From Gemmatimonadota bacterium (GTDB lineage: Bacteria; Gemmatimonadota; Gemmatimonadetes; Palauibacterales; Palauibacteraceae): DNA of 26,594 bases. The position numbers and the translations under genes were made by a program. The stretch lies in the NCBI GenBank assembly GCA_039588275.1, contig JBDHAC010000052.1, positions 1-26,594 of the forward strand, read 5' to 3'. This document shows, piece by piece, positions 1 to 26,594 of this stretch. Every line of letters starts with the position of its first letter. Position 1 is the first letter of the stretch. The notes under the pieces are model-generated. The model was not told the DNA's origin. It did not search any database and worked only from the letters and a program-made list of their open reading frames with translations.

Positions 1-2465
1 TAGCTGCCGGTCAAGCCGAGAAAAAGTATGCATGTGCGCAGACAAAACACTCCGCGCTGCCGAGAGAGACTCACACCACAGGGAGTACTTAAGGAGCTCG
101 ACCCAGCCGCTGAACCACGCAACCTGCGTTGGACCTGAATCCGCGTTCAGACCGTGCAGCAACTGACCTAGATTGCGAGCAGCGGACCGCATTCTTGGTC
201 GATCGGCTTTGGCATGAGCTAGCCGAAGCTCGAGGGTGACCACGCGGAGTAGAATTGGCGCATCGGGAACTCCCTCGAACGCATGCTGCATTCCTTTCTT
301 GGCCTTGCGAAGCTCATGCTCCGCGGCCTCCCAATCACATAAGTTGAGTTTGGCTTCTGCGAGCGCCGCATAGACGCCTGGCACGGCGCTGGCGGGCAGG
401 TCTGAAGCGCCGATTAGCGACAACATGATCGACTCGGCCAACACATAGCGACCCTGCTCAAGTTCAGCGAGGCCCTCCAGCAAACGCGCCCGGTGCCGAT
501 CGTGAACCGTGACGGCTTGTGTCGCGGCAAGTGTCGCGGCTGCGGCGGCCGCGGCGGGGGCTCCTGCTACGGCCATCTCCGCGGCGCGCATGGCGTACCC
601 GAAAGCGGCCTCACGTTCGCCCCCGTTCGCGTAATGCTCCGCCAGAAGCAATGGGTCGGCATCCTCGCGGCGACTGAGCGACTGAGCACGGTCGCCGCGG
701 CCAGGTGTATGGCGGCCCGGCGGGTGTGGCCGAGCTGCTGGGTCATGACGTCACGGACTACCCCGTGTCTCAGCTTCCATCGATCCTTCGCTGGCTCGAC
801 CAGTCCCTTCCTCTCAAGTTCCCGCAGCGCGTCTTGAAATCCGGAAACCTGCACAATTTCACGGAAGAGGTTTTCGTCCACGGCATCGCCGAGCACGGCC
901 AGGTGGCCCAAGACGGATTGTTCAGCCTGAGGGAGCATGTCGAGGCGATCGCGGATCAGCCCTCGAAGCCGCTGCGACTCGGCTGACTCCAAGTACGGGT
1001 GTGCCTCCGATGGCACCGCCTGACCCGTACCGGAATCGCGACGGTACCCTCGCTCGAAGCAGCGCAGGAGCTCGGTCGCGTACAACGGATTGCCACCCGC
1101 GAGCGAGACGGCGCGAGCCACGATCGACTCATCCACATTTGTCGCGGAGCCCTTCAGGACTCTAGTCAGATGCACCGCCTCCAGGGGCTGGAGCTCCAAG
1201 ACCCGAGCCCGTTCACGGCGGCGAAGACTCGCCTCCAGTGACCTGATGGCTGCATCGCGTGGGCTGGCACTGTCGAAAGCGATGACCAGGAGGATTGGCA
1301 TACGTGCCAGTCGGGCCTGGCAACTCGCCAGGAGTTCGGCCGATTCAGAGTCGATATGCTCTGCGTCGTCTACGATGAGCGCGACGGGCCTCTGCCGGCA
1401 GATCTTCTCAACGCCGCTTTCGAATCCACGCTTCACCTTCAGAGAGATCGCCGGAGCGTTTTCCGTGTCCGTGTTCGATTGATCATCTGGCAGACTGATT
1501 CCCCCAGCCGCCATCAGATCCAACACGGTGCAGTACAGGCGATCTCGGCCGAGAGCGGTAGCTACGGAGCGTACGACGTGAGCGCCACGCGCCCCGATGT
1601 ACCTCGCGAACTCCGTCAGCAGCCGCGTCTTTCCGATCCCTTGCTCTCCGGTCACGATGACGGCGGTAGAGCGGCCCGCACGCACGCTGTCGTAGGCCTC
1701 GCGCATTGTGGCAAAACCGTCAGATCGGCCGATCAGCTCGGAGGAGGCATGCCTCGCGCTCCCGGCCTCATCGTCGCGGATGCGCGCGGCCAGGCGGATC
1801 GTTTCCGGTGCGAGCCCCCCGGGGGACTCGGTCGATAGTCGACTGCTCAAATCGCTGTAGTGCTCGAGCGCGGAAAGGGCATCACCCTTGAGCCACAGCC
1901 CTCGCATGAACGCGCGATGGGCCGTTTGATCGAAATCGTTCATCTGAATCAGCCGCAGGGCCGACAGGCAAACGCCATCCCAGTCCGCCGTCGCCTCGGA
2001 CTCGCGCAGGAAACTCCGCAGGGTGATTCCCGCGAGCGCACGGTAGCGATCACGTTCGCCTTCGAGCCATCTGTCGAAGGTCTCCGCGCCAAGGTTCGAG
2101 AGCGTGGGCGCGAACTCTCCTCGATATCGGTCGAGGGCCGCCTGATGATCGCCACGTTCCACGGCTGTCTCGAACTCGCCAGCCTCATATACGATGAGAT
2201 CGGCACGGAGGCGCACGCTGATGGCGTTGGCGTCGAGTATCGAGCCAACCTTCGATTTGATGTCATACAAGGCTTGGCTGAGCGAGTGGCGCTCGCGAGC
2301 ACCGCTGCCGGTCCAAAGCAGCCTCGCGAGATCCGCCCTTGCATGGACACTCTTCGGGTGCGCGCAGAGGTAGAGAAGGAGCCCGGAGTGTTTGCGGGAT
2401 CGGAGCGTCAGCTCACCCTCACCAGTGAGAATCGAAACGGACCCGAAGCACCGAAGAGTGAGCAT
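1..2465 (-). pseudogene. SARP/AfsR-like transcriptional regulator (wHTH + BTAD + P-loop ATPase + TPR-like tail), frameshifted at ~670-687; 3' end runs off the window
   Basis: ATG at 2465. N-terminus LRCFGSV..LLLYLC..R..LARLLW..SLSQALYDI; BTAD-like LDRYRGEF..FDRWLEGER..AHRAFMR; Walker A GEQGIGKT; Walker B LIVDDAEHID. The annotated frame stops at 567. Removing one copy of GCGACTGA (670-677/678-685) gives VLSRREDADPLLLAEHYANGGEREAAFGYAMRAAEMA..., and that frame stays open to position 1. Confidence 0.85.
670..687. repeat. 8-bp tandem duplication GCGACTGA-GCGACTGA-GC causing the frameshift
   Basis: Read directly at 670-687; it lies exactly at the point where the frame switches. Confidence 0.85.
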
Positions 2466-2659
2466 CGTGCTCTTTGCTCCCGTGGACGGCGTGAGACTTC
2501 AGGGCGCCCGCCCGCGTAACGGCGTGGCCGTCCGACGCCGCGGTAGGGGGCGCCCCCGATTTATAACGCTATCAAGTATCTAGGCAGGGTTATCAAGCAG
2601 CTGTCATCGAGGTTGTAGACACTTGGTTCACGTGTAGGTGTGGAACGGCCCCGAGACCC

Positions 2660-2983
2660 TTAGCCCAACCTGTCTGCCAACACTTTCGCCTTGATGGAGA
2701 AGTGCGAGGTCTCCCAAACCGCCTCGCCGTCCTTCACCACGATCGCCTGCGGTGATTTGTGGCGGACCTTGAGCTCTCGCGCGATGAGGTCAGACAACTC
2801 ACGTTGGGCGACGACGTCGACCATGGCGACCGGAACGTCCGGCCGTTGCTCGGCAAACTCTTGCATCTGAGCCATCGTGCGGCGGCTGATGCTGCAACGG
2901 GTGCTATGCTTGTACACGATGACCGTCTCAGCCTTCAGCAGCTCGCGGAGTCGTTCCTGGTCTTCGACGGGCTCGATGCTCAT
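2660..2983 (-). CDS. ytxJ: Bacillithiol-system redox-active protein YtxJ/BrxC family (DUF2847, monothiol thioredoxin-like)
   Basis: Family motifs YKHSTRCSIS, VRHKSPQAIVVKDGEAVW and SHFSI; 107 aa. Confidence 0.88.
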   Translation of the reverse strand: MSIEPVEDQERLRELLKAETVIVYKHSTRCSISRRTMAQMQEFAEQRPDVPVAMVDVVAQRELSDLIARELKVRHKSPQAIVVKDGEAVWETSHFSIKAKVLADRLG

Positions 2984-3010
2984 ACCGATCTCAACGGCAC
3001 CCTGTACGGC

Positions 3011-3292
3011 TTATCCCGCGAGCTCCGCCCGGATTACGGCCTCGACCCGGTCTACGAGCTCGGACCACTCCACGTCATCGATCTTGGTGACCGTGATGAA
3101 GTTCTCGACGAGCAGCAGCGCGCGTACCCCCTCGATCGCGAACAACCGTTCGGCCAACTGATCGCCCGCCGCCGACTCGCTATCGAAGTAGCTGCGGCTC
3201 CCCGCCCCGGGCACCTGTCGGTCGAGAACGAACTTGGCCGCGTTCGGGTTCGGCGTCCCTTCGACGGTGATGCTGATTCTAAGGTCGGACAT
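3011..3292 (-). CDS. Stand-alone NifU/Nfu N-terminal domain protein
   Basis: TPNPNAAKF, LAERLFAIEGVRALLLVENFITVTK..W; no CxxC NifU C-terminal domain; GGAG RBS upstream. Confidence 0.85.
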   Translation of the reverse strand: MSDLRISITVEGTPNPNAAKFVLDRQVPGAGSRSYFDSESAAGDQLAERLFAIEGVRALLLVENFITVTKIDDVEWSELVDRVEAVIRAELAG

Positions 3293-3415
3293 CCGTGATT
3301 TGGCTCCTGGGTCGTCCTATCTGTGAGGCTCATCCTTCGAGACCGCAAGGGTCCCACACGTTGCTCGCTCCGGCCCGAGTCCAGAAGATGTGAACAATTA
3401 GGGGCGGACCGTGGG

Positions 3416-3430
3416 TTCCGAGACTCGGAA
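3416..3430. promoter_or_regulatory. Perfect inverted repeat TTCCGAG-A-CTCGGAA, candidate operator
   Basis: 7-bp arms with a 1-nt spacer, in the divergent Nfu_N/SDR intergenic region. Confidence 0.35.
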
Positions 3431-3472
3431 TGTACGAAGAACCGATCAACCCGAGGACACGACCAAACAGAC

Positions 3473-3498
3473 TTGTATACATCGTATACGCGTATACA
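3473..3498. promoter_or_regulatory. Triple GTATAC palindrome cluster, candidate GntR/FadR-type operator
   Basis: TTGTATACATCGTATACGCGTATACA, with GTATAC at 3475, 3484 and 3492. 3484-3497 is a perfect 14-bp palindrome. It is an AT-rich patch between divergent genes. Confidence 0.45.
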
Positions 3499-3656
3499 GG
3501 GCGCTTACGCCGAAGAGGCATACGCCCCCCCCCAGGCTCTACAGTCCCGGAGCCCCACATCCATAAGTGGGGGAGAGAGTTACGTGCGCAATCCCGGTCG
3601 GCGGACAGGGCGATGAAGACGTCTCGACGACCTCCGAGACCCAGGTGAGGGATCAA

Positions 3657-4379
3657 ATGGATCTGAAGAACAAAACGGCCATGATCACGGGGGGAGCGAG
3701 CGGGCTCGGAGCCGCGCTCGCGCGCAGGTTCGCTGCGGAAGGTGCCGATGTCTCGATATGTGGTCGCCGCGCCGGCGCGCTCGAAAGCCCATGCGAGCAG
3801 ATCCGAGCCTCCGACGGCCGTTGTCTCGCGGTCGCCGCCGACATCACCCGTCCCGACGACATCCAGCGATGGATCGATCTGACCAAGGCGGGATTCGGAC
3901 CGATCGACGTTTTCGTGAACAACGCTTCGATCCTCGGAGAGCGCGTGTCCGTAGAAGAGTACCCGCTCGAGACCTGGCGCGAAGTGCTCGAAGTGAACCT
4001 CACCGGCGCCTTCTCATGTGCCCAGGCGATCGCCCCCGAACTCCGTGAAACGAGAGGGTCGCTGATCAACGTGTCATCGGGCGTCGGGGATCACGGACGG
4101 CCTTACTGGGGGGCGTACTGCGTATCGAAGAACGGTCTCGAGGCTATCTCGGAGATGATGGCCGGCGAGCTCAAGGAGTCGGGCGTGCGGGTGAACACGG
4201 TCGATCCCGGAAGCATGAGGACCTCGATGCGCGCAGCCGCCTACCCCGAGGAGGATCCCGACACGCTGCCGGACCCGTACGACGTCACGGATGTGTTCGT
4301 GTATCTGGCGTCGGATCGCTCGGCGCATGTGACGGGAAACCGCTTCCGAGCGAAGGAGTTCGAGATCGCGGTCCGGTGA
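3657..4379 (+). CDS. Short-chain dehydrogenase/reductase (YciK-like SDR)
   Basis: TGGASGLG, NNAS, catalytic YCVSK, and DPGSMRTSMRAAAYPEEDP (YciK-like). Start placed at ATG 3657 after GAGGGA. Confidence 0.9.
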   Translation: MDLKNKTAMITGGASGLGAALARRFAAEGADVSICGRRAGALESPCEQIRASDGRCLAVAADITRPDDIQRWIDLTKAGFGPIDVFVNNASILGERVSVEEYPLETWREVLEVNLTGAFSCAQAIAPELRETRGSLINVSSGVGDHGRPYWGAYCVSKNGLEAISEMMAGELKESGVRVNTVDPGSMRTSMRAAAYPEEDPDTLPDPYDVTDVFVYLASDRSAHVTGNRFRAKEFEIAVR

Positions 4380-4435
4380 TCACGACCTCTATATGCGCTC
4401 AGCGATGCGAAACGGCAGGAGTCGCGCTCCAGCCT

Positions 4436-4690
4436 TCACCAGTCATAGACCGTCCAGCAGCGACACTCCTCGCTGGCACACACGAGTCGGACCCGGAAGG
4501 GTGAGTCGTCGGAGCGCGGGGCCGGATGCACCTCGACCCGGCGAACCATCTTCGCGTCGCACCGCGGGCAGTCGGGCTCGCCCCCGGGGCCGGGATGCTT
4601 GCGATCATGCTGCTCGAGCGGCGCGCTCTGTTCGGCGTCCAGAAGCGGACCGAGATTGTCTTCGTTCACTGCGATCCCGCGAGCGCGCAT
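4436..4690 (-). CDS. Small putative zinc-ribbon protein
   Basis: CPRC...CASEEC Cys pairs; ends WTVYDW; fills the gap between two + strand genes. Start uncertain. Confidence 0.6.
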   Translation of the reverse strand: MRARGIAVNEDNLGPLLDAEQSAPLEQHDRKHPGPGGEPDCPRCDAKMVRRVEVHPAPRSDDSPFRVRLVCASEECRCWTVYDW

Positions 4691-4754
4691 TCCACTTCAC
4701 GAGTGACGGGCGATCGATGCGCGCCTCCGAGTCTCCCGTCCTGCCAGCCCGCGG

Positions 4755-5936
4755 ATGAACGATACCCGTAGAGTCGGGCGGCCGGCCAGCCCGGCGCGAG
4801 AGCCCCACTTCCTTCGCGCCGAATTCCCGATCCTGGAGCGCAAGGCGTACCTGAACTCCAACTCGCTCGGAGCGCTGTCGCGACGGGCGATGCAGGAGCG
4901 CCGGCGCTTCGAGGAGTTGTGGAACGAGCTCGGGGCCAGTGCCTGGTACCAGATCTGGATGGCGAAGCTCGACGAGGTGCGCGCCGCGCTCGGGCGTACG
5001 ATCGGGGCCTCCGGCGACGAGATCGCCCTCATGCCCAGCGTCTCCGCGACCCTGGCGGCGGTCGCGGGAGCCGTCGCGGGAGCCACCGACGTGCGCCAGA
5101 GACCGAAGGTTGTCCTCACCGAGCTCGACTTCCCCACCGTGGGCCATCATTTCCTGTCGCGTCAGGCGCTCGGCATCGAGGTGGAGATCGTTCGCAGCCC
5201 GGATGGAATCGAGATCCCGCTCGATGCGCTGGCGGACGCGATCGACGAGCGGACGGCGCTCGTCGTCACGTCGCACGTCTTCTTCTCCACAGGAGCGGTT
5301 CAGGACGCGGCAGCCATCGGGTCGATCGCGCACGAGGCCGGCGCTCGGGTGCTCCTCGACGCGTACCAGTCGAACGGCCAGCTGCCCATCGACGTTCGAG
5401 CACTGGGAGTCGATTTCCTGGTCTCGGGCTTGCTCAAGTGGCTGTGCGGTGGTCCCGGGCTCGCGTACCTGTACGTGCGTCCGGACGTCGATATGGCGCC
5501 AACGACGCTGTCGTGGTTCGGCGTCGAGGACCAATTCGCCTTCGATCTGCGCGACGCAACCCCGCGGCGAGACGCGCGCCGCTTCGAAATGGGCACGCCG
5601 CCCATGGGCGCCGTCTACACAGCGGCGGGAGGGCTGGCCGTGATCGAGGAGGCGGGGATCGAGCGGATTCGCGAGCGCAACCGTGCACTGGCAGGCGATC
5701 TCCGCGACCGGCTCGCCGGCGCGGGACTCGCGCTTCACGAGTCACCGAGCCCGGAGCGGCGCTCAGCTCTGGTCCTGGCGCGTCATCCCGACCCGCAGGG
5801 CGCGGTGGCCTACCTCGCCGAGAACGACGTGATCATCGATTCGCGCGGACCGTTCGTCCGCCTTTCACCGCACTTCTACAACTCGATCGAGGACAACGAG
5901 CGCGCCGTGGAAGTGCTGAAGCGCTATCAGAGATAG
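4755..5936 (+). CDS. Class V PLP-dependent enzyme (kynureninase-like)
   Basis: YLNSNSLG, DFPT, LDAYQS, PLP lysine in SGLLKWLCGGPG, RRFEMGTP, RLSPHFYNS. Lacks the persulfide Cys loop of SufS/IscS. Confidence 0.85.
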   Translation: MNDTRRVGRPASPAREPHFLRAEFPILERKAYLNSNSLGALSRRAMQERRRFEELWNELGASAWYQIWMAKLDEVRAALGRTIGASGDEIALMPSVSATLAAVAGAVAGATDVRQRPKVVLTELDFPTVGHHFLSRQALGIEVEIVRSPDGIEIPLDALADAIDERTALVVTSHVFFSTGAVQDAAAIGSIAHEAGARVLLDAYQSNGQLPIDVRALGVDFLVSGLLKWLCGGPGLAYLYVRPDVDMAPTTLSWFGVEDQFAFDLRDATPRRDARRFEMGTPPMGAVYTAAGGLAVIEEAGIERIRERNRALAGDLRDRLAGAGLALHESPSPERRSALVLARHPDPQGAVAYLAENDVIIDSRGPFVRLSPHFYNSIEDNERAVEVLKRYQR

Positions 5937-5959
5937 CGCGGCGGAGGATCGTCCGAGAC

Positions 5960-6343
5960 TCAGGAGCGCGGCCGCGCCCGCAGGTTCCGGAGCTCGAGCC
6001 AAAATGCGACTGCGGCGAGTGAGAGCAGTCCGATCGACACCAGCGCACGCATCGTGAGATAGAGGGGGATCAGGAAGACGGCCGCGAGCACGTTCGCCGC
6101 TTCGGTCAGCAGACTGAGGCGCCGCACCCGGCCGCGAGCGCCGGCCGCGGCGAGATTAAGGAACCCGAGAAACGCCATCATCAGCCCGGCGCTCATGAAC
6201 CACATGGCTTCCGGGCTCCGCTCATCGAAGGCGAAGAACGTCGCTCCCGAGTGACCCAGGCCGCCGAAGACCATCAGCACGGCCACGACTTCATGCACCC
6301 TCTGCGGGCTGATCCAGGGCCCGAACCGCTCGCCGCTGTTCAA
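5960..6343 (-). CDS. Small integral membrane protein (~4 TM)
   Basis: Four hydrophobic segments. TTG start at 6343 overlaps the NUDIX stop (TTGA), with AGGAG upstream. Confidence 0.65.
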   Translation of the reverse strand: MNSGERFGPWISPQRVHEVVAVLMVFGGLGHSGATFFAFDERSPEAMWFMSAGLMMAFLGFLNLAAAGARGRVRRLSLLTEAANVLAAVFLIPLYLTMRALVSIGLLSLAAVAFWLELRNLRARPRS

Positions 6344-6810
6344 ACGACCCGCAGCTCCTGTAACGGCTCCTCCACCTCTGACACGTAGTGCCTCGTCCAG
6401 TCCAGACCCTCGCGGGTGCCTCGGAACCGAACTCGCTCGTAGCACTCGTCCGCCGTGAACCACCCGGCCTCGGAGTGCTCCCAGGTCAGCTCGACGTCCA
6501 CGGGACCGACGACGCGCGCGGCGAACACCGGGTAGAGCTCCACGCCCCGTCGACGGAGGTTGTAGATGATGTAGGAGTGCTCCACCGCCCAGATCCCTTC
6601 CACCACCATCCCCTGCTCCTCGAGCGGGCGCAGGAGTGCGTCGGCGATCTCTTCATCCTCGCCGACGTGGCCCCCGAGGATCTGCCAGAATCGACCACCC
6701 TTGAACCACTTGTCGGCTTTTTCCTGCGACGTGTGCAGCAGGAAGTACTCGGGCTCCACGTTCTGACGGTGATAAACCCACAAATCGAACAAGTCCGTTC
6801 TCAGTTCCAT
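6340..6810 (-). CDS. NUDIX hydrolase (NudB-like) with a degenerate Nudix box
   Basis: EYFLLH..FWQILGGHVGEDEEIADALLRPLEEQG, PVFAARV, LTWEHSEAGW. Confidence 0.75.
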   Translation of the reverse strand: MELRTDLFDLWVYHRQNVEPEYFLLHTSQEKADKWFKGGRFWQILGGHVGEDEEIADALLRPLEEQGMVVEGIWAVEHSYIIYNLRRRGVELYPVFAARVVGPVDVELTWEHSEAGWFTADECYERVRFRGTREGLDWTRHYVSEVEEPLQELRVV

Positions 6811-6825
6811 GCTCGCTCGCAGCGG

Positions 6826-7389
6826 TTACGGCCCGGTCAGGGCGATGCTGCCCACCATGTGTTGGTAGATCCGCTGATGCGCGTCGAAATCGGGGTTCTC
6901 CTCGCTGTTCGCGTCGAAGCTGAGGTAGTAGGCCCGGTCCCCCGCGACGGTTACGAACTCGCCGTGTATCAGATCGTATGCGTAGCGCGTCCAACGCTTG
7001 GTGGGCAGCCCGGCGAGCGTCGTATCCGTCATGTTCACGTGCGACAGGTTCGCTAGCCGGAAGCTCTGCACCCACTCGTCCAGGCTCCGTCGTTCGGGAT
7101 TGGGCAGCACGCGGAGCTCGAACTGTCCGGGCCAGGCGCCTCCTGGAGGCTCCAGGAAGGTGAGCTTCTCGAGCTCGCCTTCGGCCAGGAACTCCGACTG
7201 GCGGACCATCTCCTCGTTCCATGGCTGTGCTTCGATCAGCGTCCAGCCCCCGGGATACGCGATCGTGTACCCGAAGCGCTCGCTCTGGAAGCTCTCCCAG
7301 GAGCCCGCCCCGTCCCGAGCGCAGGCCACCAACGATATCGCACCCAGCACCATGAGGAGTGAATGCGCCGATCGCCGCAGGTCACACAT
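6826..7389 (-). CDS. Putative lipoprotein, PsbP/Mog1-like fold
   Basis: Hydrophobic signal with lipobox LVAC; FQSERFGYTIAYPGGW; C-terminal AYYLSF..IYQHMVGSI pattern. Confidence 0.6.
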   Translation of the reverse strand: MCDLRRSAHSLLMVLGAISLVACARDGAGSWESFQSERFGYTIAYPGGWTLIEAQPWNEEMVRQSEFLAEGELEKLTFLEPPGGAWPGQFELRVLPNPERRSLDEWVQSFRLANLSHVNMTDTTLAGLPTKRWTRYAYDLIHGEFVTVAGDRAYYLSFDANSEENPDFDAHQRIYQHMVGSIALTGP

Positions 7390-7687
7390 GCCAGTCCTTC
7401 CAGTTCCACCACTTCAGCAACTCGGGATCGTGCTTCTCGTTGGCCGCGTAATAGACCGCACACCGGTAGGCGTACAGCACGCAGCGATCGACGTCGGCAC
7501 CGACCTGGGCGCAGTGCCGGCGGTACAGGTGCTCCGGATCGGCAGTCCTCAGGTCTTCCACCTGGCGGATCCCGAGATCCCACAGATCCTGGCTGAGGCT
7601 CTCCCCGATGCCGGGGATCGTTTGCAGGGCTCGCAGCTCTCTTTGGCGCTCGTACGTCTCCGACGGGGGAGACAGAGTCTGAGTCAT
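7382..7687 (-). CDS. Helix-hairpin-helix protein, Cdd1 (pathogenicity locus) family
   Basis: LQTIPGIGESLSQDLWDLGI, DRCVLYAYRCAVYYA, WWNWKD; GAGGAG RBS. Confidence 0.85.
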   Translation of the reverse strand: MTQTLSPPSETYERQRELRALQTIPGIGESLSQDLWDLGIRQVEDLRTADPEHLYRRHCAQVGADVDRCVLYAYRCAVYYAANEKHDPELLKWWNWKDWHV

Positions 7688-7765
7688 GGTCTCCTCTTCA
7701 GTTCGTGTTCAACTTCGGTATCAGCAGCGGGGCACGCGCGCCGTGTGATCGGTGGCGTCGGCGGA

Positions 7766-7790
7766 CGGCGCTCGTGGCAATCGAGCGCCG
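7766..7790. terminator. GC-rich hairpin just downstream of the 7794 stop; possible terminator or RNA-stabilising stem
   Basis: CGGCGCTCG-TGGCAAT-CGAGCGCCG, 9-bp perfect stem, no U-tract. Confidence 0.3.
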
Positions 7791-7793
7791 ATT

Positions 7794-8000
7794 CTACGAG
7801 GACACGCCGTCCTTCCCGGCCAGCCTGAAGGCCCAGAAACAGAGGATGATCGCGACCCCGCCGCCGGGCCAGGAGAGCCACATCGGGAACTCCCACTCTC
7901 CCGCGACCACCGGCACCCCGAGAGCGGCACGCACGAGGTGGGCGGAGCCTACCACGGCGAAGATCGTCCCCGAGATATACAGATATGCTTTCGGACTCAT
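7794..8000 (-). CDS. Small 2-TM membrane protein
   Basis: YLYISGTIFAVVGSAHLVR..FPMWLSW; GGAG RBS; tightly spaced after the upstream gene. Confidence 0.65.
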   Translation of the reverse strand: MSPKAYLYISGTIFAVVGSAHLVRAALGVPVVAGEWEFPMWLSWPGGGVAIILCFWAFRLAGKDGVSS

Positions 8001-8003
8001 GGG

Positions 8004-8402
8004 TCATCTCCCTTCCGGCGCGCGGCCCTCGCGCACCGTGAGGGCCAGCACGCCACCCATGAACATCGTGAACACGATCAGCATGGGGCCATACCAGTAG
8101 ATGGCCAGCGCGCCGATCGCGCACCCTACCAGCGGCCACGGCAGGACACGCCAGAACGTCGTGGCCATCCTTCCCGCCCGCGTCCCCTGATCGGCGGGCC
8201 CGGCGGGGCGCCGGGTCATCCACCTGGCCGCCAGGACAACGCCCCCCGCGAAGCCGATCGCGGTGACGATTGGCGCCAACAGCCAAAGTACGGCCTCGAT
8301 GAGGCCCCTGCCGCGCCCGACGCCCAGGTAGAGAGCCAGCCACAGCGAGTAGAGGATGCCCCCACCCAGAAGTCCCCCTACGACGCGTATGAGAGGCTTC
8401 AT
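8004..8402 (-). CDS. Hypothetical membrane protein (~4 TM)
   Basis: Four hydrophobic stretches; fits the operon spacing. Confidence 0.6.
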   Translation of the reverse strand: MKPLIRVVGGLLGGGILYSLWLALYLGVGRGRGLIEAVLWLLAPIVTAIGFAGGVVLAARWMTRRPAGPADQGTRAGRMATTFWRVLPWPLVGCAIGALAIYWYGPMLIVFTMFMGGVLALTVREGRAPEGR

Positions 8403-8427
8403 GCCAACCAACCGTGACTACCGAGTC

Positions 8428-9918
8428 CTAAGGACTCGCCAGTCGCACTCCCGTCTCGACCCGCTGACGCCGTCTCTCCCTCACGTAGTCTGACACATGG
8501 TCACCGTAGCGGGCGACGAAGTCCTGCAGATAGTCGTCGCCGCGAATCGTCCCGCGGCAATCGGCCGAGCCGCAGCCACACTCGAAGTTCGGCATTCGCT
8601 CGTTGTAGAGCGTCGCGTAGTCCATCGTGATCTCGTCGCCGGCATCGAGCGGAGATCTCGCCACCACGTCCAGCCCCTGGAGCCATGCCGTGGGGTCGCA
8701 TGCGTGGTTGATGGGCTTCCAGTCCTCGGCATCGCGGCTCCACACCACCCACAGCTCATCCGTCAGCGGCCACGCGTGGCGCCGAAACCACTCCAGCCGC
8801 TCGTCCGTCCAATTGGCCTCCACGTGTGAGCGTGTCACCAGGGAATGAGGCTCTTCCTCGAACCGGATGATCCGCTCCCCCGCTTCGATCGGACGGGTGG
8901 CGTACAGCCCGTAGTCTTCATCCCGGCGGGCGCGCACCTCCCACCCTCGCGTCCGCCGCTCGTGTCGGCGGAACGCGGCCTCGACGATCTGGCGCGTGAA
9001 GCCCTCGTGCCCGGTGGGATCGTTCAGCAGACAGAAGTCGGCGCTCCCGGCCTCGTCAGGATCGTGGTAGACGCCGCAGTTTGGGTTTATCTCCAACATG
9101 AAGACCCGCCCCTCTGCATCCACGCGGATGTCGCAGCGGGCGTAGCCCGATCCGTTGAGACCCACGAAGAACCGCGCCGATACATCGCGGAGACGGGCGG
9201 CGAGCTCGGGGTCCTCGACAGGGAAGCTCTCCATCTGCGCGTAATCGACCCACTTCATGTCCGAGTGCTTGAAGCTCTCGCCCTCGGGGAAGCGGTACTG
9301 GACGGGGGTGTAGGTGGTCGGACTCGCGGGGTCGTCGGGGTTTTCGGCCACCAGGACGGTGCATTCGACGCCCTCGATGAACTCTTCGATCAGGGCGCCG
9401 GCAAAGCGGTCCATCATGATGTGCGCCTGCTCGCGCAACGCTTCGGGCGTCTCGACCCGCGAGTCCCGGGTCAACCCGACGCTGGCGTAGCTGCTCGGAT
9501 GCTTCACGAACATCGGGAACGTCAGCATGTCCGCAGCCCGCTCGACATCGGCCTCCGTCTCCGCGACCACGTAGCCGGGTGTATCAATGCCCCACGCCCG
9601 GCACACGCGCTTCATGACCTCGCGAGATGGCTCGTAGCACTCGGAAGCCGCACCGGTGAAAGGCACGTGGAGTCGCTCCAGCGTCTGCACCACCTCGATG
9701 CCGGGCGTGTCTTCGTCCCACGCCCCGTCGCACAGGTTGAAGAACAGGTCGAACCCCTCGCGGGAGCGAGCGATCACGCGCTGGACCGCCGTTTCTTTCT
9801 CCAGGATTTCGAGCTCCCACGTCGCCTCGGGCAGAAACGGCCGCGGGTCACACGGCCAGTCATCTTCCCGTATCGTGTCGGAGTCCAGGTCCTGGGTGGT
9901 CAGCAGGCAGATGCGCAT
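8428..9918 (-). CDS. D-Ala-D-Ala-ligase-like ATP-grasp domain fused to a SET + post-SET methyltransferase domain
   Basis: ATP-grasp motifs: FNLCDG..VPFTGA, FPMFVKHPSSYASVG, IEEFIEG.E, GYARCDIR, LEINPNCG. SET motifs: YGLYATRPIEAGE, PINHACDP, GDEITMDY; post-SET CGCGSADCRG. Confidence 0.9.
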   Translation of the reverse strand: MRICLLTTQDLDSDTIREDDWPCDPRPFLPEATWELEILEKETAVQRVIARSREGFDLFFNLCDGAWDEDTPGIEVVQTLERLHVPFTGAASECYEPSREVMKRVCRAWGIDTPGYVVAETEADVERAADMLTFPMFVKHPSSYASVGLTRDSRVETPEALREQAHIMMDRFAGALIEEFIEGVECTVLVAENPDDPASPTTYTPVQYRFPEGESFKHSDMKWVDYAQMESFPVEDPELAARLRDVSARFFVGLNGSGYARCDIRVDAEGRVFMLEINPNCGVYHDPDEAGSADFCLLNDPTGHEGFTRQIVEAAFRRHERRTRGWEVRARRDEDYGLYATRPIEAGERIIRFEEEPHSLVTRSHVEANWTDERLEWFRRHAWPLTDELWVVWSRDAEDWKPINHACDPTAWLQGLDVVARSPLDAGDEITMDYATLYNERMPNFECGCGSADCRGTIRGDDYLQDFVARYGDHVSDYVRERRRQRVETGVRLASP

Positions 9919-10021
9919 GTCATCAAGGTGTCAGCCACACTGGGACTGAGAGTTCGTTTGTATGTGTTCGGGCTCTGCAATGGATCCCGAGTGTCGACCT
10001 GCCGCCACCTCCCGCCATCCA

Positions 10022-10645
10022 CTATCGAAGCTCGACGTCCCCCGTGGGGGTCCGGATCGTGGCGACAAGGGCCGGAGCCAGCCCCGCCTCGACGCGCATG
10101 TCGGACCCTATCGCCTCCAGCATCGCCGACACGCGAGCGGGATCAGGGTGCTCGGCGCGAAGGCTCGACAGCGTGCAGCCCCCCGGGGCGTCCGTCGCGG
10201 GGTGCCGGGATGCGCCCCAGTCGATGAGGAACGGCACCACGCCCTCCGCCAGGACCGTCTCGGGATCCGTCAGGCGCCACGAGAGGAGGCTTCCGTCGGG
10301 TCTTTCCCGACTCCCGGTGAGGATCTCGCCCAGGTGGACGCCGGCGGTGGCAGCCGACTCGACACGCGCTTCGAGATCCGATTCCTTTGCCACCCAGGTC
10401 ACCAGACGCGGCGCCTCCAGCCGATCCAGTCCGAAGAGGGTCGGCGGCTCGGGGCGCGCTCGCTCGGGGTCCGGGGCGAGGATCTCCAGGTAAACGTCCG
10501 CACCGAGCGAGAGGAGCGCGTTCCGCGTGCCCCAACGTGCGTGCCGCCCGCCGGGCGCGGCCCGGACGCCCAGGAGCCGGGCGACCCGTTCCACGACGAC
10601 GCCGAGGTCCGGCGCCGCGTAGACAAGGTGGTCGATCCGGCTCAT
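10022..10645 (-). CDS. VOC family protein (Glyoxalase_3-like)
   Basis: IDHLVYAAPDL, GGRHARWGTRNALL, YLEILAPDP, PFLIDW..HP. Confidence 0.88.
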   Translation of the reverse strand: MSRIDHLVYAAPDLGVVVERVARLLGVRAAPGGRHARWGTRNALLSLGADVYLEILAPDPERARPEPPTLFGLDRLEAPRLVTWVAKESDLEARVESAATAGVHLGEILTGSRERPDGSLLSWRLTDPETVLAEGVVPFLIDWGASRHPATDAPGGCTLSSLRAEHPDPARVSAMLEAIGSDMRVEAGLAPALVATIRTPTGDVELR

Positions 10646-10660
10646 GTGCGATGCGGCAGC

Positions 10661-10710
10661 GGGGTCGCCGTCAAATTGGGGTCGCCTGTCAAACTGGGGG
10701 TCGCCGTCAG
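10661..10710. repeat. Three imperfect 17-18 bp tandem repeats GGGGTCGCC(T)GTCAAA(T/C)T
   Basis: Units at 10661-10677, 10678-10695 and 10696-10710 (partial). Confidence 0.75.
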
Positions 10711-11243
10711 AGGACGGCGGCCTTGATGCGCTCGATCTGAGCCCGGTGCACGAGATCGTGGGCCGCCAGCAGCTTCACGATATGCTCGACGCTTTCCGTC
10801 CCACGCTCCTCGTGGACTCCCGCGCGGCCGAGCTCCTCGGGGGTGAGCCCCGCGACCCAGGCCAGGTTCGCCGCGCGCAGGAACTCGATCTCCGCCAACA
10901 GGTCGGCCACGGTGTCTTCGTTGTAGCGGAGCCCGGTGGCCCAGCGATCCTGGTCGTAGCCGGCGATCGGCTCCCCCGGCTGCGCGACGCTCATCCGCAT
11001 GCGGTAGCGGTACACGAGCTCGGTGTCGGCGAGGTGTCCAACCACCTCCAGGACGGACCATTTGCCGGGAGCTTCGCGCCGCCGAAGACTCTCCTCATCC
11101 ATGTCCGCGACGGCATCGCGCAGCCAGGCCACGAGCTCCCGCTGTACATCGAACGGATCGCGGTCTCCGAGCAGATCGAGGAGCTGCCGCGTATAGGTGC
11201 CGGCGCGCTCCGCGGCGCCCGATGCTGGATTCGAGAAGTCCAT
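10707..11243 (-). CDS. DinB/YfiT-superfamily protein (BstA/YfiT-like thiol transferase candidate)
   Basis: PGKWSVLEVVGHLADTE, YDQDRWA, AAHDLVHRAQI (metal-binding His triad). Confidence 0.85.
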   Translation of the reverse strand: MDFSNPASGAAERAGTYTRQLLDLLGDRDPFDVQRELVAWLRDAVADMDEESLRRREAPGKWSVLEVVGHLADTELVYRYRMRMSVAQPGEPIAGYDQDRWATGLRYNEDTVADLLAEIEFLRAANLAWVAGLTPEELGRAGVHEERGTESVEHIVKLLAAHDLVHRAQIERIKAAVL

Positions 11244-11274
11244 ACCTGGCCTCAACCCCTGGTCTCAGCGTCTG

Positions 11275-11772
11275 CTAGGACACTCCCACGCTTGTGCTTC
11301 GTCGTTCGAGCAGCAGCACGTCACGCCACTCTCCACCCAGCTTTCCGAGCTTCTCCCGAACCCCCACTACACGAAACCCCAATCGCTCGTGCAACCGAAC
11401 GCTGGCCTCGTTCTCGCTGAACACGCCTGCCTGGAGAGTCCAGAACCCTTCGGCCTCGGAATCTTCGATCAGGCGCTCGAGGAGCGCCGATCCCACGCCC
11501 AGTCCGTGGCTCGCCGAGTCCACGTACACGCTCACCTCTGCCACCCCACCGTACACGCACCGGTCCGAGACGGGGCTCAACGCCGCCCATCCGACGACAT
11601 CCGATGGCCCGCCGATCTCGGCGACCAGGCGACACGCCGTCAGGTGGTCGCCGTCCCACTCCTCCCACTCGGGTGCCGTCGTCTCGAACGTGGCGAGGCC
11701 GGTCGCGATTCCCTGCTCGTAGATCGCGCCTACGCGCTCCCAGTCGGCGCGCGTCATCTCGCGGATGTTCAT
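11275..11772 (-). CDS. GNAT N-acetyltransferase, phosphinothricin acetyltransferase (Pat/MnaT)-like
   Basis: IYEQGIATGLATFE, AEVSVYV, GLGVGSALL, NEASVRLHERLGF, WRDVLLLERRS. Confidence 0.88.
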   Translation of the reverse strand: MNIREMTRADWERVGAIYEQGIATGLATFETTAPEWEEWDGDHLTACRLVAEIGGPSDVVGWAALSPVSDRCVYGGVAEVSVYVDSASHGLGVGSALLERLIEDSEAEGFWTLQAGVFSENEASVRLHERLGFRVVGVREKLGKLGGEWRDVLLLERRSTSVGVS

Positions 11773-11876
11773 CGCGATTCCCCCAACCCGTGGTGCACCC
11801 CGCGACCTCGATCCAGACGCAGGCGGCTAACATCTCGGGCGACCTTCGCGGGGAAGGCCGCCCGTTCATCACTCGG

Positions 11877-12440
11877 CTAGGCGGCCGGCCACAGCCACCC
11901 GAACGCACCCGCCGTGAGCAGGGCGTAAACAAGACCGTCAAACATCGACTTGAGCGTCGAGCTCCACGCCTTCTTGGTCCAGATCGAGTTCTGCAGAAGC
12001 GCCAGGGCATAGCCGACGAACGCCGTGCAGCCGGCAAAGCGGAACACCGACAGGTACTCGGCTCCCGGTCCCAGCGCCCGCCCGGCGATGTAGGCCGCGA
12101 ACAGCCCGACCACGATGCAGTAGACGAACCACTGCACGAGGCTCGCACCCATCTTGAACGGCCCGGTGGGCAACACCGTGATGAACGCTACCGGGCCTTT
12201 GTTCAGCCTTTCCTGGAACTCGGGGCTCTTGAAGGTCGCCATGTCCCCGGCGCGTGGAATCGCGTAGTCCCCAGGCGGGATGTTGAAGGGACGCAGCGCG
12301 TCCATGACCGCGTCCTCCGACGGCAACTCGCCGAAGTCGCTCTTGTGGTAGTTGAGGGCCGTGTGGATGAGCCAGCTCACCAGGAAGACGAGGACCGCCG
12401 CTAACAGGATCGGAAGCCACAGTGACGTGATCGCAACCAT
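11877..12440 (-). CDS. Conserved hypothetical membrane protein
   Basis: [13 protein letters not shown]..., four TM segments, ends FGWLWP; GGAGG RBS before ATG 12440. Confidence 0.75.
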
Positions 12441-12494
12441 GTTCACCTCCTCGGGCAGAAACGATGGGTCGGAAGAATCCGGTGAGGAGCCGAC

Positions 12495-13298
12495 CTAAGT
12501 TGGGCCGTGGGGGGAGGAAAGCCAACTCCTGAGTCGCGCGTAGAAGTCATCGCGCGCCTCCCGCTCCACCCATGGGAAGTGGCCGCACGCCTCCCACTCG
12601 TGGTATTCGAGGTGGCAAAGGTATCGCTCGAGGCTCGCTCTGATCAGGTGACCCGGGTGCGGGTCTCTGGCCCCATGTAGCATGAGGACCGGGGCCTCGA
12701 TCGCCGCGAAGGCGGCTGGATACACGCCCTCTCTTTGCAGCCGCAGCATGTCCTCCCACGACTCCCGGTTCGCGCGCGCATCGACGCGCTCGTTCTCCAG
12801 ATCCGTCGTGACCGGGTCGTGGGAGTAGATGGGGAGGAGCAGCTCCGCCTTGATTCTCAGCCGCTCATCCGGATCGGCGATCTCGGCCTCGAGACCGGCA
12901 ATGCGCTCACGGAGGCGCTCGTCCATGCGCTCCTTCACCGTCGCTTCGAAGCGCGCGCGGGCGAGCGGATCGAAAGTGCCGCAGCCGATCAAGACGAGCT
13001 TCAACGCCCGGTCTGGTCGAGAGGCCGCGTACGCGAGCGCCAGCATGGCTCCCCAGGAGGAGCCGGCCAGGTGGACGGGCCCTTCGCCCGAGAAGGCCAC
13101 GATGGCCTCGTGCATGTCATCGAGGTGGCGGGCTACGGTGAGCGGCGTCCCGCCGCTGCCGCGCTGGAGAGGCTCCAGAACCCGAAACTCCCCTGCCAGC
13201 TCCCGAGCGATTGGCGCCATGTGCCCGGGAGCGCCGGGCCCGCCGTGAATCAGCACCACGGGCGGGCCGCCGTGCCCGTACGTTCTCGTGTCGATCAA
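12495..13298 (-). CDS. Alpha/beta fold hydrolase (proline iminopeptidase-like)
   Basis: HGGPG oxyanion motif, nucleophile GSSWG, HGARD, CGHFPW; TTGA overlap with the upstream dinB-like gene. Confidence 0.87.
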   Translation of the reverse strand: MIDTRTYGHGGPPVVLIHGGPGAPGHMAPIARELAGEFRVLEPLQRGSGGTPLTVARHLDDMHEAIVAFSGEGPVHLAGSSWGAMLALAYAASRPDRALKLVLIGCGTFDPLARARFEATVKERMDERLRERIAGLEAEIADPDERLRIKAELLLPIYSHDPVTTDLENERVDARANRESWEDMLRLQREGVYPAAFAAIEAPVLMLHGARDPHPGHLIRASLERYLCHLEYHEWEACGHFPWVEREARDDFYARLRSWLSSPHGPT

Positions 13299-13813
13299 CC
13301 GAAGTTTTCAGGCGCCTCGTCGGCCGTCGGTCCGTACACCGCCGGAACCGGAATATCGTTCAGACGCAGATACAGACCGAGCTGCCCGCGGTGGTGGATG
13401 ATGTGGTTGATCACCATGCTCCGAAGCACGGCGATCCGCGGCATGGAGAAGATGACCTCGCCGCCCGCCAAGAACGTCCACGTTCCGAGCAGGTGCTCAT
13501 CGCTGGCGCCTTCGATCGCGGCGCGGGCGTCGGCCAGGTTATTGTCGAACGTCGCCAGCGCTTCTTCCACGGACGCGACGGGCTCGACGTGATGCGGCTC
13601 TTCCCCCACCGGAGCCATGTCGAAGCTGTCCTGCTCGATCGTCATGACGGTCCAGCTCAGCAGGTTGGCCATGTGCGTCGCCAGGCCGACGAACGCCATC
13701 GACTTCTCGTGCGGCTTCCAGTCCAGGTTGTCGTTAGGAATCCGCTCGAGGACCCTGCGGGTGTTCGCCATCTCGTGGTCGAACTCGGGCAACAAGGTTT
13801 GGCTGAGTCCCAT
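13295..13813 (-). CDS. DinB family protein
   Basis: TRRVLERIP..WKPHEKSM..LATHMA; NHIIHHRGQLGLYLRLNDIPVPAVYGP. Confidence 0.9.
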   Translation of the reverse strand: MGLSQTLLPEFDHEMANTRRVLERIPNDNLDWKPHEKSMAFVGLATHMANLLSWTVMTIEQDSFDMAPVGEEPHHVEPVASVEEALATFDNNLADARAAIEGASDEHLLGTWTFLAGGEVIFSMPRIAVLRSMVINHIIHHRGQLGLYLRLNDIPVPAVYGPTADEAPENFG

Positions 13814-13816
13814 GAT

Positions 13817-14287
13817 CTATCCTCCCTGTTTTCGTGATTCGTGTTCCTGCCCTGCCGTTTCGATCCAGTCTCGCGCCAACGGATGATAGACGGCATACGC
13901 GCTCCAGACATCCACCGCCCACTCCCTGACGAGTCTCTCGTGCTCGATCACATCCTCGGCGCCGAGGATGTGAGCGATCGTGAGCTCGCCCAGCCGCTCC
14001 AAGAGGGCGGGCTTGGCGAGGTCTTCACGCTTTCCGTTCAGCCACTGCTGTAGCGTCCGCAGCAGTTCAGGATCGCCCTTGTACTCCATCGCGCAGCACA
14101 TCCCCGTCAGGTGGGCAGCGAAGGACTTGGCCGAGATCATGTACGGATCGGGGTGTTGCAGCGAATACGTGTCCACGGTGAGCCGGTGGATCTTGCCGTA
14201 GCGGTAGTCGGAGAACTCTTTCGCGAGGATCTCCTCGAAATGCTGTTTGCATTCCGCTTCCGATGCCAGGCCGCACGAGCAGGTCAT
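13817..14287 (-). CDS. DUF5946-like protein
   Basis: HRLTVDTYSLQHP, AHLTGMC, VREWAVDVWSAY; N-terminal Cys cluster. Confidence 0.65.
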   Translation of the reverse strand: MTCSCGLASEAECKQHFEEILAKEFSDYRYGKIHRLTVDTYSLQHPDPYMISAKSFAAHLTGMCCAMEYKGDPELLRTLQQWLNGKREDLAKPALLERLGELTIAHILGAEDVIEHERLVREWAVDVWSAYAVYHPLARDWIETAGQEHESRKQGG

Positions 14288-14322
14288 CGAGCCGCTCCCG
14301 TCGATCGTCGCGCGAAGCCGAG

Positions 14323-14994
14323 TTAGGTGCCCGGCAGCGTGGAGACGAAGTCCTGAAATCGCCGTGGGTCACGCAGCGGCGAGCCGTGGCCAAAACAGAC
14401 GACGGCCGGTTCCAGCGCCGCGAGCTTCCGAGCGGAGTCGCGATTCATCCGCGGGTCCTTCGTGGCAGCCTCGAACGGCTCGGTCAGTCCCTTCCGCAAC
14501 GTGACCGGGTTACGGTGAAAGACGACATCTCCGAGGACCAGCGCGCGGTCGCTCTCCCGCCAGAACGCGAGGTGGCCCGGGGTGTGACCCGGACACGCGA
14601 TCGCGACGAAACCACCCACCTCGTCTCCCTCCTCCAGGGTGCGCGAGACGGGGTGACCGGGGCCTGCGAACGGTTTTCCGATGGCGGCGACCCAGGATCT
14701 TGGCTTCGGCAGGATCCGGCTCAGATCGCCTGACTCGACCGCCTCCCGATCTCCATCACCGCACCAGAGCGGGATCCCGAAATGCTCGCAGATCGCGTGG
14801 CTCGACCCGACGTGATCGAAATGTGCGTGGGTGACGGCGTGCGCGCGTAAATCAAGGCCGCCGACCGCCGCGAGCAGTCGACGCACCGAAAAGCGCGCCC
14901 CGGAGTCCACCAGCACGTCACCCAGCACGTAGGCGTTCACGCTCGCCAACGGTGCCAGCGGCACGCGCCACAGACCGATCGACACCTCTTCCAT
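14323..14994 (-). CDS. Metallo-beta-lactamase-fold hydrolase
   Basis: THAHFDHVG, PGHTPGH, LGDV, FGHG. Confidence 0.9.
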   Translation of the reverse strand: MEEVSIGLWRVPLAPLASVNAYVLGDVLVDSGARFSVRRLLAAVGGLDLRAHAVTHAHFDHVGSSHAICEHFGIPLWCGDGDREAVESGDLSRILPKPRSWVAAIGKPFAGPGHPVSRTLEEGDEVGGFVAIACPGHTPGHLAFWRESDRALVLGDVVFHRNPVTLRKGLTEPFEAATKDPRMNRDSARKLAALEPAVVCFGHGSPLRDPRRFQDFVSTLPGT

Positions 14995-15015
14995 CGTCAG
15001 TCCCCCGCCGTCCCA

Positions 15016-15483
15016 CTACCTCACAAACAGTACGGTGACACCGACCTTCAGGACGAGCGACCAGTCGAAGTCCTCGAAAGGCAACGTCGAGGCGATCATC
15101 ACGAACGAAGTCCGCGGGATTCCGAGCGGCACGACGGTCGAGCTCACCAGCATGGGGTATGGCGAGTAGTCGTTGGCGTCGAGCCACAGCAGCCCCGCGC
15201 CCAGACCGACAAACGCCTGGCCGACGCGAAGCACCGGGCGCTCGGCAGCGGTGATGAGCGTGGGATTCCAGCTCTCGTCGGTCCACGACACGGTCACATA
15301 GGCTCTTGCCCCCGCGAACGGTGGGGTCTCCCCGTGCAGCTCGAGCACGGGCTCGGCCGGGCGCTCGCTGAGGAGCGCTCCACCGCCGATCGTGACGAGC
15401 TGCGCCTCGGCGATGGCCGGTCCCGCCAAACCGACGAAGGCTGCGAGCAGGGCTACCCGGACGAGTCGTTTTGCGATGGTCAG
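15016..15483 (-). CDS. Exported protein, possibly a small outer-membrane beta-barrel; non-canonical start (CTG or ATC)
   Basis: Signal peptide TIAKRLVRVALLAAFVGLAGPAIAEA-Q followed by alternating beta-strand-like segments (VGLGAGLLW, WSLVLKVGVTVLF). CTGA overlaps the upstream stop, after GGGGAGG. Confidence 0.6.
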   Translation of the reverse strand: MTIAKRLVRVALLAAFVGLAGPAIAEAQLVTIGGGALLSERPAEPVLELHGETPPFAGARAYVTVSWTDESWNPTLITAAERPVLRVGQAFVGLGAGLLWLDANDYSPYPMLVSSTVVPLGIPRTSFVMIASTLPFEDFDWSLVLKVGVTVLFVR

Positions 15484-15989
15484 CCGTCCTCCCCATCCGT
15501 TGGTTGCCGCGGCAGGCGCAATGCCCAGCGCCTCACCGTCCTTTTGTATTCGCGGTACGGCTCTCCGAATCGGCCTTCGAGCTGCGGCTCTTCGTAAAGG
15601 ACCACGAACGCGTGGACGAGGATGAAGAGCAGCCCGGCGAACAGTAGCATGGAGGCGGAACCGTGCCACAGACCGAACCCGACGAGCATGGCCAGTCCAC
15701 CGACGTACATGGGGTTCCGAACCCACAGATAAGGCCCGGAGACGACGAATCGGGCGGGTGGGTCGAACGGTGCCGGCGTCCCGCGCCCCCGCGCGACGAA
15801 CGAGGCGACGCAAGTGATCGCGACTGCCGTGCCCAGTGCCATCAGGAATGCACCCACCACTCGGCTGACGGCCGGCAACCGTATACCGATGGCCGGATCG
15901 TAGACCCGCACTTGCAGCGCCACCCAACCCCAGAGGCCGATGAAGACGCTCGCGTAGACGATGGACCTCAGGGCGGCGAAGAGTCGCAT
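15480..15989 (-). CDS. Isoprenylcysteine carboxyl methyltransferase / PEMT family membrane methyltransferase
   Basis: GRGTPAPFDPP..VVSGPYLWVRNPMYVG, YEEPQLEGRFGEPYREYKRTVRRW. Confidence 0.88.
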   Translation of the reverse strand: MRLFAALRSIVYASVFIGLWGWVALQVRVYDPAIGIRLPAVSRVVGAFLMALGTAVAITCVASFVARGRGTPAPFDPPARFVVSGPYLWVRNPMYVGGLAMLVGFGLWHGSASMLLFAGLLFILVHAFVVLYEEPQLEGRFGEPYREYKRTVRRWALRLPRQPTDGEDG

Positions 15990-16002
15990 CGGGAGCCTTC
16001 CT

Positions 16003-16737
16003 CTACCCGGTCGACACCGGCGTCAGGCGCGCCAGGTATTCGCCGCTCTCCTCCGCGAGCAGCACTTTGCACTCCCAGCCGCCCAGCGCCGTATGGTGCT
16101 CCAGCGTCCGTGCATCGACGTGCAACCAGCTGCAGTAGGGTCCGACCCGATCCTCGAATTCGAACTGCACCCGCGTCTCTCCTACGTACCTACCGGCTTC
16201 CCGATTGGCCTCGTGATAGGCGAGATGCTCTGGATCGTCCGTGCGGCGCACGTCCAGCGAATCGGTGAGCAGCTGCCCGTCTTTGCCGGTCAACCGACGC
16301 GTCCGGACGAGGAAGCTTCGTAGCCCGGAGAGATCTCCCACAATCCCGATGCCGTGCCCCAGCATCAGCAACGTGTCGAACGGTCCTCCCTCGAAATCGA
16401 GAACGTCGACACAGCGCACATCGCTCAACCCGCGCTCGATCATGATATCCACCGCATCGGGGTTGATGTCCAGCGCCGTGACCCTCCGGCCTTCCGATTC
16501 CAGGAAGAGGCTGTGCAGCCCGCTCCCGGCACCGATGTCCAGCACGCGCCCGCGACAGTGTTTCAGCGCCATCACCTCGATGGGCCAGAATTCATCGGGC
16601 GAGCGAAAGAACAGGCTCGCCGGCAGGAACGCTTCGACGCCGTCGTCGCGTCGGACCAGGAGCTGCGCCCCGACGTCGCCGCGAAAGTACGCGCGGAGCG
16701 CGAGCCCGTGCGGGACCATCGACTCGGGGTCCATCAC
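16003..16737 (-). CDS. Class I SAM-dependent methyltransferase
   Basis: GRVLDIGAGSG, VTALDI, FDTLLMLGHGIG. Confidence 0.85.
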   Translation of the reverse strand: MMDPESMVPHGLALRAYFRGDVGAQLLVRRDDGVEAFLPASLFFRSPDEFWPIEVMALKHCRGRVLDIGAGSGLHSLFLESEGRRVTALDINPDAVDIMIERGLSDVRCVDVLDFEGGPFDTLLMLGHGIGIVGDLSGLRSFLVRTRRLTGKDGQLLTDSLDVRRTDDPEHLAYHEANREAGRYVGETRVQFEFEDRVGPYCSWLHVDARTLEHHTALGGWECKVLLAEESGEYLARLTPVSTG

Positions 16738-16991
16738 GCCTCGTCCGGTCCGGCATCTTCCGACCGACGATCTGCCGGTCGGGCATCCATCGGTCGGGTA
16801 TTCGTCCTTCGCCCGAGCCGGTCTCCGGCCATCCAGATGAGTACCGTCCAGGCGATGACCGCGATGATGACGGATACGGAGACGGAAACGACCGGACTCA
16901 AGGAAACACCGATCAGACCGCCCACCACCAGGTCGAGGATCAGGTAGCTGAGACCACCGACGGCGACCACGAACAGCGCGATCCTACCCAT
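16734..16991 (-). CDS. Small 2-TM hypothetical protein
   Basis: Two hydrophobic segments; GTGA coupling to the downstream gene. Confidence 0.55.
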   Translation of the reverse strand: MGRIALFVVAVGGLSYLILDLVVGGLIGVSLSPVVSVSVSVIIAVIAWTVLIWMAGDRLGRRTNTRPMDARPADRRSEDAGPDEA

Positions 16992-17018
16992 ATCCCTGTC
17001 TGGACTGGACCGGGGCTC

Positions 17019-17783
17019 TCAAGGGTCGCGACGACGCTGTTGCAGCAGCCACTCCCATAGCGCTGGGTCCTCGTACGTCTGCGTCCAGGCGTCGTGGCCG
17101 ACCCCTGGGTAGATAGTCAGCTCGACCTCGTTCCCGCACCCTTCGAGCTGCCGTGCCACCTCTCGGGAGAGCCGGGCCGGAACCACTTCATCGAGCTCGC
17201 CGTGAAACACGCGGATCGGGACCCCCATGAACGGGCACCACCCGAGCAGAGCGGAGGCCTCGCCGCCGCTGATCGCGACGATCGCGGCGAACAGATCGGG
17301 GTGGTCGGCCGCGAGGTCGAAGGCGCCGAAGGCTCCCATGCTGAGACCCGTGAGGTAGACGCGCTCGCGGTCCACCCGAAGCTCCGACATGAGGTGCTCC
17401 AGAAGTCGGTACAGCGATCGCGCCGACCACCACCCGCCCTCGGCCTGCTGTGGCGACACGACGATGAACGGGAACGCTTCGCCTGACTCGATCAGCTTGG
17501 GTGGGCCGTGGATGGCCACGAGCCCGAGGTCGCTCCCGCGCTCGCCGGCCCCGTGAAGGAACAACAACAGGGGCCAGGTCTCCCGGGATTCGCCGTAACC
17601 GTCAGGCAGATACAGCAGGTAGCGGATCTCCTCGGTGCTGGTGAGCCGCTGCCCCTGATGGCGTTCGATCCCGCTCTGGACGACGAGCGGCGCGCATGCG
17701 AGCGCCGGGATCCATGAGGCCAAAGCCATCCCGGTGATTAGCCGCAGGCACCGCGGGTGCAACCCCGGGTATCGCGGCCTCAT
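17019..17783 (-). CDS. Exported alpha/beta hydrolase (predicted peptidase/esterase, COG4099-like)
   Basis: YLLYLPDGY, PLLLFLHGAGERG, GLSMG nucleophile, FHGELDEVVP, GHDAW; TGATG overlap; possible lipobox ALAC. Confidence 0.87.
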   Translation of the reverse strand: MRPRYPGLHPRCLRLITGMALASWIPALACAPLVVQSGIERHQGQRLTSTEEIRYLLYLPDGYGESRETWPLLLFLHGAGERGSDLGLVAIHGPPKLIESGEAFPFIVVSPQQAEGGWWSARSLYRLLEHLMSELRVDRERVYLTGLSMGAFGAFDLAADHPDLFAAIVAISGGEASALLGWCPFMGVPIRVFHGELDEVVPARLSREVARQLEGCGNEVELTIYPGVGHDAWTQTYEDPALWEWLLQQRRRDP

Positions 17784-18283
17784 CAAGGTGTTTCCGGCAG
17801 CGGACTCGACCAGTGCAGGTCGCGCAGCCGCCATCCCATGGGCGTGTGCACCGCCAGGCCCGTGAAGTAGCCCCGGAAGCGCAGCTCGCTCCCCGCAGTG
17901 TCCGTGAGCACCTCGCGATATGAGGCGCCCAGCACGGCGGCTCCTGGAGAGAGCGGATCAACCCGCATGTCTTCCCAGACGAGCTCCATGTCCGCGATCC
18001 CGGGTGCGAAGCCGCGCACGAAGCTCGTGGCAGAGTCGATGCTCGGGAACACGAGATTCCCGTCTGACGCCATGAAGAACTCAGGGCCATCGAGGAAGTA
18101 CGACAGCCACGCCGTCGGGCCGTCTCGTTCCAGATCACGGGCGATCGCCGCGGCCATATCGCTGACGCTGTCCTGGATGGCGGCGGCGTGAGCCGGGTCG
18201 AGCGAATCCGGGACGGCGTTCTGGCAGGCGAGCAGCGACAGCAGAGCGGCCGAGACCAGCGCGAGGCGAACCGAGAACCGCAT
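17783..18283 (-). CDS. NTF2/SnoaL-like (DUF4440-type) lipoprotein
   Basis: Signal MRFSVRLALVSAALLSLLAC; VDPLSPGAAV; GWRLRDLHWS C-terminus; GGAGGAG RBS. Confidence 0.72.
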   Translation of the reverse strand: MRFSVRLALVSAALLSLLACQNAVPDSLDPAHAAAIQDSVSDMAAAIARDLERDGPTAWLSYFLDGPEFFMASDGNLVFPSIDSATSFVRGFAPGIADMELVWEDMRVDPLSPGAAVLGASYREVLTDTAGSELRFRGYFTGLAVHTPMGWRLRDLHWSSPLPETP

Positions 18284-18299
18284 CAAGAGCTCCTCCGCG

Positions 18300-18869
18300 T
18301 CATGTCGAGCCGCTGCGGTCGGAATGCCCGGAGGTGGAAGCTGGTGGCTTAGGGAAGAACATCGGCACCCGCTTCCGGTACTCGACGTAGCTCGCTCCAA
18401 AGCGTCGCTCGAGCTCGAGCTCTTCCACCCGTTTCAACTCGATCGCGTTCGCGGCCACGAACAGCGGGGTCCAGACGACGACGATCGAGAGAGAATGGAG
18501 AAGAAAGCCGAGCCCGAACAGGCAGGCGAAGGCGCCGGTGAGCATCGGATTACGCGTCCAGGCGTAGAGTCCTGTCACCACTAGCTGGCGCGGCGGATTG
18601 AAGGGAACCGGCGTGCCTTTCGCCTGTGCGAACAGTGCCACGCACGAGCCGCAGAGCAGGAGGCCTGCCGCCAGGAGGACGGTTCCAATCACGGAGCCCG
18701 CGGCGCCGGGCAGCAGGCGCGGCATGCCGACCACGCGGTCCGTCAGCAACCCTGCGAGAACCACCAGGAGCAGCAGGCTCGAGAACACGACGAGTCCGAC
18801 GGGGGTGAGCCACGAGCGCCGACGCGCGGGACCTGTGGCTATCGAGTGGAACAGGTCGACCAGGCTCAT
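18300..18869 (-). CDS. Second ICMT/PEMT-family membrane methyltransferase
   Basis: KGTPVPFNPPRQLVVTGLYAWTRNPM, EELELERRFGASYVEYRKRVPMFFP. Confidence 0.87.
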   Translation of the reverse strand: MSLVDLFHSIATGPARRRSWLTPVGLVVFSSLLLLVVLAGLLTDRVVGMPRLLPGAAGSVIGTVLLAAGLLLCGSCVALFAQAKGTPVPFNPPRQLVVTGLYAWTRNPMLTGAFACLFGLGFLLHSLSIVVVWTPLFVAANAIELKRVEELELERRFGASYVEYRKRVPMFFPKPPASTSGHSDRSGST

Positions 18870-18934
18870 TTGCCCTTCACATCCTCAACGGATCGTTCTC
18901 GCGAGTGACGTCGACAGGAATCGCTGACGAAACG

Positions 18935-19141
18935 CTACTCCGTCGACTCTCCGACCGTCGGCAGCGCATCGAGCACCTTGGTGATCACCTGCTTGCGCTG
19001 TTTGAGCATTGCTCGGAAATCGAAGCTGTCGGTGTCGGCGATCTCCATGCGCAGGTCCGAAAGGTAGCTCTCCAGAACGTGCCGCAGCTCGTCGATCTCG
19101 TCTCCTGTCAAATCTAGATCCAGCACGGTAGCCGTCTCCAT
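18935..19141 (-). CDS. Small helical hypothetical protein
   Basis: Amphipathic LDLTGDEIDELRHVLESYLSDLRMEIADTD..FRAMLK; coding-like codon usage. Confidence 0.65.
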   Translation of the reverse strand: METATVLDLDLTGDEIDELRHVLESYLSDLRMEIADTDSFDFRAMLKQRKQVITKVLDALPTVGESTE

Positions 19142-19213
19142 CGAGTTTCAGCGGTGTGCGAGGGTTGTCCTCAAGGCCCAATTAAGCCCTCTGTCAGCCG
19201 CTCGCAAGACGGC

Positions 19214-19465
19214 TCATTCCGCAGCGTCCTCGCTTTTCAGTGCGGCGAGCAGGAGGAGGATGCCGACCCCACCGATGAACAAGCCGCCTGCTATGGAGAA
19301 CGTGGGTCCGAGCAGGCCGAGTAGACCGACGATACCGATGAGCGACAGCGCCGCGCCGACCACGATTCGATTCTTGCGACGGCCCGAGCGCCACGCGATG
19401 AGGACCGCGGCGAGCGACGAGACGATCAACAGAATCGGTACCACGGACAGCCACAAGCGCATCAT
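19214..19465 (-). CDS. Small 3-TM membrane protein
   Basis: Three hydrophobic segments; starts 1 nt after the upstream stop. Confidence 0.6.
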   Translation of the reverse strand: MMRLWLSVVPILLIVSSLAAVLIAWRSGRRKNRIVVGAALSLIGIVGLLGLLGPTFSIAGGLFIGGVGILLLLAALKSEDAAE

Positions 19466-19466
19466 C

Positions 19467-20243
19467 TCACGCCGCTCCGGATCCCAACTCGCATTGCAGC
19501 AGCTTCCGGAACTTGTTGTCGCTCATGAGCTCGTGCGTGATCAGCCGACCGTGCAGGAAGGCGCCGAACGTGCCGAAGGGAGATGCGGCATCGTGCGCGC
19601 TCTCGACCGTAGTCAGCTCTCTCGTCGTGACTGGCAGGTCGGGCTCGCGTGCCACCGCGGACATGTTGCGGAGACAATCGGAGACGAAGGGGCACTGGTG
19701 CACGTACTCGAAGTGCACCCCTTCGACCTGGGATACCGTTCCCCGCCTCGCTCGAGCGGCGAAGCGGGGCGGGGGGGCATCTTCGGTCGCTCGATAGCAT
19801 ACGAGGTCGAAACCGGTGTCGGTGTGTTCGACGAGATCGAAGCCTTGATGTAGATAGAATCGGGTGTCGGTCAGGTACGGGCGCCGGCCGCTGACCGCGA
19901 CGACGCCCCGACGCTCGCCGACATCGTCGAGGCAGTACTCGAGCAATTCGCGACCCAGCCCCCGGCCCTGATAACGCCCCGATACCCACAGGCAGTGGAT
20001 GACGAGGTAATCCGGGGCCACGACCGGCCGCCAGGCGGCCTCGGCGGGTGCGTATTCGATGAACACCTTGCCGCGCACATCGTATTTTCGGAACACGAGG
20101 CCCTGCTTGAAGCCGCACGACAAGAAGGCCTTCTTCCGGTCCACTCCCTCCTGGTGCTGCTTCCCTGCGATCGCACAGCAGATGTGTTCTCGTTCGATGT
20201 TTGCGGGTGTCAGATTCAGGAACCCGGGCTCAGCGCCGCTCAT
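19467..20243 (-). CDS. YoaP-family GNAT N-acetyltransferase
   Basis: NIEREHICCAI, RGKVFIEYAPAE.AWRP, IHCLWVSG.YQGRGLG, HQCPF, SPFGTFGAFLHG..ITHE. Confidence 0.85.
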   Translation of the reverse strand: MSGAEPGFLNLTPANIEREHICCAIAGKQHQEGVDRKKAFLSCGFKQGLVFRKYDVRGKVFIEYAPAEAAWRPVVAPDYLVIHCLWVSGRYQGRGLGRELLEYCLDDVGERRGVVAVSGRRPYLTDTRFYLHQGFDLVEHTDTGFDLVCYRATEDAPPPRFAARARRGTVSQVEGVHFEYVHQCPFVSDCLRNMSAVAREPDLPVTTRELTTVESAHDAASPFGTFGAFLHGRLITHELMSDNKFRKLLQCELGSGAA

Positions 20244-20250
20244 GTCGCCT

Positions 20251-20838
20251 TCATGACTCCGAGCTCAAGTGTGCGAGCAACGTCTCGCCACGCGGTGACA
20301 GCCGATACCCAATCTCGAGGCTTTCCGTGAGCCCCAGACCCTTGAGCTTTCGGACGTTCGCCTTGAAGCGTTTCGTCTCCTGCCCGACGGTCTCCGCGAG
20401 GTCGGCTGCCCGTACCGCCGGCTTTTGATCAATGAGCTGCAATACCGAAAGCGTCCACGGCCCCGAGGTGCTGGCCGCGTCCCAACGCGCGAGCCGTGAC
20501 CTCAGTTGATCCAACTCTTCGACGGTACGCGGAACCCTGGCCCTGAGCTCGATGCGTGGGTCGGGACCTGCGAGATGAAAGGAGACTCGGTAGACGGTGC
20601 CGTCGGGGCGTGTCGAAAGGGCGGCATGCAGACTCCGGAGATCAGAGTGACCGGCAACCCGCGCATCCTCCTCGGAGATGTCCTCGAGCCCGATCGGCTC
20701 CACGCTGTCGATCGACAGGACGCCGACCGAGGTGGTCAACGTGCCGCCTGTGCGTACGGTGGGTTTTCGCCAGCGCCGGAAGGCCAGCGTGACCTTGCCT
20801 TCAGCTACAGCCGCGAGGGTGGCCTGTTTGAGCAGCAT
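20251..20838 (-). CDS. ASCH-like domain + C-terminal winged-helix protein
   Basis: GKVTLAFRRWRKPTVRTGG, ISEEDARVAG, DPRIELR, FKANVRKLKGLGLTESLEIGYRLSPRG; start set at ATG 20838. Confidence 0.75.
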   Translation of the reverse strand: MLLKQATLAAVAEGKVTLAFRRWRKPTVRTGGTLTTSVGVLSIDSVEPIGLEDISEEDARVAGHSDLRSLHAALSTRPDGTVYRVSFHLAGPDPRIELRARVPRTVEELDQLRSRLARWDAASTSGPWTLSVLQLIDQKPAVRAADLAETVGQETKRFKANVRKLKGLGLTESLEIGYRLSPRGETLLAHLSSES

Positions 20839-20887
20839 CGCGAATCTCGCCCTCGTGGCCGTTTGGAGAGCTGTGCGGCGTGCGCGC

Positions 20888-21064
20888 CTAGGCGTCTCGC
20901 ATTGCGGCCAACACCTGCTCCTGGAGCTCGGGCGTGACCTCATCAATCCCGTGCGCCTTGTGAGCGTGATCGGCAACCATCTCGAGCAGCTCCTCCTCTG
21001 TCTCGGCCCATGCCTCGTAATCGCAATCGAGCCCGACGTCGGCGCAACGGATCTGCTTAGCCAA
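20888..21064 (-). CDS. DUF1059-family small metal-binding protein (58 aa, not in the ORF track)
   Basis: Hand translation MAKQIRCADVGLDCDYEAWAETEEELLEMVADHAHKAHGIDEVTPELQEQVLAAMRDA*; TTG start with a GGGAGG RBS; C-x6-C..H-x4-H. Confidence 0.88.
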   Translation of the reverse strand: MAKQIRCADVGLDCDYEAWAETEEELLEMVADHAHKAHGIDEVTPELQEQVLAAMRDA

Positions 21065-21198
21065 TTCAACCTCCCGGTTCGGGTGTGACCGCCCTCCGTA
21101 CGCTTACTAACAAGAGGAGCCCGGGTCCAGGGCTCGCGCATTCGCGGGGGCGGGCAGGCCGGCCACAGCCAGGCCAGTGGTCGCGATCCGCGCTCTCC

Positions 21199-21792
21199 TC
21201 AGGGGCGGTTAGCGCAGAACCGGCCGCTCGCCTCTTCCCCCTCCACGCTGCCGCTATGCCACTCGCCCGCGAGTCCACCGGCACCAGACTCTCGAACCAT
21301 GAGCGCCATGTAGGTGCCGTCGAAGCGAACCTGACCGCGTCTGTTCGCCTCGGCCCCGAAACGCAGGGTGAGGCCCGGCGGGACGTCGGCCTGACCGGCT
21401 TGGGAGTAGCCGCCGACCCCGGGCGCCCCGGGGTCGGTGCTCCCCAGCTCACCGGCGGCCGCTGCCCCCACCCGATCGAGGTCCACCTCGGCCGAGCCGT
21501 ACAGCGGCATCGACGCGCCGGGTAGCGGCGTGCCGTCCACGTCGGGCACCGCAAGCAGAATCTCACTTTGGGGGAACAGCGTCATCCGGCCGGCTACCGT
21601 TGCACCGACCTCTGGACCGGAAGTCGCATACAGCGTGATCTCGTACTCACCGGTCAGATCGGTCGGGTTGGCGACGCGGTCGCCGACGACACACGCGGCC
21701 CAGGCGACCCACGTGGATCCCGTCCCGGGGCGCCGGATGCAACTGGCGAACGCGACTGAAGCGCACATCAGGGGCAATAGGAAGCGGACCAT
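21199..21792 (-). CDS. Hypothetical exported protein / lipoprotein
   Basis: Signal-like MVRFLLPLMCASVAFASC; beta-rich body (LTGEYEITLYAT, LAGEW, GRFCA). Confidence 0.65.
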   Translation of the reverse strand: MVRFLLPLMCASVAFASCIRRPGTGSTWVAWAACVVGDRVANPTDLTGEYEITLYATSGPEVGATVAGRMTLFPQSEILLAVPDVDGTPLPGASMPLYGSAEVDLDRVGAAAAGELGSTDPGAPGVGGYSQAGQADVPPGLTLRFGAEANRRGQVRFDGTYMALMVRESGAGGLAGEWHSGSVEGEEASGRFCANRP

Positions 21793-21810
21793 GGCAGGAG
21801 TCCGGGCCAC

Positions 21811-23076
21811 CTAGAAGTCCCTGATCAGATCGATGCGGCCGCTCGCGTCGACGCGGTAGAGCGGTCCTTGTAGGATATCGTTGCGGAGCGGCAGCTTGGG
21901 GGATCGCGCGAGCCCCGAAGCGGCGAAGGGCACCGTGTATTCCTCGGCGGCGGTCAAATCCACTTCGTATCCCATGTCACCCAGCGACGCTACGGTGACG
22001 ACGCTGAGCGGGTTCGGTCCGTCGTCGACGAACCCGGTCATCAGCTCCGACCCCATTACGCGCTCGCGCCAATGTACGAAGCGCGTTCCGCCCCCGCCCT
22101 CGTCTTCGACCGGCACCTTCTTGCTCACGAGCGGCTCGCCGCCAGCCGCATCGAAGGCCGCGCGGGCCTGAGGGCCGGTGAAGTGTGGGTCTTCGCCCTG
22201 CGCGCCGCTCGTCTCGGCGACCAGGCCGAGATCATCCCACAGCCCGCCGATCCCCAAAACGTGCCCCATCTCGTGCACGATGATCTCGTCCAATCGGCCG
22301 GCCAACTCGAGGTCGAGGAGATCCTCGGAGTCGAACCGCATTCGGCCGATCAGCGGTAGCCCGTTCGCGCTTCGAATCACACACGGTCCGGCAGAGCCGA
22401 GCACGCCGCCGCGGCCGTCGATAGCGACCACATCGGCCAGAATCAGCAAGTCGTCGATCGTCTCGTCGATGGGCTGCGAGGATCCACAGAATCCGGTGTC
22501 TTCGTTAATCGTGATATCCGTGAGATCGCCGGAGATCACGGCTTGCCAGCGTGCCTCGGCCACGCGGAACGCCTGTTGCTGCTCGGTGGTCGGGTTTCCC
22601 GCATTGAAGCGAACCACGATGTCGTATACGGCGGGCGGAATCGTGCTGACCGCGAAGAAGAAGATGGGGGCGACGCCGTCTACTCGCGCGCGCAGACGGT
22701 GCGTACCCGGGTCGGGACCGAGCGTCCAGCTCCCGGCGTTCGCCAGGCCGTCCACATCCGTCACGGCGGAGGGTCTCGTGACGGTGCCCGCTCCGGCGCC
22801 CGGCTCGAAGCTCACCTCGACCGCGGCAACGGGGTCGCCACGGCCGTCCACCACGCGCACGGTCGGTGATGCGTCCAGGGGGCGCCCGGCGATCCCGGTC
22901 TGGTTCGCGCCCTGAACGACCTCCAGCGCTGCCGGCACGCCGGCCGGCGGCGCCGGAGGCTGGTTACCGCCGTTCGGCTCGGTGGTGCCCCCGCAGGCGG
23001 CGCCGAACAGAGCGGCAAGCACGATCAATTGGGACGCGCGAATCGGGTTCTGATGCGCGTTCATCGGTGACGGCAC
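21811..23076 (-). CDS. Leishmanolysin-like (M8) zinc metallopeptidase lipoprotein with an N-terminal Ig-like domain
   Basis: Lipobox-like FGAAC; Ig-like VRVVDGRGDPVAAVEVSF..TDVDGLA..WTLG; IDGRGGVLGSAGPC, HEMGHVLG, HWRE, ELMTG Met-turn. Confidence 0.88.
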   Translation of the reverse strand: MPSPMNAHQNPIRASQLIVLAALFGAACGGTTEPNGGNQPPAPPAGVPAALEVVQGANQTGIAGRPLDASPTVRVVDGRGDPVAAVEVSFEPGAGAGTVTRPSAVTDVDGLANAGSWTLGPDPGTHRLRARVDGVAPIFFFAVSTIPPAVYDIVVRFNAGNPTTEQQQAFRVAEARWQAVISGDLTDITINEDTGFCGSSQPIDETIDDLLILADVVAIDGRGGVLGSAGPCVIRSANGLPLIGRMRFDSEDLLDLELAGRLDEIIVHEMGHVLGIGGLWDDLGLVAETSGAQGEDPHFTGPQARAAFDAAGGEPLVSKKVPVEDEGGGGTRFVHWRERVMGSELMTGFVDDGPNPLSVVTVASLGDMGYEVDLTAAEEYTVPFAASGLARSPKLPLRNDILQGPLYRVDASGRIDLIRDF

Positions 23077-23195
23077 GACTCCTCATGAAAAAGCCTACGA
23101 TCGGGCTGTTATACACCGGTCGGCGCTCCTGTGCCGCCATCACCCCAATTCACTCACCCGTCTCAAGATCGGAGCAGAGCGGGATGAACCGCACA

Positions 23196-23987
23196 TCAAG
23201 CCTCGCCCGGCTTGGACGCCGTCAACATGACCGCCTTGACCCCGTACGCCTCGGCGGCGTTCTGCGTCGACTCCTTCCGGAATCGGAATCGCGGCACCAC
23301 CGCGGACCGCACCTTCTCGAAACCGGACTCCTCGAGCAGTCTGAACATCTCTCCTTCCAGGAGAGCGCCCCCGATTCAGGCCGCCCACAGCCTGGGATCG
23401 TTCACGATGGATTGTGACAGCTGCTTGGCGCTCACGATATCGGTGATCGATATGCGACCGCCGGGCCTCAGCACCCGAAACATCTCCTCCACGACCTTGC
23501 GCTTCTGGAAGGACAGGTTGATCACGCCGTTCGAGATCACGACGTCGACGCAGGCGTCCGGGAGCGGGATGTCTTCCATGCGGCCCTCGTGGCACTCCAT
23601 CGACGAGCCGCCGGCTGCCGCGTGTGCTTGCGCCTTCAGACACATAGACGGGTTGAGGTCCACGCCGATCACTCTGCCGGTCGGACCCGTGCGCCTGCTC
23701 GCGACGATCGCGTCGAGACCGGCCCCGCTTCCCAGATCGAGTACGGTCTCGCCCGGCTGAATGTCCGCGCGCAGGTGCGGATTTCCCACGCCCGCGAAGG
23801 AGTCGACAGCACCCGGCGGCGCGCGGTCGAGCCACTCCGACGGATACTCGAACAGCTCGGCCGCCTGGCGTCCGTGGTAGAAATGGAACTCACCGGACGG
23901 ATCGTCGGCGACTTCTTGGTACATGCGAATGATCTCGTCCTTGAGCACTTCTTCCAAGGAAGCTTGCGCGGCCGCCGCATCGGTCAT
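23196..23987 (-). CDS. Selenocysteine-containing ArsM/AS3MT-like SAM-dependent methyltransferase (263 aa, Sec204 encoded by TGA at 23378-23376)
   Basis: SFAGVGNP, PGETVLDLGSGAGLD, VVISNGVINL, RVLRPGGR, then LWAA-TGA-IGGALLEGEMFRLLEESGFEKVRSAVVPRFRFRKESTQNAAEAYGVKAVMLTASKPGEA* (stop at 23198-23196). The TGA sits at the Cys of the ArsM W-x-x-C-I-x-G-A motif, and a SECIS-like hairpin follows. Confidence 0.88.
23342..23378 (-). promoter_or_regulatory. Bacterial SECIS element candidate
   Basis: mRNA UGAAUCGGGGGCG-CUCUCCU-GGA-AGGAGAG-AUGUUCA. A perfect 7-bp upper stem (23365-23349) starts at +11 after UGA, with G in the apical loop at +18/19. UGAA can also pair with UUCA as a lower stem. Confidence 0.75.
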
Positions 23988-23989
23988 TG

Positions 23990-24493
23990 TCAGCTCTCCT
24001 CTGATCGCTCTGCCGTGTCCGGGTTGGACTGCTCTATGTGATTCAGGCGCGAGATCCCGCCCCGCCGGCTCATCGCCGACGACTCGACCAACCGGCGGAA
24101 ATCCTCGTCGGAGCCTTCCAGAAATGCCGAGCCGTACCTCTCCAGGTCGGCTCGCAGATGTCGGAAGCCATCGCGCGGATCGTCCGAGAACCCGGGATAC
24201 TCTCGGGGCGCCCTCGATCCTGCCACGGCGTCGACGTATTCCCGGTGGGCCAGCGATACGTGTCCAACGTGGTATCTCACGAGTCCCAGCGAGCGGCGAT
24301 AATGGAGCTCCAGCCTCCGGCTCCCACGCGTGTAATCGGCGCGCGTGTAGTGACCACCGGATCCCCTACCCGCATCCCCGGCCAGGAAGCGGAAGCCGGC
24401 GGCCTCGAGAACGGGGTCGAGCACCTCGCGTCCGAACGCGAGCAGACTCTCAGGATCCGCTTCCCCGCCAGATCGCCCGCCGGGCTGAATCAC
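23990..24493 (-). CDS. Hypothetical protein
   Basis: GTG start overlaps the upstream stop (GTGA); stop lies 2 nt before the ArsM-like ATG; protein-like GRGSGG..RRLELHYRRSLGLVRYH..YPGFSDDP. Confidence 0.65.
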   Translation of the reverse strand: MIQPGGRSGGEADPESLLAFGREVLDPVLEAAGFRFLAGDAGRGSGGHYTRADYTRGSRRLELHYRRSLGLVRYHVGHVSLAHREYVDAVAGSRAPREYPGFSDDPRDGFRHLRADLERYGSAFLEGSDEDFRRLVESSAMSRRGGISRLNHIEQSNPDTAERSEES

Positions 24494-25113
24494 CTGCGGA
24501 AGACGCCGTACACGAACGCCTGCTTGGCTCCCGAAGGCGTCGAATGTAGCTCCTCGGTCGCCTCCAGTAGCGTGAGCTCGGACCCTAGCTCCTCCGCCAG
24601 CGCTTCGGGCGAGTAGCGGACGATGTCCAGCCCACTGCACCTCGGTGGCCCATCGGGCCCGAACGTGGCGACGATGGCGTGGCCGCCGCTGTCCAGGGCG
24701 CTCAACAGACTGCTCACGTACCTGCGGCGGTCCTCCGGATCGGTAAGAAAGTGAAACACCGCCCGGTCGTGCCACACATCCCACCGGTGCGGCAAGTCAA
24801 ACCTCGTCACATCCGCCTCGAACCATTCCACCAATCGCGCCTGCTTGCCGAGCCGATCCTTCACTCGCGCGAGGGCTTCCGAAGCGACGTCGAGGACGCC
24901 AATCGAACGATATCCGAGATCCAGGAGGTGATCCGTCAGGAGCGACGCGCCGCCGCCCACGTCCAGCACACGCTGACTCAGGTCGCCGCGGGTCACCGCC
25001 TGGGTGAGTCGTATCGAGAGCTCCGGGTTCGCTTGATACCAGCTGACCTCGTCCGGCTCTCGCGTTTCGTAGATGGTCTCCCAGTGGGCCTTCCGTTCCT
25101 TCAGGTCGGGCAT
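24490..25113 (-). CDS. Class I SAM-dependent methyltransferase (TPMT/TehB-like)
   Basis: HWETIY..VSWYQ, VLDVGGGAS, WHDRAVFHFL, ATFGPDGPPRCSGL, HSTPSG..QAF; GGAGG RBS. Confidence 0.85.
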   Translation of the reverse strand: MPDLKERKAHWETIYETREPDEVSWYQANPELSIRLTQAVTRGDLSQRVLDVGGGASLLTDHLLDLGYRSIGVLDVASEALARVKDRLGKQARLVEWFEADVTRFDLPHRWDVWHDRAVFHFLTDPEDRRRYVSSLLSALDSGGHAIVATFGPDGPPRCSGLDIVRYSPEALAEELGSELTLLEATEELHSTPSGAKQAFVYGVFRR

Positions 25114-25261
25114 TCGTGCCCTCCTCCGCCAGCTCGCGATCTTCGAGGGTTTCGGCCGGATGGGGATGACGATAATCCTGGATACGATCCGCCGGAACCT
25201 CCGTCGCCGGACACGGGACTATCTGATGTCCGCGTCAGTGGACTCGAGCCCGGCCAGCAGA

Positions 25262-25879
25262 CTAGACCGGTGTCGCGGTGCCCCAGTAGTTGAAGCTGCC
25301 CGGGCGCCATCCAGGAATGTACATGGTGTCCAGATCGCGGATACGAAACCCGCCACCCTCGATGAGCTTCGGGATCGGGCGGTTGAGGTTGCACCCGCCT
25401 CCGAGCCGCCTCCAGATCGGGTTGAGGCGCTCTTGCCAGCGTCTGACGCTCGCGTCCGGCGCCACCCCATGCTCACAGAAAATCAGCTGACCCCTAGGCT
25501 TCAACACCCGAGCCATCTCCTGTAGGGCGGGTCGAGTCTCCGCGATGGTGCACAGGGTGTAGGTCACCAGCACCGTGTCCACACTCCCCGCCTCTAGCGG
25601 GATCTCATCCGCCGGCAGACCGATGAACTCGACCTCGAAACCCACGGGTCGCGCGGCACGCTGTGCACGCTTGGTCAACTCTGGCGAAGGCTCGAGACCC
25701 CAGAGCCTGGTCACCTTCGCGGCATCATAATACGGCAGGTTGAGACCGGAACCGATCCCGATCTCCAACACCCGCCCCTCGGCGAGCGGCACGACCTTCT
25801 CTCGCTGGCGCATGGTCGGCTTCGCGCTGCAGGCCATGTGTACCAGCCCGGGTAGGATGCACTTGCTGTAGAGTCCCAT
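25262..25879 (-). CDS. Class I SAM-dependent methyltransferase (METTL7/TMT1-like; MddH-like thiol S-methyltransferase candidate)
   Basis: GRVLEIGIGSGLNL, GLEPSPEL, SVDTVLVTYTLCTI, RVLKPRGQLIFCEHG, WRRLGGGCNLNR. Confidence 0.85.
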   Translation of the reverse strand: MGLYSKCILPGLVHMACSAKPTMRQREKVVPLAEGRVLEIGIGSGLNLPYYDAAKVTRLWGLEPSPELTKRAQRAARPVGFEVEFIGLPADEIPLEAGSVDTVLVTYTLCTIAETRPALQEMARVLKPRGQLIFCEHGVAPDASVRRWQERLNPIWRRLGGGCNLNRPIPKLIEGGGFRIRDLDTMYIPGWRPGSFNYWGTATPV

Positions 25880-25883
25880 GGTC

Positions 25884-26545
25884 TCACGCCCCCGGCACAC
25901 AAACGTCCAACACACTACGCAAATCGGGAATCGACGGGCTCGTCTCGTCCCGATCCGGCCTACGCTTCACCAGGACCGCCTGAAGACCGGCGTGGCGCGC
26001 GCCTTCGAGGTCGTCCACGATCGAATCGCCGACGTGCAGGGTTCTCTCCGGCGGGACGCCGAGCCGGCGGCAAGCCTCGTGGAAGATCTCGGGCTCGGGC
26101 TTGGCGAAGCCGATCTCCGCCGATGCAATTACGTGGTCCAACAGGTCGCCGATCCCGAGATCCGCGCAGAAATGCGCCAGCCCGCATTGCCAATTGGAGA
26201 CCAGCGCCACGTGGAAGCCCCGATGCGCCAGAGCTCCGCGGCATGATCCGCGGCGGCCCGACCCGAGACCCGGACATTGAGCCGGTCGAACACCAGCTGC
26301 GCGAAGCGATCCCGATGTCTCTTCCCCGGTTCGCCCGATTGGGCGGGGGAGTACTCACGGGCATGGGGCTCGAAGATATCGTACAGGATCTGGTGCTCCC
26401 ACGGATCAGATTCGAGCCCCGCGCGTTGAAGGTACTCCATCAGCATCACGCCACGACCGCGCCCGGCGCGGGGATACACCAGCGTATTGTAGAAGTCGAA
26501 CGTGACGGCCTCGATGTTCTCGTACGTCTCCAGCCATGCGTTCAC
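25884..26545 (-). pseudogene. HAD-superfamily hydrolase (subfamily IA, REG-2-like) split by a frameshift/deletion at ~26220
   Basis: Motif I TFDFYNTL is in frame 26545-26129. Motifs II-IV (ALVSNW, AKPEPEIF, HVGDSIVDD) are in frame 26210-25884. Junction reads ELWRI|GFHVALVSN. Confidence 0.8.
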
Positions 26546-26594
26546 GGGCTCAACCGTTCCGGACTCGTCGCTCGCCCCGGCACGACGAAGTGTG

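Follow-up and report, generated by a model that had tools for sequence, protein, structure and literature searches.

The window analysed here is a stretch of 26,594 nucleotides on a contig of a Gemmatimonadota bacterium. From about 5960 to 26545 it carries a long series of short unrelated genes, nearly all on the minus strand. Repeats, integron-like or otherwise, were sought across the window without revealing a convincing family or one that would suggest cassettes. The gene of interest is read from an ATG at 23987 (Table 1). Its frame runs through 203 codons to a TGA, continues for 59 further codons and closes with a second TGA. The residues flanking the first TGA are LWAA on one side and IGGALLEGEMF on the other, and the C-terminal end reads ASKPGEA. 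The initial annotation had proposed that this first TGA encodes selenocysteine (Sec) in a 263-residue (263-aa) ArsM-like methyltransferase, with a SECIS hairpin just downstream, and had seen no other convincing gene in the space of the tail. The ORFs crossing this region (23212-23760 (+), 23140-23835 (-) and 22866-23417 (+)) resemble the shadow frames of GC-rich sequence. A promoter and terminator scan of 22900-24700 returned neither.

Table 1. Features of the read-through gene and its surroundings (positions in the window)
Feature	Position	Strand	Description or basis
Read-through CDS	23196..23987	-	263-aa class I SAM-dependent methyltransferase, ArsM-like fold, predicted Sec at 204
In-frame TGA, codon 204 (predicted Sec)	23376..23378	-	Opposite CmArsM Cys224 in alignment; TGA in orthologs
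Bacterial SECIS core	23349..23365	-	7-bp stem and GGA triloop, loop 17 nt 3' of UGA
59-codon tail past UGA	23199..23375	-	pN/pS and structure model
True stop codon (TGA)	23196..23198	-	Ortholog frames end 55-67 codons past UGA
SAM-binding motif I DLGSGAG, residues 84-90	23718..23738	-	Sequence and profile search
Val67, replacing CmArsM Cys72	23787..23789	-	Alignment; Val in 80/80 orthologs (best 80 of 187)
Gly154, replacing CmArsM Cys174 (SNGV for SNCV)	23526..23528	-	Alignment; Gly in 80/80 orthologs (best 80 of 187)
Cys116 (23640-23642) and Cys132 (23592-23594), invariant pair	23592..23642	-	Clade-specific, non-ArsM positions
Shine-Dalgarno-like AGGAG, 8 nt 5' of ATG	23996..24000	-	Direct reading of sequence

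The AlphaFold2 model of the 263-aa protein has a mean pLDDT of 95.9. In this model the tail forms a helix (211-220), a strand (224-230), a second helix (239-248) and a second strand (251-258). Two more SAM-dependent methyltransferases are encoded upstream on the same strand (25262-25915 (-) and 24490-25113 (-)); the product of the former presumably resembles TMT1/MddH-type thiol methyltransferases and that of the latter is taken to be TPMT-like. Across 81 loci, these two families are represented at just 3 and 4 respectively. The downstream gene, 21811-23076 (-), combines a lipoprotein-like start, an Ig-like domain and an M8 (leishmanolysin-type) peptidase domain.

Orthologs were collected in two sets, which probably overlap and whose counts are kept separate. 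Among the sampled relatives, 19 of 60 carry an ortholog (76-88% identity), with TGA at codon 204 in all 19. The second set comprises the best 80 of 187 matching stretches in a genome collection, mostly labelled Gemmatimonadota. All of these 80 (77-88% identity) also have TGA at codon 204. Their tails extend over 55-67 codons and end with TGA (45), TAG (26) or TAA (9). Over codons 217-258 pN/pS is 0.22, close to the 0.17 of the head, and by this comparison the tail evolves under purifying selection. The expected conservation of the tail among homologs is thus observed, as is that of Cys opposite the UGA: the site aligns with Cys224 of CmArsM, and a sister clade of Cys-codon homologs from metagenomes has TGC or TGT there in 80 of 80 sequences. 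The terminal TGA was also considered as a second Sec codon and discarded, since only 10 codons follow it and the orthologs (best 80 of 187) use all three stops.

The hairpin CTCTCCT-GGA-AGGAGAG begins at the eleventh base after the UGA and has a predicted folding energy of -14.5 kcal/mol. Bacterial SECIS elements are defined in the available text of PMC13188914 by a stem of 4-16 bp, a loop of 3-9 nt with a G in the first two places, a distance of 16-37 nt from the UGA and an MFE of at most -7.5, and the window hairpin lies within all four ranges. Its stability was rejected as a proof of a SECIS because the folding energy alone is not significant against shuffled sequences (z of -0.31, -1.67 and -2.14 for 49, 36 and 100 nt). 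Of the 91,848 genomic TGA trinucleotides, 378 (0.4%) are followed at a similar spacing by a perfect stem of at least 7 bp with a G-loop, and in 35 of these it is a GG loop of at most 4 nt. The orthologs are more informative. In the best 80 of 187, pS is 0.108 in the hairpin codons compared to 0.62 in the head, and codons 208, 209 and 212 are fixed in 80, 80 and 79 sequences, while none of 89 other conserved degenerate codons reaches 95% fixation. In 88 distinct sequences (orthologs and Sec paralogs) the stem positions pair in 99.5% of 616 cells, 27 of which have changed on both sides, compared to 53-74% for slid control positions; a shuffle test of this pairing is inflated by the kinship of the sequences. 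None of 80 Cys-codon homologs forms even 6 of the 7 pairs. The SECIS proposal is therefore well founded, on compensatory changes, frozen synonymous sites and absence from Cys-codon homologs. The closing U-A pair is replaced by C-G in 17 of the 80 orthologs (best 80 of 187), which turns Leu210 into Pro. At codons 210-211 the RNA pair thus appears to outweigh residue identity.

The genome (4.1 Mb, 85.8% complete, 66.7% GC) encodes the Sec machinery whose presence had been anticipated. Profile searches identified selA (531.1 bits), selB (364.1), selC (75.7) and selD (377.4), all above cut-off. All 19 relatives bearing an ortholog have selA, and 17 of the 19 have selB. This co-occurrence is uninformative because nearly all relatives have sel genes (selA above cut-off in 59 of 61 genomes).

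From these comparisons, Sec is almost certainly inserted by read-through at codon 204. It is the comparative evidence and not the hairpin energy that decides this, and the recoding itself appears ordinary and well supported. A real stop, arising from a nonsense mutation, a pseudogene or a sequencing error and leaving a product of 203 aa or a dead gene, would agree with the gene callers, which terminate the protein at this TGA, and with the unremarkable energy of the hairpin. It is nevertheless very improbable: it would require the same lesion in all 80 orthologs (best 80 of 187) in front of a tail under selection, and truncation at codon 204 would strip the last two strands from the predicted fold. 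Moreover, a public contig, which may derive from the source sample itself, is identical to the window over 23115-23459 (0 differences). In contigs from three DNA runs, no piece of which spans the stretch, none of the differences listed falls at 23376-23378. A genome-wide reassignment of TGA to Trp or Gly would need no special recoding, and Trp does occupy the site in two database proteins known by their protein sequence alone (P0003 and P0291); among 150 representative homologs Trp is found in 1 and Gly in 2. P0291 carries three further odd changes around the site, and for this reason we read both cases as probable translation-table or sequence artefacts. Reassignment is contradicted by an intact RF2 (522.6 bits) and by the interchange of terminal stops among the orthologs (best 80 of 187). 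In addition, tRNA-Sec is the only tRNA with a TCA anticodon found in the genome and Cys occupies the site in homologs, so that the probability left to reassignment is negligible. Truncation by standard annotation, foreseen from the start, is seen in nearly all of the database matches listed: in 119 of 120, among them the product of the window itself, coverage of the query stops at 77%, and the tail is sometimes annotated separately as a hypothetical protein of 48-58 aa.

The description of the product as ArsM-like holds for fold and ancestry. The Foldseek top match of the model is CmArsM (4fr0, TM 0.69, 33% identity), and the closest solved structures are all ArsM/AS3MT (CmArsM 4fr0, CrArsM 5evj, human 8xt7). 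It does not extend to a shown arsenite activity because the other arsenic-binding cysteines, a point missed by the initial annotation, are absent. In the alignment to CmArsM, Sec204 stands at Cys224 while Val67 and Gly154 replace Cys72 and Cys174, and both replacements occur in all 80 orthologs (best 80 of 187). The first Cys of the protein is residue 116. His35 and His38 are invariant in the same 80 orthologs. Cys116 and Cys132 are also both Cys in all 80 (best 80 of 187), at positions where Leu and Phe prevail in distant homologs; they possibly form a clade-specific structural disulfide. ArsM calls in PMC5552862, in its available text, required at least three of the four cysteines 44, 72, 174 and 224, of which the window protein has the 224 site alone, as Sec. 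The protein scores 205.1 bits with the canonical ArsM profile NF008823, below the curated cut-off of 263, and its best NCBIfam match is PRK11873 (E 1.4e-60).

These features define a wider group. We call SNG the proteins with Gly at position 154 and SNC those with Cys. All 15 full-length single-domain SNG proteins score below the NF008823 cut-off (179-232) and all 13 SNC proteins above it (273-358); scores below the cut-off were likewise obtained for three SNG fusions and for the truncated product. Among the 150 representatives, 76 have Cys and 66 Gly at position 154, the other 8 being without class. The 76 Cys154 proteins have Cys at 204 in 75 cases, with 1 not covering the site and none ending there. 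The 66 Gly154 proteins have Cys at 204 in 32 cases, end at the site in 21, have other residues in 5 and do not cover it in 8. The 21 that end at the site are probably UGA truncations. A quick IQ-TREE of 86 rows (84 chosen by hand and two from the genome, midpoint rooted) separates 55 SNG from 31 SNC rows with an SH-aLRT of 99, a split to which the SNG/SNC-defining columns themselves contribute. By these sequence criteria, the window protein falls within a branch of the ArsM superfamily, here termed the one-Cys/Sec branch, in which the Cys224 site alone is kept. In one database protein (P0123, 608 aa) three domains are fused: CMD, a canonical ArsM with three Cys, and an SNG domain ending at the Sec position.

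The class itself is not new. Selenoproteins named arsenite (S-adenosyl)methyltransferase have been catalogued since 2007-2008, with 8 GOS sequences in PMC2398784 (2008), and again in PMC9312934 (2022). In the available part of PMC13188914 (2026) the family is listed under "experimentally verified", citing Fomenko et al. 2007, with the motif UxxG, one Sec and WP_011987699.1 (PRK11873/NF008823) as representative; algal homologs of the ArsM-like selenoprotein appear in PMC2375036 and PMC7539508. We place the window protein in this family by its UxxG motif and PRK11873 match. It has the same single Sec, in UIGG, at the Cys224/Cys206 site, but its clade is mostly labelled Gemmatimonadota and is stored as 203-aa products. 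Canonical ArsM/AS3MT share the fold, the SAM motif and the Cys224 site; unlike them, the window protein has Val at Cys72, Gly at Cys174 and a score under the NCBIfam cut-off, and its gene has no arsR or acr3 nearby. The fusion selenoproteins NF041537 (ArsM/AhpD), NF041536 (ArsM/DUF2284) and NF047649 (MTase/UXPK-star), for which PMC13188914 also lists UxxG in its available part, share the methyltransferase domain from profile position 11-12. However, they carry 2-3 Sec, while the window protein has neither a C-terminal partner domain nor a second Sec and scores below all three cut-offs (199/510, 175/575 and 179/460 bits respectively). The NF041537 scores of SNG (164-239) and SNC proteins (166-214) overlap. 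What is added here is that the SNG branch keeps the Cys224 site only, as Sec in this clade, and by its sequences differs from canonical ArsM. A literature search, mostly without subscription papers and therefore weak evidence of absence, turned up no account of the one-Cys/Sec branch or of a link to sulfur. The word methyltransferase does not occur in the BSepDB main text and part of one supplement, nor are methyltransferases mentioned in the main text of the Haft and Gwadz preprint.

Gene neighborhoods were compared with a single query set for all locus counts. Most of the sulfur queries derive from loci of the sister clade and those for ars genes were taken from the window genome, so that each count is biased, and related loci are not independent. 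Neighbor families were named by Pfam (53 ORFs picked from clusters), except for one sulfur query whose SQR-like label is our assumption. The orthologs have no conserved neighbor or operon, no family occurring in more than 6 of 81 loci. Their loci (best 80 of 187) contain ArsR-like genes in 1 of 80 cases, acr3/arsC in none and sulfur-relay genes in 8. At 20 canonical ArsM loci, selected from homolog matches among relatives, the counts are 13, 4 and 0, and at 80 loci of the Cys sister clade 11, 0 and 36. The sister-clade sulfur genes include DsrE (19), metallo-beta-lactamase/rhodanese (23-24), class-V aminotransferase (5) and TusA (1). At 17 in-order SNG paralog loci we counted ArsR-like genes at 2, acr3/arsC at 2 and sulfur-relay genes at 4; a canonical ArsM adjoins one paralog. 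In a Sec-form paralog clade a DsrE-family gene lies nearby at 4 of the 17 loci (L042, L043, L046, L244). At two loci (L239, G011:C21; L247, G010:C32) one SNG methyltransferase of the Cys form and one of the Sec form stand about 600-700 bases apart on one strand, with an ECF sigma-like gene upstream of the pair in G011. Fusions among 25 hand-picked long homologs involve TusA (3, 2 over cut-off), thioredoxin-like (2), class-V aminotransferase (desulfurase-like, 1), DUF2652 (5), MerC-like (2, 1 over cut-off), ArsR-type (1) and CMD with canonical ArsM (1). The sister clade is 40-46% identical to the window clade and its place relative to it is not fixed by the tree. Since the window clade has no conserved neighbor of its own, the sulfur link is borrowed from this sister clade.

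The substrate is probably something other than arsenite because the other cysteines needed by arsenic-methylating enzymes are missing. We propose that SelB and Sec-tRNA would bind the GGA-loop hairpin and place Sec at codon 204 of a 263-aa SAM-dependent methyltransferase. The lone selenolate beside the SAM site might then form Sec-Se-S or Sec-Se-Se by capturing one chalcogen atom, whose source could be sulfane sulfur, hydrosulfide, selenide or a small thiol. The bound chalcogen would be methylated by SAM, and a cellular thiol or thioredoxin would free the methylated product. Methylative removal of reactive sulfur has precedents in TPMT (PMC13089183) and in MddH/MddM (PMC11445057, PMC12904073), as far as the available text of these papers goes. 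MddH, MddM1/2 and TMT1A/B would share the SAM-dependent S-methylation chemistry but are described as UbiE/UbiG-type enzymes of about 200 aa, and the available text of PMC11445057 and PMC12904073 does not mention a link of H2S/methanethiol S-methyltransferases to ArsM; they are set apart here by description.

This sulfur or selenium role is favored over an organoarsenic or His-assisted arsenite role and over other metal(loid)s or thiols. Nevertheless, the whole statement, which joins Sec read-through, the one-Cys/Sec branch and sulfur/selenium methyltransferase activity, is put forward tentatively, as a plausible reading of the sequences. The enzyme might instead methylate arsenic through one chalcogen ligand, either as a finisher acting on DMA(III) or single-thiol organoarsenicals or as an arsenite methyltransferase in which His35 and His38 replace the cysteines. 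The ArsM/AS3MT structural matches, the two invariant histidines and the P0123 tandem fusion would fit, as would the acr3/arsC-like genes and the adjoining canonical ArsM among the SNG paralogs. DMA(III) is held by a single cysteine in AS3MT (PMC3877260), and TtArsM of Thermus thermophilus methylates arsenite using one Cys and two His (PMC8649762, available text), although it is described as very divergent, with its Cys at position 77. However, human AS3MT C156S is inactive on both arsenite and MMA, the two steps assayed (PMC3877260, available text), ars genes are nearly absent from the ortholog loci, and two canonical ArsMs are already encoded in the genome, an ArsR-like gene immediately preceding one of them. 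An arsenic role is therefore rather unlikely. Slightly less likely again is a Sec methyltransferase whose substrate is another soft metal(loid) (Hg, Sb, Te) or a metabolite or protein bearing a thiol, and in which Sec would bind the substrate or carry the methyl group transiently: the varied fusions (MerC-like, DUF2652, ArsR-type and CMD) and the unconserved ortholog neighborhood would suit it, but the top ortholog-neighbor clusters, judged by eye, include no recurrent metal-resistance family and sulfur-relay genes dominate the sister-clade neighbors.

Returning to the sulfur/selenium reading, many bacterial "selenoprotein ArsM" might not be arsenic enzymes but belong to a separate and widespread one-Cys/Sec branch whose substrates are sulfane sulfur, sulfide or selenide, methylated via a Sec-bound intermediate, an extension that is slightly more doubtful than the proposal for the window protein itself. 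If true, sediment Gemmatimonadota would make methanethiol, dimethylsulfide or methylselenides by a route that has gone unrecognised, since annotation ends the protein at its active-site UGA. The gene is common in this phylum (187 matching stretches), and its stored products lack the active-site residue and the final 59 residues. They are often named arsenite methyltransferase, and arsM counts from sediment metagenomes would be inflated as a result. Judging from its sequences, the branch is likely misnamed. With three-Cys ArsM and the one-Cys/Sec branch split in this way, the function of the catalogued ArsM-like selenoproteins can be tested directly, and the branch can be assayed because Cys homologs occur in named Halomonas species.

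Other selenoprotein candidates are present in the genome. Its selD gene also has a TGA in frame, and behind this codon lies a stem of 9 bp with a GGA loop. A strict scan, which used a codon-usage filter and is not exhaustive (selD was missed), gave five candidates, all with GGN triloops: the window gene, three CxxU proteins, which we take to be AhpD-like, and one on C24. The further candidates in this genome (G000) lie at C28:37334 (+), C35:12298 (-), C46:22518 (+), C24:1391 (-) and C30:37365 (-) and comprise the three CxxU proteins, the one on C24 and a UxxC protein on C30.

Follow-up and report, generated by a model that had tools for sequence, protein, structure and literature searches.

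A selenocysteine-containing ArsM relative from Gemmatimonadota and its possible role in sulfane sulfur methylation

On the minus strand of a 26,594-nucleotide contig from a Gemmatimonadota bacterium (the window, that is, the whole stretch of DNA analyzed here), positions 23196-23987 hold the gene for a class I SAM-dependent methyltransferase of 263 amino acids with the ArsM fold, read through an in-frame TGA. Only one of the four conserved ArsM cysteine positions is kept, and it is occupied by selenocysteine (Sec). The question raised by this locus is what such a protein methylates. The reading favored here, tentatively and with a probability put somewhat short of even, is that of an ArsM-related single-Cys/Sec enzyme whose Sec would capture sulfane sulfur, which would be methylated by SAM and released as methanethiol, with arsenite not being the substrate.

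The selenocysteine codon and the ArsM cysteine positions

The coding part of the gene spans 23199-23987 and is followed by the true stop codon, TGA at 23196-23198, while the database versions of the protein end at 203 amino acids. The internal TGA, at 23376-23378, is codon 204 and aligns opposite Cys224 of CmArsM. All 80 related genome loci, most of which carry Gemmatimonadota in their titles, have TGA at this codon, and in the same 80 loci the frame beyond it is conserved over 55-67 residues. A bacterial SECIS hairpin, with a 7-bp stem and a GGA loop 17 nt after the UGA, was located at 23349-23365 from covariation and a consensus model, and both spacing and loop match the bacterial SECIS model as outlined in section 5 of PMC13188914. 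At least six of the seven pairs are formed in 60 of 61 distinct Sec forms versus 0 of 90 Cys forms, and two pairs show compensatory changes (C-G/G-C and U-A/C-G swaps). The folding energy of the region is ordinary (z 0.5 to -1.7), so that support for the SECIS element comes from covariation. The source genome encodes tRNA-Sec, SelA and SelB. With a UGA conserved opposite a cysteine, a SECIS hairpin and the Sec machinery in the genome, the features by which bacterial selenoproteins are recognized, the reading of residue 204 as Sec is firm. Matches with apparent internal TAG codons do not have them at residue 204; both genes concerned encode Cys there.

The structure predicted for the Sec protein (pLDDT 95.6) is a class I SAM fold with an ArsM arsenic-binding subdomain, and its structural matches at ranks 1-12 are all ArsM/AS3MT chains. 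The sequence was aligned with CrArsM (5evj), CmArsM and solved ArsM chains. On the minus strand, GVGNP at 23778-23792 faces GCGNP or GCGST in the solved chains and puts Val67 at the position of CmArsM Cys72; SNGVINL at 23514-23534 faces SNCVINL or SNCVCNL and puts Gly154 where CmArsM has its second metalloid ligand, Cys174. CmArsM Cys44 has no counterpart, since residues 1-115 of the Sec protein contain no cysteine. Of the ArsM/AS3MT cysteine positions, 44, 72 and 174 are therefore missing and 224 is present, as Sec204, and the preliminary description was right both about the two altered motifs and about the last position as the only one left. A filter for ArsM that asks for at least three of the four conserved cysteines, as given in the available text of PMC5552862, excludes the protein, which has one.

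The same description had asked whether the other cysteines reach the active site. None of them aligns with the arsenic site, and alignment and conservation together seem to rule out an alternative cysteine serving it. Cys116 (23640-23642, minus strand) lies in helix 113-125 of the Rossmann fold and faces a Leu of CmArsM, and Cys132 (23592-23594) lies in strand 131-134 and faces Phe; the 39 canonical ArsMs compared have Leu, Ala or Val at the first position and Phe at the second. All 103 matches that reach 70% identity have both residues, whereas the pair is found in none of 119 more distant members. In a class I fold such a helix and strand sit at the sheet edge away from the substrate site, and the two cysteines probably make up a structural pair of local importance. 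The third, Cys146 (23550-23552), is not conserved (2 of 80 related loci). Sixteen distant Sec forms are free of cysteine throughout the aligned part, which points to one selenol as the core of the group. The N-terminal motif F34-H35-F36 (23880-23888, minus strand) is common to this group, with His35 in 221 of 222 matches. It possibly closes the active site where ArsM carries its N-terminal cysteine.

Separation from canonical ArsM and the arsenite question

The motif states of 150 listed representatives were mainly Cys/Cys/Cys or Val-or-Thr/Gly/Cys-or-truncated, and in a few residue 204 was neither Cys nor Sec. All 222 matches with Gly154 in the fetched loci, a number that stems from partly overlapping sets and does not stand for 222 independent genes, have Cys (91) or TGA (131) at 204, and none has Cys67. 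Trees were built from 62 one-Cys/Sec and 72 canonical rows. The quick tree needed two trait changes versus about 45 for shuffled labels, and FastTree, run without the trait columns and the N-terminus, gave the same two changes against about 45. The canonical side includes one row, P0209, that seems to represent an independent loss. Neither tree fixed the root or the sister of the subgroup to which the window gene belongs (hereafter the own subgroup). Against the NCBIfam profile NF008823 the Sec protein scored 205.1 bits versus a curated cut-off of 263, with all 10 scored one-Cys/Sec representatives below the cut-off and five of six canonical sequences passing it. The phylum samples gave top-tier matches in 39 of 251, 25 of 301 and 3 of 301 genomes, Cys forms also occur on haloarchaeal and alphaproteobacterial plasmids, and the viral contigs searched held no relative. 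The group is widespread rather than an oddity, and it separates from canonical ArsM in the trees. Three loci from unpublished genomes (L086, L087 and L092) entered an exploratory clustering and stand outside the neighbor and residue counts.

A Pfam scan of 38 of the window's 139 listed ORFs turned up no ars gene, nor did seeded tblastn of positions 17001-26594, in line with the earlier statement that arsR, arsC, acr3 and arsB are absent nearby. In a seeded search for Acr3, ArsC and ars-type ArsR, ars genes adjoined 27 of 39 canonical arsM loci versus 1 of 180 one-Cys/Sec loci (1 of 80 in the own subgroup, 0 of 80 in the FHFEMGR Cys subgroup and 0 of 20 of Acidobacteriota/Pseudomonadota type); one control locus that did not show the canonical pattern, L274, was left out of the canonical counts. 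On contig C13 of the source genome, arsR is immediately followed by a canonical arsM; genes of the Acr3 and ArsC types lie at other places in the genome. A second ArsM-type protein of 387 amino acids with the canonical cysteines is encoded outside the arsR-arsM operon (G000:C15:32855-34015). According to the portion of PMC6138428 available, As(III) methylation by CmArsM needs all four cysteines, and the Cys174-Cys224 pair constitutes the site of metalloid binding and is required even for MAs(III); of this site the Sec protein keeps one half only. Half-site, separate arsR-arsM operon and ars-poor context all favor the suspicion voiced in the preliminary description that the substrate may not be arsenite, and the Sec protein is probably not an arsenite methyltransferase. 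Its fold is like that of ArsM and its geometry probably so, and by cysteine content, profile score and context it falls outside the family.

Sulfur-handling neighbors and candidate substrates

The FHFEMGR Cys subgroup was represented by the best 80 of at least 591 confirmed metagenome stretches. In a seeded search any sulfur-handling gene was present in 49 of these 80 loci, and two or more in 18: DsrE in 25, rhodanese (with an ArsR-fused seed) in 20, an MFS subtype in 16, a persulfide-dioxygenase-like MBL protein in 15, DUF4395 in 8 and an SQR-like protein in 1. The MFS subtype and DUF4395 were counted as sulfur-linked by their company only, and the MBL and SQR names denote likenesses, as the proteins fall under the curated Blh and SQR cut-offs. 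A sulfur-handling gene was found in 10 of 80 loci of the own subgroup and 2 of 20 of the Acidobacteriota/Pseudomonadota type, and in the controls in 1 of 39 canonical arsM loci and 1 of 319 tiles of the own genome. The difference between the own subgroup and the canonical loci was not significant (p=0.10), and the neighbor p-values overstate, because the seeds were drawn from the counted loci themselves and related loci are not independent. Pfam annotation without seeds of the 122 nearest FHFEMGR neighbors put DsrE at the top (16), with rhodanese at 7, MBL at 6 and YeeE-type sulfur transport at 3; the 68 neighbors at canonical loci gave ArsR (13), GNAT (7) and Acr3-type (6), and the 140 neighbors in the own subgroup had no dominant family. 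The neighboring DsrE proteins are of several subtypes only 21-31% alike, which suggests repeated recruitment.

The link to sulfur is thus strong in the FHFEMGR subgroup but weak in the own subgroup, and some of the ten cases in the latter are loose, with the sulfur gene 4-5 kb off or a DedA-rhodanese fusion. Tight cases are L067, L062, L046, L057 and L071. At L067, DsrE, an SQR-like gene and the Sec gene are co-directional with gaps of 9 and 28 nt, and at L062 ArsR-rhodanese, MFS, DsrE and SQR-like genes lie upstream. A conserved operon was looked for in the own subgroup and none was found; the gene is mostly solitary. In the window no sulfur gene adjoins the Sec gene, and the source genome, 85.8% complete, gave one distant DsrE match and zero TusA matches.

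Among 30 chosen representatives, fusions to TusA (3), a NifS-like cysteine desulfurase (1, P0267) and DsbA-like domains (2) were found, in agreement with a sulfur role, along with MerC-like (2), DUF2652 (5), ArsR (1) and AhpD together with a canonical ArsM (1), which speak for other roles. In P0148, P0150, P0182, P0192 and P0248 the DUF2652 domain stands ahead of a methyltransferase domain of one-Cys/Sec type that ends just before residue 204. Fusions of a one-Cys methyltransferase to MerC-like membrane domains were seen in P0138 and P0164 by Pfam and in P0129 and P0140 by eye, one of the four having a Cys-rich tail.

Several further observations concern the surroundings of the gene and of its relatives. 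Two genes upstream of the Sec gene, a Methyltransf_11 protein (Pfam; 25262-25915, minus strand) presumably resembles thiol methyltransferases of the MddH/METTL7 type; only the closest locus, L001, was seen to share its neighborhood. Three more methyltransferases in the same minus-strand run, at 24490-25113, 16003-16737 and 18300-18869, are NodS-like, TehB-like and PEMT-like. The downstream gene at 21811-23076 (minus strand) encodes a lipoprotein-like protein with Big_1 and peptidase M8 (leishmanolysin-like) domains and was seen kept beside the Sec gene in L001 and L002. A small DUF1059 protein is encoded 2.1 kb downstream of the Sec gene (20888-21064, minus strand); in Haladaptatus (L083) DUF1059 precedes OsmC and a one-Cys methyltransferase, a likeness to the window that may be chance. 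Tblastn detected no counterpart of the haloarchaeal OsmC partner, either in the own genome or at the 80 loci of the own subgroup, and the own genome has six other OsmC-family genes. Two OsmC-like genes of the genome (G000:C18:92859-93149 and G000:C15:55343-55624) have an in-frame TGA in the motif GG-U-x-x-G-T-L and are further selenoproteins. In a recurrent module, seen at L085, L276 and L277, two one-Cys/Sec methyltransferase paralogues surround genes for an ECF sigma factor and an RsrA-like anti-sigma factor; a truncated globin occurs in L085 and L148.

The genes for DsrE, TusA, rhodanese, PDO and SQR in Bacillus licheniformis are clustered and serve to handle sulfane sulfur (excerpt of PMC9918477), and TPMT has been shown to methylate persulfides and polysulfides enzymatically (excerpt of PMC13089183). 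In the chemistry proposed here, Sec204 would take sulfane sulfur from polysulfide, a small-molecule persulfide or a carrier such as DsrE, TusA or rhodanese. The terminal sulfur of the resulting E-Se-S(-) would sit at the place of arsenic in ArsM and be methylated by SAM, after which a cellular thiol or a protein of the thioredoxin, DsbA or AhpD type would cleave E-Se-S-CH3, setting methanethiol free and regenerating the selenol. For such chemistry a single chalcogen ligand would be enough, which would explain the loss of the other cysteines. Of the substrates and intermediates suggested in the preliminary description, sulfur is favored by the neighborhoods and selenium kept as a variant, while the methyl-Sec intermediate is chemically less likely, since a selenoether is a poor methyl donor. 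Automethylation of AS3MT on Cys has been reported (PMC9013690, in the text available). Subgroups may differ in substrate. The broader proposal, a doubtful one at present, is that of an unrecognized, widespread ArsM-fold family that anchors sulfane sulfur on a single Sec or Cys and methylates it, by which bacteria of sediment and soil, and haloarchaea, would make methanethiol and DMS from carrier-delivered sulfur.

Selenium or tellurium could be the main substrate of the same one-selenol chemistry, with selenide, Se0 or glutathione selenopersulfide giving methylselenol or dimethylselenide. DsrE, TusA, rhodanese and NifS-like proteins can carry selenium too, and the NifS-like fusion P0267 would fit such a role. 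The TPMT paper has a section on the methylation of selenite-derived anions (PMC13089183). SQR-like and persulfide-dioxygenase-like neighbors, however, are sulfur-oxidation genes, and no selenium-utilization family was among the top 25 neighbor families, so this variant is considered unlikely. A methyltransferase for organoarsenicals that need one ligand, acting for instance on DMAs(III) to yield trimethylarsine species, or on MAs(III) whose second ligand is a small-molecule thiol, would suit the exclusively ArsM/AS3MT structural matches at the top ranks, the retained Cys224 position and the single fusions to AhpD plus canonical ArsM and to an ArsR domain. In addition, a lower-scoring ArsM-type match is present in 29 of the 36 published genomes that have the group, but that is close to the base rate (some match in 197 of 251 genomes), and with ars genes near just one of the 180 loci the reading is improbable. 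A similarly low probability is given to an enzyme of thiol/disulfide stress or soft metals, in which Sec would open a small disulfide or bind, for example, Hg, and the freed thiolate would be methylated. Genes for an ECF sigma factor and an RsrA-like anti-sigma factor adjoin 7 of 80 and 4 of 20 loci, OsmC is upstream in all three haloarchaeal plasmid loci viewed, and the MerC-like, DsbA-like and AhpD fusions point the same way; yet these contexts belong mainly to other subgroups and occur at none of the 80 loci of the own subgroup, and SAM delivers a methyl cation, which is ill-suited to methylating Hg(II). A true As(III) methyltransferase using one chalcogen and histidines, as proposed for Thermus TtArsM, for which As(III) methylation by means of a single Cys has been reported (bioRxiv 10.1101/2021.07.12.452139, in part), is very improbable even with His35 so widely retained, given the four-cysteine requirement of CmArsM, the lack of ars context, the arsR-arsM already present in the genome, and the distance of TtArsM, whose His ligands come from docking, from other ArsMs.

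Implications and comparison with known systems

If the sulfane-sulfur reading is true, the group would be a new methylating branch of sulfane-sulfur detoxification and a new microbial source of methanethiol and DMS, hidden in databases as truncated "arsenite methyltransferase". The ArsM scaffold would then serve two elements and offer a direct test of why Sec is used. Among 120 listed homologues, JGI gives at least 13 the name arsenite methyltransferase, and almost all stop at the UGA. For this reason arsM surveys that apply no cysteine filter may over-count arsenic methylators, a point that holds even if the sulfur reading fails.

The closest characterized systems are ArsM and AS3MT (CmArsM, CrArsM; NF008823 / PRK11873), with a best TM score of 0.75 to 6cx6_A at about 30% identity, and with the SAM motif, the SN-x-VINL strand and the W-x-x-C/U-x-x-G-A loop in common. 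The Sec protein differs from them in keeping one of the four cysteine positions, in its N-terminal FHF motif and in having no ars context. TtArsM of Thermus thermophilus, compared by its description in the available text, is likewise a single-Cys enzyme assigned to arsenite methylation, but it is evolutionarily distant and its Cys77 lies elsewhere in the sequence. TPMT, MddH, MddM1/MddM2 and TMT1A/B share the class I SAM fold and the proposed product class (methylated sulfide, persulfide, methanethiol); they are not of ArsM type, and the available portions of their papers describe no covalent enzyme-Cys/Sec anchor. The terms "arsenite" and "ArsM" occur zero times in the MddH and MddM papers, and MddH is defined at more than 45% identity. 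The closest structures of the Sec protein are those of ArsM.

A literature search, conducted mostly on records without full text, returned no paper on the one-Cys/Sec ArsM-like group, its lost cysteines or its sulfur context. Selenoproteins that combine ArsM with AhpD (NF041537), ArsM with DUF2284 (NF041536) or a methyltransferase with UXPK-star (NF047649) are listed under Haft and Tolstoy 2025 in a table of PMC13188914. These three models align with the group from about residue 13 over near-equal spans and may on that ground belong to it. The Sec protein scores well under their cut-offs (199 versus 510, 175 versus 575 and 179 versus 460 bits, respectively), and unlike them, with their extra domains or second Sec, it has one Sec and no extra domain. 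Also catalogued is a Sec-containing "arsenite methyltransferase" with the motif UxxG, credited to Fomenko et al. 2007 in the available text of PMC13188914 and represented by eight GOS sequences in that of PMC2398784. It resembles the Sec protein in being ArsM-like with Sec in UxxG. Compared by description, the available parts of both catalogues place the family under arsenite methylation and are silent on the lost cysteines. Sec-bearing ArsM-like proteins have thus been catalogued since 2007, and Fomenko 2007 and Haft and Tolstoy 2025, both considered here as cited in PMC13188914, may bear on the novelty of the group described here.
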